Shown here piece after piece: positions 1-64,000 of a stretch of 64,000 nucleotides of DNA. The notes beneath the pieces are model-generated. The model had not been told where the DNA came from. It saw only the letters and a program-made list of their open reading frames with translations, and searched no databases. The DNA is from Candidatus Marinacidobacterium sp. (GTDB taxonomy: Bacteria > Acidobacteriota > Vicinamibacteria > Marinacidobacterales > Marinacidobacteraceae). The number at the start of each line of letters is the position of its first letter. Position 1 is the stretch's first letter. The stretch spans positions 3,520,001-3,584,000 of the forward strand of contig OZ242011.1 of the NCBI GenBank assembly GCA_965204755.1. The letters are read 5' to 3'. Position numbers and translations under genes: made by a program.

Positions 1-46
1 CGATTTCCCAAGGCGGCGGGAGGGAAGTGAAGGGCGCCGCTCCTTC

Positions 47-3000
47 GTGCAATGTCCCGGTAGAACGGGTCCGAGTTGGTTCAGGATATGGATAGCCGTT
101 ACGTTGGGAGTCACCGTCCTCGTCGGTTTCCCCGCAGTCTCGGGGGAAGCGGGGGCGACGCCCGCGGCGAACGAGAGAGAGCGGGCGACACCGACCGATC
201 CGCGGAACGCGGTGTTCGAGTCCTCCACCGGTGTCGGCGCGGCGAGGCAGGCGCCGTCCCTGTCCATCGACTCTCCGAGCGTGGACGAAGGAAGCGCCGG
301 TTCGGTGAGCCTGACCTTTACGGTTACGCTGAACCCGGCCGGCGCGGAGCAGGTCACGGTGGACTATGCGGACGCCGGAACGGGGACGGCGACGAGCGGC
401 GCGGACTACACGGCGCTGGTTTCGGGAACCCTGACATTCGCGCCGGGGGAGACCGCCAAGACGGTAAGCGCGTCGGTTACCGGGGACGCGGTCGACGAGC
501 CGGACGAAACCGTGGTGGTGTCGCTGAGCGGCGCGGTGAACGCGACCGTCGGTACGGCGTCGGGGACCGGGACGATCACCGACGACGACGCGCAGCCGAC
601 GGTTACGCTGGCGCTGTCGCGGACCTCCATCGCGGAGAGCGGGGCGACGAACAGCGCTGCGGTAACGGCGTCGCTGGATCACGCGTCGAGCGAGGAAACG
701 ACGATCACCGTGGCGGCGGCGGCCGGTACGGGCGCGGTGGCGTCCGACTTCTCACTGGGCGGCAACGCGAAGTTGACGATCGCGGCGGGGGCGACGAGCA
801 GCACGGGGACGGTAACGGTGACGGCGGTGGACAACAGCGAGGACGAGTCGGACAAGAGCGTTACCGTGTCGGGGACGGCGGTGAATTCCCAGGGGATCAC
901 GCAGCCGTCGAATGTGACGCTGACGGTCACGGACGACGACGGGGCGCCGTCGCTGTCCATCGGCTCGGCGAGCGTTACGGAGGGGAACGGCGCGACCGCG
1001 AACCTGACCTTCACGGTGTCGCTGGATGCGGCGAGCGGCAAGGAAGTTACCGTGGACTACGCCGACGCCGGTACGGGGACGGCGGCGAGCGGCGCGGATT
1101 ACACCGCGGTGAGCGCGGGAACGCTGACCTTTGCGGCGGGCGATACGAGCAAGACGATCACGGTGTCCGTAACGGGAGACGCGACGGACGAGCCGGACGA
1201 GACGGTGGTGGTGTCGCTGAGCGGCGCGGTGAACGCGACCATCGGGACGGCGTCGGGCACGGGGACGATCACGGACGACGACGCGGCGCCGACGGTGACG
1301 CTGTCGGTGGCGGACGCCTCGATCCCGGAGAACGGCGGGACGACGACGGTATCGGCGGTCCTGAGCCACGCTTCGAGCGCCGAGACCACGGTGACCATCA
1401 GCCCGGTCTCCGGCGGTTACACGGTGGGGGCGGACGCCGCGATCACCATCGCCGCCGGGGAGACGGCGAACGGCGCGGACACGGTCACGATCACGGCGGT
1501 GGACGACGAGGTGGCCGGGTCGGACCGGAGCGTAACGGTGACGGCCACGGCGACGAACGGGCAGGGGATCGGGTCGGTTACCGGGGCGAGCCTGACGCTC
1601 GAAGACGACGACGGGGAAGGCGGAGGCGGGGTCGGAGGCGCGTCCGGCTCCCAGGACTCGGGTCCGACGGTGTCCGTCGCTTCGGCGAGCGTTACCGAAG
1701 GGGACGGCGGTCAGACGGATTTGACTCTCACGGTCAGCCTGAGCGCGGCGAGCGACGATCCGGTTACCGTGGACTACGCCGACGCCGGAACGGGGACGGC
1801 GACGAGCGGCGCGGATTACACGGCGCTGACGGCGGGGACCCTGACCTTCACCGCGGGGGACACCAGCGAGACGATCACGGTGTCCGTAACGGGAGACGCG
1901 ACGGACGAGCCGGACGAGACGGTGGTGGTGTCGCTGAGCGGCGCGGTGAACGCGACGATCGGGACGGCGTCGGGGACCGGGACGATCACGGACGACGACG
2001 CGGCGCCGACGGTGACGCTGTCGGTGGCGGACGCCTCGATCCCGGAGAACGGCGGGACGACGACGGTATCGGCGGTCCTGAGCCACGCTTCGAGCGCCGA
2101 GACCACGGTGACGGTCAGGCCGGTTTCCGGCGGTTACACGGTGGGGACGGACGCGGCGATCACCATCGCCGCCGGGGAGACGGCGAACGGCGCGGACACG
2201 GTCACGATCACGGCGGTGGACGACGAGGTGGCCGAGTCGGACCGGAGCGTAACGGTGACGGCGACGGCGACGAACGGGCAGGGGATCGGGTCGGTTACCG
2301 GGGCGAGCCTGACGCTGGAAGACGACGACGGGGAAGGCGGAGGCGCGGTCGGAGGCGCGTCCGGTTCGCAGGACTCGGGTCCGACGGTGTCCGTTGCTCC
2401 GGCGAGCGTTACCGAAGGGGACGGCGGTCAGACGGATTTGACTCTCACGGTGAGCCTGAGCGCGGCGAGCGACGATCCGGTTACCGTGGACTACGCCGAC
2501 GCCGGAACGGGGACGGCGGCGAGCGGCGCGGATTACACGGCCCTGACGGCGGGGACCCTGACTTTCACCGCGGGTGACACGAGCAAGACGATCACGGTGT
2601 CGGTAACGGGAGACGCGACGGACGAGCCGGACGAGACGGTGGTGGTCACGCTGAGCGGCGCGGTGAACGCGACGATCGGGACGGCGTCGGGGACCGGGAC
2701 GATCACGGACGACGACGCGGCGCCGACGGTTACGCTGTCGGTGGCGGACGACTCGATCCCGGAGAACGGCGGGACGACGACGGTATCGGCGGTCCTGAGC
2801 CACGCTTCGAGCGCCGAGACCACGGTGACGGTCAGGCCGGTTTCCGGCGGTTACACGGTGGGGGCGGACGCCGCGATCACCATCGCGGCCGGGGAGACGG
2901 CGAACGGCGCGGACACGGTCACGATCACGGCGGTGGACGACGAGGTGGCCGGGTCGGACCGGAGCGTAACGGTGACGGCGACGGCGACCAACGGGCAGGG

Positions 3001-6000
3001 GGTCGGGTCGGTTACCGGGGCGAGCCTGACGCTGGAAGACGACGACGGGGAAGGCGGAGGCGGAGGCGCGTCCGGCTCACAGGACGACCTTCCGTCGCTC
3101 TCGATCGACAGCCCGCGAGGGCAGGAGCCGTCCACCGGCACTTCGGAGATGACCTTCACGGTGACTCTGAGCGCGGCGGCCGAGCAACAGGTTACCGTGA
3201 ACTACCGGGATCGCGGGACGCCGGCGAGCGCGACATCGGGGAGCGACTACCGGGCGCTGAGCCCCGGGACACTGACTTTCGCCGCAGGCGAGACGAGCAA
3301 GACCATCACGGTGACGATTCTGGCGGACCCCGACGATGCCGAGTATGCCGAGCAGATCCATGTAGTGTTGAGTGAGGCGGTGAACGCCACGATCGGAACG
3401 GCGGTGGGTGTAGGGCGGATCGCAGACTATCATGTACCGCCGTCGCTTTCGATCAGTGGGGGGAGCGTGACGGAGGGGGACAGCGGCGCGGCGAATTTGA
3501 TTTTCACGATTCGTTTGAGCGCGGCGAGTTCGAGAACTGTCCGTTTCACCTACTCGGACGCCGGAACGGGGACGGCGACTTCGGGTACGGATTACACGGC
3601 GCTGAGGTCGGGGGTCCTGACCTTCACGGCGGGAGAGACGACGAAGACCGTCACCATCTCGGTAACCGGCGATACCGAAGACGAGCCGAACGAGACCGTG
3701 GTGGTGTCGGGCAGCGCGAGCGGCACGAGTGTCGATGGGCGTTCGCTGCGGGCCACCGGGACGATCACGAATGACGACGGCCCATACTTGGGCATCGGCG
3801 CGTCGAGCGTGGAGGAGGGGGACAGCGGTTCGGCGAATTTGATCTTCACGGTGAGGATGACTCCGGCGAGTCGGGACCGGGTCACCGTGGGTTACGCGGA
3901 CGCGGGCACGGGGACGGCGACCTCGGGTACTGACTACACGCCGCTGAGTCCGGGGACCCTGACCTTCTCGGCGGGAGAGACGACGAAGACCATCACGGTA
4001 TCGGTTATCGGGGATATTGCACACGAGCCGGACGAGACCGTGGCGGTCACCTTGAGCGGAGCGGTGAATGCAGCGACCTACCCAGCGACATCGACGGGTA
4101 CGGGGACGATCACGAATGACGACGAACGGCCGTCGCTCTCGATCGATAGCCCGCGCGCGTTGGAGCCGGAAACCGGTGTAGCGGACCTGGTTTTCACCGT
4201 GAGTTTGAGTGCGGAGAGTGCAAGACAGATTACCGTGAACTACCGGACCAACCAGCTCAACACTTACACTAATGCAAGATCGGGGACCGACTTCCAGGCG
4301 CTGGGCCCCGGGACATTGACTTTCGCGCCAGGTCAGACGAGCAAGAAGATTACGGTAAAGGTTCTTCCGGACACGGTGGACGAGACCGATGAGAACGTGC
4401 GGATCCAACTGAGTAATGCCGTGAACGCGACGATCGGCAACGGGAGGGCCACCGGAGTGATTCGGGACCGGACTCCGGATGTATCGCTGGTGATCAGCGC
4501 GCCGAGTGTGGCGGAGGGAGATAGCGGTTCGGCGGACATGACCTTCACCGTCGGTCTGAGCGCGGCCAGCGAGAGGTACTTCCAAGTGGAGTACGCGGAC
4601 GCGGGAACGGGGACGGCGACGAGTGGCACGGACTACCGGACGCTGAGCCCGGGAACGCTGACCTTCTACGCGGGCGAAAGTACCAAGACGATCACGGTCT
4701 CGGTAACCGGGGACATCGCGGACGAGCCGAACGAGACCGTGGTGGTGCGGTTGAGCGGGGGCCCCGCCGATCGATGGATCGGGACGGCGACGGGTACGGG
4801 GACGATCACGAATGACGACCGCCCATACCTGGGCATCGGTTCGTCGAGCGTGGAGGAGGGGGACAGCGGTTCGGCGAATTTGATCTTCACGGTGAGGGTG
4901 ACTCCGGCGAGTCCGGACCGGGTCACCGTGGATTACGCGGACGCGGGCACGGGGACGGCGACCTCGGGTACGGACTACACGCCGCTGAGTCCGGGGACGC
5001 TGACCTTCCTGGCGGGAGAGACGACGAAGACCATCACGGTAACGGTTATCGGGGATATTGCACACGAGCCGGACGAGACCGTGGCGGTCACCTTGAGCGG
5101 AGCGGTGAACGCAGCGACCTACACAGCGACATCGACGGGTACGGGGACGATCACGAACGACGACGAACCGCCGTCACTATCGATCGATAGCCCGCGCGCG
5201 TGGGAGCCGGAAACCGGTGTAGCGGACCTGGTTTTCACCGTGAGTTTGAGTGCGGCGAGTACAAGACAGATTACCGTGAACTACCGGACCAATCAACTCA
5301 ACACTTACACCTATGCGACATCAGGGACCGATTTCCGGGCGCTGGGCCTCGGGACATTGACTTTCGCGCCGGGTCAGAGGAGCAAGAAGATTACGGTGAA
5401 GGTTCTTCCGGACACGGTGGACGAGGGCGATGAGAACGTGCGGATCCAACTGAGCAATGCCGTGAACGCGACGATCGGCAACGGGAGCGCCACCGGAGTG
5501 ATTCGGGACCGGACTCCGGATGTATCGCTGGTGATCAGCGCGCCGAGTGTGGCGGAGGGAGACAGCGGTTCGGCGGACATGACCTTCACCGTCGGTCTGA
5601 GCGCGGCCAGCGAGAGGTACTTCCAAGTGGAGTACGCGGACGCGGGAACGGGGACGGCGACGAGTGGCACGGACTACACGACGCTGAGCCCGGGAACGCT
5701 GACCTTCTACGCGGGCGACACGACCAAGACGATCACGGTCTCGGTAACCGGGGACACCGCGGACGAGCCGAACGAGACCGTGGTGGTGCGGTTGAGCGGG
5801 GGCCCCGCCGATCGATGGATCGGGACGGCGACGGGTACGGGGACGATCACGAATGACGACCGCCCATACCTGGGCATCGGTTCGGCGAGCGTGGAGGAGG
5901 GGGACGGCGGTTCGGCGAACTTGAACTTCACGGTGAGGATGACTCCGGCGAGTCCGGACCAGGTCACCGTGGATTACGCGGATGCGGGGACGGGGACGGC

Positions 6001-9000
6001 CACCTCCGGTACGGACTACACGGCGCTGAGTTCGGGGACCCTGACCTTCCCGGCGGGAGAGACGACGAAGACCATCACGGTATCGGTTACCGGGGATACT
6101 GCAAACGAGCCGGACGAGACGGTGGTGGTTACCTTGAGCGGGGCGGTGAATGCGTTGACCTACCCAGCGACATCGACGGGTACCGGGACGATTACGAACG
6201 ACGACGAACTACCGTCACTATCGATCAGCGGTGGGACTGTCAGCGAAGGAGACACGGGTTCGGCGAACCTGGTTTTCACGGTGAGTCTGGACGCGGCGAG
6301 CGGCAGGGAAGTCACCGTGAACTACGCCGACGCCGGCACGGGGACGGGGGCGAGCGGCACGGACTACGCGGCGCTGCCCCCCGGGACCCTGACCTTCGGA
6401 GCGGGAGACACGAGCAAGCAGGTGACGGTGCGCGTCAGGGGGGACTCGCTCGAGGAGGAGGACGAGACGGTCGTGGTGGAGATCAGTTCGGCGGTCAACG
6501 CGACGATCGGGACATCGACCGGTACCGGGACGATTACGAACGACGATGTTAAGACGGTGCGGCTGGTCGTGTCTCCGAGTTCGATAACGGAGAGTGGAGC
6601 GAGGAACAGCGCGACAGTAGCCGCCCAACTGAGCGAGTCGTCGACTGCGGAGACGACGGTCGTTGTGTCCGTAGCGGCCGGCGCGGGAGCGGTGTCGTCG
6701 GATTTCACCGTGAGCGGGAACAGGACGCTGACGATTCTGGCAGGTCACGCTGGCGGAACCCGGGCACTGACGATCACGGCGGTGGACAACACGACAGATG
6801 AACCGGACAAGACGATCACCGTATCCGGAACGGCGACCAACAGCGAGGGGATCGCAGGTCCGTCGGATGTGACGCTGACGATCACGGACGACGACGCCGA
6901 GCCATCGCTCTCCATCGGCTCGGCGACCGTTGCCGAGGGGAATACCGGCTCCGCGAACCTGACCTACACGGTTACCCTGAGTGCGGCCAGCGGCAAGCAG
7001 GTCACCGTGGACTACGAGGACGCGGGCACGGGCACGGCGACGAGCGGAACGGACTACACCGCGCTGCCCTCGGGGACGCTGACCTTCACCGCCGGGGACA
7101 CCAGCGAGACGATCACGGTGCCGGTCCGGGGTGACACCACGGACGAGCCGGACGAGACGGTGGTGGTCACGCTGAGCGGCGCGGTGAACGCGACGATCGG
7201 CACGGCGTCGGAGACGGGGACGATCACGGACGACGACGCGACGCCGAAGGTGACGCTGGCGCTGTCGCGAGCCGCTGTCGCAGAGAGCGGGACGACGAAC
7301 TCGACGAGCGTGACGGCCTCCCTGAACCACCCGTCGAGCGAGCGGACGACGATCACGGTGTCCGCCGCGCCGGGGACGGGCGCCGCGGCCGCCGACTACC
7401 GGCTGAGCACGCAGCGGACGCTGACCATCGCGGCCGGCGCGACGAGGAGCACGGGCACGGTGACGATCACCGCGGTGGACAACGCGACGGACGCGCCGAA
7501 CAAGAGCGTTACGGTGTCCGGCTCGGCCTCGAACTCGCAGGGCGTTACGAACCCTTCGAGCGTGACGCTGACGATCACGGACGACGACGCGGCGCCGACG
7601 GTCACCCTGGCGTTGTCGCGGTCCACCATCACGGAGAGCGGTGCGGCGAACTCCGCGACGGTTACGGCGACGCTGGACCGGCGGTCGAGCGAGCCGACGA
7701 CGGTCACGGTCGGGGCGGCGGCTTCGGGCGCGCACACCGTGGCCGGCGACTTCTCCCTGAGCAGGGACGCGAAGTTGACGATTGCGGCGGGGGCGACGAG
7801 CAGCACGGGGACGGTGACGATCACGGCCGTGGACAACACGGAGGACGAGGCGGACAAGAGCGTCACGGTGTCGGGGACGGCGGCGAACACGCAGGGGATC
7901 ACGCAGCCGTCGACGGTGACGCTGGCGATCACGGACGACGACGACGCGCCGTCGCTGTCGGTCGGCTCCGCGAGCGTTTCCGAGGGGGACAGCGGTTCGG
8001 CGAACCTGGTGTTCACCGTGATGTTGGACGCGGCGAGCGGCAAGGAGGTCACGGTGGACTACGCGGAGGGCACGGGCGGTACGGCGACGAGCGGGACGGA
8101 CTACACGGCGCCCGGTTCCGGGACCCTGACCTTCACGGCGGGGGACACCAGCGAGATGATCACGGTGTCGGTCCGGGGAGACACGACGGACGAGCCGGAC
8201 GAGACGGTGGTGATTACGCTGAGCGGGGCGGTGAACGCGACGATCGGCACGGCGTCGGGGACGGGGACGATCACGGACGACGACGCGACGCCGACAGTGA
8301 CGCTGACGCTGTCGCGGACCTCCATCGCGGAGAGCGGTGCGACGAACAGCACGACGGTTACGGCATCGTTGAACCGGGCGTCGAGCCAACAGACGACGAT
8401 CACCGTGGGGGCGGCGGCCGGTACGGGCGCGGTCGCCGGAGACTTCACGCTGAGCAGCAACGCGAAGTTGACGATCGCGGCGGGGACGACGAGCAGCACG
8501 GGGACGGTGACGATCACCGCGGTGGACAACAACGAGGACGAGGCGGACAAGAGCGTCACGGCGTCGGGGACGGCGGCGAACACGCAGGGAATCACGCAGC
8601 CTTCGGCGGTGACGCTGACGATCACGGACGACGACGATCCGCCCTCGCTCTCCATCGGTTCGGCGACCGTTGCCGAGGGGAACAGCGGCTCCGTGAACCT
8701 GACCTACACGGTTACCCTGGACGCGGCGAGCGGCAAGGAGGTGACCGTGGGCTACGCGGACGCAGGCACGGGCACGGCGACGAGCGGGACGGACTACACG
8801 GCGATCACCGCGGGGACGCTGACCTTCACGGCGGGGGACACCAGCGAGACGATCACGGTGTCGGTCCGGGGCGACCGGGCGGACGAGCCGGACGAGAGGG
8901 TGGTGGTGTCGCTGAGCGGCGCGGTGAACGCGACGATCGGGACGGCGGACGGGACGGGGACGATCACGGACGACGACGATGCGCCGACGGTGACTCTGTC

Positions 9001-12000
9001 GCTGTCGCCGGGCTCCATCGCGGAGAGCGGCTCGACGAACCGCAGCGCGGTTACGGCGTCGCTGGACCATCCGTCGAGTCAGCAGACCACCATCACGGTG
9101 GCCGCGACGGCGGGAACGGGCGCCGTGTCGGGGGATTTCACGCTGAGCAGCAACACGAAGTTGACGATCGCGGCGCTCGCGACGAGCAGCACGGGGACGG
9201 TGACGATCACGGCGGTGAACAACAGCGAGGACGAGGCGGACAAGAGCGTCACGGTGTCGGGGACGGCGGCGAATACGCAGGGGATCACGCAGCCGTCGGC
9301 GGTGACGCTGACGATCGCGGACGACGACGATCCGCCCTCGCTCTCCATCGGTTCGGCGACCGTTGCCGAGGGGAACAGCGGCTCCGTGAACCTGACCTAC
9401 ACGGTTACCCTGGACGCGGCGAGCGGCAAGGAGGTGACCGTGGGCTACGCGGACGCAGGCACGGGCACGGCGACGAGCGGGACGGACTACGCGGCGCTGA
9501 CGGCGGGGACGCTGACCTTCACGGCGGGGGATACGAGCGAGACCATCACGGTGTCGGTTACCGGCGACACGACCGACGAGCCGAACGAGACGGTGGTGGT
9601 CACGCTGAGCGGCGCGACGAACGCGACGATCGGGACGGCGTCGGGCACGGGGACGATCACCGACGACGACGCGACGCCGACGGTGACGCTGTCGCTGTCG
9701 CCCGCGAGCGTCGCGGAGAGCGGGACGACGAACTCGACGAGCGTGACGGCCTCCCTGAACCACCCGTCGAGCGAGCGGACGACGATCACGGTGTCCGCCG
9801 CGCCGGGGACGGGCGCCGCGGCCGCCGACTACCGGCTGAGCACGCAGCGGACGCTGACCATCGCGGCCGGCGCGACGAGGAGCACGGGCACGGTGACGAT
9901 CACCGCGGTGGACAACGCGACGGACGCGCCGAACAAGAGCGTTACGGTGTCCGGCTCGGCCTCGAACTCGCAGGGCGTTACGAACCCTTCGAGCGTGACG
10001 CTGACGATCACGGACGACGACGCGGCGCCGACGGTCACCCTGGCGTTGTCGCGGTCCACCATCACGGAGAGCGGTGCGGCGAACTCCGCGACGGTTACGG
10101 CGACGCTGGACCGGCGGTCGAGCGAGCCGACGACGGTCACGGTCGGGGCGGCGGCTTCGGGCGCGCACACCGTGGCCGGCGACTTCTCCCTGAGCAGGGA
10201 CGCGAAGTTGACGATTGCGGCGGGAGCGACGAGCAGCACGGGGACGGTGACGATCACGGCGGTGGACAACAACGACGACGAGCGGGACAAGAGCGTCACG
10301 GTGTCGGGAACGGCGGCGAACAGCCAAGGAGTGACGAATCCGTCGGCGCTGACGCTGACGATCACCGACGACGATGTCCCGTCGCTTTCGATCGATTCCC
10401 CGAGCGTGGGCGAGGGCGACAGCGGCGCGGCGACGCTGACCTTTACGGTGACCCTCGACCGGGAGAGTTGGCAGCAGGTGAGAGTGGCCTACGCCGAGGG
10501 CGCCGGGGGAACGGCGACTTCGGGGACGGACTACACGGCGCCCGGTTCCGGGACCCTGACCTTCACGGCGGGGGACACCAGCGAGACGATCACGGTGTCG
10601 GTCCGGAGCGACCGGACGGACGAGCCGGACGAGACGGTGGTGGTGGCGCTGAGCGGGGCGGTGAACGCGACCATCGGGACGGCTTCGGGCACGGGGACGA
10701 TCACCGACGACGACGCGGCGCCATCGCTGTCCATCGGCTCGGCGAGGGTGAACGAGGGGAACACCGGTTCGGCGAACCTGACCTTCACGGTGAGCCTGGA
10801 CGCGGCGAGCGGGAAGGAGGTGACGGTGGACTATGAGGACGCGGGCACGGGGACAGCGACGAGCGGCGCGGACTACGCGGCGCTGACGGCGGGGACGCTG
10901 ACCTTCACGGCGGGGGATACGAGCGATTCGATCACCGTGTCGGTCCGGGGGGACACTACGGACGAGCCGGACGAGACGGTGGTGGTCACCCTGAGCGGGC
11001 CGGCGAACGCGAGTGTCGGGACGGCGTCGGGTACGGGGACGATCACGGACGACGATGCAACGCCGACGGTGACGCTGGCGCTGTCGCGGACCTCCATCCC
11101 GGAGAGCGGGGCGACGAACTCCACGACGGTTACTGCGTCGTTGAACCGGGCGTCGAGCGAGCCGACGACGATCACGGTGGGGGCGGCGGCGGGCACGGGC
11201 GCGGTGGCGGGGGATTTCTCGCTGAGCAGCAACAAGGAGTTGACGATCGCGGCGGGAGCGACGGCCAGCTCGGGGACGGTGACGGTCACGGCGGTGGACA
11301 ACATGGCGGACGAGGCGGACAAGAGCGTCACGGTGTCGGGGACGGCGGCGAACAGCCAGGGGATCACGCAGCCGGCGAATGTGACGCTGACGATCACGGA
11401 CGACGACGCGGAGCCGTCGCTGTCCATCGGCTCGGTGAGCGTTACCGAGGGCGACAGCGGCCAAGCGAACCTGGTCTTCACGGTGTCGCTGAGCCCGGCG
11501 AGCGGGAAGCAGGTGACCGTGGACTACGCGGAGGGGACGGGCGGCACGGCGACGAGCGGTACGGACTACACGGCGCTGAGCGCGGGGACGCTGACCTTCA
11601 CGGCGGGGGACACCAGCGAGACGATCCCGGTTTCCGTTACCGGGGACACGACGGACGAGCCGGACGAGACGGTGGTGGTGTCGCTGAGCGGGGCGGTGAA
11701 CGCGACGATCGGGACGGCTGACGGGACGGGGACGATCACGGACGACGACGACGCGCCGACGGTGACGCTGTTGCTGTCGCCGAGTTCCATCGGGGAGAGC
11801 GGGGCGACGAACAGCACGACGGTGACGGCTTCGTTGAACCGGGCGTCGAGCCAACAGACGACCATCACCGTGGGGGCGGCGGCGGGCGCGGGCGCGGTGG
11901 CGGGGGACTTCACGCTGAGCAGCAACCCGGAGTTGACGATCGCGGCGGGCGCCACGAGAAGCACGGGGACGGTGACGGTCACGGCGGTGGACAACATGGA

Positions 12001-15000
12001 GGACGAGGCGGACAAGAGCGTCACGGTGTCGGGGACGGCGGCGAACAGCCAGGGGATCACGCAGCCTTCGGATGTGACGCTGACGATCACGGACGACGAC
12101 GCGACGCCGACGGTGACGCTGGCGCTCTCCCCGAGTTCCGTTGCGGAGAGCGGGGCGACGAACAGCACGACGGTTACTGCATCGCTGAACCGTCCCTCGA
12201 GTCAGCAGACGACGATCACGGTCGGAGCGGCGGCGGGCGCGGGCGCCGTGTCGGGTGACTTCACGCTGAGCAGCAACGCGAAGTTGACGATCGCGGCGGG
12301 GTCGACGAGCAGCACGGGGACGGTGACGGTTACGGCGGTGGACAACAACGAGGACGAGGCGGACAAGAGCGTCACGGTGTCGGGGACGGCGGCGAACAGC
12401 CAGGGGATCACGCAGCCTTCGGATGTGACGCTGACGATCACGGACGACGACGCGACGCCGACGGTGACGCTGTCGCTCTCCCCGAGTTCCGTTGCGGAGA
12501 GCGGGGCGACGAACAGCACGACGGTTGATGCATCGCTGAACCGTCCCTCGAGTCAGCAGACGACGATCACGGTCGGAGCGGCGGCGGGCGCGGGCGCCGT
12601 GTCGGGTGACTTCACGCTGAGCAGCAACGCGAAGTTGACGATCGCGGCGGGCGCGACGACCAGCACGGGGACGGTGACCGTTACGGCGGTGGACAACAGC
12701 GAGGACGAGGCGGACAAGAGCGTTACGGTTTCAGGGACGGCGGCGAACACCCAGGGGATCACGCAGCCTTCGGATGTGACGCTGACGATCACGGACGACG
12801 ACGATGCGCCGACGGTGACGCTGTTGCTGTCGCCGAGTTCCATCGCGGAGAGCGGGGCGACGAACAGCGCGACGGTTACCGCGTCCTTGGACCACGCGTC
12901 GAGCGAGCCGACGACGATCACGGTGGGGGCCGCGGCGGGAACGGGCGCGGTGTCGGGGGACTTCACGCTGAGCAGCGACCCCGAGTTGACGATTGCGGCG
13001 GGGGCGACGAGCAGCGCGGGGACGGTGACGATCACGGCGGTGGACAACACGGAGGACGAGGCGGACAAGAGCGTCACGGTGTCGGGTTCGGCGGCGAACT
13101 CGCAGGGGATCACGCAGCCTTCGAGCGTGACACTGACGATCACGGACGACGACGCGGAGCCGTCGCTGTCCATCGGCTCGGTGAGCGTTACCGAGGGCGA
13201 CAGCGGCCAAGCGAACCTGGTCTTCACGGTGTCGCTGAGCCCGGCGAGCGGGAAGCAGGTAACGGTGGACTACGCGGAGGGGACGGGCGGTACGGCGACG
13301 AGCGGTACGGACTACACGGCGCTGAGCGCGGGGACGCTGACCTTCACGGCGGGGGACACCAGCGAGACGATCCCGGTTTCCGTTACCGGGGACACGACGG
13401 ACGAGCCGGACGAGACGGTGGTGGTGTCGCTGAGCGGGGCGGTGAACGCGACGATCGGGACGGCGGACGGGACGGGGACGATCACGGACGACGACGATGC
13501 GCCGACGGTGACGCTGTTGCTGTCGCCGAGTTCCATCGGGGAGAGCGGTGCAACGAACAGCACGACGGTGACGGCTTCGTTGAACCGGGCGTCGAGCCAA
13601 CAGACGACCATCACCGTGGGGGCGGCGGCGGGAACGGGCGCGGTGTCGGGGGACTTCACGCTGAGCAGCGACCCCGAGTTGACGATTGCGGCGGGGGCGA
13701 CGAGCAGCGCGGGGACGGTGACGGTCACGGCGGTGGACAACACGGAGGACGAGGCGGACAAGAGCGTCACGGTGTCGGGGACGGCGGTGAACACGCAGGG
13801 GATCACGCAGCCTTCGAATGTGACGCTGACGATCACGGACGACGACGCGGAGCCGTCGCTGTCCATCGGCTCGGTGAGCGTTACCGAGGGCGACAGCGGC
13901 CAAGCGAACCTGGTCTTCACGGTGTCGCTGAGCCCGGCGAGCGGGAAGCAGGTAACGGTGGACTACGCGGAGGGTACGGGGGGCACGGGGACGAGCGGGA
14001 CGGACTACACGGCGCTGATGGCGGGGACGCTGACCTTCACGGCGGGTGACACCAGCGAGACGATCACGGTGTCGGTCCAGGGTGACACGACCGACGAGCC
14101 GAACGAGACGGTGGTGGTGTCGCTGAGCGGGGCGGTGAACGCGACGATCGGGACGGCGTCGGTGACGGGAACGATCACCGACGACGACGACGCACCGACG
14201 GTGACGCTGGCGCTGTCGCCGAGTTCCATCGGGGAGAGCGGGGCGACGAACAGCACGACGGTGACGGCTTCGTTGAACCGGGCGTCGAGCCAACAGACGA
14301 CCATCACCGTGGGGGCGGCGGCGGGCGCGGGCGCGGTGGCGGGGGACTTCTCGCTGAGCAGCAACCCGGAGTTGACGATCGCGGCGGGCGCCACGAGAAG
14401 CACGGGGACGGTTACGGTAACGGCGGTAGACAACACGGAGGACGAGGCGGACAAGAGCGTCACGGTGTCGGGGACGGCGACGAACACCCAAGGGATCACG
14501 CAGCCTTCGGATGTGACGCTGACGATCACGGACGACGACGCGGAGCCGTCGCTGTCCATCGGCTCGGTGAGCGTTACCGAGGGCGACAGCGGCCAAGCGA
14601 ACCTGGTCTTCACGGTGTCACTGAGCCCGGCGAGCGGGAAGCAGGTCACCGTGGACTACGCGGAGGGCGCGGGCGGTACGGCGACGAGCGGTACGGACTA
14701 CACGGCGCTGAGCGCGGGGACGCTGACCTTCACGGCGGGGGACACCAGCGAGACGATCCCGGTTTCCGTTACCGGGGACACGACGGACGAGCCGGACGAG
14801 ACGGTGGTGGTGTCGCTGAGCGGGGCGGCGAACGCGACGATCGGGACGGCGGACGGGACGGGGACGATCACGGACGACGACGATGCGCCGACGGTGACGC
14901 TGTTGCTGTCGCCGAGTTCCATCGGGGAGAGCGGTGCAACGAACAGCACGACGGTGACGGCTTCGTTGAACCGGGCGTCGAGCCAACAGACGACGATCAC

Positions 15001-18000
15001 CGTGGGGGCGGCGGCCGGTACGGGCGCGGTCGCCGGAGACTTCACGCTGAGCAGCAACGCGAAGTTGACCATTGCGGCGGGCGCGACGAGCAGCACGGGC
15101 ACGGTGACGATCACGGCGGTGGACAACACGGAGGACGAGGCGGACAAGAGCGTCACGGTGTCCGGGACGGCGGTGAACTCCCAGGGGATCACGCAGCCGT
15201 CGAATGTGACGCTGACGATCACGGACGACGACGATCCGCCCTCGCTCTCCATCGCTTCGCCGAGCGTTGCGGAGGGGGACAGCGGTTCGGCGACCCTGAC
15301 CTTCACGGTGTCGCTGGATGCGGCGAGCGGCAAGGAGGTCACGGTGGACTACGCGGAGGGCACGGGCGGTACGGCGACGAGCGGGACGGACTACACGGCG
15401 CTGCCGGCGGGGACGCTGACCTTCACGGCGGGGGACACGAGCGAGACGATCACGGTGTCGGTCCGGGGCGACGCGACGGACGAGCCGAACGAGACCGTGT
15501 TGGTCACGCTGAGCGGCGCGGTGAACGCGACGATCGGGACGGCGTCGGGGACCGGGACGATCACGGACGACGACGCGACGCCGACGGTGACGCTGGCGCT
15601 GTCGCCGAGTTCCATCTCGGAGAGCGGGACGACGAACAGCGCGACGGTGACGGCTTCGTTGAACCGGGCGTCGAGCCAACAGACGACCATCACCGTGGGG
15701 GCGGCGGCGGGCGCGGGCGCGGTGGCGGGGGACTTCTCGCTGAGCAGCAACCCGGAGTTGACGATCGCGGCGGGCGCCACGAGGAGCACGGGGACGGTGA
15801 CGGTCACGGCGGTGGACAACACCGAGGATGAGGCGGACAAGAGCGTCACGGTGTCGGGAACGGCGGTGAATACGCAGGGGATCACCCAGCCTTCGAGCGT
15901 GGCGCTGACGATCACGGACGACGACGGGGAGCCTTCGCTGTCCATCGGTTCGGCGAGCGTTACCGAGGGCGACAGCGGTTCGGTGAACCTCGAGTTCACG
16001 GTGTCGCTGAGCCCGGCGAGCGGGAAGCAGGTAACGGTGGACTACGCGGAGGGTACGGGGGGCACGGCGACGAGCGGTACGGACTACACGGCGCCGAGCG
16101 CGGGGACGCTGACCTTCACGGCGGGGGACACCAGCGAGACGATCACGGTTTCGGTAACCGGGGACACGACGGACGAGCCGAACGAGACGGTGGTGGTGTC
16201 GCTGAGCGGGGCGGTGAACGCGACGATCGGGACGGCTGACGGGACGGGGACGATCACGGACGACGACGACTCACCGACGGTGACGCTGTTGCTGTCGCCG
16301 AGTTCCATCTCGGAGAGCGGCGCGACGAACCGCGCGACGGTTACGGCCTCCCTGGACCACGCGTCGAGCGAGCAGACGACGATCACGGTGGGAGCGGCGG
16401 CGGGCGCGGGCGCCGTGTCGGGTGACTTCACGCTGAGCAGCAACACGAAGTTGACGATCGCGGCGGGGGCGACGAGCAGCGCGGGGACGGTGACGGTCAC
16501 CGCGGTGGACAACACGGAGGACGAGGCGGACAAGAGCGTCACGGTGTCGGGGACGGCGGTGAACACCCAGGGGATCACGCAGCCTTCGAGCGTGGCGCTG
16601 ACGATCACGGACGACGACGGCGAGCCGTCGCTGTCCATCGGTTCGGCGAGCGTGAACGAGGGCGACAGCGGTTCGGTGAACCTCGAGTTCACGGTGTCGC
16701 TGAACGCGGCGAGCGGCCGGGAGGTGACCGTGGACTACGCGGAGGGTACGGGGGGCACGGCGACGGGCGGGACGGACTACACGGCGCTGCCGGCGGGGAC
16801 GCTGACCTTCACGGCGGGGGACACCACCGAGACGATCACCGTGTCGGTAACCGGGGATGCGACGGACGAGCCGGACGAGACGGTGGTGGTGTCGCTGAGC
16901 GGGGCGGTGAACGCGACGATCGGGACGGCGTCGGGGACGGGGACGATCACGGACGACGACGATGCGCCGACGGTGACGCTGGCGCTGTCCTCGAGTTCCA
17001 TCGGCGAGAGCGGCGCGACGAACAGCACGACGGTCACGGCCTCCCTGGACCACGCGTCGAGCGAGCAGACGACGATCACGGTGGGAGCGGCGGCGGGCGC
17101 CGGCGCCGTGTCGGGTGACTTCACGCTGAGCAGCGACCCGGAGTTGACGATCGCCGCGGGCGCGACGAGGAGCACGGGGACGGTGACGGTTACGGCGGTG
17201 GACAACACGGAGGACGAGGCGGACAAGAGCGTCACGGTGTCGGGTACGGCGGTGAACACCCAGGGGATCACGCAGCCGTCGAGCGTGACGCTGACGATCA
17301 CGGACGACGACGGGGCGCCGTCTCTCTCCATCGGCTCGGCGAGCGTTACCGAGGGCGACAGCGGCCAAGCGAACCTGGTCTTCACGGTGTCGCTGAGCCC
17401 GGCGAGCGGCCGGGAGGTGACCGTGGACTACGCGGAGGGGACGGGCGGCACGGCGACGGGCGGTACGGACTACACGGCGCTGCCGGCGGGGACGCTGACC
17501 TTCACCGCGGGTGACACCAGCGAGACGATCACGGTTTCGGTAACCGGGGACGCGACGGACGAGCCGGACGAGACGGTGGTGGTGTCATTGAGCGGGGCGG
17601 TGAACGCGACGATCGGGACGGCGTCGGGGACGGGGACGATCACGGACGACGACGACGCGCCGACGGTGACGCTGTTGCTGTCGCCGAGTTCCATCTCGGA
17701 GAGCGGCGCGACGAACCGCGCGACGGTTACGGCCTCCCTGGACCACGCATCGAGCGAGCAGACGACGATCACGGTGGGGGCCGCGGCGGGAACGGGCGCG
17801 GAGGCCGGGGACTTCACGCTGAGCAGCGACCCGGAGTTGACGATCGCCGCGGGCGCGACGAGGAGCACGGGGACGGTGACGGTTACGGCGGTGGACAACA
17901 CGGAGGACGAGGCGGACAAGAGCGTCACGGTGTCGGGAACGGCGGTGAACACGCAGGGGATTACGCAGCCGTCGAATGTGACGCTGACGATCACGGACGA

Positions 18001-21000
18001 CGACGGCGAGCCGTCTCTGTCCATCGGTTCGGCGAGCGTTGCGGAAGGGGACAGCAGCACGGCGAACCTGGTCTTCACGGTGTCGCTGAACGCGGCGAGC
18101 GGCCGGGAGGTGACCGTGGACTACGCGGAGGGGACGGGCGGCACGGCGACGGGCGGGACGGACTACACGGCGCTGCCGGCGGGGACGCTGACCTTCACGG
18201 CGGGGGACACCAGCGAGACGATCACGGTTTCGGTTACCGGTGACACGACGGACGAGCCGGACGAGACTGTGGTGGTTACTCTGAGCGGGGCGGTGAACGC
18301 GACGATCGGGACGGCGTCGGGGACAGGGACGATCACGGACGACGACGACGCGCCGACGGTGACGCTGGCGCTGTCGCCGGGTTCCATCGGGGAGAGCGGG
18401 GCGACGAACCGCGCGACGGTTACGGCGTCGCTGGACCACGCGTCGAGCGAGGACACGACGATCACGGTGGCTGCGGCGGCGGGAACGGGCGCGGTGTCGG
18501 GGGACTTCACGCTGAGCAGCGACGCGAAGTTGACGATCGCCGCGGGAGCGACGAGCAGCACAGGGGCGGTGACGATCACGGCGGTGGACAACACGGAGGA
18601 CGAGGCGGACAAGAGCGTCACGGTGTCGGGGACGGCGGCGAACTCTCAAGGGATCACGCAGCCTTCGGATGTGACGCTGACGATCACGGACGACGACGGG
18701 GCGCCGTCGCTGTCCATCGGTTCGGCGAGCGTTGCGGAGGGGGACAGCGGTTCGGTGAACCTCGAGTTCACGGTGTCGCTGAACGCTGCGAGCGGCCGGG
18801 AGGTCACCGTGGACTACGCGGAGGGGACGGGCGGTACGGCGACGAGCGGTACGGACTACACGGCGTTGAGCGCGGGGACGCTGACCTTCACGGCGGGGGA
18901 CACCAGCGAGACGATCACGGTTTCGGTAACCGGGGACACGACGGACGAGCCGAACGAGACGGTGGTGGTGTCGCTGAGCGCGGCGGCGAACGCGACGATC
19001 GGGACGGCTGACGGGACGGGGACGATCACGGACGACGACGACTCACCGACGGTGACGCTGTTGCTGTCGCCGAGTTCCATCTCGGAGAGCGGCGCGACGA
19101 ACCGCGCGACGGTTACGGCGTCGCTGGACCACGCGTCGAGCGAGGACACGACGATCACGGTGGCTGCGGCGGCGGGAACGGGCGCGGTGTCGGGGGACTT
19201 CACGCTGAGCAGCGACCCGAAGTTGACGATCGCCGCGGGAGCGACGAGCAGCACCGGGGCGGTGACGATCACGGCGGTGGACAACACCGAGGATGAGGCG
19301 GACAAGAGCGTCACGGTTTCGGGGACGGCGGTGAACACCCAGGGGATCACGCAGCCGTCGAGCGTGACGCTGACGATCACGGACGACGACGGGGAGCCGT
19401 CGCTGTCCATCGGCTCCACGAGCGTTACGGAGGGGAACAGCGGCCAGGCGAACCTGGTCTTCACGGTTACCTTGAGCGCGGCGAGCGGCCGGGAGGTGAC
19501 CGTGGACTACGCGGAGGGGACGGGCGGCACGGCGACGAGCGGTACGGACTACACGGCGCTGCCGGCGGGGACGCTGACCTTCACGGCGGGGGACACCAGC
19601 GAGACGATCACGGTTTCGGTTACCGGTGACACGACGGACGAGCCGAACGAGACGGTGGTGGTGTCGCTGAGCGGCGCGGTGAACGCGACGATCGGGACGG
19701 CGGACGGGACGGGGACGATCACGGACGACGACGACGCGCCGACGGTGACGCTGGCGCTGTCGCGGACCTCCATCGCGGAGAGCGGCGCAACGAACAGCAC
19801 GACGGTTACGGCGTCCTTGGACCACGCATCGAGCGCGGACACGACGATCACGGTGGGGGTCGCGGCGGGGACGGGCGCGGAGGCGACGGACTTCTCGCTG
19901 AGCAGCAATACGAAGTTGACCATCGCGGCGGGAACGACGAGCAGCACGGGGACGGTGACCATCACGGCGGTGGACAACACCGAGGACGAGGCGGACAAGA
20001 GCGTCACGGTGTCGGGGACGGCGACGAACACCCAAGGGATCACGAAGCCTTCGGATGTGACGCTGACGATCACGGACGACGACGGGGAGCCTTCGCTGTC
20101 CATCGGTTCGGCGAGCGTGAACGAGGGCGACAGCGGTTCGGTGAACCTCGAGTTCACGGTGTCGCTGAACGCTGCGAGCGGCCGGGAGGTCACCGTGGAC
20201 TACGCGGAGGGGACGGGCGGTACGGCGACGAGCGGTACGGACTACACGGCGTTGAGCGCGGGGACGCTGACCTTCACGGCGGGGGACACCACCGAGACGA
20301 TCACCGTGTCGGTAACCGGGGATGCGACGGACGAGCCGAACGAGACGGTGGTGGTGTCATTGAGCGGGGCGGTGAACGCGACGATCTCGACGGCGTCGGG
20401 GACGGGGACGATCACGGACGACGACGATGCGCCGACGGTGACGCTGTTGCTGTCGCCGAGTTCCATCTCGGAGAGCGGCGCGACGAACCGCGCGACGGTT
20501 ACGGCCTCCCTGGACCACGCATCGAGCGAGCAGACGACGATCACGGTGGGGGCCGCGGCGGGAACGGGCGCGGAGGCCGGGGACTTCACGCTGAGCAGCG
20601 ACCCGAAGTTGACGATCGCCGCGGGCGCGACGAGGAGCACGGGGACGGTGACGGTTACGGCGGTGGACAACACGGAGGACGAGGCGGACAAGAGCGTCAC
20701 GGTGTCGGGTACGGCGGTGAACACGCAAGGGATCACACAGCCTTCGAGCGTGACGCTGACGATCACGGACGACGACGGGGAGCCGTCGCTGTCCATCGGT
20801 TCGGCGAGCGTTGCGGAGGGGGACAGCAGCACGGCGAACCTGGTGTTCACGGTGTCGCTGAACGCGGCGAGCGGCCGGGAGGTCACCGTGGACTACGCGG
20901 AGGGGACGGGGGGCACGGCGACGAGCGGGACGGACTACACGGCGCTGCCGGCGGGGACGCTGACCTTCACGGCGGGGGACACCAGCGAGACGATCACGGT

Positions 21001-24000
21001 TTCGGTTACCGGTGACACGACGGACGAGCCGGACGAGACTGTGGTCGTTACTCTGAGCGGGGCGGTGAACGCGACGATCGGGACGGCGTCGGAGACAGGG
21101 ACGATCACGGACGACGACGACGCGCCGACGGTGACGCTGTTGCTGTCGCCGAGTTCCATCTCGGAGAGCGGGGCGACGAACCGCGCGACGGTTACGGCCT
21201 CCCTGGACCACGCGTCGAGCGAGCAGACGACGATCACGGTGGGGGCCGCGGCGGGAACGGGCGCGGAGGCCGGGGACTTCACGCTGAGCAGCGACCCCGA
21301 GTTGACGATCGCGGCGGGAGCGACGACCAGCACGGGGACGGTGACCGTCACGGCCGTGGACAACACGGAGGACGAGGCGGACAAGAGCGTCACGGTGTCG
21401 GGGACGGCGGCGAACTCCCAGGGGATCACGCAGCCGGCGAATGTGACGCTGACGATCACGGACGACGACGGGGAGCCGTCGCTGTCCATCGGTTCGGCGA
21501 GCGTTGCGGAGGGGGACAGCAGCACGGCGAACCTGGTCTTCACGGTGTCGCTGAACGCGGCGAGCGGCCGGGAGGTGACCGTGGACTATGCGGAGGGGAC
21601 GGGGGGCACGGCGACGGGCGGGACGGACTACACGGCGCTGATGGCGGGGACCCTGACCTTCACCGCGGGTGACACCAGCGAGACGATCACGGTATCGGTT
21701 ACCGGTGACACGACCGACGAGCCGGACGAGACGGTGGTGGTGTCGCTGAGCGGGGCGGTGAACGCGACGATCGGGACGGCGTCGGAGACAGGGACGATCA
21801 CGGACGACGACGACGCGCCGACGGTGACGCTGGCGCTGTCGCCGAGTTCCATCTCGGAGAGCGGGGCGACGAACAGCGCGACGGTCACGGCGTCCCTGGA
21901 CCGCGCGTCGAGCGAGGACACGACGATCACGGTGGCTGCGGCGGCGGGAACGGGCGCGGTGTCGGGGGACTTCTCTCTGAGCAGCGACCCCGAGTTGACG
22001 ATTGCGGCGGGGGCGACGAGCAGCGCGGGGACGGTGACGGTTACGGCGGTGGACAACACGGAGGACGAGGCGGACAAGAGCGTCACGGTGTCGGGGACGG
22101 CGGTGAACACGCAAGGGATTACACAGCCTTCGAGCGTGACGCTGACGATCACAGACGACGACGGGGAGCCGTCGCTGTCCATCGGCTCGGCGAGCGTGAA
22201 CGAGGGCGACAGCAGCACGGCGAACCTGGTGTTCACGGTGTCGCTGAACGCGGCGAGCGGCCGGGAGGTCACCGTGGACTACGCGGAGGGGACGGGGGGC
22301 ACGGCGACGGGCGGGACGGACTACACGGCGCTGATGGCGGGGACCCTGACCTTCACCGCGGGTGACACCAGCGAGACGATCACGGTATCGGTAACCGGTG
22401 ACACGACCGACGAGCCGGACGAGACGGTGGTGGTGTCGCTGAGCGGGGCGGTGAACGCGACGATCGGGACGGCGTCGGGGACAGGGACGATCACGGACGA
22501 CGACGACGCGCCGACGGTGACGCTGGCGCTGTCGCCGGGTTCCATCGGGGAGAGCGGGGCGACGAACCGCGCGACGGTTACGGCGTCGCTGGACCACGCG
22601 TCGAGCGAGGACACGACGATCACGGTGGCTGCGGCGGCGGGAACGGGCGCGGTGTCGGGGGACTTCACGCTGAGCAGCGACCCGAAGTTGACAATCGCGG
22701 CAGGGTCGACGAGCAGCACCGGGGCGGTGACGATCACGGCGGTGAACAACACCGAGGACGAGGCGGACAAGAGCGTCACGGTTTCGGGCACGGCGGTGAA
22801 CACGCAAGGGATCACGCAGCCGTCGAGCGTGACGCTGACGATCACGGACGACGACGGGGAGCCTTCGCTGTCCATCGGTTCGGCGAGCGTGAACGAGGGC
22901 GACAGCGGTTCGGTGAACCTCGAGTTCACGGTGTCGCTGAACGCGGCGAGCGGCAAGGAGGTGACCGTGGACTATGCCGAGGGAACCGGGAGCACGGCGA
23001 CGAGCGGTACGGACTACACGGCGCTGCCGGCGGGGACGCTGACCTTCACGGCGGGGGACACCAGCGAGACGATCATGGTGTCGGTAACCGGGGACACGAC
23101 GGACGAGCCGGACGAGACGGTGGTGGTGTCGCTGAGCGGGGCGGCGAACGCGACGATCGGGACGGCGGACGGGACGGGGACGATCACGGACGACGACGAC
23201 GCGCCGACGGTGACGCTGTTGCTGTCGCCGAGTTCCATCGCGGAGAGCGGCGCGACGAACCGCGCGACGGTTACGGTGTCCCTGGACCACGCGTCGAGCG
23301 AGCAGACGACGATCACGGTGGGGGCGGCGGCGGGCGCCGGCGCCGTGTCGGGTGACTTCACGCTGAGCAGCAACGCGAAGTTGACCGTTGCCGCGGGAGC
23401 GACGAGCAGCACCGGGACGGTGACGATCACGGCAGTGGACAACGCCGAGGACGAGGCGGACAAGAGCGTCACCGTGTCGGGCGCGGCGGCGAACACCCAG
23501 GGGATCACCCAGCCGGCGAATGTGACGCTGACGATCACGGACGACGACGCGGAGCCGTCGCTGTCCATCGGTTCGGCGAGCGTTGCGGAGGGGGACAGCA
23601 GCACGGCGGACCTGGACTTCACGGTGACCCTGGACGCCGCGAGCGGCAAGGTGGTGACGGTGGACTACGCCGAGGGGACGGGGGGCACGGCGACGGGCGG
23701 CGCGGACTACACCGCGCTGACCGCGGGGACCCTGACCTTCACCGCGGGAGACACGAGCGAGACCATCACCGTGTCGGTAACCGGGGACACGACGGACGAG
23801 CCGAACGAGACGGTGGTGGTGTCGCTGAGCGGCGCGGCGAACGCCACGATCGGGACGGCGGACGGGACGGGGACGATCACGGACGACGACGACACGCCGA
23901 CGGTTACGCTGGCGCTGTCGCGAACCTCCATCCCGGAGAGCGGGGCGACGAATTCCAGCGCCGTTACGGCGTCGCTCGATCGGCCGTCGAGCGAGCAGAC

Positions 24001-27000
24001 GACCATCACCGTGTCGGCGGCGGCGGGGACCGGCGCGGTGGCGGCGGACTTCACGCTGAGCGCCGACCCGAAGTTGACGATCGCGGCGGGCGCGACGAGC
24101 AGCACGGGGACGGTGACGATCACCGCGGAGGACAATGGCGAGGACGAAGCGGACAAGAGCGTCACGGTGTCGGGTGCGGCGACGAACTCCCACGGCATAA
24201 CCGATCCGTCCGCCGTAACCTTGACGATCACGGACGAGGACGATCCGCCCTCGCTGTCCATCGGCTCGGCGAGCGTGGACGAGGGGGACAGCGGCTCGGC
24301 GAACCTGGTCTTCACGGTGACCCTCGACGCGGCGAGCGGCAAGGAGGTGACCGTGGACTACGCCGAGGGGACGGGGGGCACGGCGACGAGCGGGACGGAC
24401 TACACCGCGCTGACGGCGGGAGCGCTGACCTTCACCGCGGGAGACACCAGCGAAACGATCACGGTGTCGGTAACCGGGGACGCGACGGACGAACCGGACG
24501 AGACCGTGTTCGTGGAGTTGAGCGGGGCGGAGAACGCGACGATCGCGACCGCGTCGGCAACGGGGACGATCACGGACGACGACGACTCACCGACGGTGAC
24601 GCTGGCGCTCTCCCCGGCCAGCATCGCAGAGAGCGGGACGGCGAACTCCACGACGATTACGGCGTCCCTCGACCATCCTTCGAGCGAGCAGACCACCATC
24701 ACGGTGTCGGCGGCGGCGGGCGCGGGCGCGGAGGCGTCGGACTTCACGCTGGGCAGCAACGCGAAGTTGACGATCGCGGCCGGCGCGACCACCAGCACCG
24801 GGACGGTCACCATCACGGCGGTGGACAACACCGAAGACGAGGCGGACAAGAGCGTCACGGTGTCCGGCTCGGCGGAGAACACCCAGGGGATCACCCAACC
24901 GTCGGCGGTGACCCTGACCATCACGGACGACGACGGCGCGCCGTCGCTCTCCATCGGTTCGGCGACCGTCACGGAGGGCGACAGCGGCTCGACGAACCTC
25001 ACCTTCACCGTGACGCTGAGTCCGGCGAGCGGTAGGGAAGTAACGGTGGAATACGCGGACGCGGCGAGCGGGACGGCCACGAGCGGGGCGGACTACACCG
25101 CGCTGACGGCGGGGACGCTGACCTTCACGGCGGGTGACACCAGCGAGACGATCACCGTGTCGGTCAGGGGGGACACGACGGACGAATCGGACGAGACGGT
25201 GGTCGTGGAGTTGAGCAACGCCGTGAACGCGACCATCGGGACGGGGACCGGGACGGGGACGATCACGGACGACGACGACGGGCCGTCACTCTCCATCGAT
25301 TCCCCGAGCGTCACGGAGACGGACGGGAGCACGGCGGACCTGACCTATACGGTAACGATGGACCAGGCGAGTTCGCAGGAGGTCACCGTGGCTTACGCGG
25401 AGGGCGCCGGAGGAACGGCCGCCTCGGGAACGGACTACACGCCGCTCGCTTCGGGGACGCTGACTTTCGGGCCGGGCGCAACGAGCCGGACGATCACGGT
25501 TTCGGTCACCGGGGACACGGCGGACGAACCGAACGAGACGGTGGTGGTAACGCTGAGCGCGCCGACGAACGCGGTGATCGGGACGGGGACCGGAACCGGG
25601 ACGATCACCGACGACGATGTCCCCCTGCTCTCGATCGGTTCCCCGAGCGCGGCGGAGGGGAACGCCGGTTCGTCGAACCTCGCCTTCACGGTTACGCTGG
25701 ATCGGCCGAGTTGGCAGCAGGTGAGCGTGGCCTACGCCGACGCCGGAACCGGGACGGCGACCTCCGGGACGGACTACGCGGCGCTCGCTCCGGGAACCCT
25801 GACCTTCGCCGCGGGGGAAACCGGCAAGACCGTCGCGGTTTCGATTACGGGGGACACGACGGCGGAAGCCAACGAAACCGTCCGGGTGACGCTGAGCGGG
25901 GCGGTGAACGCGGCGATCGGGACGGCGACCGGGACCGGGACGATCCGGAACGACGACGCGCCGGTCCTCTCGATCGATTCGCCGCGGGTGGACGAGGGGG
26001 ACAGCGGCCAGGCGAACCTGGTCTTCACCGTGTCGCTGACCCCGGCGGCTTCGCAGCAGGTAACCGTGGCCTACGCGGACGCCGGGACGGGGACGGCGAC
26101 TTCGGGAACCGACTACGCCGCGCTGGCCGCCGGGACGCTCTCCTTCGCGCCGGGCGATACCGGTCGGCAGGTCACGGTTTCGGTAACCGGGGACACCGCT
26201 GCCGAAACCGACGAAACCGTGGTCGTGAGCCTCTCCGGCGCCTCGGGGGCGGCGATCGTGATGGGGACGGGGACCGGGACGATCCGGGACGACGATTCCC
26301 TGCCGGTCCTCTCGATCGACTCCCCGAGCGTCACCGAAGGGGACGCAGGCTCGACGGCGCTGACTTTCACCGTGTCACTGAGCCGGGCGAGCGCCCAGCC
26401 GGTGCAGGTGGACTACGCGGACGCCGGAACCGGGACGGCGACGGCGGGTTCGGACTACACCGCGCTTTCCGCGGGAACGGCGACCTTCCCGGCGGGCGAG
26501 ACCCGCAGGAGGATCACGGTTCCGGTAGTCGGGGATACGGAAGCGGAGGGGAACGAGACCGTGCGGGTGACGCTGAGCGGGGCGGTGAACGCCACGATCG
26601 GCGCCGCGACGGGGATCGGGACGATCGTCGGCGACGACGCGCCGACGGTGGATACCGAGCCGGAGCCGGAGCCCGAGCCCGAACCCGAGCCGGAGCCGGA
26701 GCCGGAGCCGGAACCGTCGGGGCCGCCCACCGTCTCCATAGATTCGCCGCGGGTGGTGGAGCCGGACGAGGGGACCGCGGACCTGGTCTTCACCGTGTCG
26801 CTTTCCGCGCCGGCGCCGCGCGAGGTTACGGTCGGCTATCGGGTGCTGGACACCGGGACGGCCGGCCCGTCCGACTATGTCGCGCCGGGGCCGGGGACCC
26901 TGACTTTCCCGCCGGGGGACGCCGCGCGGCGGATCCCGGTCCCGGTGATCGGGGACACCGCGGCGGAAGAAGACGAGACGATCGTGGTGGAACTGAGCGA

Positions 27001-29614
27001 CCTGCGCGGTCTGCCCGAGGGCGGGATCAGCGTGGCCGTCGGGGTGGGCACCATCGAAGACGACGACCGGAACGGCGCCTCGACGCCGACCTTCGCCGGC
27101 GCCGGCGGGGCCCTGTCGCTGACCTGGAGGGTGGGGGTGGAGATCCCGGCCTTCGTCCTGCCGGCGGCGGAAGGGGGCGACGCGCCGATCCGCTACGAGT
27201 TGCGCCCCGCGCCGCCTGCCGGCCTGCGCCTCTCGGCGGAAACGCGAACGCTGTCCGGGACGCCGGCGGCGTTGCAGCCGGCGGCGGAGTACCGCTGGAC
27301 GGCGACCGATCGGGACGGGGACGCCGCCGAACTGGTCCTCTCGATGGCGGTGGGGCCGAACGGTCGGCCGCAGTTCGAAGTCACTTCCGGGCCCGACCTG
27401 CGGTACTGGGTGGGCCGGGCCGCTGCGGACGACCTGCCGTCGGCCGTCGGGGGCGACGGCGCGCTGCGGTACGCGGTGGCGCCGGACCTCCCGCCGGGGC
27501 TGCAGTTCGACGCGGCGGGGCCGGGGTTGAGGGGCGCGCCGACCGCGGCGCGGGAACGGCAGGTCCACACCCTGACCGCGACGGACGAGGACGGGGACCG
27601 GGCGGCGCTGCGGTTCTCGATCACGGTCGGCGCGCTCCCGAGGTTGACCGGATGGGAGGTCGTGTCGAGCCCGCGGGAGGGGGACACCTATGCCTACGGC
27701 GAAACCATCGAGTTGGAGGCGCGGCTGACCGAGCCGGTCACCTTCAACGGCGGCGTGCACTTGGCGCTCGGGATCGGCCCGACCGTGCGCCGGGTTCCGC
27801 TGGCTTCGGCGCAGGGGTCGGTGCTGCGGTTCCGCCATTCGGTGGCGGCGACGGACCGCGATCCGGACGGGGTGAGCCTCGCGGCGAACGCGGTGTCGGT
27901 CGAGGGGGAGGCGCCGGCGGCGGACCTCCGCCATGCGGCGCTGCCGGACCAGCCGGGGCACCGGGTGGACGGGGCCGCGCGGGCGGTGGGGAGCCTGCCG
28001 TCCCTGACGCTGGCGCTCGGCGGGGCGCCGGCGCAGGTTGAAGTCGCCGGGGCCTTCCGCGGGGCGACGGCGTACGCGGCGGTTTCGTCAGCGCCGGAAG
28101 TGGCTTCGGTGGCGCTCGCCGGGACGACGGCGGAGGTCACCGCGGTGTCGGAAGGGACCGCGACCGTCACGATCCGGGGGAGGAACCCCGGCGGCGTGGC
28201 GGAGCAGCGTTTCGAGGTAACGGTGGCGCCGTCGGCGGCGGAGGCGGAAGTGGTGGAGCAGGCCCTCGGGGGCTTGGGGCGGAGTCTCCTGGCGAGCGCC
28301 ACGGCGGCGGTGGGGCGCCGCCTCACCGGCGGGGGCAGCGGCGGGGGCAGCAGCAGCGAGGGCGCCGGCGAGGCCGGCGATGACCCCGGCGATGACCCCG
28401 GCGATGACACCGACGATCGGGGAGAGGTCGTGTTCACCGGGCTGCCGACCGACGACCGGCTGCGGGCGGAGGAAGCGCTCTCGACGGCGCGGGCGTTCTC
28501 GATCACCGCGCGGCGCCCGGGCGGGAGCACCCGGTGGACGATGTGGAGCGCCGGCGACCTGCAGTCGTTCCGCGGCGGCGCGGAGGAGGGCGCGTCCTAC
28601 GACGGGAGTCCGCTGAACAGTTGGATCGGCGTGGACGCGTCGCGGGGCCGGTTCCTCGCGGGGCTAGCGGTCGCGCGGACGACCGGGGAGGTGACCTACT
28701 CGTTCGCGGACGCCCCGGCCGCGGTGAGCGGCGCGGGGACGCTGGAGACGACCCTGCTGCAGGTCCATCCGTATGTCCGGTGGTCGGTGGACGAGCGGAC
28801 CCGGGTGTGGGGGCACGGCGGCGTGGGCCGCGGTTCGGCGGAGTTGACGCGCTCCGTCACCGGGAGGTCGGAAGAGTCGCGGCTCGACCTGGCGATGGGG
28901 GCGGCCGGGCTGCGCCGGGAACTGGGTTCCGGGGGCGGGGCTTCGCTGGCGCTCCGCGCGGACTTCGGCGGGGCGCGGCTGCGGGCGGGCGGAAGCGGCC
29001 TGCTGGACGGGAAGTCGGCGGCGGTCTATCGGGGCCGCCTGGGCCTGGAGGCGAGCCGGGAATTCGGCGCGGCCCGGCCGTTCCTCGAGGTCGGCGGCCG
29101 CTACGACGGCGGGGCGGGCGCGAACGGCGCCGGTCTGGAGTTGGCCGGCGGCCTGCGCATCGCGGACCGCGGGAACCGGTTCGGGGCGGAGGCGCGGGGT
29201 CGGCTGCTGGCGCTGCACACCGCGGAGGGGTACCGGGAGTCCGGGGCGGCGCTGACCGCGCGCTACGCGCCCTCCGGCGGGGAGCGCGGCCTGTCGGTGG
29301 AGGTCGGGCCGACCTGGGGCGCGCCGCCCGCGGGGGCGCAGGCGCTTTGGAGCGACCGGAACCTGGGCGAGATGCGGCCCGGAGGAGACCGGGCAGGTCA
29401 GTGGGTCGGGCGGATGAGTTACGGGTTCCCGCTGTTCACGCCGTTCACCGAAGTGACCTGGTCCGAGGCGTTGTCGCGTTCGCTCCGGGCCGGCGTCCGC
29501 CTGGGCCGCTACGGCGCCCCGGTCTATGTCGAACTCGCCGGCAGCCGCCGGCAGCAGGGCGCCGGGGAGGCCGGCTACCGCCTCGACCTCTACGGCCGCA
29601 TCCGCCTGCCGTGA
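47..29614 (+). CDS. Giant Calx-beta/Ig-repeat surface adhesin with C-terminal autotransporter-type beta-barrel (~9855 aa)
   Basis: Single uninterrupted ORF. Hydrophobic N-terminus (WIAVTLGVTVLVGFPAVSG). About 44 Calx-beta repeats (V.EG......FTV.L...V.V.Y....GTA..G.DY...GTLTF..G.T...I.V.V.GD..DE.DETV.V.LS...GTI.DDD) and ~33 related Ig-like repeats. Then (EP)10, two putative-Ig domains (LP.A.GG...L.Y...P.LP.GL......L.G.P), a helical linker (LGGLGRSLLASATAAVGRRL) and an amphipathic beta-strand barrel (QVHPYVRW, PFLEVGGRYDGG..GAGLELAGG). The frame is also open from base 2, so the true start may lie upstream of the window. Confidence 0.92.
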   Translation: MQCPGRTGPSWFRIWIAVTLGVTVLVGFPAVSGEAGATPAANERERATPTDPRNAVFESSTGVGAARQAPSLSIDSPSVDEGSAGSVSLTFTVTLNPAGAEQVTVDYADAGTGTATSGADYTALVSGTLTFAPGETAKTVSASVTGDAVDEPDETVVVSLSGAVNATVGTASGTGTITDDDAQPTVTLALSRTSIAESGATNSAAVTASLDHASSEETTITVAAAAGTGAVASDFSLGGNAKLTIAAGATSSTGTVTVTAVDNSEDESDKSVTVSGTAVNSQGITQPSNVTLTVTDDDGAPSLSIGSASVTEGNGATANLTFTVSLDAASGKEVTVDYADAGTGTAASGADYTAVSAGTLTFAAGDTSKTITVSVTGDATDEPDETVVVSLSGAVNATIGTASGTGTITDDDAAPTVTLSVADASIPENGGTTTVSAVLSHASSAETTVTISPVSGGYTVGADAAITIAAGETANGADTVTITAVDDEVAGSDRSVTVTATATNGQGIGSVTGASLTLEDDDGEGGGGVGGASGSQDSGPTVSVASASVTEGDGGQTDLTLTVSLSAASDDPVTVDYADAGTGTATSGADYTALTAGTLTFTAGDTSETITVSVTGDATDEPDETVVVSLSGAVNATIGTASGTGTITDDDAAPTVTLSVADASIPENGGTTTVSAVLSHASSAETTVTVRPVSGGYTVGTDAAITIAAGETANGADTVTITAVDDEVAESDRSVTVTATATNGQGIGSVTGASLTLEDDDGEGGGAVGGASGSQDSGPTVSVAPASVTEGDGGQTDLTLTVSLSAASDDPVTVDYADAGTGTAASGADYTALTAGTLTFTAGDTSKTITVSVTGDATDEPDETVVVTLSGAVNATIGTASGTGTITDDDAAPTVTLSVADDSIPENGGTTTVSAVLSHASSAETTVTVRPVSGGYTVGADAAITIAAGETANGADTVTITAVDDEVAGSDRSVTVTATATNGQGVGSVTGASLTLEDDDGEGGGGGASGSQDDLPSLSIDSPRGQEPSTGTSEMTFTVTLSAAAEQQVTVNYRDRGTPASATSGSDYRALSPGTLTFAAGETSKTITVTILADPDDAEYAEQIHVVLSEAVNATIGTAVGVGRIADYHVPPSLSISGGSVTEGDSGAANLIFTIRLSAASSRTVRFTYSDAGTGTATSGTDYTALRSGVLTFTAGETTKTVTISVTGDTEDEPNETVVVSGSASGTSVDGRSLRATGTITNDDGPYLGIGASSVEEGDSGSANLIFTVRMTPASRDRVTVGYADAGTGTATSGTDYTPLSPGTLTFSAGETTKTITVSVIGDIAHEPDETVAVTLSGAVNAATYPATSTGTGTITNDDERPSLSIDSPRALEPETGVADLVFTVSLSAESARQITVNYRTNQLNTYTNARSGTDFQALGPGTLTFAPGQTSKKITVKVLPDTVDETDENVRIQLSNAVNATIGNGRATGVIRDRTPDVSLVISAPSVAEGDSGSADMTFTVGLSAASERYFQVEYADAGTGTATSGTDYRTLSPGTLTFYAGESTKTITVSVTGDIADEPNETVVVRLSGGPADRWIGTATGTGTITNDDRPYLGIGSSSVEEGDSGSANLIFTVRVTPASPDRVTVDYADAGTGTATSGTDYTPLSPGTLTFLAGETTKTITVTVIGDIAHEPDETVAVTLSGAVNAATYTATSTGTGTITNDDEPPSLSIDSPRAWEPETGVADLVFTVSLSAASTRQITVNYRTNQLNTYTYATSGTDFRALGLGTLTFAPGQRSKKITVKVLPDTVDEGDENVRIQLSNAVNATIGNGSATGVIRDRTPDVSLVISAPSVAEGDSGSADMTFTVGLSAASERYFQVEYADAGTGTATSGTDYTTLSPGTLTFYAGDTTKTITVSVTGDTADEPNETVVVRLSGGPADRWIGTATGTGTITNDDRPYLGIGSASVEEGDGGSANLNFTVRMTPASPDQVTVDYADAGTGTATSGTDYTALSSGTLTFPAGETTKTITVSVTGDTANEPDETVVVTLSGAVNALTYPATSTGTGTITNDDELPSLSISGGTVSEGDTGSANLVFTVSLDAASGREVTVNYADAGTGTGASGTDYAALPPGTLTFGAGDTSKQVTVRVRGDSLEEEDETVVVEISSAVNATIGTSTGTGTITNDDVKTVRLVVSPSSITESGARNSATVAAQLSESSTAETTVVVSVAAGAGAVSSDFTVSGNRTLTILAGHAGGTRALTITAVDNTTDEPDKTITVSGTATNSEGIAGPSDVTLTITDDDAEPSLSIGSATVAEGNTGSANLTYTVTLSAASGKQVTVDYEDAGTGTATSGTDYTALPSGTLTFTAGDTSETITVPVRGDTTDEPDETVVVTLSGAVNATIGTASETGTITDDDATPKVTLALSRAAVAESGTTNSTSVTASLNHPSSERTTITVSAAPGTGAAAADYRLSTQRTLTIAAGATRSTGTVTITAVDNATDAPNKSVTVSGSASNSQGVTNPSSVTLTITDDDAAPTVTLALSRSTITESGAANSATVTATLDRRSSEPTTVTVGAAASGAHTVAGDFSLSRDAKLTIAAGATSSTGTVTITAVDNTEDEADKSVTVSGTAANTQGITQPSTVTLAITDDDDAPSLSVGSASVSEGDSGSANLVFTVMLDAASGKEVTVDYAEGTGGTATSGTDYTAPGSGTLTFTAGDTSEMITVSVRGDTTDEPDETVVITLSGAVNATIGTASGTGTITDDDATPTVTLTLSRTSIAESGATNSTTVTASLNRASSQQTTITVGAAAGTGAVAGDFTLSSNAKLTIAAGTTSSTGTVTITAVDNNEDEADKSVTASGTAANTQGITQPSAVTLTITDDDDPPSLSIGSATVAEGNSGSVNLTYTVTLDAASGKEVTVGYADAGTGTATSGTDYTAITAGTLTFTAGDTSETITVSVRGDRADEPDERVVVSLSGAVNATIGTADGTGTITDDDDAPTVTLSLSPGSIAESGSTNRSAVTASLDHPSSQQTTITVAATAGTGAVSGDFTLSSNTKLTIAALATSSTGTVTITAVNNSEDEADKSVTVSGTAANTQGITQPSAVTLTIADDDDPPSLSIGSATVAEGNSGSVNLTYTVTLDAASGKEVTVGYADAGTGTATSGTDYAALTAGTLTFTAGDTSETITVSVTGDTTDEPNETVVVTLSGATNATIGTASGTGTITDDDATPTVTLSLSPASVAESGTTNSTSVTASLNHPSSERTTITVSAAPGTGAAAADYRLSTQRTLTIAAGATRSTGTVTITAVDNATDAPNKSVTVSGSASNSQGVTNPSSVTLTITDDDAAPTVTLALSRSTITESGAANSATVTATLDRRSSEPTTVTVGAAASGAHTVAGDFSLSRDAKLTIAAGATSSTGTVTITAVDNNDDERDKSVTVSGTAANSQGVTNPSALTLTITDDDVPSLSIDSPSVGEGDSGAATLTFTVTLDRESWQQVRVAYAEGAGGTATSGTDYTAPGSGTLTFTAGDTSETITVSVRSDRTDEPDETVVVALSGAVNATIGTASGTGTITDDDAAPSLSIGSARVNEGNTGSANLTFTVSLDAASGKEVTVDYEDAGTGTATSGADYAALTAGTLTFTAGDTSDSITVSVRGDTTDEPDETVVVTLSGPANASVGTASGTGTITDDDATPTVTLALSRTSIPESGATNSTTVTASLNRASSEPTTITVGAAAGTGAVAGDFSLSSNKELTIAAGATASSGTVTVTAVDNMADEADKSVTVSGTAANSQGITQPANVTLTITDDDAEPSLSIGSVSVTEGDSGQANLVFTVSLSPASGKQVTVDYAEGTGGTATSGTDYTALSAGTLTFTAGDTSETIPVSVTGDTTDEPDETVVVSLSGAVNATIGTADGTGTITDDDDAPTVTLLLSPSSIGESGATNSTTVTASLNRASSQQTTITVGAAAGAGAVAGDFTLSSNPELTIAAGATRSTGTVTVTAVDNMEDEADKSVTVSGTAANSQGITQPSDVTLTITDDDATPTVTLALSPSSVAESGATNSTTVTASLNRPSSQQTTITVGAAAGAGAVSGDFTLSSNAKLTIAAGSTSSTGTVTVTAVDNNEDEADKSVTVSGTAANSQGITQPSDVTLTITDDDATPTVTLSLSPSSVAESGATNSTTVDASLNRPSSQQTTITVGAAAGAGAVSGDFTLSSNAKLTIAAGATTSTGTVTVTAVDNSEDEADKSVTVSGTAANTQGITQPSDVTLTITDDDDAPTVTLLLSPSSIAESGATNSATVTASLDHASSEPTTITVGAAAGTGAVSGDFTLSSDPELTIAAGATSSAGTVTITAVDNTEDEADKSVTVSGSAANSQGITQPSSVTLTITDDDAEPSLSIGSVSVTEGDSGQANLVFTVSLSPASGKQVTVDYAEGTGGTATSGTDYTALSAGTLTFTAGDTSETIPVSVTGDTTDEPDETVVVSLSGAVNATIGTADGTGTITDDDDAPTVTLLLSPSSIGESGATNSTTVTASLNRASSQQTTITVGAAAGTGAVSGDFTLSSDPELTIAAGATSSAGTVTVTAVDNTEDEADKSVTVSGTAVNTQGITQPSNVTLTITDDDAEPSLSIGSVSVTEGDSGQANLVFTVSLSPASGKQVTVDYAEGTGGTGTSGTDYTALMAGTLTFTAGDTSETITVSVQGDTTDEPNETVVVSLSGAVNATIGTASVTGTITDDDDAPTVTLALSPSSIGESGATNSTTVTASLNRASSQQTTITVGAAAGAGAVAGDFSLSSNPELTIAAGATRSTGTVTVTAVDNTEDEADKSVTVSGTATNTQGITQPSDVTLTITDDDAEPSLSIGSVSVTEGDSGQANLVFTVSLSPASGKQVTVDYAEGAGGTATSGTDYTALSAGTLTFTAGDTSETIPVSVTGDTTDEPDETVVVSLSGAANATIGTADGTGTITDDDDAPTVTLLLSPSSIGESGATNSTTVTASLNRASSQQTTITVGAAAGTGAVAGDFTLSSNAKLTIAAGATSSTGTVTITAVDNTEDEADKSVTVSGTAVNSQGITQPSNVTLTITDDDDPPSLSIASPSVAEGDSGSATLTFTVSLDAASGKEVTVDYAEGTGGTATSGTDYTALPAGTLTFTAGDTSETITVSVRGDATDEPNETVLVTLSGAVNATIGTASGTGTITDDDATPTVTLALSPSSISESGTTNSATVTASLNRASSQQTTITVGAAAGAGAVAGDFSLSSNPELTIAAGATRSTGTVTVTAVDNTEDEADKSVTVSGTAVNTQGITQPSSVALTITDDDGEPSLSIGSASVTEGDSGSVNLEFTVSLSPASGKQVTVDYAEGTGGTATSGTDYTAPSAGTLTFTAGDTSETITVSVTGDTTDEPNETVVVSLSGAVNATIGTADGTGTITDDDDSPTVTLLLSPSSISESGATNRATVTASLDHASSEQTTITVGAAAGAGAVSGDFTLSSNTKLTIAAGATSSAGTVTVTAVDNTEDEADKSVTVSGTAVNTQGITQPSSVALTITDDDGEPSLSIGSASVNEGDSGSVNLEFTVSLNAASGREVTVDYAEGTGGTATGGTDYTALPAGTLTFTAGDTTETITVSVTGDATDEPDETVVVSLSGAVNATIGTASGTGTITDDDDAPTVTLALSSSSIGESGATNSTTVTASLDHASSEQTTITVGAAAGAGAVSGDFTLSSDPELTIAAGATRSTGTVTVTAVDNTEDEADKSVTVSGTAVNTQGITQPSSVTLTITDDDGAPSLSIGSASVTEGDSGQANLVFTVSLSPASGREVTVDYAEGTGGTATGGTDYTALPAGTLTFTAGDTSETITVSVTGDATDEPDETVVVSLSGAVNATIGTASGTGTITDDDDAPTVTLLLSPSSISESGATNRATVTASLDHASSEQTTITVGAAAGTGAEAGDFTLSSDPELTIAAGATRSTGTVTVTAVDNTEDEADKSVTVSGTAVNTQGITQPSNVTLTITDDDGEPSLSIGSASVAEGDSSTANLVFTVSLNAASGREVTVDYAEGTGGTATGGTDYTALPAGTLTFTAGDTSETITVSVTGDTTDEPDETVVVTLSGAVNATIGTASGTGTITDDDDAPTVTLALSPGSIGESGATNRATVTASLDHASSEDTTITVAAAAGTGAVSGDFTLSSDAKLTIAAGATSSTGAVTITAVDNTEDEADKSVTVSGTAANSQGITQPSDVTLTITDDDGAPSLSIGSASVAEGDSGSVNLEFTVSLNAASGREVTVDYAEGTGGTATSGTDYTALSAGTLTFTAGDTSETITVSVTGDTTDEPNETVVVSLSAAANATIGTADGTGTITDDDDSPTVTLLLSPSSISESGATNRATVTASLDHASSEDTTITVAAAAGTGAVSGDFTLSSDPKLTIAAGATSSTGAVTITAVDNTEDEADKSVTVSGTAVNTQGITQPSSVTLTITDDDGEPSLSIGSTSVTEGNSGQANLVFTVTLSAASGREVTVDYAEGTGGTATSGTDYTALPAGTLTFTAGDTSETITVSVTGDTTDEPNETVVVSLSGAVNATIGTADGTGTITDDDDAPTVTLALSRTSIAESGATNSTTVTASLDHASSADTTITVGVAAGTGAEATDFSLSSNTKLTIAAGTTSSTGTVTITAVDNTEDEADKSVTVSGTATNTQGITKPSDVTLTITDDDGEPSLSIGSASVNEGDSGSVNLEFTVSLNAASGREVTVDYAEGTGGTATSGTDYTALSAGTLTFTAGDTTETITVSVTGDATDEPNETVVVSLSGAVNATISTASGTGTITDDDDAPTVTLLLSPSSISESGATNRATVTASLDHASSEQTTITVGAAAGTGAEAGDFTLSSDPKLTIAAGATRSTGTVTVTAVDNTEDEADKSVTVSGTAVNTQGITQPSSVTLTITDDDGEPSLSIGSASVAEGDSSTANLVFTVSLNAASGREVTVDYAEGTGGTATSGTDYTALPAGTLTFTAGDTSETITVSVTGDTTDEPDETVVVTLSGAVNATIGTASETGTITDDDDAPTVTLLLSPSSISESGATNRATVTASLDHASSEQTTITVGAAAGTGAEAGDFTLSSDPELTIAAGATTSTGTVTVTAVDNTEDEADKSVTVSGTAANSQGITQPANVTLTITDDDGEPSLSIGSASVAEGDSSTANLVFTVSLNAASGREVTVDYAEGTGGTATGGTDYTALMAGTLTFTAGDTSETITVSVTGDTTDEPDETVVVSLSGAVNATIGTASETGTITDDDDAPTVTLALSPSSISESGATNSATVTASLDRASSEDTTITVAAAAGTGAVSGDFSLSSDPELTIAAGATSSAGTVTVTAVDNTEDEADKSVTVSGTAVNTQGITQPSSVTLTITDDDGEPSLSIGSASVNEGDSSTANLVFTVSLNAASGREVTVDYAEGTGGTATGGTDYTALMAGTLTFTAGDTSETITVSVTGDTTDEPDETVVVSLSGAVNATIGTASGTGTITDDDDAPTVTLALSPGSIGESGATNRATVTASLDHASSEDTTITVAAAAGTGAVSGDFTLSSDPKLTIAAGSTSSTGAVTITAVNNTEDEADKSVTVSGTAVNTQGITQPSSVTLTITDDDGEPSLSIGSASVNEGDSGSVNLEFTVSLNAASGKEVTVDYAEGTGSTATSGTDYTALPAGTLTFTAGDTSETIMVSVTGDTTDEPDETVVVSLSGAANATIGTADGTGTITDDDDAPTVTLLLSPSSIAESGATNRATVTVSLDHASSEQTTITVGAAAGAGAVSGDFTLSSNAKLTVAAGATSSTGTVTITAVDNAEDEADKSVTVSGAAANTQGITQPANVTLTITDDDAEPSLSIGSASVAEGDSSTADLDFTVTLDAASGKVVTVDYAEGTGGTATGGADYTALTAGTLTFTAGDTSETITVSVTGDTTDEPNETVVVSLSGAANATIGTADGTGTITDDDDTPTVTLALSRTSIPESGATNSSAVTASLDRPSSEQTTITVSAAAGTGAVAADFTLSADPKLTIAAGATSSTGTVTITAEDNGEDEADKSVTVSGAATNSHGITDPSAVTLTITDEDDPPSLSIGSASVDEGDSGSANLVFTVTLDAASGKEVTVDYAEGTGGTATSGTDYTALTAGALTFTAGDTSETITVSVTGDATDEPDETVFVELSGAENATIATASATGTITDDDDSPTVTLALSPASIAESGTANSTTITASLDHPSSEQTTITVSAAAGAGAEASDFTLGSNAKLTIAAGATTSTGTVTITAVDNTEDEADKSVTVSGSAENTQGITQPSAVTLTITDDDGAPSLSIGSATVTEGDSGSTNLTFTVTLSPASGREVTVEYADAASGTATSGADYTALTAGTLTFTAGDTSETITVSVRGDTTDESDETVVVELSNAVNATIGTGTGTGTITDDDDGPSLSIDSPSVTETDGSTADLTYTVTMDQASSQEVTVAYAEGAGGTAASGTDYTPLASGTLTFGPGATSRTITVSVTGDTADEPNETVVVTLSAPTNAVIGTGTGTGTITDDDVPLLSIGSPSAAEGNAGSSNLAFTVTLDRPSWQQVSVAYADAGTGTATSGTDYAALAPGTLTFAAGETGKTVAVSITGDTTAEANETVRVTLSGAVNAAIGTATGTGTIRNDDAPVLSIDSPRVDEGDSGQANLVFTVSLTPAASQQVTVAYADAGTGTATSGTDYAALAAGTLSFAPGDTGRQVTVSVTGDTAAETDETVVVSLSGASGAAIVMGTGTGTIRDDDSLPVLSIDSPSVTEGDAGSTALTFTVSLSRASAQPVQVDYADAGTGTATAGSDYTALSAGTATFPAGETRRRITVPVVGDTEAEGNETVRVTLSGAVNATIGAATGIGTIVGDDAPTVDTEPEPEPEPEPEPEPEPEPEPSGPPTVSIDSPRVVEPDEGTADLVFTVSLSAPAPREVTVGYRVLDTGTAGPSDYVAPGPGTLTFPPGDAARRIPVPVIGDTAAEEDETIVVELSDLRGLPEGGISVAVGVGTIEDDDRNGASTPTFAGAGGALSLTWRVGVEIPAFVLPAAEGGDAPIRYELRPAPPAGLRLSAETRTLSGTPAALQPAAEYRWTATDRDGDAAELVLSMAVGPNGRPQFEVTSGPDLRYWVGRAAADDLPSAVGGDGALRYAVAPDLPPGLQFDAAGPGLRGAPTAARERQVHTLTATDEDGDRAALRFSITVGALPRLTGWEVVSSPREGDTYAYGETIELEARLTEPVTFNGGVHLALGIGPTVRRVPLASAQGSVLRFRHSVAATDRDPDGVSLAANAVSVEGEAPAADLRHAALPDQPGHRVDGAARAVGSLPSLTLALGGAPAQVEVAGAFRGATAYAAVSSAPEVASVALAGTTAEVTAVSEGTATVTIRGRNPGGVAEQRFEVTVAPSAAEAEVVEQALGGLGRSLLASATAAVGRRLTGGGSGGGSSSEGAGEAGDDPGDDPGDDTDDRGEVVFTGLPTDDRLRAEEALSTARAFSITARRPGGSTRWTMWSAGDLQSFRGGAEEGASYDGSPLNSWIGVDASRGRFLAGLAVARTTGEVTYSFADAPAAVSGAGTLETTLLQVHPYVRWSVDERTRVWGHGGVGRGSAELTRSVTGRSEESRLDLAMGAAGLRRELGSGGGASLALRADFGGARLRAGGSGLLDGKSAAVYRGRLGLEASREFGAARPFLEVGGRYDGGAGANGAGLELAGGLRIADRGNRFGAEARGRLLALHTAEGYRESGAALTARYAPSGGERGLSVEVGPTWGAPPAGAQALWSDRNLGEMRPGGDRAGQWVGRMSYGFPLFTPFTEVTWSEALSRSLRAGVRLGRYGAPVYVELAGSRRQQGAGEAGYRLDLYGRIRLP
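946..3085 (+). repeat. Three ~717-bp intragenic tandem units (Calx-beta + short Ig + Gly-rich linker EGGG.VGGASGSQD)
   Basis: APTVTLSVAD.SIPENGG recurs at 1286, 2003 and 2720 (period 717). Confidence 0.9.
3782..6205 (+). repeat. ~2.3 copies of a 1041-bp three-Calx-beta unit (divergent, AT-richer block)
   Basis: PYLGIG codons at 3782, 4823 and 5864 (period 1041). NQLNTYT and GGPADRWIG motifs each occur twice. Confidence 0.9.
11753..13156 (+). repeat. Four tandem 351-bp (117-aa) Ig-like units
   Basis: The Pro codon of PTVTL falls at 11756, 12107, 12458 and 12809; the next in-register Pro is at 13160. Confidence 0.9.
13157..24937 (+). repeat. 17 tandem 693-bp (231-aa) Calx-beta + Ig-like units forming the adhesin stalk
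   Basis: xPSLSI starts at 13157 + 693n through 24938. Antisense shadow ORFs in the track show the same 693-bp period. Confidence 0.93.
26657..26716 (+). repeat. (EP)10 proline-rich linker (6-bp GARCCS microsatellite)
   Basis: gagccg/gagccc/gaaccc x10, read directly. Confidence 0.95.
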
Positions 29615-29839
29615 CAGCCCGCGGCAAAAGCGCCCCGCCCTCCGCTCCTCGACCGGAGCGGCGCCAAGTCCGCGTTCGGTTTCGCGGCGGGGCGCTCTTC
29701 CCGCGGGCCGGCGGCGCGAATCGCTGCGCGATTCCCCCCGCCATCTATCGCGGGGAGGGGCCACCCGCTCCCCGCACCCCTCCCCGGTCGGCGCTTCGCG
29801 CCGACGAGCGCGCCCCGGACTTTCTCCACGGGCTGCTGA
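29615..29839. mobile_element. Putative MITE/REP-like non-coding element with terminal inverted repeats and nested hairpins
   Basis: Left end CAGCCCGCGGCAAAAG; right end CTTTCTCCACGGGCTG (reverse complement CAGCCCGTGGAGAAAG). Internal palindromes CCGCTCC..GGAGCGG, GAATCGC..GCGATTC and CGGCGC-TTC-GCGCCG. Partial copies at 36434-36471 and 41418-41498. Confidence 0.6.
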
Positions 29840-29882
29840 CGGCTTGCCGGGCGACGTCCGGGGCGGGCGTCCGACCGGTTCC

Positions 29883-32330
29883 TCAGTAGCGGAAGTCCAA
29901 CTCGACGCCGACTTCCCGGGGCGCCCCGGCGCGGCCGAAGGCGCCGAGGCGCGGGTCGCTCGGCGCCCAGGCCTCGACCAGGTAGTCCTCGTCCAGCAGG
30001 TTCCGCCCGTAGGCGAAGACCCCCCAACCGCCCCTCCGGTAGCCGAACCGGGCGTTGACCAGCGCGCGCCCGGGAACCCGGAACCGGGGATCGTTGTCGG
30101 CGGCGGAGAAGGACTCGCCCTGCGCCCCGACTTCCGCTCGCCCCGACCAGGATTCCGCGAAGCGCGCGGAGAGCCCGGCGAGCAGCGACCAGCGCGGCGC
30201 GTGGGGGAACTCGTTGCCGGTGAAGTCCCGGTCGGCGTCCCGGAATTCGTCGAACCGGGTCCGGAGCAGGCCGACGGAGGAATAGACCTGCAGTCCGGGG
30301 CGGAGCCAGTACCCGGCCTGCGCTTCGGCCCCGGTCAGCGTGGACTCCCCGGCGTTCACCGTCAGGGTGTCCACGGCCAGGCCCAGGTCGGTCAGCACCC
30401 GCACCTGCTGCGCGCTCCAGTCGGAGAGGAAGAAGTTGGCGTGGAGGAACCAGCGGCGGTCGGGCGCGCCGGCCCGGAGCGCCAACTCGTAGTTGTCGGT
30501 GAACTCCGGGTCGAAGTCGCTGACCTGCTGGCTCAGCACGGCCACCGAACGCCCTCCGGCCCGGTAGCCCCGCTGCCAGGACGCCGAAGCGGAGAACGCC
30601 GGGGTGAACGCCCGGGTCAGCGCCGCCTTCGGCAGGAACGCGCGGTAGGACGTTTCCACGACCTCGCCGGAAGAGGGCGCGGGCGGGAACGCCGGGAGGG
30701 GCGGGTCGGAGACGACGCCCTGGATGTTCTCGGTCTCGCGGCGCTCGTCGTCGTAACGGGCGCCCAGCGTCACGGTCCACGCGTCGGACAGTTCCAGGTC
30801 CGCCTCCCCGAACAGCGCGGCGTTCCGGGTCCGCTCGTCGGTCGAGAAGAACGAAGTCAGCGTGAAACCGGGGGGCAGGCCGGCGAGTTCCCCGGGCCCG
30901 GCGGCGTCCGCCCGCAGGCGGTCGTCGAGGTCCGCGTAGTGGAACCCGAGGACGCCGCGCCGCCGGCCGCCGCCTTCGTAGCGCAGGAGCAACTGCTGGG
31001 TCGCCCACCGGTCGTCGGTGGTGTAGTCGAGGACGCCGGCCGGGGCGGGAGACCCGTCGAGGTCCTCTTCGCGCCGGTAGTCGTGGGCGTAGAGCGTGGA
31101 GACGGACTCGAGGGTGAGGGTGTCCGTCCACCGGTAGCCCAGTTCGAGGACCCCGAACCGGTGGCGCGAGCCGTCGTCGGCGGGATGGTCGGACAGGTTG
31201 ACCCGCTCGGCGGGGAAGCGCGACGCCAGGATCCGCGAGTCGCCCCCCCGGCTGTCCGTCCGGGCCACGGTGAGCAGCCCGCGGAGCCGGGGCGTGGGGT
31301 CGAACCGCAGTTTGGCGCGCAGCGTCTCGGCGGTGCGTCCGTCGTAGTCCTCCTCGCCCCGGGTCGGGGCGCTCACGAACCCGTCGCCCTCCCGCCGGTC
31401 GAAGGCGACGCGGAGCGCGGCGCGGCCTTCGACGAGCGGCACATTGGCGACCCCGGAGACCTGCCTCGCCGCCGCGTTGCCCAGGCGGACGCGGCCCCGG
31501 AAGCCGGTTCGGTACTCGGGATCGGCGGTGCGCAGCACGATGGCCCCGGCGAGGGCGTTCCGGCCCTGCTGGGTGGACTGCGGGCCCCGGAAGATCTCCA
31601 CGCGGTCGAGGTCCCAAGTGCTGAACGGCCCGAAGAACGACCCCTGGTACCCCTGCACCGCGGCGCCGTCCACCTGCGCGCTCAGGAGAAGGCCGCTTCC
31701 GGAGCCGAAACCGCTCTGGCTCACGCCGCGAATGAGGAAGCCCCGGACATCGGAGGACGAGGACGCATTCGGCGTCATCGCCACGAGTTGGTGGAGGTCG
31801 GCCTCCGTCCCGGTGGCCAGCCGCTCCCGGTCGGCCACCGCCACGCTCACCGTGGTCTCCCCGAGACCGCGCTCCACCCGCTGCCCGGTTACGACGATCC
31901 GTTCCGCGAAAGCGAGGTCGAGGGCGACGGCGAGGCGGACTTCCCCCTCGCCGGCCACGGTGAATTCCTCCGTCGCCTCGGCGAACCCCGGCCGCGAGAC
32001 GGTCAGCCGATGCGCCCCCTCGGGAACGGAGTCGAAGCGGAAGACGCCGGCGGCGTCGCTCTCCGCTTCGCGGACTTCCCCGCTCTCGAGGGAGAGGGTC
32101 ACGGCCGCGCCGGCGACCGGAAGGCCCTGCGGCCCGGTGACTTCGCCGGCGAGACTCCCGAAGGCGCCGGCGGGCGCCGCGCGGACGGTTCCGGGACGGG
32201 CAGCCGCCGCTCCGGCGGCGACCGGCAGCAGCAGGAGCGCCGCCGGGAGCGCCGCCCCGAGGGCGGTTGCCCGTCGCCGGCGGCGCCGTCGTCCGGGGAG
32301 AGGTATGCGGGCAGGCGGGGTGGCGGCCAT
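29883..32330 (-). CDS. TonB-dependent receptor with N-terminal carboxypeptidase-regulatory-like domain
   Basis: Likely start MAATPP... (ATG at 32330), then signal peptide, SLAGEVTGPQGLPVAGAAVTL domain, TonB-box-like ERIVVTGQR, plug motif DLDRVEIFRGPQSTQQGRNALAGAI, and C-terminal GAPREVGVELDFRY. The longer ORF-track start overlaps coxG. Confidence 0.9.
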   Translation of the reverse strand: MAATPPARIPLPGRRRRRRRATALGAALPAALLLLPVAAGAAAARPGTVRAAPAGAFGSLAGEVTGPQGLPVAGAAVTLSLESGEVREAESDAAGVFRFDSVPEGAHRLTVSRPGFAEATEEFTVAGEGEVRLAVALDLAFAERIVVTGQRVERGLGETTVSVAVADRERLATGTEADLHQLVAMTPNASSSSDVRGFLIRGVSQSGFGSGSGLLLSAQVDGAAVQGYQGSFFGPFSTWDLDRVEIFRGPQSTQQGRNALAGAIVLRTADPEYRTGFRGRVRLGNAAARQVSGVANVPLVEGRAALRVAFDRREGDGFVSAPTRGEEDYDGRTAETLRAKLRFDPTPRLRGLLTVARTDSRGGDSRILASRFPAERVNLSDHPADDGSRHRFGVLELGYRWTDTLTLESVSTLYAHDYRREEDLDGSPAPAGVLDYTTDDRWATQQLLLRYEGGGRRRGVLGFHYADLDDRLRADAAGPGELAGLPPGFTLTSFFSTDERTRNAALFGEADLELSDAWTVTLGARYDDERRETENIQGVVSDPPLPAFPPAPSSGEVVETSYRAFLPKAALTRAFTPAFSASASWQRGYRAGGRSVAVLSQQVSDFDPEFTDNYELALRAGAPDRRWFLHANFFLSDWSAQQVRVLTDLGLAVDTLTVNAGESTLTGAEAQAGYWLRPGLQVYSSVGLLRTRFDEFRDADRDFTGNEFPHAPRWSLLAGLSARFAESWSGRAEVGAQGESFSAADNDPRFRVPGRALVNARFGYRRGGWGVFAYGRNLLDEDYLVEAWAPSDPRLGAFGRAGAPREVGVELDFRY

Positions 32331-32379
32331 TCGCCGGGGAGGATAGAAGTACGCGGGGGGTTCGGCCCGGGTCGTCCCG

Positions 32380-32385
32380 TAGAAT
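32380..32385 (+). promoter_or_regulatory. -10 box TAGAAT, 6 nt before the coxG ATG (leaderless promoter)
   Basis: TAGAATccgggaATG with no Shine-Dalgarno. Confidence 0.6.
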
Positions 32386-32391
32386 CCGGGA

Positions 32392-32847
32392 ATGGAAATC
32401 CAGGGCACCGAAATCGTCGCCGCGCCCCGCGAGAAGGTGTGGCGGTTCGTGACCGACGCCGAGTCGGTCGGAGCGTGCACTCCCGGCGTGGAGTCGGTGC
32501 GCGTCCTGGAGCCGGGTCGGAAGTTCGAGGTGGTGGGCGGCGTGAATCTCGGAACGGTGGCGCTCAAGGCGACGACGGTCTTCGAGTGGACGGACCTGGT
32601 GGAACTCGAAGAGGCCCGGATGACCATGCGGGGGAAAGGCCCGGGCACGACCATCGACGGCGTGAGCGAGTTGCGCCTGCGGGATGCCGACGGCGGCACC
32701 GCGCTCGACTGGAAGGGGACCGTGAAAGTGCGGGGGCCGGTCGCGGCGATGGCCGCCCGGCTGCTCCAGCCGGTGACCGAGCGCGTGCTTCGCGAGTTCT
32801 TCGCCGCCGTCAAGTCGAAGATCGAGTCGTCGGCGGAGACCGACTGA
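32392..32847 (+). CDS. CoxG/SRPBCC family protein
   Basis: MEIQGTEIVAAPREKVWRFVTD...VGACTPGVESV, the typical CoxG N-terminus. No coxLMS nearby. Confidence 0.85.
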   Translation: MEIQGTEIVAAPREKVWRFVTDAESVGACTPGVESVRVLEPGRKFEVVGGVNLGTVALKATTVFEWTDLVELEEARMTMRGKGPGTTIDGVSELRLRDADGGTALDWKGTVKVRGPVAAMAARLLQPVTERVLREFFAAVKSKIESSAETD

Positions 32848-32917
32848 CCCCTCGCGCCCTCCCGCCCGCGGCGCCGCCGCGGCCTCCGGGAAGCCATCGC
32901 AAGAGAGGAACAGGGCC

Positions 32918-34177
32918 ATGATCCACTACGGAGACAGCGACCTCCGATCCGTCGGGACCGTCCGCCGCCGCCCCGCGCGGCCGTATCGGGTGATCGTCGG
33001 CGCCGCCGCGGCAGCGCTCTGGGCCTCGGTCGGCGCCGCCGCGCAGACCCCGTACTTCCCGGAGCGCCACGAATGGCTGACCCGGGCGCCGGCGGAAGCC
33101 GGCTTCGACCCCGCGGCGCTCGAAGAAGCGATGGACTTCGCCTCGGCGTCGGAGTCGGACGCTCCGCGCGACCTGGCGCTCAACCACGAGTTGACCTTCG
33201 CCCGCGAGCCCTTCGGGAGCCGGATCGGTCCCACGACGGTGCGCGGCGCCCTCAGCGGGATCGTCGTCCGGGGCGGTTACCTGGTGGCCGAGTGGGGCCC
33301 CGCCGAGAAGGTGGACATGACCTTCAGCGTCTCCAAGACCTTCCTCTCCACCGCGGTGGGCCTGCTCTACGACGACGGCCTCATCGCCTCGGTGGACGAC
33401 CGGGTGGGGCCGTACATGCCCGACGACGAACTGTTCGGGGCCGAGCACAACCGCCCGATCACCTGGGACCACCTGCTGCGGCAGACCAGCGACTGGCAGG
33501 GGACGCTCTTCGGCAAACCCGACTGGGCGGACCGGCCGGTGGGCGACCACCCCTTCGAGTACCCGGACCGGCCGATGCACGAGCCCGGAACCCACTACAA
33601 GTACAACGATGTCCGGGTGAACCTGTTGGCTCTGGCGGCGCTCCAGGTGGCGCGCGAGCCGCTTCCGGTACTGCTCCGCGAGCGGATCATGGATCCCATC
33701 GGCGCCTCGAACCGCTGGAGGTGGCACGGCTACGAGAATTCCTGGGTCATGGTGGACGGCCGCCGGATCCAGTCGGTCAGCGGCGGCGGCCACTGGGGCG
33801 GGGGAATGCACATCAGCGCCCGCGACTTGGCGCGCTTCGGGCTCCTGTTCCTGCGCGGGGGCCGGTGGAAGGGCGAGTCCCTGATCTCCGAGGAATGGAT
33901 CGCGATGGCCCGGACGCCGGGAGAAGTGAATCCCGGTTACGGCTACATGAACTGGTTCCTGAACCACCCGGTGGACCGGGACGGCGAACTCGCGAAATCC
34001 GTCCCGGCGGCGCCGGATACGGCGGTCACCTTCCGCGGCGCCGGCAGCAACATCGTCTATGTGGACCGGGAAAACGACCTGGTGGTCGTCGTCCGCTGGA
34101 TCCGGGGAGACGCGGTGGCCCCGTTCCTCGAACGCGTCCTCGCCGCGCTCGATTCCGGAGCGACGGACGGACGCTGA
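32918..34177 (+). CDS. Exported serine hydrolase, beta-lactamase class C/penicillin-binding family
   Basis: SxxK motif (FSVSKT), HLLRQTS, PGTHYKYND, GGGMHISARDLARFG. Ala-rich signal peptide. Confidence 0.88.
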   Translation: MIHYGDSDLRSVGTVRRRPARPYRVIVGAAAAALWASVGAAAQTPYFPERHEWLTRAPAEAGFDPAALEEAMDFASASESDAPRDLALNHELTFAREPFGSRIGPTTVRGALSGIVVRGGYLVAEWGPAEKVDMTFSVSKTFLSTAVGLLYDDGLIASVDDRVGPYMPDDELFGAEHNRPITWDHLLRQTSDWQGTLFGKPDWADRPVGDHPFEYPDRPMHEPGTHYKYNDVRVNLLALAALQVAREPLPVLLRERIMDPIGASNRWRWHGYENSWVMVDGRRIQSVSGGGHWGGGMHISARDLARFGLLFLRGGRWKGESLISEEWIAMARTPGEVNPGYGYMNWFLNHPVDRDGELAKSVPAAPDTAVTFRGAGSNIVYVDRENDLVVVVRWIRGDAVAPFLERVLAALDSGATDGR

Positions 34178-34226
34178 ACGCCCTCGCCGGCGCTCCGGCG
34201 CGGCGGGGCCCGCGGGCGGCGCCCCG

Positions 34227-34235
34227 TGCTACGAT
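34227..34235 (+). promoter_or_regulatory. Extended -10 promoter (TGcTACGAT) upstream of tRNA-Val
   Basis: TGnTAnnnT 17 nt before the tRNA 5' end. Confidence 0.55.
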
Positions 34236-34252
34236 CCTTCGCCGCATCGGTC

Positions 34253-34327
34253 AGGCGCGTAGCTCAGGGGGAGAGCGCTACCTTGACACGGTAGAAGTCG
34301 GCGGTTCAAATCCGCCCGCGCCTACCA
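34253..34327 (+). tRNA. tRNA-Val(GAC)
   Basis: Acceptor AGGCGCG/CGCGCCT, D arm GCTC..GAGC, anticodon stem CTACC/GGTAG with loop TT-GAC-AC, T arm GGCGG-TTCAAAT-CCGCC, discriminator A and encoded CCA. Confidence 0.97.
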
Positions 34328-34517
34328 CCCAGCGCGCCGTCGGGGGTTCCCGATGGGGGTTCCCGATCGGGCGGCCCCGCCGTGTCCGGAGGGCGGCCCG
34401 TCCGCGGGTCGGCGGCTTCGATCCGCGGCCGGTCCGCGGAACCCCGGCGTCCGCATCGCGTTACTCGCCCTCTCCGGCCCTTCGCTTCGGCAAAAAGACA
34501 CCGCTCTTCCAGGAAAC

Positions 34518-36422
34518 ATGACCACCGATCCCGTTCGCCTCTCGCTGCCGGACGGGGTGAGTCTCGAGATACCCGCCGGGGCGCCGCTCGCCGAAGCCGC
34601 CCCGAAGACCGCGGTGGCGGCCATCTTCGCCGGCCGGGAAGTGGACCTCGCGTTCCGCCCGGAAGAAGACGGCGAAGTGGAGTTCCTCACGGCGGAGGAC
34701 CCGCGCGGCCTGTATGTGTTCCGCCACAGTTCCGCGCACCTGCTCGCCGCCGCCGTCAAGGAGGTCTTTCCCGACGCGCAATACGGCGTGGGGCCGCCGA
34801 TCACCGACGGCTTCTTCTACGACTTCCGCGTTGACGAACCGTTCACCACCGAGGACCTCGAGCGGATCGAAAAGCGCCTGCGGGAACTGGTGAAACGGCG
34901 CCTGCCGTTCGAGCGCGAGCACCTGAAGAAGGAGGAAGCGATCCGCGTTTTCGAGGAGCAGAACGAACCGTTCAAGGTGGAACTCATCCGCGAGAAGGGG
35001 GACGAAACGGTTTCCTGTTACCGCGTCGGGAACTTCTTCGACTTCTGCGACGGGCCCCATGTGCCGCACAGCGGGGTGGTCCGGGCGGTCAAGGTCCTCT
35101 CGAGTTCCAACGCCTACTGGAAGGGCGATGCCGACGGCATCCCGATGCAGCGCATCTATGCGACGAGTTTCACCGACCGGAAGGAACTCGCCGCGCACCT
35201 CCACCGCCTCGAAGAGGCGAAACGTCGGGACCACCGGCGCATCGGCAAGGACCAGCGCCTGTTCCTGATCGCCGAAGAGGCGCCGGGGCAGGTGTTCTGG
35301 CTGCCGGCCGGCATGGGGATCGTGAACCGCCTGGTCGAAACCATGCGGGAGAAACTCGACCGGCGCGGCTACCAGGAGATCCGCACGCCGCTCGTGCTCA
35401 GGGAGACGGTCTGGGAGCGCAGCGGGCACCTCGACCACTACCGCGACAACATGTTCTTCGTCGAGTCGGACGAGTCACGCTACGGGCTGAAGCCGATGAA
35501 CTGTCCGGGAGCGGCGCTGGTGTACCGCTCGGACATCCGTTCCTACCGGGACCTGCCGCTGCGCTTCTCCGAGTTCGGGCACTGCCACCGTTTCGAACCC
35601 TCGGGCGTGCTCTCCGGCCTCACCCGCGTCCGGGCTTTCACTCAGGACGACGCCCACATCTACTGCCGACTCGACCAGGTCGAGGCGGAAATCCTGGGAA
35701 TGATGGAGTTGGTCTCCGAGGTTTACGGCGACTTCGGTTTCGAGGACATCCGGGTGGAACTCTCCACCCGCCCGGAGAAGTCGGTCGGCGGGGACGCGGC
35801 CTGGGAATCGGCGGAAGCGGCCCTCGCCTCCGCGCTTGCGGCCTCGGGCCTCGACCACGCCCTGAACCCCGGCGACGGGGCGTTCTACGGCCCGAAGATC
35901 GACTTCCATGTCCGGGACGCCCTCGGCCGGTCGCACCAGTGCGCGACGATCCAACTCGACTTCTCGCAGGCCGACGCCTTCGACCTGACCTACGCGGCGG
36001 AATCCGGCGGGCGGGAGCGCCCGGTGGTGATCCACCGCGCCATCCTCGGATCGGTGGAGCGGTTCTTCGCGCTTCTGGTCGAGCACACCGCCGGCGCGTT
36101 CCCGGTGTGGATCGCTCCGGCGCAGGCGCTGATCGCCCCGATCGCCGACCGGCACCGGGAGGCGGCGAGCGGCCTCGCCGGGCGGCTCTCCGCCCGCGGG
36201 CTGCGCGTGGAGGTGGACGACCGCCGGGAGAAGATGGGCTACAAGATCCGGCAGGCGGAACTCCGGCGCATCCCCTTCATGCTGGTCTTCGGGGACCGGG
36301 AACAGGAGGAGGGCGTCCTGACCGTCCGCACCCGGGGAGTCCGGGAGCAGGAGACGCTCACCGAAGCGGAATTCGCCGAGCGGCTGGAGGCCCTGGTCGC
36401 CTCCAGGGCGCCGACTCCTTGA
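34518..36422 (+). CDS. thrS: Threonine--tRNA ligase
   Basis: FRHSSAHLLA, DFCDGPHV, RDHRRIGK, KPMNCPG, RVRAFTQDDAH, GDGAFYGPKID, HRAILGSVERF. ATG at 34518 after AGGA. Confidence 0.97.
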   Translation: MTTDPVRLSLPDGVSLEIPAGAPLAEAAPKTAVAAIFAGREVDLAFRPEEDGEVEFLTAEDPRGLYVFRHSSAHLLAAAVKEVFPDAQYGVGPPITDGFFYDFRVDEPFTTEDLERIEKRLRELVKRRLPFEREHLKKEEAIRVFEEQNEPFKVELIREKGDETVSCYRVGNFFDFCDGPHVPHSGVVRAVKVLSSSNAYWKGDADGIPMQRIYATSFTDRKELAAHLHRLEEAKRRDHRRIGKDQRLFLIAEEAPGQVFWLPAGMGIVNRLVETMREKLDRRGYQEIRTPLVLRETVWERSGHLDHYRDNMFFVESDESRYGLKPMNCPGAALVYRSDIRSYRDLPLRFSEFGHCHRFEPSGVLSGLTRVRAFTQDDAHIYCRLDQVEAEILGMMELVSEVYGDFGFEDIRVELSTRPEKSVGGDAAWESAEAALASALAASGLDHALNPGDGAFYGPKIDFHVRDALGRSHQCATIQLDFSQADAFDLTYAAESGGRERPVVIHRAILGSVERFFALLVEHTAGAFPVWIAPAQALIAPIADRHREAASGLAGRLSARGLRVEVDDRREKMGYKIRQAELRRIPFMLVFGDREQEEGVLTVRTRGVREQETLTEAEFAERLEALVASRAPTP

Positions 36423-36433
36423 CCTCCGGCGGC

Positions 36434-36471
36434 CGTTCGGTTCGCGGCGGGCGCCGCTCCCGGAGCGGCGC
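36434..36471 (+). repeat. Short remnant of the 29615-29839 repeat family plus a GC hairpin after the thrS stop
   Basis: CGTTCGGTTCGCGGCGGGCGC versus CGTTCGGTTTCGCGGCGGGGCGC at 29673-29695. Hairpin GCGCCGCTCC-C-GGAGCGGCGC. Confidence 0.55.
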
Positions 36472-36474
36472 GGA

Positions 36475-36504
36475 TTGCAAAATCGGCGGGCCAGTGGTGA
36501 TAAT
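36475..36504 (+). promoter_or_regulatory. Putative sigma70 promoter for infC
   Basis: TTGCAA-N18-GATAAT. Confidence 0.5.
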
Positions 36505-36537
36505 CCCGGATTCCGCAACCACCTGCGGAGGTGATCC

Positions 36538-37251
36538 ATCGAAAATTCGCTCCGAGTAAACGACCGCATTCGCGCGCAGGTCGTCCTCGTCATCGGCGAG
36601 TCGGGCGAGAAACTCGGCGAACGGGCGCTGGAAGAAGCGCTCGGCCTGGCTCGGGACCGCGGCCTCGATCTCGTCGAGATCGTGCCGGACCGGGTCCCGC
36701 CGGTCTGCAAGATCATGAACCACGGCCGGTTCGTGTACCAGCAGAGCAAGAAACTGCAGGAGAACCGGCGGCACCAGCGTCAGAACCAGGTCAAGGAAGT
36801 CAAGTTCCGCATCATCATCGGCGTGCACGACCGGGAAACGAAGATGCGGCAGATCCGGCGCTTCCTCCACGAAGGGCACAAGGTCAAGGCCACGATCTGG
36901 TTCAAGCGGGCGCGCGAGCGCAGCCACCGGGAGATCGGCGACCAGATCCTCGACGAAGTGACCGAGGAACTCCGCGAGGTGGCTTCGGTGGAGTCGCGGT
37001 CAAGCATGGTCGGGAACCAGATGAGCATGATCCTGAGCCCGGCCCGCCGGCTGCTCGACGCGCTCCGCACCGGGCGCACCGGCCGCGCCGGGGAGGACGC
37101 CGCGCCGAAGCCGCGCCGCGCCGCCCGGGAGGCCGCGGCGGCGAGCGCGGCGCCGGCGGCGGAGTCGGACGGCCGGCCCGCCGCGGGCCCGGTCGAGCCC
37201 GAGCCGGCGGCCGCGCTCGCCGCCGCGCCGGGAAGCGCGGCTTCCCGCTGA
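36538..37251 (+). CDS. infC: Translation initiation factor IF-3, non-canonical ATC start, Ala/Pro-rich C-terminal tail
   Basis: SD GGAGGTGA at 36527-36534, then ATC GAA AAT... (IENSLRVNDRIRA...GLDLVEIV..PPVCKIM; VKEVKFR...GHKVKATI). In frame with the track ORF 36682..37251. Confidence 0.93.
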   Translation: MENSLRVNDRIRAQVVLVIGESGEKLGERALEEALGLARDRGLDLVEIVPDRVPPVCKIMNHGRFVYQQSKKLQENRRHQRQNQVKEVKFRIIIGVHDRETKMRQIRRFLHEGHKVKATIWFKRARERSHREIGDQILDEVTEELREVASVESRSSMVGNQMSMILSPARRLLDALRTGRTGRAGEDAAPKPRRAAREAAAASAAPAAESDGRPAAGPVEPEPAAALAAAPGSAASR

Positions 37252-37273
37252 GCCCGGCGCGCCGCTCCCGTTA

Positions 37274-37318
37274 GAGTCCCCGTTTCCCGGAGTCCCCGTT
37301 CCCCGGAGTCCCCTCCCT
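37274..37318. repeat. 16-bp tandem repeat (~2.7 copies) in the infC-rpmI spacer
   Basis: GAGTCCCC at 37274, 37290 and 37306. Confidence 0.8.
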
Positions 37319-37343
37319 GCCGCCGCAAACCCTTGCCGAGACG

Positions 37344-37538
37344 ATGAAGATCAAGCGAAAGACCCACCGAGGCGCCGCCAAGCGCTTCTCGAAGACCGCC
37401 TCGGGCCGCGTGCGCCGCCGCCGCGCCTACCACAGCCACATCCTGACCAAGAAGTCCTCGAAGCGCCGCCGCCGCCTGCGCAGCGGCTCCTGGGTGTTCC
37501 GGGGCGAGGCGAAGAACATCGCCTCCATCATCGGCTGA
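37344..37538 (+). CDS. rpmI: 50S ribosomal protein L35
   Basis: [16 protein letters not shown]...[15 protein letters not shown]; position after infC. Confidence 0.96.
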
Positions 37539-37557
37539 GACCGGGGAGCGAGAGGCC

Positions 37558-37926
37558 ATGTCACGCGTCAAGAGGGGAACGCACCGGCGGGACCGCCGCC
37601 GCCGCGTCCTGAAACTCACCCGCGGCTACCGCGGGATGCGGGGCTCGCTCTACCGCCACGCGAAACAGGCGGTGGATCGGGCGCTCTCCTACGCCTATCG
37701 GGACCGCCGCCGGAAGAAGCGCGACTTCCGCCGGATCTGGGTCACCCGCATCAGCGCCGCGGCCCGCGAGCGGGGGCTCCCCTACGCCCGCTTCGCGCAC
37801 GGCCTGTCCGTGGCCGGAGTCGGCGTCTCGCGCAAGCAGTTGGCGGAACTCGCCGTCCACGATCCCGGCGCCTTCGACCGGCTGGTGGACACCGCCCGCG
37901 CCGCCCTCGACGACCGGTCGGCCTAG
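37558..37926 (+). CDS. rplT: 50S ribosomal protein L20
   Basis: MSRVKRG...YAYRDRRRKKRDFRRIWVTRISAAAR. Confidence 0.97.
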   Translation: MSRVKRGTHRRDRRRRVLKLTRGYRGMRGSLYRHAKQAVDRALSYAYRDRRRKKRDFRRIWVTRISAAARERGLPYARFAHGLSVAGVGVSRKQLAELAVHDPGAFDRLVDTARAALDDRSA

Positions 37927-37972
37927 GCGGGTCGGCCTCGAGTCGGAGCCGCCGGCGGCCCGAACGGAACCG

Positions 37973-38554
37973 GTGCCCGAACCGCCGGCCTCCGGGGCGC
38001 CCGAGGCGGAGGCGGCGGACACCCGCGCCGCGTTCTCCGAAGCGGCGGCCGCCGCGCGCGGCCTGATCCCCGAACTCGAGCGGCTGGCGGTTCGCGCGCG
38101 CCGGCGAAGGCAGCAGGCGGACGAAGAGCGCGGCCGGGCGGAGGCGGCGGAGGCCGCCCGACGGGAGGCGGAGTCGGCCCAACGCGAGGCCGAGTCGGCC
38201 AAACGCGAAGCGGAATCGGCCCAACGCGAAGCGGAGTCGGCGCAACGCGAGGCCGAGTCGGCCCAACGCGAAGCGGAGTCGGCCCAACGCGAAGCGGAAT
38301 CGGCCCGCACCGCCGCCGAGGGCCGGGAGGCCTCCGAAACGGAGAAGCGCGAGGCGGCCGAGGCGGACTCGCAGGAGCAGCGCTCCCGCGCCGACCGGGC
38401 GCTCTCGGCGGTGCAGGTTCTCCGGGAAGAGCGCGCCGAGGCGCGCCGGGCGCTCGCGACCGTGTTGGACGAGCCGGGCGCGGGCCAACCGGGCGCGGGC
38501 GAGCCGGGCGCGGGCCGGCCCGAGCGGTCGGAACCGGCCGGAGCCGCTTCGTGA
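37973..38554 (+). CDS. ZapB-like coiled-coil protein with heptad repeat expansion
   Basis: All-helical composition, C-terminal LREERAEARRALATVL, stop overlaps the zapA start (GTGA). Start codon uncertain. Confidence 0.6.
   Translation: MPEPPASGAPEAEAADTRAAFSEAAAAARGLIPELERLAVRARRRRQQADEERGRAEAAEAARREAESAQREAESAKREAESAQREAESAQREAESAQREAESAQREAESARTAAEGREASETEKREAAEADSQEQRSRADRALSAVQVLREERAEARRALATVLDEPGAGQPGAGEPGAGRPERSEPAGAAS
38162..38308 (+). repeat. 7 x 21-bp in-frame tandem repeat (REAESAQ)
   Basis: CGSGARGCSGARTCGGCS-CAA/AAA/CGC repeated seven times. Confidence 0.95.
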
Positions 38555-38841
38555 GCCGCACCGTCTCCGTCGAGGTGGACGGCAAGACCTACCTGCTCGC
38601 TTCGGACGAGGACGGGCCGGATCTCGCCGCGGTGGCGCTCCTCGTGAACGAGCGCCTCGCCGCCATCCGCAAGGCCTCCCCGACGATTTCGACGGAACGC
38701 TCCGCGATCCTCGCCGCCCTCAACCTCGGCGACGAACTGCTCCGGGAGCGCGCCGCCGGCCGCGAAGGGGCCGCCGCCGTCGCCGGGGCGGTCGCCGAGG
38801 TGCGGGAGCGCCTCGCCGGGCTGCTGGAAGAGGAGGCGTGA
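38551..38841 (+). CDS. zapA: Cell division protein ZapA
   Basis: VSVEVDGKTYLL...VALLVNERL...RSAILAALNLGDEL. Confidence 0.85.
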   Translation: MSRTVSVEVDGKTYLLASDEDGPDLAAVALLVNERLAAIRKASPTISTERSAILAALNLGDELLRERAAGREGAAAVAGAVAEVRERLAGLLEEEA

Positions 38842-39959
38842 CCCGGGAGGAGCGACTGCTCGCCCGGATCCTCGAGTCCCTCCGCGAGAACGCGCTCCCT
38901 TCGAGTTCCGGGAGCGGCGCCGGCGCCGGCCTGAACCCGGCGCCCGACCGGATCGGGCCCCCGCCAATCGGGCCCCCGCCAATCGGGCCCCCGACGGTCT
39001 CGCCCCCGTTGGTCGGGCCGGGCGACGACGCGGCCGTGCTCGCCGCGCCGGACGGGCGGACGCTGCTCCTCACCGTGGACGCCGCGGAAGACGGCGTCCA
39101 CTTCGACCGCTGCCGGCACTTCCCGGAGGACATCGGGCGCCGCGCCGTCGCCGCGGCGGCGAGCGACCTGGCGGCGATGGGCGGGCGGCCGCTGGCCTTC
39201 CTCGTCTCGCTGACGGCGCCGGCGGGGGATCCGGAGGAAGACGAGGCGGCGCTCCGGGTCTCCCGCGCGGCCTCCCGGCGGGCCTCCGAGATCGGGGCGC
39301 CCGTGGTCGGCGGCAACCTCACCGCCGGCGCGCGGCTCGCGCTCCATGTGAGCGTCCTCGGCGCGATGGCGCCCGGCGTGGCGCCCCTCCTTCGCTCCGG
39401 CGCGCGCCCCGGTGACGGCGTGTTCGTCAGCGGGCCGCTCGGGGGGGCGGCGCTCGGCCTCGAGGTCCTGCGCCGGCGCGGGGAAGAGTCCGCCGGCCGG
39501 AGCGCGGACGACGAGGCGGCGCTGCGGAAGCACCTCGATCCCGAGCCGCGCCTCGCCCTCGGGGAGGCGCTCGCCGCAAGCGGTTGCGTTTCCGCGGCGA
39601 TGGACCTCTCGGACGGGCTCGCGCTGGATCTCCACCGGCTCGCGGGGGCCAGCCGGGCGGGAGTCCTTCTCGAGGCCGAGCGGCTCCCCGTCGCCCGATC
39701 CCGGGCCCGGGCGGGCGCCGCCGCGCCGGCCCGCGCGTTCGACGCCGCGCTGTTCGGCGGCGAGGACTACGAGTTGCTGTTCACCGGCGCCGACGAGGCG
39801 GCCCTCCGGGAAGCGGCCGCGAAGGCCGGCGAACCCCCGCCGGTCCGGATCGGCGAGGTCGTCGCGCCGGATCTCGGAGTCCGCATCCGCGCCGCCGGCG
39901 GCGAGCCGGCGCCGCTCCCGCGCCGCGGCTGGGACAGCCTCGCCCCGCCGACCGGCTGA
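38838..39959 (+). CDS. thiL: Thiamine-monophosphate kinase
   Basis: VGPGDDAAVL, GVHF, SDLAAMGG, VVGGNLT, RSGARPGD, AMDLSDGL, GGEDYELLFT, GWD. Pro-rich insertion near the N-terminus. Confidence 0.93.
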   Translation: MTREERLLARILESLRENALPSSSGSGAGAGLNPAPDRIGPPPIGPPPIGPPTVSPPLVGPGDDAAVLAAPDGRTLLLTVDAAEDGVHFDRCRHFPEDIGRRAVAAAASDLAAMGGRPLAFLVSLTAPAGDPEEDEAALRVSRAASRRASEIGAPVVGGNLTAGARLALHVSVLGAMAPGVAPLLRSGARPGDGVFVSGPLGGAALGLEVLRRRGEESAGRSADDEAALRKHLDPEPRLALGEALAASGCVSAAMDLSDGLALDLHRLAGASRAGVLLEAERLPVARSRARAGAAAPARAFDAALFGGEDYELLFTGADEAALREAAAKAGEPPPVRIGEVVAPDLGVRIRAAGGEPAPLPRRGWDSLAPPTG

Positions 39960-39977
39960 CCGGGAACGGGAGTCGGC

Positions 39978-41402
39978 TCAGACGATCTCCGCCACGGCCG
40001 CCGCGGCGGAGAGGAGCGGCGCCTCGCGCCAGGGCGCGGCGACGAGTTGCACCCCGAAGGGGAGCCCCTCCCGCTCCCCGGCGGGCAGCGAGATCGCCGG
40101 GACCCGGGCGAGCGCCGCGAGGATCGTGAAGCGGTCGGAGTCGTATTCGGCGCTCGGGTCGGGTTCCTCCCCGATCCGGCGCGGAGGCTCGACGGTGGTC
40201 GGGAGGAGGAGGAATTCCGCCTCGTCGAAGAGGCCGAGCAGCGCGGCGGTGATCTCCCGCCGCGCCTCGCCGGCGGCGTGGTACACCGCGTCCCGGTACC
40301 CCTTCGACAGGATCGTCGCGCCGAGCAGCACCCGTCGCCGCACTTCGGCCCCGAAGCCGAGGGAGCGGGTCTCCCGATAGACATCGAACAGCCAGCCGGC
40401 GCCCCGCCGCCTTCCGTAGCGCATCCCGTCGAAGCGGGCGAGGTTGGAACTCGCCTCCGCGCAGGCGAGGAGGTAGTAGGCGGCGACCGCGGCCTCCGGA
40501 GGGGGCAGGGGCGCCTCCCGGACCTCGCAGCCGGCCTGCTCGATGGCCCGCACCGTTCGGGAAAAGGCCTCCCGCGAGGCCGGATCGAGGGCGGCGAGTT
40601 CCTCCGGCCCGGCGACGGCGAGCCGCTTCGGGAGCCGGGGCGCTTCGGCGGCGGCGCCGAAGTCCGGGACCGGCCGGGAGGCGCTGGTGGCGTCCCGCGG
40701 ATCCTCCCCGGCGATGACGGTGAGCAGGCGCCCGACCCACGCCAGGTCCGCGGAGAGGCACCCCACCTGGTCGAACGAGGAGGCGTAGGCGGTGACGCCG
40801 TAGCGCGAGACCCGGCCGTAGGTGGGGCGGATGCCGAAGATCCCGCAGTGCGCCGCCGGCTGGCGGACCGAGCCGCCGGTGTCCGTGCCGAGCGCGGCGA
40901 ACGCGGAGCCGGCGGCGGCGGCCGCGGCCGAGCCGCCGGAGGAGCCGCCGGGGATCCGCAGCGGATCCGCCGGGTTCCCCGTCGGGTGTCGGTAACTGCG
41001 GGTGGTGGAGGAGCCCATCCCGAACTCGTCGAGGTTCGTCTTGCCCACGATCACCGCTCCGGCGCGGCGGAGCCGTTCGACCACGGTCGCGTCGTAAGGC
41101 GCGCGGTAACCGTCGAGCAGGGCCGACCCGGAGGTGCAGGGCGCGCCGCGGACGGCGATGTTGTCCTTGACGGCGACCGGCAGGCCGGAGAGCGGCCCCC
41201 GCTCCGCGCCCGGCAGGGAGTCCTGACGACGCGCCTCCGCGAGCGCCCCTTCCGGGTCGAGATGGAGGAAGGCGCGGAGCGATGGCTCGGTCTCCCGGGC
41301 GCGGGCGAGCGCGGTCCGCGCGGCCTGCTCGGCGCTCAGCCCGCCCGCCCGAAGACGCGCCGCCGCCGCCCGGACGGGGAGTCCCTGCGATCCGCCCTCC
41401 AC
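39978..41402 (-). CDS. gatA: Asp/Glu-tRNA amidotransferase subunit A
   Basis: PVAVKDNI, GKTNLDEFGMGSST, PGGSSGGSAA, DTGGSVRQPA, EASSNLARFDGMRYG, GFGAEVRRRVLLG. SD GGGAGG upstream. Confidence 0.92.
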   Translation of the reverse strand: MEGGSQGLPVRAAAARLRAGGLSAEQAARTALARARETEPSLRAFLHLDPEGALAEARRQDSLPGAERGPLSGLPVAVKDNIAVRGAPCTSGSALLDGYRAPYDATVVERLRRAGAVIVGKTNLDEFGMGSSTTRSYRHPTGNPADPLRIPGGSSGGSAAAAAAGSAFAALGTDTGGSVRQPAAHCGIFGIRPTYGRVSRYGVTAYASSFDQVGCLSADLAWVGRLLTVIAGEDPRDATSASRPVPDFGAAAEAPRLPKRLAVAGPEELAALDPASREAFSRTVRAIEQAGCEVREAPLPPPEAAVAAYYLLACAEASSNLARFDGMRYGRRRGAGWLFDVYRETRSLGFGAEVRRRVLLGATILSKGYRDAVYHAAGEARREITAALLGLFDEAEFLLLPTTVEPPRRIGEEPDPSAEYDSDRFTILAALARVPAISLPAGEREGLPFGVQLVAAPWREAPLLSAAAAVAEIV

Positions 41403-41417
41403 GGCAAACGCCTCCCG

Positions 41418-41498
41418 GTCAGCAGCCCGGAGAGAAGATCGGGCGGCGCCGCCCCTCGGCGCGAAGCGCCGGGGGGAATCGCGATGCGATTCGCGCCG
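41418..41498 (-). repeat. Internally deleted copy of the 29615-29839 element between gatC and gatA
   Basis: Minus strand reads CGGCGCGAATCGC..CGCGATTCCCCCCG-GCGCTTCGCGCCGA...CGGGCTGCTGAC, matching 29712-29840 without the central hairpin. Confidence 0.8.
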
Positions 41499-41813
41499 TC
41501 ACAGGACGCGGGGCACGAGGAGCAGTCCCTCGCGGCGCTCCGGCCCGAGGGCGCCCACTTCCTCGGGCCCCGGCGGACGGGCGTCCGCGGGCGGCGCGTC
41601 CTCGCGCAGCCGGCAACCGGACTCCTCGGCCGGCCGCGGCTCTTCCTCCGGCGCGGCGAGCGGGACCTCGACGGGCGCGCGCCCGATCACCCGCTCGACC
41701 AGCGAGGAGAGCGTTTCCCGGGCCGTCGTGTAGGCGTGGTGTTCCTCCTCGGTCTCCGGGGCGTTCAGGCGCGACAGGGCGCACACCTTCCGGATCTCCT
41801 GCTCCCGGTTCAC
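41499..41813 (-). CDS. gatC: Asp/Glu-tRNA amidotransferase subunit C (divergent)
   Basis: IRKVCALSRL...RLRED...GPERREGLLLVPRVL, directly upstream of gatA. Confidence 0.78.
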   Translation of the reverse strand: MNREQEIRKVCALSRLNAPETEEEHHAYTTARETLSSLVERVIGRAPVEVPLAAPEEEPRPAEESGCRLREDAPPADARPPGPEEVGALGPERREGLLLVPRVL

Positions 41814-41880
41814 GACGCCCCTCCGGGGAAGTCCGGCGGCCCCGCCGCCTCCGGCGCGGAAAAGTCGCCGCCGTCGGCCC

Positions 41881-41886
41881 TATAGT
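41881..41886 (+). promoter_or_regulatory. -10 box TATAGT, 7 nt before the agmatine deiminase ATG (leaderless)
   Basis: TATAGTccgaacgATG with no SD. Confidence 0.55.
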
Positions 41887-41893
41887 CCGAACG

Positions 41894-43231
41894 ATGCGAG
41901 GCGCGCGGCGGGCGGAGAGGGCGGCGCGGGCCGCGCCGTTCCTCGTCGGGCTCGCCGCCGCCGCTGCCGCAGCCGGCGCTCCGAAGTCCGGGCAGGACGA
42001 CGGCGCCGTCCCCCCGGGCGCGCCCGTCGAGGAGCGGTTCACCTTCCCGGCGGAGTTCGAGCCCCACCGGGCGCTGTGGATGGCGTGGCCGACCTACGAG
42101 AACAAGGCCGGGCTCCCCACCGAGCCGCTGCTGCTCGAGATCGTCCGGGCCGTCGAGGGCCGGGTGGCCGTGGAGATCCTCGCCGGGGACGAGGCCGAGA
42201 CCGCCGAGATCCGGGAAATCCTCCGCCGGGAGGGGCTGGACTCCGGGGAAGTCGGGATTCACGCCGTGCCGCACGGGGACATCTGGATGCGGGACATGGG
42301 CCCGATCTTCCTGCGCGGCGACCGAGGCGGGATGCGGGTGGCGGACTTCGGCTTCGACATGTGGGGGTACGAGTCGCCGGACTCGGCGAACTCGAGACTC
42401 GAGGAGGCGGTGGACCGGCGGGTCGCCGCCCTTCTCGGCCTCGACACCGTGCCCTCCGAACTCGTTTCCGAGGGCGGCTCTCGGGAGTTCAACGGCCGGG
42501 GAGTGATGCTCGCGGTGGAGGCCGTGGAGCGGCAGCGCAATCCGGGGTGGACGCTCGACGGGATGGTAGCGGAGTTCCGCCGGGTCCTCGGCGTGTCCAA
42601 GGTCATCTGGCTGGCCGAGGGCATGGCCGAGGACGACCACGCTTTCCGCGGCCCGCTCCCCGGCGGCGTCTATACGGTGATCACCACCGGCGGGCATGTG
42701 GACGAGTTCGCCCGGTTCTCCGATGCCCGGACGATCCTGCTGGCCGAAGTCACCGAGGAGGAGGCCCGCGCCGACCCGATCGCGGCGATCAGCCGCGAGC
42801 GCCTCCTGGAGAACGAAGCCCGGCTCCGGGCGGCCACCGACCTGGACGGGAACCCGTTCCGCATCGTGCGCGTGCCGGCGCCCGATTCCCTGTTCGAGAC
42901 CATGCGCCGGGGCGACGGGGTCTTCGACTACCTCCAACCGCTGGAATACGAGGACGGCTCGACGATCCACCCGGACGACGAGATCCGGGTCATCGCCGCC
43001 GCCAGTTACCTCAACTTCATGGTGACGAACGGCCTGGTGCTGGCCCAGGCCTACTGGAAGCCGGGGCTCCCGGAGTCCATCCGGGAGAAGGACGAACGCG
43101 CGCTGGCGATCCTCCGGGAGGCCTTCCCCGGCCGCGAGGTCGTGCCCCTCGACGCGATGGCGGTCAACCTAGGGGGAGGCGGGATCCACTGCATCCTGCA
43201 GCAGGAGCCGCTCCGCACTCCTCCCCGTTGA
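41894..43231 (+). CDS. aguA: Agmatine/peptidylarginine deiminase family protein with N-terminal signal peptide
   Basis: FPAEFEPHRALWMAWP, DIWMRDMGP, EGG, GHVDEFARF, ASYLNF, GGGGIHCILQQEP (catalytic Cys). N-terminus MRGARRAERAARAAPFLVGLAAAAAAAGA. Confidence 0.88.
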   Translation: MRGARRAERAARAAPFLVGLAAAAAAAGAPKSGQDDGAVPPGAPVEERFTFPAEFEPHRALWMAWPTYENKAGLPTEPLLLEIVRAVEGRVAVEILAGDEAETAEIREILRREGLDSGEVGIHAVPHGDIWMRDMGPIFLRGDRGGMRVADFGFDMWGYESPDSANSRLEEAVDRRVAALLGLDTVPSELVSEGGSREFNGRGVMLAVEAVERQRNPGWTLDGMVAEFRRVLGVSKVIWLAEGMAEDDHAFRGPLPGGVYTVITTGGHVDEFARFSDARTILLAEVTEEEARADPIAAISRERLLENEARLRAATDLDGNPFRIVRVPAPDSLFETMRRGDGVFDYLQPLEYEDGSTIHPDDEIRVIAAASYLNFMVTNGLVLAQAYWKPGLPESIREKDERALAILREAFPGREVVPLDAMAVNLGGGGIHCILQQEPLRTPPR

Positions 43232-43298
43232 GCCCCGGGGCGCCCCCGCGCGACGGTCGGCCGGGCGCCCCCCGCCGGGGGCGGCGGCGCGCTCCGGC

Positions 43299-44681
43299 TT
43301 GAGCGAGCCGCTCGCGGGCGGGCCGCTCAGCCTGCTGCCCTCGCTGACCGTCCTCGGCCTGGCGGTCCTCACCCGGCGTCCGCTGGAGGCGCTCATCGTC
43401 GGCTCGCTGGTCGGGTACGGGCTCCTCTCCGGGGCGGGCTTCGCCGCGTCCTTCCTCGAAGGGGCGCTCCGGGTGATGGCCGAACCGGCGAGCGGCTGGG
43501 TGATCCTGGTGGTGTCGCTCTTCGGCGCGCTGATCGGCGTACTCGCCCGCTCCGGGGGCTCGCAGGCCTTCGGCGCGGCGCTCTCCCGCCGCCTGCGCAC
43601 CCCGCGGTCGCTGCTGTTCGGCGCCTTCGGGCTCGGCCTCGTCACTTTCGTGGACGACTACCTGAACGCCCTCGCCGTGGGTTCCGCGTTCCGCTCGGCC
43701 GCCGACCGCCTCCGGGTCTCCCGCGCCCGGCTGGCGTATGTGGTGGACAGCACCGCCGCCCCGGTCTGCGTCCTCGCGCCGGTCTCGACCTGGGCGGTCT
43801 TCCTCGCCGCTCTTTTCGAGGAGCGCGGTCTCGCCGCCGCCGGCGCGGGGGTCGGCCTCTATGTCTCGCTCGTCCCGTTCTTCCTCTACCCGTGGTTCGC
43901 GCTGCTGGGCGTCCTGCTGCACCTCCGCGGCCCCGGCCTCGGCTTTTCCGCGATGGCGGCCTCGGAGCGCGCCGCCCGGGCGGGCCGGCCGGCCGCGGCG
44001 CCGGCGCTCGACGAGTCGCTGCTCCCGGGGGAGGGCGAAGCGCCGCCGGGCCGGCCCCGGCTCGCTCCCTGGGTCTTCGCCGGGCCGATCCTCGCGCTGC
44101 CGGCGGCGACCCTGCTCTTCGACGGCGACGCCCTCTTCGGGGTCTTCGCGGCGCTGGGGCTCGCCCTCCTGCTCGCCGCGCTGCTCCGGCCGGGCGGCGG
44201 GGCGGGCGCGGTCGCCGACGGCGCCGCGCGCGGCATGGAGCAGATGGTCTATCCGCTGGGGATCGTCCTCGTCTCCTTCGTCCTCCGCGATGTGAACGAC
44301 GCCCTCGGCCTCACCGGGTTCGTCATCGCCGGAATCACGCCGATCGCCACCGCCTGGCTCCTCCCGGCGCTCGTCTTCGCGTCCCTCTCGGCGGTGGCCT
44401 TCGCCACCGGCTCCTTCTGGGGCGTCTATACGGTCGCGCTGCCGATCGTCCTCGGACTCCAGCAGGCGCTCGGCGCGCCCCTCCCGTTGACCCTGGGGGC
44501 GCTGGTGTCGGCGGGGGCCTTCGGCTCGCACGCCTGCCTCTACGGCGACGCCACCGTCCTCGCCGCGCGGAGCGCCGGCTGCCCGCTCGGGGAGCATGTG
44601 CGCACCCAACTCCCCTACGCGCTGCTCGCGGCCGCCGCGAGCATCCTCGGCTTCGCGGCGCTGGGACTGCTCTTCGCCTGA
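43299..44681 (+). CDS. Na+/H+ antiporter NhaC-family membrane transporter
   Basis: FVDDYLNALAVG, SRARLAYVVDSTAAPVCVLAPVSTW, FATGSFWG, GAFGSHACLYGDATVL, HVRTQLPYAL. Confidence 0.85.
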   Translation: MSEPLAGGPLSLLPSLTVLGLAVLTRRPLEALIVGSLVGYGLLSGAGFAASFLEGALRVMAEPASGWVILVVSLFGALIGVLARSGGSQAFGAALSRRLRTPRSLLFGAFGLGLVTFVDDYLNALAVGSAFRSAADRLRVSRARLAYVVDSTAAPVCVLAPVSTWAVFLAALFEERGLAAAGAGVGLYVSLVPFFLYPWFALLGVLLHLRGPGLGFSAMAASERAARAGRPAAAPALDESLLPGEGEAPPGRPRLAPWVFAGPILALPAATLLFDGDALFGVFAALGLALLLAALLRPGGGAGAVADGAARGMEQMVYPLGIVLVSFVLRDVNDALGLTGFVIAGITPIATAWLLPALVFASLSAVAFATGSFWGVYTVALPIVLGLQQALGAPLPLTLGALVSAGAFGSHACLYGDATVLAARSAGCPLGEHVRTQLPYALLAAAASILGFAALGLLFA

Positions 44682-44719
44682 CGCCGGGCCGTCGGCGGCT
44701 ACCCTTTTCCGCCCCCGCC

Positions 44720-45583
44720 GTGTCCGTCCGCCTGGCCCTGATCCAGCGCTCCGTGGAGCCGGACCGCGAAGCCGCGCGGCAGGGAGCGGAGGACGCCGTC
44801 CGCGCCGCCGCCGAGGAGGGCGCCGGGATCGTCTGCCTGCCCGAACTCTACGACCTCCCCTACTTCCCGCGGGAGGTCTCGGTGGAACTCACCGCGCTCG
44901 CGGAACCCCAGCCCTCCCCCTCCAGCGCCGCCCTAGGGCGGCTGGCCGCGAAGACCGGCGTCGTGCTCGTCGTCCCGGTCTTCGAGCAGGCGGCGCCGGG
45001 GGTCGCCTTCAACACGGCGCTGATCTACGACGCCGACGGTTCGCTCCTGGGCCGCTACCGGAAGAACCACATCCCGGACGGCCCCGGCTACCACGAGAAG
45101 TACTACTTCACCCCCGGCGATGGCGGCTACCCGGTCTGGGACACCGCCCGCGGCCGGATCGGCGTGGGGATCTGCTGGGACCAGTGGTTCCCGGAGACCG
45201 TCCGCGCCTTCGCGCTCGGCGGCGCGCAACTCGTGCTGTTCCCGACCGCCATCGGGTCCGAGCCGGACCGTCCGGGCTACTCCTCGGAGGAGGCCTGGCG
45301 GACGGTGATGCGGGGCCACGCTGTCGCCAACGGCCTCTTCGTCGGCGCCGCGAACCGGGTCGGCGTGGAGGGGGACCTGACCTACTACGGGGGCAGTTTC
45401 GTGGCCGACCCCTTCGGCGAAGTGCTGGCGCGGGCCGGCGAAACGCCCGACCTGGCGCTCGCCGACCTCGAATTCGACCGACTCGCGGAACTCCGGAACC
45501 TCTTCCAGTTCTTCCGCGACCGCCGGGTGGACACCTACCGCGACCTGCTCCGCGTGACGCCGTCTCCGGCCGGTTCCCGCTGA
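44720..45583 (+). CDS. aguB: N-carbamoylputrescine amidase (nitrilase family)
   Basis: E-K-C triad: CLPEL, YRKNHIPDGPGYHEKYYFTPGD, ICWDQWFPE; also FPTAIGSEP and FFRDRR. GTG start at 44720. Confidence 0.9.
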   Translation: MSVRLALIQRSVEPDREAARQGAEDAVRAAAEEGAGIVCLPELYDLPYFPREVSVELTALAEPQPSPSSAALGRLAAKTGVVLVVPVFEQAAPGVAFNTALIYDADGSLLGRYRKNHIPDGPGYHEKYYFTPGDGGYPVWDTARGRIGVGICWDQWFPETVRAFALGGAQLVLFPTAIGSEPDRPGYSSEEAWRTVMRGHAVANGLFVGAANRVGVEGDLTYYGGSFVADPFGEVLARAGETPDLALADLEFDRLAELRNLFQFFRDRRVDTYRDLLRVTPSPAGSR

Positions 45584-45605
45584 GCGACGCCCGGCCCCGG
45601 AACGC

Positions 45606-46379
45606 GTGTTTTCAGCGGGCGCCCCGGCCGGGGCCGACGGCGCTTCCGAACGGGTCCGGGAGCAGGTCTTCCTCACGCTGGCCGCGGTCTTCCTGGCGGC
45701 GCTCGTCGCGTGCAACCTGATCGTCCGCAAGTTCTTCGTCTGGGAGATCCCGGCGCTGGCCTTCTTCGGCCTGGAGCCGGCGATGGAACTGTCGGTCGGC
45801 ATCCTCGCCTACCCGGTGACCTTCATCTGCACCGACATCCTCTCGGAGTTCTACGGGCGGCGGCGGGTCAGCCAACTCGTCACCGCCGGCTTCTTCGCCA
45901 GCGCGTTCGTGGTGGGGCTGGTGGCCCTGTCGAACGCGGTCCCCGCCGCCTCCTGGAGCGAAGTGGACGACGCCACCTTCGACCTGGTGTTCGGCATCCA
46001 GACCATCGCGGTGACCGCCTCGATGGGGGCTTACCTGGGCGCGCAGTACCTGGACATCCGCCTGTTCCACTACTGGAAACGGCGCACCGGCGGCCGCCAC
46101 CTGTGGCTCCGCAACAACGCCTCCACCTTCACCTCGCAGTTGGTGGACACCATCCTGGTTACGGTGCTGTTCGGCGTCCTCGGCGCCGAGGAGTTCACGG
46201 CGCAGCGGATCCCGGTGCTGATCGCCAACGGGGTGGTCTTCAAGTGGATCGTCGCCGTCGTGGACACGCCGCTGGTGTACGGAGCGGTCTGGCTCATCCG
46301 CGACCGGCTGCGGATCGCTCCGGCGCCGGCGGCCGGGGCGCCGGACGGGGGCGCTCCGGTCAGGCCTCGACGGTCATAG
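45606..46379 (+). CDS. yhhQ: Queuosine precursor transporter (YhhQ/Vut_1 family)
   Basis: YPVTFICTDILSEFYG, AYLGAQYLDIRLFH, LWLRNNASTFTSQLVDT, DTPLVY. Confidence 0.9.
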   Translation: MFSAGAPAGADGASERVREQVFLTLAAVFLAALVACNLIVRKFFVWEIPALAFFGLEPAMELSVGILAYPVTFICTDILSEFYGRRRVSQLVTAGFFASAFVVGLVALSNAVPAASWSEVDDATFDLVFGIQTIAVTASMGAYLGAQYLDIRLFHYWKRRTGGRHLWLRNNASTFTSQLVDTILVTVLFGVLGAEEFTAQRIPVLIANGVVFKWIVAVVDTPLVYGAVWLIRDRLRIAPAPAAGAPDGGAPVRPRRS

Positions 46380-47367
46380 TGACGGCGGCCGCCGGCGCGG
46401 CCACCCAGTCGCAGGCGCGCTCCAGCCCCTCTTCGAGACCGACCTCCGGCCTCCAGCCGAGCGCGCGCATCCGCGAGGCGTCCACCGCATAGCGCCGGTC
46501 GTGGCCCGGCCGGTCGGCCACCCGTTCGATCCGCCCGGTCCGCCCGGTCCTTCTCCGGGCGAGGGCGATCAGGCGTTCGGCCATCTCCCGGTTCTCGGCG
46601 CCGCGCTCGGCGCTGATGTTGTAGATCTTCCCGGGTTCGCCCGACCGCAGCAGCAGGTGGAGCGCCCGGCAGAGGTCCTCGACGAAGATCCACTCGCGCA
46701 CCTGCCGGCCGTCGCCGTACACCGGGAGCGCCTCTCCCGCCAGGGCGGCCGCCAGGAAGGTGGGGATCATCTTCTCCCGATGCTGGCGCGGGCCGTAGGT
46801 GTTCGCCGCCCGGCTCACCACGACCGGCAGGCCGTGGGTGGCGTGGTACGAGAGCGCGAGCAGGTCCGCCCCGGCCTTGCTCGCCGCATAGGGGTTCCCG
46901 GGGCGGAGCGGGGCCTCCTCGTCCGCCCGGCCCGAGGCGAGCGGCCCGTACACCTCGTCGGTGGAGACCTGCAGGAACCGGCGGCGCCTCCCCTCCGGCC
47001 CGCTCTCCCGGCCGGCCCGCCGGAACGCCTCGAGGAGGATCCCGGCGCCGTACAGGTTGGTGCGCGCGAAGGGCTCGCCCTCGGCGATGGCGCGGTCCAC
47101 ATGCGTCTCCGCGGCGAAGTTGACCACCCGGTCGACGCCCTCGACCAGCGGCCGCATCGTTTCGGCGTCGCAGATGTCCGCGTGGACGAAACGGTGGCGG
47201 GGATGCCGCTCGGCGTCCGCGAGGTTGTCGCGCGACCCGGCGTAGGTGAGCCGGTCCACCGTGATGACCCGCCATTCGGGCTCCTCCCTCAAGAGGAGGT
47301 CCACGAAGTGGCTGCCGATGAAGCCGGCGCCGCCGGTGACCAGGCAGACCGGCTCGCCGCGGCTCAC
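46360..47367 (-). CDS. rfbB: dTDP-glucose 4,6-dehydratase
   Basis: LVTGGAGFIGSHF, DRLTYAG, NFAAETHVDR, QVSTDEVYG, PYAASKA, YGDGRQVREW, DRPGHDRRY. GTG at 47367 overlaps the upstream stop. Confidence 0.92.
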   Translation of the reverse strand: MSRGEPVCLVTGGAGFIGSHFVDLLLREEPEWRVITVDRLTYAGSRDNLADAERHPRHRFVHADICDAETMRPLVEGVDRVVNFAAETHVDRAIAEGEPFARTNLYGAGILLEAFRRAGRESGPEGRRRRFLQVSTDEVYGPLASGRADEEAPLRPGNPYAASKAGADLLALSYHATHGLPVVVSRAANTYGPRQHREKMIPTFLAAALAGEALPVYGDGRQVREWIFVEDLCRALHLLLRSGEPGKIYNISAERGAENREMAERLIALARRRTGRTGRIERVADRPGHDRRYAVDASRMRALGWRPEVGLEEGLERACDWVAAPAAAVTMTVEA

Positions 47368-48374
47368 GGGATCGAGACGGCGATCTTGCCGAAGTGCCGG
47401 CCGCTCTCGAGGAATTCGAGCGCCGCCGGCAGGTCGGCGAGCGGGTAGGTCCGGTCGATCTGCGGCCGGAGGTCGGAGGTTTCCAGGAACGAGACCAGGT
47501 CCCGGAGCGCCCGGCGGCAGTCGGTCATCACACCGGCGATGCGGATCCGGCGCATGATGGCCGGGGCCAGGTCCACCGGGGCGCTGAGCCCGGAGAGCGC
47601 GCCGAGGAGCGCCACCGTGCCGCCCGCCCGGGTGGCGCGAAGCGACTGGCTCAGGGTCGCCGCCCCCACATTCTCCACGACCAGGTCCGCGCCTTCGCCC
47701 CCGGTGACCTCGAGCGCCGCCCGCTCCCACTTCGGGACTTCCAGCCGGTGGATCCCCACCTCGGCGCCGAGCGCCCGGGCGCGGTCGAGTTTCTCCTCGG
47801 AGGAGGAGGTGAGGATCACCCGCGCCCCGAACGCCCGCGCCAGTTGGAGCGCGAAGACGGAGACGCCGCCGGCGCCGAGGGTGAGCACCGTCTGCCCCTC
47901 GCGCACCGGCCCTTCGGTAACCAGCGCGCTCCAGGCCGTGAGCGCGGCGATGGGGAGGGTGGCCGCCTCTTCGTGGGAATACCCGGCCGGCGCCCGGCAG
48001 AGCGCGGCCTCCGGCAGCGCCACCGCCTCCTGGCCCATTCCCGGTCCGGGGCCGCCGAGCGTCGCCCGGGCGTAGGCGCGGCGGAAGGGGCCGTCCTCCC
48101 AGCCGACCGCCGGGTGGGTGATCACCCGGTCGCCCGGCGCGAACTCGGCGGCCCCTTCGCCGACCTGCTCCACCACGCCGGCCCCGTCGCTCACCGGAAC
48201 CTGGGGCAGGGGGAGCCGCGGGTTGTACGCGCCGCTCAGGATCAGCAGGTCCCGGTAGTTCAGCGAGGCCGCGCGCAGCCGGACGAGGACTTCGCCGGGG
48301 CCCGGTTCCGGCGCCGGGGACTCTTCGAGACGCAGGTTCTCCGCCCCGAACCGGTCGAAAACCCAGCGCTTCAC
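47364..48374 (-). CDS. NAD(P)-dependent medium-chain dehydrogenase/reductase (zinc-type ADH-like)
   Basis: AASLNYRD, PVSDGAGVV, EAATLPIAALTAWSAL, GAGGVSVFALQ, HFGKIAV. Confidence 0.9.
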   Translation of the reverse strand: MKRWVFDRFGAENLRLEESPAPEPGPGEVLVRLRAASLNYRDLLILSGAYNPRLPLPQVPVSDGAGVVEQVGEGAAEFAPGDRVITHPAVGWEDGPFRRAYARATLGGPGPGMGQEAVALPEAALCRAPAGYSHEEAATLPIAALTAWSALVTEGPVREGQTVLTLGAGGVSVFALQLARAFGARVILTSSSEEKLDRARALGAEVGIHRLEVPKWERAALEVTGGEGADLVVENVGAATLSQSLRATRAGGTVALLGALSGLSAPVDLAPAIMRRIRIAGVMTDCRRALRDLVSFLETSDLRPQIDRTYPLADLPAALEFLESGRHFGKIAVSIP

Positions 48375-48451
48375 GATTCGGCGAGTGTACCGACGGGAGG
48401 GACGCCTCCCGGCGAGCGAATCCGCCCCCCGGCTGTTAGGGTTTTCCCGCC

Positions 48452-48898
48452 GTGGCCGAAGCGACCGTTTTCGAACGCATCATCCGGGGGGAGATCCCCT
48501 GCCACCGGGTGTACGAGGACGACCGGGTCCTCGCTTTCCTCGATGTGGCGCCGCAGAGCCGGGGGCACCTGCTCGTCGTCCCCAAGGAGGCGAAGGCGAC
48601 GCTCGGCGAGTTGTCGGACGAGTCCGCCGCCGCGCTCGGGCGCGCGCTGCCCCGGCTCGCCCGCGCCCTCGCCCGGGCGGTGGGCACGCCGCACCTGAAT
48701 GTCCTCCAGAACAACGGGACCCCCGCCGGACAGACCGTCCACCATGTCCACTTCCACCTCATCCCCCGCTTCGGCCCGGCCGGCGCCGCCGGTTCCGGGC
48801 TGCAGGTCGCCTGGCGGCCGGGAGCGCTCGGCGCGCGCGAAGGCGCGGAGACGGCGGCGGCCATCGCGGAGGAAGCGGCCCGGGACTCCGGCGCCTGA
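48452..48898 (+). CDS. HIT family hydrolase
   Basis: FERIIRGEIPCHRVYEDD, GHLLVVPK, GQTVHHVHFHLIPR (histidine triad). Confidence 0.93.
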   Translation: MAEATVFERIIRGEIPCHRVYEDDRVLAFLDVAPQSRGHLLVVPKEAKATLGELSDESAAALGRALPRLARALARAVGTPHLNVLQNNGTPAGQTVHHVHFHLIPRFGPAGAAGSGLQVAWRPGALGAREGAETAAAIAEEAARDSGA

Positions 48899-48949
48899 CC
48901 GGGGCCGGGGGAGTTCGCCGCGGCCGCCGCAGCGTCCACGCCGTCCGGC

Positions 48950-50692
48950 ATGAGCGAGCCGAAGCGCCGGACCGGCGCCCAACTCATCTGGGAGACCCTG
49001 CTGCGGGAGGGCGTCGAGACCGTCTTCGGCTACCCGGGCGGGGCGATCCTCCCCGCCTACGACGCGATGCTGGACTACCCGGTCCGGCACATCCTGGTGC
49101 GCCACGAACAGGGCGCGACCCACATGGCGGACGGCTTCGCCCGCGCGACCGGCCGGGTCGGCGTGGCGATCGCCACTTCGGGGCCGGGCGCGACGAACAT
49201 GGTCACCGGGATCGCCACGGCGATGCTGGATTCCTCGCCGATCGTCTGCATCACCGGCCAGGTGGGCAGCGGCCTCATCGGCACCGACGCCTTCCAGGAG
49301 ACCGACATCACCGGGGTCACCCTCCCGATCACCAAGCACAACTACCTGGTGACCGAGGTGGACCAGATCGCCCCGGCGATCCACGAGGCGATGTATGTCG
49401 CCCGCTCCGGCCGCCCCGGCCCGGTTGTGGTGGACATCACCAAGGACGCCCAGCAGGCGGCGACCACCGGCGAATGGGACCCGGCGGACATCGAACTCCC
49501 CGGCTACTCGCCCACCCCGAGGCCCCGACCCGCCGAATACCGCGCCGCCGCCGCGCTGATCAACCGCGCCAGGCGCCCGGTCATCCTCGCCGGCCACGGC
49601 ATCCTCCTGTCGGAGGCGACGGCGGAGGTGCGGGAACTGGTGGAGCGCGCGGACATCCCGGTGGCGATGACCCTGCTCGGCATCGGCTCGGTCCCCGCCC
49701 GGCACCCGCTGAACCTGGGGATGATGGGGATGCACGGCGAGAGTTGGGTCAACCACGCCATCCAGGAAGCCGACCTCCTCATCGCGCTGGGGATGCGGTT
49801 CGACGACCGGGTCACCGGCAAGTTGCAGCAGTACGCGCCGAACGCCCGGAAGATCCACCTGGACATCGACCCCTCGGAGTTCGACAAGAATGTCCGCGTG
49901 GACCTCGCCCTGGCGGGCGACCTGGCCGCCGTGCTCGGCGAGTTGCTGCCTTCGGTGCGGCCCCGGCGGCGCGAGAAGTGGATCGAGGCGATCACCCGGA
50001 TGAAGGGGGACGCCGCCGTCCGCGACATCCAGAACCTGCCCGACGCCGGCGTCCTCTGCGCCGCCCATGTGATCCACGACATCTGGCGGCTCACCGGCGG
50101 GCGGGCGATCCTGGCCACCGATGTGGGGCAGCACCAGATGTGGGCGGCGCAGTACTACCGCCACGACGAGCCCCGGTCGCTCATCACTTCCGGCGGCCTC
50201 GGGACCATGGGGTTCGCCCTGCCGGCGGCGGTGGGCGCCAAGGTCGGCCGCCCCGACGAGGAGGTCTGGGTGATCGCCGGCGACGGCGGCTTCCAGATGA
50301 CGATGTGCGAACTGGCGACGATCGCCCAGGAACGCCTCAAGGTGAACATCGCCGTCATCAACAACGGCTACCTGGGCATGGTGCGCCAGTGGCAGGAGTT
50401 CTTCTACGACCGCCGGTACGCCGGCACGCCGCTGCTCAGCCCCGACTTCGCCGCCCTGGCGCGCTCCTTCGGGCTCGGCGGCGAGTCGGTCGGCAGCCGG
50501 GCGGAGGTCGAAGACGCGGTGGAGCGCGCCCGCGCCGACGAACGGACGGTGGTGCTGGACTTCCGGGTGGAGCGCGAGGACACCGTGTACCCGATGGTGC
50601 CGACCGGCGCGGAACTCCAGGACATGATCCGCCGCCCGGAGCCGGCGCTCGCCGCTTCCGCCGCCGGCGAGGACGGCGGCCGCGAGTGGTGA
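48950..50692 (+). CDS. ilvB: Acetolactate synthase large subunit
   Basis: FGYPGGAILP, RHEQGA, TSGPGATN, RFDDRVTG, DVGQHQMW, TPP motif GDGGFQM...NNGYLGMVRQWQ. Confidence 0.96.
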   Translation: MSEPKRRTGAQLIWETLLREGVETVFGYPGGAILPAYDAMLDYPVRHILVRHEQGATHMADGFARATGRVGVAIATSGPGATNMVTGIATAMLDSSPIVCITGQVGSGLIGTDAFQETDITGVTLPITKHNYLVTEVDQIAPAIHEAMYVARSGRPGPVVVDITKDAQQAATTGEWDPADIELPGYSPTPRPRPAEYRAAAALINRARRPVILAGHGILLSEATAEVRELVERADIPVAMTLLGIGSVPARHPLNLGMMGMHGESWVNHAIQEADLLIALGMRFDDRVTGKLQQYAPNARKIHLDIDPSEFDKNVRVDLALAGDLAAVLGELLPSVRPRRREKWIEAITRMKGDAAVRDIQNLPDAGVLCAAHVIHDIWRLTGGRAILATDVGQHQMWAAQYYRHDEPRSLITSGGLGTMGFALPAAVGAKVGRPDEEVWVIAGDGGFQMTMCELATIAQERLKVNIAVINNGYLGMVRQWQEFFYDRRYAGTPLLSPDFAALARSFGLGGESVGSRAEVEDAVERARADERTVVLDFRVEREDTVYPMVPTGAELQDMIRRPEPALAASAAGEDGGREW

Positions 50693-50707
50693 GCCGGTGA
50701 GGGGATC

Positions 50708-51325
50708 GTGAGCGGCGGCGGGGAAGGGGACGGCATCCGGCCCCGGGTGTTCGCGGTCTGGGTGGAGGACCGCCCGGGCGTGCTGAACCGCATCACTTCG
50801 CTCTTCCGCCGCCGCGGCTTCAACATCGAGTCGCTCTCCGTCGGCCGGGCCAAGGCGCCGGGCGTTTCCCGGATGACCATCGTCGTCCGCACCGACGCGA
50901 CCGGCGCCAAGCGGATGGCGGTCCAGTTGTACCGGCTGGTGAATGTCCTCCGGGCGGACGACATCACCGGGGCCGCGGCGATCCGCAAGGAACTGGCGAT
51001 GTTCAAGGTCTCCGCGAACGCCAAGGAGCGGACCGAGGTCATCCAACTCGCGACGGCCACCGGCGCCCGGATCGTGGATGTGGCGCCGGGTTCGGTGGTG
51101 GTGGAAGCGGCGGCCGCGCCGGAGAAGATCGAAGGGCTCGCCGAAGTGCTCCGCCCCTACGGCATCCTGGAGCAGGTGCGCACCGGCCTCGTGGGGATGG
51201 CGCGGGGCGCGGAGAGCGTGATGCGCGACCCGGCCGCCCGCCGGGTCCCGCAGCCCTCCGCCGGCGGCGCCGAGGACGATCCGGAGTCGGGGCGCCCTCC
51301 GGCTTCCTCCGACGGTTCGGTCTGA
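50708..51325 (+). CDS. ilvN: Acetolactate synthase small (regulatory) subunit
   Basis: VEDRPGVLNRITSLFRRRGFNIESLSVG, SRMTIVV, YGILEQVRTG. Confidence 0.94.
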   Translation: MSGGGEGDGIRPRVFAVWVEDRPGVLNRITSLFRRRGFNIESLSVGRAKAPGVSRMTIVVRTDATGAKRMAVQLYRLVNVLRADDITGAAAIRKELAMFKVSANAKERTEVIQLATATGARIVDVAPGSVVVEAAAAPEKIEGLAEVLRPYGILEQVRTGLVGMARGAESVMRDPAARRVPQPSAGGAEDDPESGRPPASSDGSV

Positions 51326-51359
51326 CGACTTCGCCCCATGGTTCCGGCCGACGCTTCCG

Positions 51360-51365
51360 TATAGT
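51360..51365 (+). promoter_or_regulatory. Putative -10 box (TATAGT) of an internal ilvC promoter
   Basis: AT-rich island GTATAGTTAGTT in an otherwise very GC-rich spacer, ~150 nt before ilvC. Confidence 0.45.
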
Positions 51366-51514
51366 TAGTTCGCCGCGCGCCCGCCGCTTTCCGGGTCGGG
51401 CCCCGGGGCCGGCGGAACCGGCGCGGGGCGCTCGGGCCGCCGCTCCGCGCGGCCGCGCCGGGCGCCCGCCTCCCGGCAACCGAGCCCCGGCCGGCCCTCC
51501 CGAAGGAAGTCCCC

Positions 51515-52528
51515 ATGGCGAACATCTACTACGACGACGCTGCCGATCTCTCCCTGATCCGCGCCAAGAAGGTCGCGGTCTTCGGCTACGGCTCGCAGGG
51601 CCACGCCCACGCGCTGAACCTGCGCGACAGCGGGGTGGAGGTCCGCGTGGCGCTCCGTCCGGGGAGCCGGTCGCGCGAGCGCGCCGAAGCGGACGGGCTG
51701 ACCGTGGTGGACGGTGAGGAGGCGGCGGAGTGGGGCGAAGTCATCTCCCTGCTCACCCCGGACACCGGCCAGGCGGAGATCTACGAGACCCAGGTCGCCC
51801 CGCGCCTCGGCGCCGGCAAGACCCTGATGTTCGCCCACGGCTTCAACATCCGCTTCGGCGCCATCCGGCCGCCGCCGGAGGTGGATGTCTCGCTGATCGC
51901 GCCCAAGGCGCCGGGGCACCGGGTCCGGGAACTCTTCGTCGAAGGCGGCGGCACGCCGGCGCTCGTGGCGGTGGAGCGGGACGCCTCCGGGAGCGCGCTC
52001 GCCCTCGCGCTCTCCTACGCCCGGGGCGTCGGCCTCACCCGCGCCGGCGTGATCGAAACCACCTTCGCGGAAGAAACCGAGACCGACCTCTTCGGCGAGC
52101 AGAGCGTGCTCTGCGGCGGCGTCAGCGCGCTGGTCAAGGCCGGGTTCGAGACGCTGATCGAGGCCGGTTACCAACCGGAGATCGCCTACTTCGAGTGCCT
52201 CCACGAACTGAAACTCATCGTGGACCTCTTCTACCGGGGCGGCCTGAACTACATGCGGTATTCCGTCTCGGACACCGCCGAGCACGGCGACTACACCGGC
52301 GGGCCGCAGATCGTCACCGACGAGACCCGCGCGGCGATGCGGCGCATCCTCGCCGAGGTGCGAAGCGGCGCCTACGCGAAGAAGTGGATCGAAGAAGACC
52401 GCAACGGCCGCCCCTGGTTCATGGAGCAGCGGCGGAAGGAGCAGGAGCACCCGATCGAGACGGTCGGCGCCGAACTCCGCAAGATGATGCCGTTCCTCGA
52501 CGCGGTGACCCTCAAGGAATCCGTCTGA
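51515..52528 (+). CDS. ilvC: Ketol-acid reductoisomerase
   Basis: [55 protein letters not shown]. Confidence 0.97.
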
Positions 52529-52596
52529 CCGCTCCCCCGTTCCGCGCCCCCGCTTCCGGGCGCGGGCCTCGTCCGGGAAACCCGCCCCGCGGAGGT

Positions 52597-55242
52597 ATGC
52601 ACTTGTCCCGATTCCCTCGCCCGCTCCGGCTCGGAGCGCTCTTCCTCCTCCTCGCGACCGGGCCGGCGCTTCCCGCCGCGGCGCAGCCGCCGACGCCCGC
52701 CGAAGTCCTGGGTTTCGAGCCCGGGGACGACTACCGGCTCGCCAAGTGGGACGAGTTGACCGGGTACTACCGCCGTTTGGCCGAAACCAGCGACCGCGTG
52801 GAGTTGCGCGAGATCGGGGAGAGCGTCCTCGGCCGCCCGCTGTTCGTCCTCTATATCTCCTCCGAAGAGAACCTCGCCCGGCTGGACGAGATCCGGGAAA
52901 CCAGCGCCGCGCTGGCGAACGCCCGCCTCTCGCCGGAGGAAGCGGCCGACCGCGCCGCCGGCGGCAAGGCGGTGGTCTGGATCGACGCCGGACTCCACGC
53001 CACCGAGGTGGCGCCCGCGCAGATGGCGCCGCTGCTCGCCTGGCGGGTCGCGACCGAAGAATCGACGGAGATGCGCCGCATCCGCGACGAAGTGGTGCTC
53101 ATCCTGATGCCGTGCATGAATCCCGACGGGCTCGACATCGTGGCGTCCTGGTACCTCAGCCAAGTGGGGACGCCGTTCGAAACCACCCGGCCGCCCGAGT
53201 TGTACCACCACTATGTCGGGCACGACAACAACCGCGACTGGTTCATGAACAACATGCCGGAGACCGCCGCGGTGAGCCGAATCCTCTACCGGGAATGGTT
53301 TCCCCAGGTGGTTTACAACCACCACCAGACCGGGCCGGCCTGGGCGCGGATCTTCATTCCCCCGTTCGCCGACCCGGTGAATCCGCGGATCCACCCGGGC
53401 GTCACCACCGGCGTGAACATCTTCGGCTCGGCGATGGCCAGCCGGTTCGCCCTGAAGGGAATGCCCGGCGCCGTCTCCGACATGATCTATTCCATGTGGT
53501 GGAACGGCGGTATGCGCACCGTCCCGTACTTCCACAACATGATCGGGCTGCTCACCGAGACCTCCCACGCCTCGGCCAGCCCGAGGAACTACGACCCGGA
53601 GGACCGGCCGGAGTTCGTGGGGAATCCCCGGCGCGGGCAGGCCGCGCCGACCAACGGCACCGATGTCTTCTATCCCTATCCGTGGGAAGGGGGCGAGAGC
53701 CCGTTCAGCGACCCGATTCGCTACACGCTGACCGCTTCCATCGCCGTCCTCGACACCGCGGCGAGGATGAAGGAGAAGTGGCTCCACGACATCTGGCGGA
53801 TGGGCCGGGACGCCATCGAGCGGAGCGAGGGCGGCTGGGTCGTCCCGGCGGAGCAGTGGGATCCGGGAGAAGCCGCCGCGATGGTGAATGTCCTGCTCGA
53901 CGGCGGGATCGAGATCGAACGGGCGGACGAGGCGTTTTCCCTGGGAGACGAGTCGTTCGCCGCCGGCGCCTACCTGATCTCCCGGAAGCAGGCGTTCAGC
54001 GCCTACGCCGCGGACCTGCTCGAGGCCCAGGACTATCCGGACCGGCGCCGAACCCCGGACGGCGCCCCTGACCCGCCGTACGACCTGGCCGGCTGGACGC
54101 TCCCGATGCAGATGGGGATCCGGGTGGAAGCGGTGGACTCGCTGCCGGCGCCGGCGTCCTCCCCGGTCGCCGGGCCGGTCGCCGCGCCTGCCGGCGAAGT
54201 CTCCGGGGGCGCCGGGTTCGGCTACGCGATCTCGCACCGCCCGAATGCTTCGGTGGTGGCGCAGAACCGGCTGCTCGCCGCCGGCGCCGTCGTGAGTTGG
54301 GCGGCCCGGCCGTTCGAGTCCGGCGGCTCGGAATTCCCCGCCGGCACGCTGGTCGTCCGGCGCTCGGCGCCCTCCGAGTCGCTGGTGGAGGGGATCGCGG
54401 CCGAGTTGGGCCTCGATGTCCACGGCCTGGCGGAGTCCCCGGACGCGCCGCTGCTGACGCTCCGCGCCGTGCGGGTGGGCCTCTACAAGTCGTTCGTCGC
54501 GAGCATGGACGAAGGCTGGACCCGCTGGATGCTCGAGGACTACGAATACGAACTCGAGACCATCGAGGACGGCGATGTGCGGAGCGGCGACCTCTCCCGG
54601 TTCGATGTGATCGTCCTGCCGCACCAGTCGCCGGAGGCGATCCTGAACGGCCACGCCCCCGGCACGATGCCGGAGGAGTACACCGGCGGGATCGGGCTCG
54701 AAGGGACGCTCGCGCTCTCCCGGTTCGTGGAGGAGGGAGGCACGCTGGTCGCGCTCGACGCCGCCGGCGACTTCGTGATCTCGCAGTTCGGACTGCCGCT
54801 GCGGAACGCCACCGCCGGCCTCGCGCCCGAGCGGTTCTTCATCCCCGGGTCGCTGATTCGCGCCCGGGTGGACACCGCCCACCCGCTCGCCTTCGGGATG
54901 CGCGAGGAAGTCGCCGTGCAGTTCGTCCGCAGCCGCGCGTTCGAGACCGTGCGCCTGCCGCGCCGCCGGGAGGGCGGGGAAGAGACCGCGCCGCCGTCCC
55001 CTCCGCCGAATGTGGAGGTCGTCGCCCGTTACGCCGAGGACGACCTGCTGATGAGCGGCTGGGCGCTCGGCGAGGAGAGCGCCATCGGCGGCAAGATCGC
55101 CATGGCCCGCGCGCCGGTCGGCGCCGGGGAAGTCGTGGTGTTCGGCTTCCGCCCGCAGTTCCGGGGGCAGCCCCGCGGCACCTACAAACTCTTCCTGAAC
55201 GCCCTCAACGGAGCGAGCGTCGAGGACTTGAGCCAGCCCTGA
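52597..55242 (+). CDS. Exported M14-family zinc metallopeptidase with C-terminal glutamine-amidotransferase-like domain
   Basis: Signal peptide, HATE (HxxE), NPDG, DNNRDW, HHQ, PYDLAGWTLP, DEGWTRW. SD GGAGGT at 52591, so the start may instead be TTG 52603. Confidence 0.88.
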   Translation: MHLSRFPRPLRLGALFLLLATGPALPAAAQPPTPAEVLGFEPGDDYRLAKWDELTGYYRRLAETSDRVELREIGESVLGRPLFVLYISSEENLARLDEIRETSAALANARLSPEEAADRAAGGKAVVWIDAGLHATEVAPAQMAPLLAWRVATEESTEMRRIRDEVVLILMPCMNPDGLDIVASWYLSQVGTPFETTRPPELYHHYVGHDNNRDWFMNNMPETAAVSRILYREWFPQVVYNHHQTGPAWARIFIPPFADPVNPRIHPGVTTGVNIFGSAMASRFALKGMPGAVSDMIYSMWWNGGMRTVPYFHNMIGLLTETSHASASPRNYDPEDRPEFVGNPRRGQAAPTNGTDVFYPYPWEGGESPFSDPIRYTLTASIAVLDTAARMKEKWLHDIWRMGRDAIERSEGGWVVPAEQWDPGEAAAMVNVLLDGGIEIERADEAFSLGDESFAAGAYLISRKQAFSAYAADLLEAQDYPDRRRTPDGAPDPPYDLAGWTLPMQMGIRVEAVDSLPAPASSPVAGPVAAPAGEVSGGAGFGYAISHRPNASVVAQNRLLAAGAVVSWAARPFESGGSEFPAGTLVVRRSAPSESLVEGIAAELGLDVHGLAESPDAPLLTLRAVRVGLYKSFVASMDEGWTRWMLEDYEYELETIEDGDVRSGDLSRFDVIVLPHQSPEAILNGHAPGTMPEEYTGGIGLEGTLALSRFVEEGGTLVALDAAGDFVISQFGLPLRNATAGLAPERFFIPGSLIRARVDTAHPLAFGMREEVAVQFVRSRAFETVRLPRRREGGEETAPPSPPPNVEVVARYAEDDLLMSGWALGEESAIGGKIAMARAPVGAGEVVVFGFRPQFRGQPRGTYKLFLNALNGASVEDLSQP

Positions 55243-55394
55243 CTCCGGCGCCCCGAGCCGCGCGGGAGGAACGCGGTGGGAGGGGACGCCGGTTCGCTAG
55301 AATTCCCGGCTCCCCTCCGAACCACCTCCCTCCCCGAAACGCCCGGACTGCCGCCCCGCCGCCCGCCTCGCCCGAACCGCCCCGAGCCGACGCC

Positions 55395-55664
55395 ATGTCC
55401 CGAACCTGCAAACTGACCGGAAAGCGGCCGTTGGCCGGCAACTCCATCAGCCACGCCCACAACAAGAACCGGCGCCGGCAGTTGCCCAACCTGCAGTGGA
55501 AGTCGGTCTGGGTCCCGGAACTCGGCCGCTCGGTCCGGCTCCGGCTGAGCGTCCGCGCGCTGCGGACGATCGACAAGAAGGGGCTGCTGGCCTACCTGAA
55601 GGACGAAGGGCTGCGGCTTCGGGATGTCCTGCCGGCCCGCGCCCACGCCCGCCGCTCGGACTGA
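55395..55664 (+). CDS. rpmB: 50S ribosomal protein L28
   Basis: MSRTCKLTGKRPLAGNSISHAHNKNRRRQLPNLQ...ALRTIDKKG. TAGAAT -10 box at 55298-55303. Confidence 0.95.
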   Translation: MSRTCKLTGKRPLAGNSISHAHNKNRRRQLPNLQWKSVWVPELGRSVRLRLSVRALRTIDKKGLLAYLKDEGLRLRDVLPARAHARRSD

Positions 55665-55740
55665 ACCCCCGGTCCTCCGGGGCTCCTCCGGCGCCGAGGC
55701 CGGCGCCCGCCGGTAACGCCGAAGCGCCGCGCTCCGGGCG

Positions 55741-57024
55741 ATGATCGATCGGGAGCGGCTGCTCGCTTCGATCCGGGCCGGGGAAGACTCCGAACTGGAA
55801 CTCGCGGAAGTCGTCTTCCGCGGCGGCCGCGTCACCCTCGGCGGCAGGAAGGGGCGGGCTGCGTCCGAGTTGGCCGAGGTCTTCGTCAGCATGGCGAATA
55901 CCGGCGGGGGCCTCGTCGTTTTCGGCGTCCGTGACTCCGACCGCGCTGTCGTGGGCATCGAACCGGGTCGGCGAGAGGCCGTCGAGCGGTTCGCGGTGGA
56001 TGCCGCCGCGGAGAACTGCGAGCCGGCGATCTTCCCCGGTCTCGACTGGGAACACCTGCCCGGCGCGGACGGAATCGAGCGGCTCTGCCTGGTGGTCCGT
56101 ATCCCGCGCTCGCTCCACGAAGTGCACCGGACGAACGAGGGCCGCTATCTGGAGCGAATCGGGACGCATCGGCGTTTGGTCTCCCCCGATCGACTCTCGC
56201 GGCTCCTGATCGGGCGCGGACTCGCGGCGCCGGTCGAAGTTTGGCCGGCCAGACAGGGCCGGCTGGACCAACTCGACCGCGGACGCCTCGTCGAGTACTT
56301 CCGGGGCCGCTTCGCCGACTGGTCTCCTCCCGCGGACTGGCCCCTCGGGTGGACCGAGGCGCTCGTCCCGCACAAACTCGCCGCGGTGACGGATGCCGGG
56401 CCGACCCCGACGAATCTCGGCATCCTGATGTTCGCCGAACGGCCGGAACGAGTCCTGCCGAGCGCCTTCGTCGAGATGGTCGCCTACCGGCGCGACGAGC
56501 CGGACGGCAACTCGGCGGACAGCAAACGGATCACCGGGCCGATCCCCCGCCAGATCGAGGCGGCGGTGACTTACCTCCAAGTGTCCCCCCTGAACCCCGT
56601 CCTTTCCGTGAAGGGCGGCGGCGGGAGGAAGGATTACCCGGCGTACGACCTCCGCGCGCTCCAGGAAGCGGTGGTGAACGCGGTCGTCCACCGCGACTAC
56701 GCCGCGCCCTCGCAGGTCATCGTCCGACTGTTCCCGGACCGGATCGAGTTCGCGAGTCCGGGCGCCCTCCCGAACGGTCTGACGCCCGCGGACCTCTACG
56801 CCGGCTGCATGCCCCGCCGGCGCAACGAGAACCTCGCCGGGTTCCTCCGCTACTACGAGAGCCGCGCCACCGGGGGAGCGTTCATGGAGGCGCGCGGCGA
56901 AGGCTTCCTGAACCTCGTCCGCGCCAGCGAACGCCTCTCCGGCCGCCGCCCCCGGCTGGAAGAGATCGGGGACTCGACGAAACTCACGATCTACGCCGCC
57001 GCGCCGGAGGCCGCCGGGGCCTGA
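55741..57024 (+). CDS. AlbA_2 (Schlafen-like) domain + RecG-C/HATPase_c_4 protein
   Basis: GEDSELEL, SMANTGGGLVVFGVRD, ALQEAVVNAVVHRDY, FPDRIEFASPGALP, RRNENLA, MEARGEGF. Confidence 0.85.
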   Translation: MIDRERLLASIRAGEDSELELAEVVFRGGRVTLGGRKGRAASELAEVFVSMANTGGGLVVFGVRDSDRAVVGIEPGRREAVERFAVDAAAENCEPAIFPGLDWEHLPGADGIERLCLVVRIPRSLHEVHRTNEGRYLERIGTHRRLVSPDRLSRLLIGRGLAAPVEVWPARQGRLDQLDRGRLVEYFRGRFADWSPPADWPLGWTEALVPHKLAAVTDAGPTPTNLGILMFAERPERVLPSAFVEMVAYRRDEPDGNSADSKRITGPIPRQIEAAVTYLQVSPLNPVLSVKGGGGRKDYPAYDLRALQEAVVNAVVHRDYAAPSQVIVRLFPDRIEFASPGALPNGLTPADLYAGCMPRRRNENLAGFLRYYESRATGGAFMEARGEGFLNLVRASERLSGRRPRLEEIGDSTKLTIYAAAPEAAGA

Positions 57025-57122
57025 GCCCGCCCGGCGGCGGCGCGCGGGCGCCGCCGGTATTCTCCGATCCCCCCGCGGCCGCCCGGAGCGGCGGCGTTCA
57101 GGAGAGGAGACACCGGAACGGA

Positions 57123-59777
57123 ATGCGAGACCCCTTCGACCCGCGGCTCCGGGCATACGGCGCCCCCGCGGCCCCCGCTGCGTTCGGGGCGCTCCTGGCC
57201 GTCTCGACCCTCGTCGGCGCCGCCTCGGCGCAGACGCCTGCGGAGAGCCCGTTCGAGCCCGCCGGCGGCTATTTCGAGCCTGCCGGCGGCTATCCGGCGG
57301 CGCGCCACGGCGGGAACTACATGCACAACTACTACTTCCCTCCGGCGCCGAGCGGCACTCCCTGGGCGCCGGCCTGGGCCCCGGACGGCGCCTCCATCGC
57401 CGTGGCGATGTCCGGCTCCATCTGGCGGGTGGATCCCGAGACCGGCGCCGCCGAAGAGTTGACCTCCGGCCCCGGCTACCACTCGCTGCCGGCCTGGTCG
57501 CCCGACGGTCTATACCTCGCCTATACGGTGGACGACAACGGCGGCAACATCGGGATCGGACTCCTCGACCTCGAATCGGGAGAGCAGCGAATGCTCCTCG
57601 ACGACGAGCATCTCTACACCGATCCGACTTTCTCCCCGGACGGGACGAAATTCGCCTATGTCACCACCGCTCCTTCCGGCTACTTCAATGTCCGCATCCG
57701 GGAGTTCCGGGACGGCGGGCTGACCGGCCCCGCTATCGAGGTGACGCGCGACAACGACTTCGGCCGGAACCGGCTCTACTTCGGCCCCCACGACATGCAC
57801 ATCACCCCGGCCTGGATGCCGGACAGCCGGGAACTGCTCCTCGTCTCCAACCGGGATGTGCCGCTCGGCTCCGGGAATGTGGTTCGCGCCGCCGCCGCGC
57901 CGGACGGTTTCGAAGAACGGACGACGGTGCTGGCGGAGCAGTCGCTCTACCGCACCCGGCCCGATGTCTCGCTCGACGGCAAACGGTTCGTCTATTCCTC
58001 CACCGCCGGCGCCGCCGACCAGTTCTCGAACCTCTATGTCCAGCCGACGACCGGCGGCGCCCCCTACAAACTCACCTTCTTCCAACACGACGCCTTCCAC
58101 CCGAGATGGTCGCCGGACGGCGAGTGGATCGCGTACATCGACAACGAGGGCGGCCTTCCCCGGCTGGCGCTCCTCGAAACCTACGGCGGCAAGCGCCGGG
58201 TCGTCCGCATCACCCGCCGCGCCTGGCGGCGCCCGACGGGCATCCTCTCCGTGCGAACCGTGGACGGAACGACCGGGGAGGAGACCGCCTCCCGCATCCA
58301 TCTCGCCGCCGGCGACGGCCGGTTCTACCCGCCTCCCGACGCCTTCGCCCGCATCGGCGGCGCCCGGGAACATTCCTTCCACCAGTCGGGGCGGTTCGAG
58401 TTGGAAGTTCCCGTCGGCCCGCTGGCGGTCGAGGCGGTCAAGGGATTCGAATACGAGCCGGCGAGCGAGCGCGTCGAGATCACTCCCGGCGATGTGACCG
58501 AAGTGACGCTCCGCCTGCCGCGCCTCACGGACATGGCGGCGAAGGGTTGGTGGAGCGGATCCACCCATGTCCACATGAACTACGCCGGGAACCTCCACAA
58601 CACGCTGGAGAACCTGATGTTCATGTCCGCCGCCGAAGACCAGGATGTGGTGCTCGAACAGATCGCCAACAAGGACAACCGCATCCTGGACTACCAGCAT
58701 TTCGTTCCCGGCGGCGGCGCCCATCCGCTCTCGACCGAGGACCGCATCCTCGTCGTCGGACAGGAGTACCGGCCGCCCTTCTACGGCCATGTCTTCTACT
58801 TCGGCTTGCGCGAGCACCTGATCTCGCCCTTCGTCACCGGTTACGAGGGAACCGGCATCGAGAGCCTCTACCCGTCCAACACGGACATGTTCCGCAAGGC
58901 GAGGGCGCAGGGCGCCACCGTCGGCTATGTGCATGCGTTCTTCGGGGAGGACGATCCGCTGGTCGGTCCGGACGGGGGGCCGGGGAGCCTCGGCGGAGCG
59001 AAGGGCTACATGGTGGACGCCGCGCTCGGAACGACGGACGCCGTGGAATGGTCGGAAGCGTCGCGCGCCGGATTCCATCCCTGGTACGCGACCCTGAACA
59101 ACGGCCTGCGCGTAACGGCGGTCGGCGGCGAAGACTCGATCAGCAACATGCAGCGCTCGAAACTCGTCGGCTCGGTGCGCACCTATGTCCACACCGGGGA
59201 CGAGGGGCTGGCGCTCGAACCCTGGCTCGCCGGACTCCGCGCCGGCCGCGCGTTCGTGAGTTGCGGCCCCCTCCTCGACTTCCGGGTGGAGGGAAAGATG
59301 CCGGGAGGCGAAGTGGAAGTGGCGGCGCCCGGCGGCGAGGTCGCGTGGAGCGCCTGGATCCGCTCGCCCACGCCGCTTGAACGCGCCTGGCTCGTCCGAA
59401 GCGGCGAGGACGCGGGCGAAGTGCCCCTGTCCGCCGACCGGAAGTCGGCCACCGCCACCGGGACCATCGCGGTGGACACCAGCAGTTGGCTGATCCTCCG
59501 CGCCGAGGGCTCACCCGAAGAGCGCCGCCCCCTCGACTGCAGTTACGCCCAGGCATTCACCAACCCGGTGTGGGTCTCGGTGGGCGGCCAACCCGTGCGC
59601 AGCGCCTCCGCCGCCGAATACTCGATCCGCTGGATCGCCCGACTCCGCGAGATGGCCGAGGCCTGGCCCGGCTGGAGATCCGAAGCCGAGCAGTCCCATG
59701 TCTATGCCCAGTTCGACGAAGCCCGCGCCATCTACGAGAGTTTCCTGACCGAAGCCCGCACCCTCGACCGCCCGTAA
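57123..59777 (+). CDS. Exported CehA/McbA-family metallohydrolase with N-terminal PD40/TolB-like propeller
   Basis: Signal peptide, repeated PAWSPDG/PTFSPDG/PRWSPDG motifs, PHP-like WWSGSTHVHM, GQEYR..YGH, YVHA, GGEDS, AFTNPVWV. ATG after AGGAGAGG. Confidence 0.85.
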   Translation: MRDPFDPRLRAYGAPAAPAAFGALLAVSTLVGAASAQTPAESPFEPAGGYFEPAGGYPAARHGGNYMHNYYFPPAPSGTPWAPAWAPDGASIAVAMSGSIWRVDPETGAAEELTSGPGYHSLPAWSPDGLYLAYTVDDNGGNIGIGLLDLESGEQRMLLDDEHLYTDPTFSPDGTKFAYVTTAPSGYFNVRIREFRDGGLTGPAIEVTRDNDFGRNRLYFGPHDMHITPAWMPDSRELLLVSNRDVPLGSGNVVRAAAAPDGFEERTTVLAEQSLYRTRPDVSLDGKRFVYSSTAGAADQFSNLYVQPTTGGAPYKLTFFQHDAFHPRWSPDGEWIAYIDNEGGLPRLALLETYGGKRRVVRITRRAWRRPTGILSVRTVDGTTGEETASRIHLAAGDGRFYPPPDAFARIGGAREHSFHQSGRFELEVPVGPLAVEAVKGFEYEPASERVEITPGDVTEVTLRLPRLTDMAAKGWWSGSTHVHMNYAGNLHNTLENLMFMSAAEDQDVVLEQIANKDNRILDYQHFVPGGGAHPLSTEDRILVVGQEYRPPFYGHVFYFGLREHLISPFVTGYEGTGIESLYPSNTDMFRKARAQGATVGYVHAFFGEDDPLVGPDGGPGSLGGAKGYMVDAALGTTDAVEWSEASRAGFHPWYATLNNGLRVTAVGGEDSISNMQRSKLVGSVRTYVHTGDEGLALEPWLAGLRAGRAFVSCGPLLDFRVEGKMPGGEVEVAAPGGEVAWSAWIRSPTPLERAWLVRSGEDAGEVPLSADRKSATATGTIAVDTSSWLILRAEGSPEERRPLDCSYAQAFTNPVWVSVGGQPVRSASAAEYSIRWIARLREMAEAWPGWRSEAEQSHVYAQFDEARAIYESFLTEARTLDRP

Positions 59778-59800
59778 CGGTCCGTCACCAGGACTGCCAG

Positions 59801-59809
59801 TGATATACT
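59801..59809 (+). promoter_or_regulatory. Extended -10 promoter (TGaTATACT) upstream of the NACHT gene
   Basis: Near-consensus TGnTATACT ~100 nt before the start. Confidence 0.55.
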
Positions 59810-59911
59810 CCCGCAAGACGGCAGTAGCCGGGTTCCCGTGAAGCCTCGTCGCCCCGCCCATCGCGCCACCCGGCCGATGGTGCGCCTTGAACCCCTGCCT
59901 GGGGGCTGGCC

Positions 59912-62368
59912 GTGATGCTCACGGAGAAGGCCGCCTCGTATCTGACGGCGTGGGGCTATCAGATTCTCGACAGGAGTCCTGACTTGCTCGTCGCACGAAA
60001 GAAGGACGAGGTCGGTTCCGAGAACATAAAGTGCGTCTGGATTTCGGAGCGCGAACCTGACAGTGCCGTTGAGGACAAGTTCATTGAACGTTTTCTTGAC
60101 GACGATGTCTCGACTCGCCATGCGTCCGTCGACAAGATTTTCTTGACAGAGAGTCTCAACTACTCCTCACAGTTCCGTCGAGACTGCAGTAAGGAACTAC
60201 GAGTTCGGATCTTGTCTCCCGTGAGGTTCTTCGACACCCCCTTCAACTTCGACAACGACAAGGCGGCCGCCGGTGTCGTCAAACAGCTGGCCGACGACGG
60301 GAAGCAGTGGGAGGCGTGCCGCGTACGGCAACCCTTCAGTATCGTCGCCCGTTCACTTGATGATCGGGAGCGGGAAATCCACCGTGAAAAGGATCTGGCC
60401 GAACATCTTTTCGGGCAGGTGAGGCAGCGCGCCCGGCGACCTCAGCCGACGCTATGGATAGTCGCGGCTCCAGCCGGATGTGGAAAAACTCGGCTCTTTT
60501 CGTCCCTTTTCGCGGGTGTCTACGGCGAGTTCCACAGCCACAAGAATAGGCACATGTTCTTTCCGCGCCCCTTTCCCATGGTCGCGGAACATCTTCGCAG
60601 AGCCGCTGGGCCCAACATTACGGGCCTGATTGACGCGTTCCTTAAGACGGACTTTGCGCGCCATGCCGACGAGCGCATGTTTCGGTGGATGGTTGATCAC
60701 GGTCACGCGCTGTGGATGTTGGACGGGTTGGACGAAGTGATCACGGGTGATCCATCGTTCGTGCCGTGTTTGTTGGAGTATTTCACTACTCCCGCGGCGA
60801 CACCGTTCGTTCTCATGTCCGTGCGAGATTCGGTGCTGCGTTCGAACGAGGATCTTGCGGAACTGATCGAGGGGAGTGGGGAAGCGGTCACAGTCTTCGA
60901 ACTGGAGCGGTGGGGACGACGAGAGAAGCGCCAACTGGCTTGGACGCAAGTCCATAGGCGTCTCCCGGCCCGTGGACTGAAGGACGACCGGCCGATCTTG
61001 GACCTGATGTCCTCTCTGACTCGCGACGCGGTGGCGAACGAGTTGTCGTCAACGCCGTTCTATGCGTCCATTCTGGCACAGGAGGCCGGGAGGGACGCGC
61101 GGAAGAGGTTGGAGGGCGAACTGGGGCTGCTTGACATGGCCGTGGAGGCAATGTGCAAACGGGAGTACAGGAAGGGTGGGCCGATTGACGAGAGGGTCCT
61201 GTCGCTCGCGGCGTTTCGGGAGTGGCTTGAAGAAGTGGCCGCTGAGGTCGTGGAGAGCGACGGTATGGAAACGGATCGCTTGGTGGACCTGGCCGAGTTG
61301 GTGATGGCCCTCGTAGAGGATGGCTCTGAAGCATCCGAGCACCGCAGTCCGCTGGTAGAGCAGATCAAGGCGATGCCTTTCTTGCGCATGACTCGGGCAT
61401 CGGACCGACTGGAGTTCGTCCATGAACTACTTGGCGACTACTTGGCGGGCTCCTACTACCTCCGCCGTACACGCGAGGAGACGGAACGAAAGGTGTCGCT
61501 GAGGCATCGAAGAACGGTGCAGTTGGGGCGATACGTTGGGCGAGCAGATCTCCCGAACGACTCCCTTCGCTTGCGGACGATGGCCGTCGGCTTCGGAAAG
61601 GATCGTGAAGTCCTTGTTCGTGCGCTGATCGAGGCACCGAGTTGCGCCACCGGGGAGGCGTTGCGAAACTGTCTGCGGATCATTGCCCAGATGGAATCGG
61701 GGCGCGAGATCATCGATCGAGTGAACATGTCGTTGGAGGGGCAGGATCTCTCGGGAGTTGATTTCGGGGACCTGGATCTGACGAGGATGAACTTGGCAGG
61801 CTCTGACCTGAGTTTCGCGAACTTGGAACGTGTGACCCTGCGTGAAGCGGGACTGGAATCCGTACGTCTTCGGAACACGGTGTTTGCGGGCGCGGAGAGC
61901 GGTCTCTTGGACGGAGCGAGCTTTGGCGGAGGGCAGAATTTCGTGTCCATCCAAAGCGAAGGTCGCGAGATCACCAGCTATGCGCAGTTCCGGAAATGGG
62001 CGGTGAGAGCGACGAGCGTGCCGATGGACAGCGATCGACCGTGTGGAGCGGTGCGGCAACTCGCGCACATCTTCGGAAAGTTCGTGCGACCGTCCGGCAG
62101 CGCTCGTCGAGACGAAATCGATGAGCGAGGAGTTCTTCGGGGGCGAAGAGAGAAGGGAGTGAAGAGTTATCGGCGCGTCGTGGAGGAAGTCAGGAAGTGG
62201 GGCTACCTGGAGTCGAGGCATCGCGGGCGCGTGGGTAAACCAGGTCCGGAGAAGTACGCGGAGATCGTGCGCTTTGTGATGGACTCTCGGGGCCTCTCGT
62301 CGGGGCTTCGGCAGATCGCAGACTCGGTCTGTGAGGAGCCGGGCTGCGAGCACGTGGACAGGGAGTAG
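59912..62368 (+). CDS. STAND/NACHT NTPase with N-terminal restriction-endonuclease-like domain, pentapeptide repeats and a C-terminal wHTH-like/Cys-rich tail
   Basis: Walker A APAGCGKT, Walker B WMLDGLDE, MSVR (sensor), STPFYA, EFVHELLGDYLAG. Pentapeptides LEGQDLSGVDFGDLDLTRMNLAGSDLSFANLERVTLREAGL. AT-richer than its neighbours. Confidence 0.82.
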   Translation: MMLTEKAASYLTAWGYQILDRSPDLLVARKKDEVGSENIKCVWISEREPDSAVEDKFIERFLDDDVSTRHASVDKIFLTESLNYSSQFRRDCSKELRVRILSPVRFFDTPFNFDNDKAAAGVVKQLADDGKQWEACRVRQPFSIVARSLDDREREIHREKDLAEHLFGQVRQRARRPQPTLWIVAAPAGCGKTRLFSSLFAGVYGEFHSHKNRHMFFPRPFPMVAEHLRRAAGPNITGLIDAFLKTDFARHADERMFRWMVDHGHALWMLDGLDEVITGDPSFVPCLLEYFTTPAATPFVLMSVRDSVLRSNEDLAELIEGSGEAVTVFELERWGRREKRQLAWTQVHRRLPARGLKDDRPILDLMSSLTRDAVANELSSTPFYASILAQEAGRDARKRLEGELGLLDMAVEAMCKREYRKGGPIDERVLSLAAFREWLEEVAAEVVESDGMETDRLVDLAELVMALVEDGSEASEHRSPLVEQIKAMPFLRMTRASDRLEFVHELLGDYLAGSYYLRRTREETERKVSLRHRRTVQLGRYVGRADLPNDSLRLRTMAVGFGKDREVLVRALIEAPSCATGEALRNCLRIIAQMESGREIIDRVNMSLEGQDLSGVDFGDLDLTRMNLAGSDLSFANLERVTLREAGLESVRLRNTVFAGAESGLLDGASFGGGQNFVSIQSEGREITSYAQFRKWAVRATSVPMDSDRPCGAVRQLAHIFGKFVRPSGSARRDEIDERGVLRGRREKGVKSYRRVVEEVRKWGYLESRHRGRVGKPGPEKYAEIVRFVMDSRGLSSGLRQIADSVCEEPGCEHVDRE

Positions 62369-62435
62369 CAGCGAAGTCGGCGGCTTGGTTTGGAGTGCGA
62401 CCGCGCATTGGGTGCGGTGACGGGCGTCGCTGCCA

Positions 62436-64000
62436 TCAGGGGCGGAGGGGGCGGCCGGCCAAGGCGTTCGTGGCGGCGCCGCCGCGGATGGCGAAGACGC
62501 CGTTCACGAGGACCTGGACGGTTCCTTCGGAGTAACTGCGCGGGTTCTCGAAGGTGGCGGTGTCGCGCAGGCGGTCCCGGTCGAGGACGACCAGGTCGGC
62601 CTTCATTCCTTCGGCGAGGTAGCCGCGGTCGGTCAATCCCAGGAAGTCGGCGGCGAGGCCGGTCATGCTGCGGATGGCGAAGGGCAGGGAAATGATTCCC
62701 TCGTCGAGGGCGTAGCGGCGCAGTTTGCGGGTGAACGCGCCGGAGACCCGGGGGTGGCCGACCTCGGCTTCCGGAGGGATGTCGCGGCCGTCGGTGCAGG
62801 TCATCATCCAATCCTGCTGCGCCAGGAACCGGGTGTTCTCCTCGTCGTAGAGCCGGAGGTTCATCACCGAAGCGTTTCCGCCGCGCAGGACCTCCCGCGC
62901 CGCCGCCGGGGGATCGAGTCCGAGTTCGTCGGCGACTTCGGCGAGCGTCTTGCCGTTCAGTTCCGGGCGCGCCGAGGAGAAGAGGATGGCGTCGGCGCCG
63001 CCCCGGATAGCCAGCATCTCGGCGGTGGCTTCGCCGATGACCGCGGCGGTGTTCGGGTCGTCGAACCGGGCGAGCATCGCCTCCCGCCCGCCGGCGGCGG
63101 CCCAGCGCGGGACCGTGTAGGCCCGGAGGCTGGACTGGGTGGCGGTATAGACATGCTGGGCGCCGGCGACTTCGACGCCGCGCTCGCGGGCCTCTTCGAT
63201 GAGTCGGGCGCCCTCCGGGGCTCGCCCGTAGTTCCGGACGCCCTGCGCGTTGAAGTGGCTGAAGATCACCCGCAGGCCGGATTCCTCGCCGATGCGGATC
63301 GCTTCTTCGATGGACGCGAGATAGCCGAACGAGGGATAGGCCGCTCCGAGGTCCCGGTCGTGGGTGTCGTAGATGGTTCCGCCGGCGTCGGCCGCCGCCC
63401 GGCCGAGCGCGATGACCTCCTCGGTCGTCGCGTAAGTTCCGGGGACATAGAAGAGCCCGGTCGAGAACCCGAACGCGCCTTCCTCGACGCCTCGGCGCAC
63501 GAGGGCCTCCATCTCCCCGAGTTCCTCCCCGGTGGGCGCGCGGTCCTCTTCGCCCATCACCCGGCGGCGAACCGCTCCGTGGCCCACATAGGTCAGGGCG
63601 TTCACGCCGATTCCGCGCGCTTCCCAACCGGCGAGCGTCGCCGCGACTTCCGGGGAACCCCCGCCGTCCACGCCGAGCACCACGGTGGTGATGCCCTGGT
63701 GGAGGAAGGGCAGCGCCTCCTTGGCCCAGTCGTCCCCGACCTGCGAATGGGAGTGCATGTCGATGAATCCGGGCGCGACGAGCAACCCGGAGACATCCAG
63801 CGTCTCCTCGCCGGTGATCCCGGCGGCATCGGCGTCCCCGACGAAGACGATCTCGTCCCCGGAGACCCCGATGTCCGCGCGCACCGGTTCGTTCCCGGAA
63901 CCATCCAACACGGTTCCGCCGGCGAGCAGCAGTTCGACCGACTGCCCGCCGCAACCGGAAGCGGCGGCCAGCGCGAGCGCGGCGCCGGCGACGAAAAGGG
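62436..64000 (-). CDS. N-acyl-D-amino-acid deacylase/amidohydrolase lipoprotein (5' end beyond window)
   Basis: APGFIDMHSH, GFSTGLFYVPG, HPRVSGAF, RSMTGLAA, RGYLAEGMKADLVV. The frame stays open to the window edge and reads LFVAGAALALAAASGCGG (lipobox). Confidence 0.9.
   Translation of the reverse strand, partial: LFVAGAALALAAASGCGGQSVELLLAGGTVLDGSGNEPVRADIGVSGDEIVFVGDADAAGITGEETLDVSGLLVAPGFIDMHSHSQVGDDWAKEALPFLHQGITTVVLGVDGGGSPEVAATLAGWEARGIGVNALTYVGHGAVRRRVMGEEDRAPTGEELGEMEALVRRGVEEGAFGFSTGLFYVPGTYATTEEVIALGRAAADAGGTIYDTHDRDLGAAYPSFGYLASIEEAIRIGEESGLRVIFSHFNAQGVRNYGRAPEGARLIEEARERGVEVAGAQHVYTATQSSLRAYTVPRWAAAGGREAMLARFDDPNTAAVIGEATAEMLAIRGGADAILFSSARPELNGKTLAEVADELGLDPPAAAREVLRGGNASVMNLRLYDEENTRFLAQQDWMMTCTDGRDIPPEAEVGHPRVSGAFTRKLRRYALDEGIISLPFAIRSMTGLAADFLGLTDRGYLAEGMKADLVVLDRDRLRDTATFENPRSYSEGTVQVLVNGVFAIRGGAATNALAGRPLRP

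What the first reader, a model, noticed from the sequence alone, without database searches (positions are those of the whole stretch)
59801..62368. Foreign-looking solitary NLR-like gene: REase-like + NACHT + pentapeptide + wHTH/Cys tail
Seen: a self-contained unit with its own extended -10 promoter, between convergent hydrolase genes, and AT-richer (hand count 30/60 GC at 60121-60180 versus 43/60 at 49081-49140). The N-terminal ~110 aa follow an Mrr/PD-(D/E)xK-like pattern (AASYLTAWGYQIL..PDLLV...KIFLT...VRIL) but lack an obvious (D/E/Q)xK. Walker A and B are intact. After ~10 pentapeptides comes a basic winged-helix-like segment (VVEEVRKWGYLESR.RGRV) flanked by a Cys and a terminal CxxxxCxH. 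Known: bacterial NACHT/STAND proteins act as anti-phage pattern receptors, and pentapeptide repeats can mimic DNA (Qnr, MfpA). Inference: a one-gene defence system using a DNA-mimic bait plus a Zn-stabilised nucleic-acid-binding domain as sensor, with an atypical or inactive nuclease-fold effector. I do not recognise this combination as a named system.
Basis: partly seen in the sequence, partly recalled or inferred. Interest (0 to 1): 0.7.

Follow-up and report, generated by a model that had tools for sequence, protein, structure and literature searches.

The report
Solitary bacterial NLR-like gene, recently inserted
This is a real, horizontally acquired single gene for an NLR-like (NACHT) switch protein from a rare, uncharacterised family, probably an immune-type sensor, and some cells of the same natural population carry it while others do not.

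Summary
Window 59912-62368 (+) encodes an 818-aa protein with four parts. The first is a restriction-endonuclease-fold N-domain that lacks the canonical catalytic triad. The second is a NACHT NTPase with intact Walker A, the D-G-L-D-E Walker B and a sensor-1 Arg. The third is about 11 pentapeptide repeats. The fourth is a family-specific C-domain with winged-helix topology and a Cys...CxxxxCxH set.

Its GC is about 10 points below its flanks. It was not found in 40 relatives or in 300 other genomes of its phylum. It lies in a 2.66-kb cassette exactly between two convergent stop codons. One public run holds both the filled and the empty site.

The family is conserved over its full length (144 cluster representatives at E<=1e-30), spans several phyla and is AT-richer than its flanks in 26 of 28 loci. 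In 11 of 28 loci it sits beside R-M, GmrSD, AIPR or WYL-regulator genes. It matches no PADLOC model.

Best reading: a one-gene bacterial NLR-like conflict sensor (about 0.55). The DNA-mimic-bait idea is not supported. Kibby et al. catalogued NACHT proteins with REase, pentapeptide and a Cys/His C-domain, so it is a new variant of a known kind. The scan has noted other NACHT-pentapeptide proteins, but not this family.

The parts
59779..62435 (.). Strain-variable 2657-bp cassette lying exactly between the stop codons of two convergent genes
   Evidence: Homology to the same-genus genome G001 ends at 59789 and resumes at 62452. In run X4 a contig joins 59778 to 62436, with 35 other letters in place of the cassette. 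GC is about 0.60 against 0.70.
59801..59809 (+). Extended -10-like motif (TGnTATACT) inside the cassette, 102 nt upstream of the start
   Evidence: Read directly. Not supported by the two-hexamer consensus scan. No RNA data.
59912..62368 (+). CDS of the 818-aa NLR-like protein (GTG start; stop included)
   Evidence: Homologues align from residue 1-3 to 814-818.
59912..60256 (+). N-domain (aa 1-115): PD-(D/E)xK (restriction endonuclease) fold without the conserved catalytic triad, ending in the invariant FFD(T)PF motif (F106, F107, D108)
60257..61711 (+). Linker plus NACHT module (aa ~116-600: NBD, helical and winged-helix subdomains)
60467..60490 (+). Walker A (aa 186-193, A-P-A-G-x-G-K-T)
   Evidence: G189, G191 and K192 in 135 of 135 family members.
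60710..60736 (+). Walker B with the NACHT signature D-G-L-D-E (aa 271-275)
   Evidence: D271 135, G272 134, D/E274 135, E275 135 of 135. The signature D[GAS]hDE is as defined in Kibby et al., section 6.
61721..61981 (+). Pentapeptide-repeat beta-helix (aa ~604-690; about 11 regular repeats plus an irregular cap)
61982..62365 (+). Family-specific C-domain (aa 691-818): winged-helix-like core with conserved basic residues, plus a C711...C807-x4-C812-x-H814 putative Zn site
   Evidence: Invariant columns. Topology from the model, pLDDT 80-91. The profile finds it only in this family, 41 of 41 hits. No PDB sequence relative. No Pfam hit.

Best explanation
The gene is a horizontally acquired, single-gene bacterial NLR-like protein of the bNACHT type, and most likely an immune or conflict sensor-switch. 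Shown here: the four-part anatomy, the intact NTPase motifs, that the gene is foreign, the presence/absence polymorphism, and the family's wide but sparse distribution. Inferred, by analogy with animal NLRs and the bacterial NACHT proteins tested by Kibby et al.: at rest the protein is a closed, nucleotide-bound monomer. The C-terminal module (short pentapeptide beta-helix plus Zn-stabilised winged-helix-like domain with a conserved basic patch) recognises an invader-derived ligand, either a protein or a nucleic acid. This permits nucleotide exchange and oligomerisation through the NACHT module, which clusters the N-terminal restriction-endonuclease-fold domains. Because that domain lacks the canonical Asp/(Asp,Glu)-x-Lys triad in nearly all members, I take it to be a non-catalytic adaptor or DNA-binding module, in the way Pfam's 'NACHT-associated inactive REase' is named. 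The output would then be DNA binding or blocking, or recruitment of a host factor, leading to growth arrest or abortive infection rather than ordinary DNA cleavage.
For: Architecture: whole-protein model pLDDT 85.4, pTM 0.82. The best PDB matches are NLRC4, NOD2, NLRP3 and NLRP9. Walker A, the D-G-h-D-E Walker B and R305 are conserved in 135 of 135. The N-domain has a REase fold by two aligners. The canonical triad is present in 1 of 135, and position 40 is Lys in 4 of 135. One relative (P0120) carries a Ser/Thr kinase domain in front of the whole architecture, an effector-type fusion. Foreign origin: GC is 0.10 below the flanks. No true match in 40 relatives and 0 of 300 other genomes of the phylum. 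The cassette is bounded by the two stop codons. Empty (depth ~237) and filled (depth ~77) alleles coexist in run X4, and the gene has the same context in X3, X8 and the diverged X11. Family behaviour: 144 representatives at E<=1e-30, mostly 780-815 aa and aligned end to end. Members occur in Latescibacteria, Poribacteria, Aminicenantes/Saccharicenans, Acidimicrobiia, Terriglobales and proteobacterial MAGs. The gene has lower GC than its flanks in 26 of 28 loci. Context of homologues: UvrD-PDDEXK, ResIII, GmrSD and a methylase beside L015 and L046; a helicase-REase, HicA and a Type I R subunit beside L016; AIPR beside L017 and L051. An HTH-WYL-WCX regulator lies directly upstream on the same strand in L041, L042, L043, L047, L054 and L055 (only L041 and L055 were scanned by Pfam, the rest were joined by BLAST clustering). 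WYL regulators co-localise with defence systems (PMC9122601, title and abstract start seen in the listing).
Against: No experiment exists and no RNA data were found. The gene's own neighbourhood is housekeeping: acetolactate synthase, aminotransferases, peptidases, LigD. There are 0 PADLOC hits at E<=1. No relatives were found in phage, plasmid or viral-contig collections. 17 of 28 homologue loci showed no defence-type neighbour among the genes I examined, and not all neighbours were scanned (L018, L014/L039, L045/L062, L069 and L048 gave metabolic, transport or no Pfam hits). Several loci are near-duplicates (L014/L039, L015/L046, L041/L042). Without an enzymatic effector the killing or blocking step is undefined. 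Position 38 is acidic in 102 of 135, D108 is invariant and E54 is present in 106 of 135, so an atypical active site is not excluded. The sensor/effector polarity is assumed from other NLRs.
Confidence: 0.55

Rival explanations
1. It is the same NLR-like defence protein, but the N-domain is a working nuclease with an atypical active site (for example D/E38, E54 and D108, plus D24 and K40 in this protein). Like the REase-NACHT protein bNACHT25, it would cleave DNA once oligomerised.
For: REase fold. Acidic residue at position 38 in 102 of 135, D108 in 135 of 135, E54 in 106 of 135. This protein and a few relatives have D24 with N38-x-K40 (4 of 135 have D24+[DEQN]38+K40). Kibby et al. describe the Mrr-like REase effector of bNACHT25 (passage seen).
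Against: Lys at position 40 in 4 of 135 and Asp at position 24 in 55 of 135. The Mrr_cat and NA-iREase1 HMMs do not reach the domain at E<=10. The invariant FFD motif is flanked by invariant aromatic residues and looks structural (inference). I could not inspect coordinates to see whether E54 and D108 lie near the canonical site.
Confidence: 0.2
2. It is a MalT-like STAND transcription factor. The NACHT switch would control the C-terminal winged-helix/Zn domain, which binds DNA and regulates genes, with no immune role.
For: Winged-helix-like topology and conserved basic residues K723, R732, R733, R739 and R743. The layout NOD, then repeats, then a C-terminal DNA-binding domain resembles MalT (recalled, not tested).
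Against: No conserved target operon: the only recurrent neighbours are a WYL regulator in 6 loci and an acyl-CoA dehydrogenase in 5. The gene is a mobile singleton with presence/absence polymorphism. It is AT-rich in 26 of 28 loci. It sits in defence islands in several loci. The winged-helix assignment rests on model topology alone.
Confidence: 0.12
3. One reading: the pentapeptide helix is a B-DNA mimic that baits phage DNA-binding proteins.
For: The pentapeptide fold is real. Qnr and MfpA are DNA mimics (recalled). Kaur et al. note that pentapeptide repeats may inhibit DNA-binding proteins (passage seen).
Against: There are only about 11 regular repeats, under 3 coils, which is far shorter than Qnr/MfpA rods (recalled). 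Scores of 13-14 bits against Qnr/MfpA cut-offs of 240-450. The helix could equally be a rigid spacer carrying the C-domain.
Confidence: 0.08
4. It is a selfish or decaying passenger gene with no current function.
For: Solitary, foreign, no RNA evidence. The empty allele is more abundant in X4.
Against: The frame is open over 818 aa. All NTPase and Cys/His motifs are intact and conserved across phyla. Identical copies occur in runs of several studies.
Confidence: 0.05

Closest known systems
Bacterial NACHT (bNACHT) NLR-related anti-phage proteins, Kibby et al. (bioRxiv 10.1101/2022.07.19.500537; sections 6 and 12 read, figures and Table S1 not seen), e.g. REase-NACHT bNACHT25 and the 'hybrid' sensor class
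   Same: Central NACHT with the D[GAS]hDE signature. N-terminal REase-fold domain. C-terminal repeat module plus a small extra C-domain ('hybrid'). Single-gene and patchily distributed. [quoted passage not shown]
   Different: No PADLOC hit at E<=1. The Pfam NACHT model does not reach this protein. The REase domain lacks the catalytic triad. No member of this family is known to me to have been tested. I could not check whether this clade is one of their 25 (figure and supplement not available).
Pfam PF22722 NA-iREase1 (NACHT-associated inactive restriction endonuclease 1)
   Same: The same concept: a degenerate REase-fold domain placed N-terminal to a NACHT module.
   Different: The HMM gives no match to this gene at E<=10 in the genome or in 33 members at E<=0.01, so it is a different sequence family.
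Avs/AVAST STAND defence proteins (Avs3, Avs4)
   Same: One-gene STAND sensor with an N-terminal nuclease-fold effector and a C-terminal sensor. Structural hits 8dgf (rank 27) and 8dgc (rank 47).
   Different: Animal NACHT NLRs rank far higher. The Walker B carries the NACHT signature. No PADLOC Avs model hits. The sensor is a pentapeptide/Zn-wHTH module and not a TPR-like one (the last point recalled).
Pentapeptide-repeat DNA mimics Qnr / MfpA / AlbG
   Same: Right-handed quadrilateral beta-helix repeat.
   Different: About 11 repeats embedded in an 818-aa NLR. Scores are far below the family cut-offs. No evidence of gyrase targeting.
MalT-type STAND transcription activators (recalled)
   Same: NOD, then a repeat arm, then a C-terminal DNA-binding-type domain.
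   Different: NACHT clade signature. Mobile singleton without a conserved regulon. Extra N-terminal REase-fold domain.

Membership tests
NACHT clade of STAND P-loop NTPases | Walker A GxxxxGK[ST] | tested here: met
   A-P-A-G-C-G-K-T at 186-193. G189, G191 and K192 in 135 of 135.
NACHT clade of STAND P-loop NTPases | Walker B D[GAS]hDE signature (as defined in Kibby et al., section 6) | tested here: met
   D271-G-L-D-E275. 135, 134, 129 (Leu), 135 (D/E) and 135 of 135.
NACHT clade of STAND P-loop NTPases | NBD followed by helical and winged-helix subdomains, as in NLRs | tested here: met
NACHT clade of STAND P-loop NTPases | Pfam NACHT (PF05729) above its gathering score | tested here: inconclusive
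   No hit for this protein at E<=1. 3 of 33 members hit at E<=0.01, NPHP3_N in 14 of 33 and nSTAND_NTPase5 in 7 of 33. This is a detection model, not a defining trait.
Named anti-phage systems (PADLOC-DB v2: bNACHT, Avs and others) | Match to a system HMM | tested here: not met
   0 families at E<=1.
Anti-phage defence gene (functional class) | Protects against phage on expression | not testable with these tools
   Only indirect evidence: defence-type neighbours in 11 of 28 homologue loci and presence/absence polymorphism.
PD-(D/E)xK nuclease superfamily | alpha-beta-beta-beta-alpha-beta core fold | tested here: met
PD-(D/E)xK nuclease superfamily | Catalytic D ... (D/E)xK residues | tested here: not met
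   D24 in 55 of 135, acidic residue at 38 in 102 of 135, K40 in 4 of 135, all three in 1 of 135. This protein has D24, N38 and K40.
Pfam NA-iREase1 (PF22722) / Mrr_cat (PF04471) | HMM match | tested here: not met
   No match to this gene at E<=10. The ESM-Atlas lead to Mrr_cat clusters scored only 0.86 and 0.79.
Pentapeptide repeat (PF00805) | HMM above gathering score | tested here: met
   26.1 bits against 20.2 at residues 622-658. 33 of 33 members.
Qnr/MfpA DNA-mimic pentapeptide proteins | Family HMM above cut-off | tested here: not met
   13.3-14.2 bits against cut-offs of 240-450.
Winged helix-turn-helix / CCCH zinc site (C-domain) | wHTH fold confirmed by fold search; four ligands in bonding geometry; metal bound | tested here: inconclusive
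   The topology order fits. The four ligands are present in 129 of 135. The domain was not folded or searched alone, no coordinates were available, and no sequence relative was found in the PDB.

The most novel reading that the evidence does not exclude
The family is an NLR with no enzymatic effector that senses nucleic acid directly. The Zn-stapled winged-helix domain, held on a short pentapeptide spacer, would recognise an invader DNA or RNA feature. The activated oligomer would then use its ring of dead restriction-endonuclease domains as a multivalent, non-cutting DNA clamp that stalls replication. That would be both a nucleic-acid-sensing NACHT and a non-enzymatic output, neither of which has been shown for bacterial NLRs as far as my searches and my recall go.
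Probability: 0.12. Interest if true: 0.75.

Novelty: new variant of a known kind. Interest (0 to 1): 0.42.

Why it matters
Bacterial NLR-like proteins are the likely ancestors of animal and fungal NLRs, but only a few clades have been tested. This clade is compact (818 aa, one gene). It has a fixed architecture, and two of its domains match nothing in Pfam, PADLOC, NCBIfam or the sequences of solved structures. Its nuclease-fold domain appears to have lost catalysis. It could show how an NLR signals without an enzyme, and what a pentapeptide/Zn-winged-helix sensor recognises. The natural filled and empty alleles in one population give a ready-made field comparison of carriers and non-carriers.

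Tried and rejected
- PADLOC gave no hit. NCBIfam gave only sub-threshold pentapeptide families.
- The NA-iREase1 and Mrr_cat HMMs gave no hit on the gene at E<=10 in the genome.
- ESM Atlas: the N-domain lead to Mrr_cat clusters scored 0.86 and 0.79 and is a lead only. The C-domain gave no usable hit.
- PDB sequence profiles: the whole family hit only pentapeptide proteins. The N-domain and C-domain hit nothing meaningful.
- Complex prediction on two copies of the N-domain returned no verdict, so it is not evidence either way.
- Insertion scars: no convincing flanking direct or inverted repeats. The only tRNA is at 34253. No integrase or transposase was seen among the neighbours scanned.
- The sigma-70 consensus scan found 0 sites.
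- The empty site could not be read from relatives, because the flank orthologues lie about 620 kb apart in G001. The laid contigs settled this instead.
- No relatives by pattern scan in viral contigs, or by tblastn in PLSDB plasmids or INPHARED phages.
- No RNA holder is listed among the sequencing runs.
- A single-sequence search with the C-domain found only 3 close relatives. The profile search replaced it.
- A conserved partner gene (an effector encoded in trans) was sought by all-against-all BLAST of 186 neighbour ORFs from 28 loci. Only the WYL regulator (6 loci) and an acyl-CoA dehydrogenase (5 loci) recur in more than 3 loci.
- Literature searches found only Kibby et al. for NACHT plus pentapeptide. 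Their Figure 2 image and Table S1 could not be seen and may already show this clade.
Full report
OBSERVATION. The window holds an open frame at 59912-62368 (+) of 818 aa with a GTG start. The region 59750-62250 has GC 0.57-0.62 against 0.68-0.73 on either side. The gene is 0.60 against 0.70 for both neighbours. A TGnTATACT element lies at 59801-59809, but the two-hexamer promoter scan found nothing. The downstream convergent gene is an Amidohydro_3 protein. The upstream gene matched only PD40/DPPIV_N repeats.

ANATOMY. Pfam sees only the pentapeptide repeats (622-658, 26.1 bits) and weak P-loop hits. PADLOC sees nothing at E<=1.
- G189, G191 and K192 in 135.
- D271 in 135, G272 in 134, D/E274 in 135, E275 in 135.
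- R305 in 135.
- C711, C807, C812 and H814 all together in 129.
D-G-L-D-E is the D[GAS]hDE signature that Kibby et al. use to separate NACHT from other STAND NTPases (section 6).

The catalytic positions are not kept. Position 24 is Asp in 55 of 135. Position 38 is acidic in 102 of 135. Position 40 is Lys in 4 of 135 and otherwise mostly Ile, Val, Thr or Arg. The full triad occurs in 1 of 135. The Mrr_cat and NA-iREase1 HMMs do not reach the domain at E<=10. What is conserved is W43, E54, F88 and an F106-F107-D108 motif, with D108 in 135 of 135. This protein happens to have D24 and N38-x-K40.

C-TERMINAL MODULE. The model shows strands every five residues from 612 to 658 (about 11 repeats, under three coils) and an irregular cap to about 690. 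It then shows helices and strands in the order a1(712-721), b1(735-737), a2(738-742), a3(753-762), b2(767-769), b3(773-775), which is the winged-helix order. Two more helices follow, and then the tail C807-x4-C812-x-H814. C711 sits just before a1. K723, R732, R733, R739 and R743 are conserved.

A profile of this domain found 41 proteins. All are of this family (pentapeptide-bearing, about 720-860 aa) or fragments from short contigs. No PDB sequence relative and no Atlas hit were found. I could not fold it alone or inspect coordinates, so the Zn site and the winged helix remain inferences.

FAMILY AND DISTRIBUTION. The exhaustive search gave 1587 hits at E<=1e-3, 279 at <=1e-10 and 144 at <=1e-30. 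Most of the best are 780-815 aa and aligned from residue about 3 to about 815. Named members come from Terriglobales, a betaproteobacterium, Poribacteria and Saccharicenans, and from Latescibacteria, Aminicenantes, Acidimicrobiia and a proteobacterial MAG. A Hyphomicrobiaceae subgroup shares only the N-domain and NACHT. One relative, P0120 (1083 aa), carries a Ser/Thr kinase domain in front of the complete architecture. No relative was found in viral contigs, plasmids or phages.

THE GENE IS A RECENT, VARIABLE INSERT. It is single-copy in a one-contig 3.98-Mb genome. Among 40 relatives the only other match is a 63-residue pentapeptide stretch in G037. None of 300 other genomes sampled across the phylum has a match at E<=1e-10. 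Against the same-genus genome, DNA homology stops at 59789 and resumes at 62452, and the two flanks lie about 620 kb apart there.

Contigs of four public runs were laid on 58500-63700:
- X3 (23.2-kb contig, 0 differences) and X8 (8.6 kb, 0 differences) carry the gene in the same place.
- X11 (10.9 kb, 159 differences) carries it in the same place in a diverged strain.
- In X4 one contig joins 59778 to 62436, with 35 other letters instead of the 2657-bp cassette, at depth ~237. The gene-bearing contig (59749-62465) has depth ~77, and the flanks have 186 and 346.
The X4 joint rests on one contig with 30 letters on its shorter side, so it is good but not overwhelming evidence for coexisting empty and filled alleles. 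No repeats, tRNA or recombinase mark the ends.

CONTEXT. The gene's own neighbours are housekeeping. The exception is a Schlafen/AlbA_2-HATPase_c_4 gene at 55741-57024, which is also missing from G001 and partly matches pAgo-associated PADLOC models.

For homologues I examined 28 full-length loci. The gene has lower GC than its flanks in 26 of the 28. Defence-type neighbours are these:
- L015 and its near-duplicate L046: UvrD-PDDEXK, ResIII, GmrSD_N and a methylase.
- L016: a helicase with an MTES_1575 REase domain, HicA and a Type I R subunit.
- L017: AIPR 131 bp downstream, and Mrr_cat.
- L051: AIPR.
- L041, L042, L043, L047, L054 and L055: an HTH-WYL-WCX regulator directly upstream on the same strand.
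That is 11 of 28 loci, or about 9 independent ones. PADLOC also scored many defence families among the 94 neighbours of L013-L018. The other loci showed metabolic, transport or unassigned neighbours among the few genes I scanned. No nuclease or other candidate partner recurs, so the system looks like one gene, optionally under a WYL regulator.

MECHANISM. Shown: an intact NACHT switch flanked by a degenerate REase-fold domain and a pentapeptide/Cys-His module, on a mobile, population-variable cassette. Inferred: the C-terminal module senses an invader ligand, the NACHT module oligomerises, and the clustered N-domains deliver a non-canonical output. I rate a non-catalytic N-domain above an atypical nuclease, at roughly 60:40. 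The reasons are that the Lys is missing in 131 of 135, that the conserved motif is aromatic-rich, and that a kinase can be added in front of the domain. A MalT-like regulator is the main non-immune rival. The DNA-mimic bait idea is weak because the helix is short and unlike Qnr/MfpA.

COMPARISON AND NOVELTY. The kind is known. Kibby et al. catalogued about 20,000 bacterial NACHT proteins, with REase effectors, pentapeptide sensors, 'hybrid' sensors, inactive domains and an 'NCC-H' Cys/His C-domain. Pfam also has a 'NACHT-associated inactive REase' family. This family is not reached by those models or by PADLOC, and I found no paper on it. I could not see Figure 2 or Table S1, which may already depict it. 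The scan's earlier notes list many NACHT-pentapeptide proteins with other effectors but nothing similar to this one by sequence. I class it as a new variant of a known kind, of moderate interest.

Noticed in passing
window 47-29611 (+): A single open frame of about 9855 aa (GC3 0.91) fills nearly half the window. It would be a giant protein and was not examined.
   Followed up: no
window 55683-57274 (gene 55741-57024, +): A Schlafen/AlbA_2 + HATPase_c_4 gene two genes upstream is also absent from the same-genus genome: 1592 bp here against about 295 bp there. It partly matches pAgo-associated PADLOC models, so it may be a second strain-specific insert, possibly conflict-related.
   Followed up: partly
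L041:6906-7955, L055:4473-5483 and cluster mates in L042, L043, L047, L054: In a subclade of the family an HTH-WYL-WCX regulator lies directly upstream on the same strand (gaps of 0-277 bp; 46 bp in L041, L042 and L047). This suggests BrxR/CapW-like control of these NLR genes.
   Followed up: partly
L017:12522-14270 and L051:319-1761: AIPR (abortive infection) genes lie next to two unrelated family members.
   Followed up: partly
L019-L033 (Hyphomicrobiaceae MAGs); P0134, P0144, P0146: A subgroup shares the degenerate REase domain and NACHT (query residues 3 to about 525) but has a different, shorter C-terminus with no Pfam pentapeptide hit. This indicates sensor swapping on a constant N-terminal half.
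   Followed up: partly
P0120 (1083 aa, metagenomic): A Ser/Thr protein kinase domain (residues 26-249) is fused in front of the complete four-part architecture.
   Followed up: no
G000:C1:539957-545315 (-), outside the window: Four tandem large ORFs (about 636-1163 aa open frames) each give the same weak Mrr_cat hit (13-14 bits). This is a paralogous array of unknown nature.
   Followed up: no
L016:12518-22354: In a Saccharicenans MAG the homologue heads a low-GC island (0.31-0.47 against 0.58-0.61 upstream) holding a helicase-REase, a HicA-domain protein and a Type I R subunit.
   Followed up: partly
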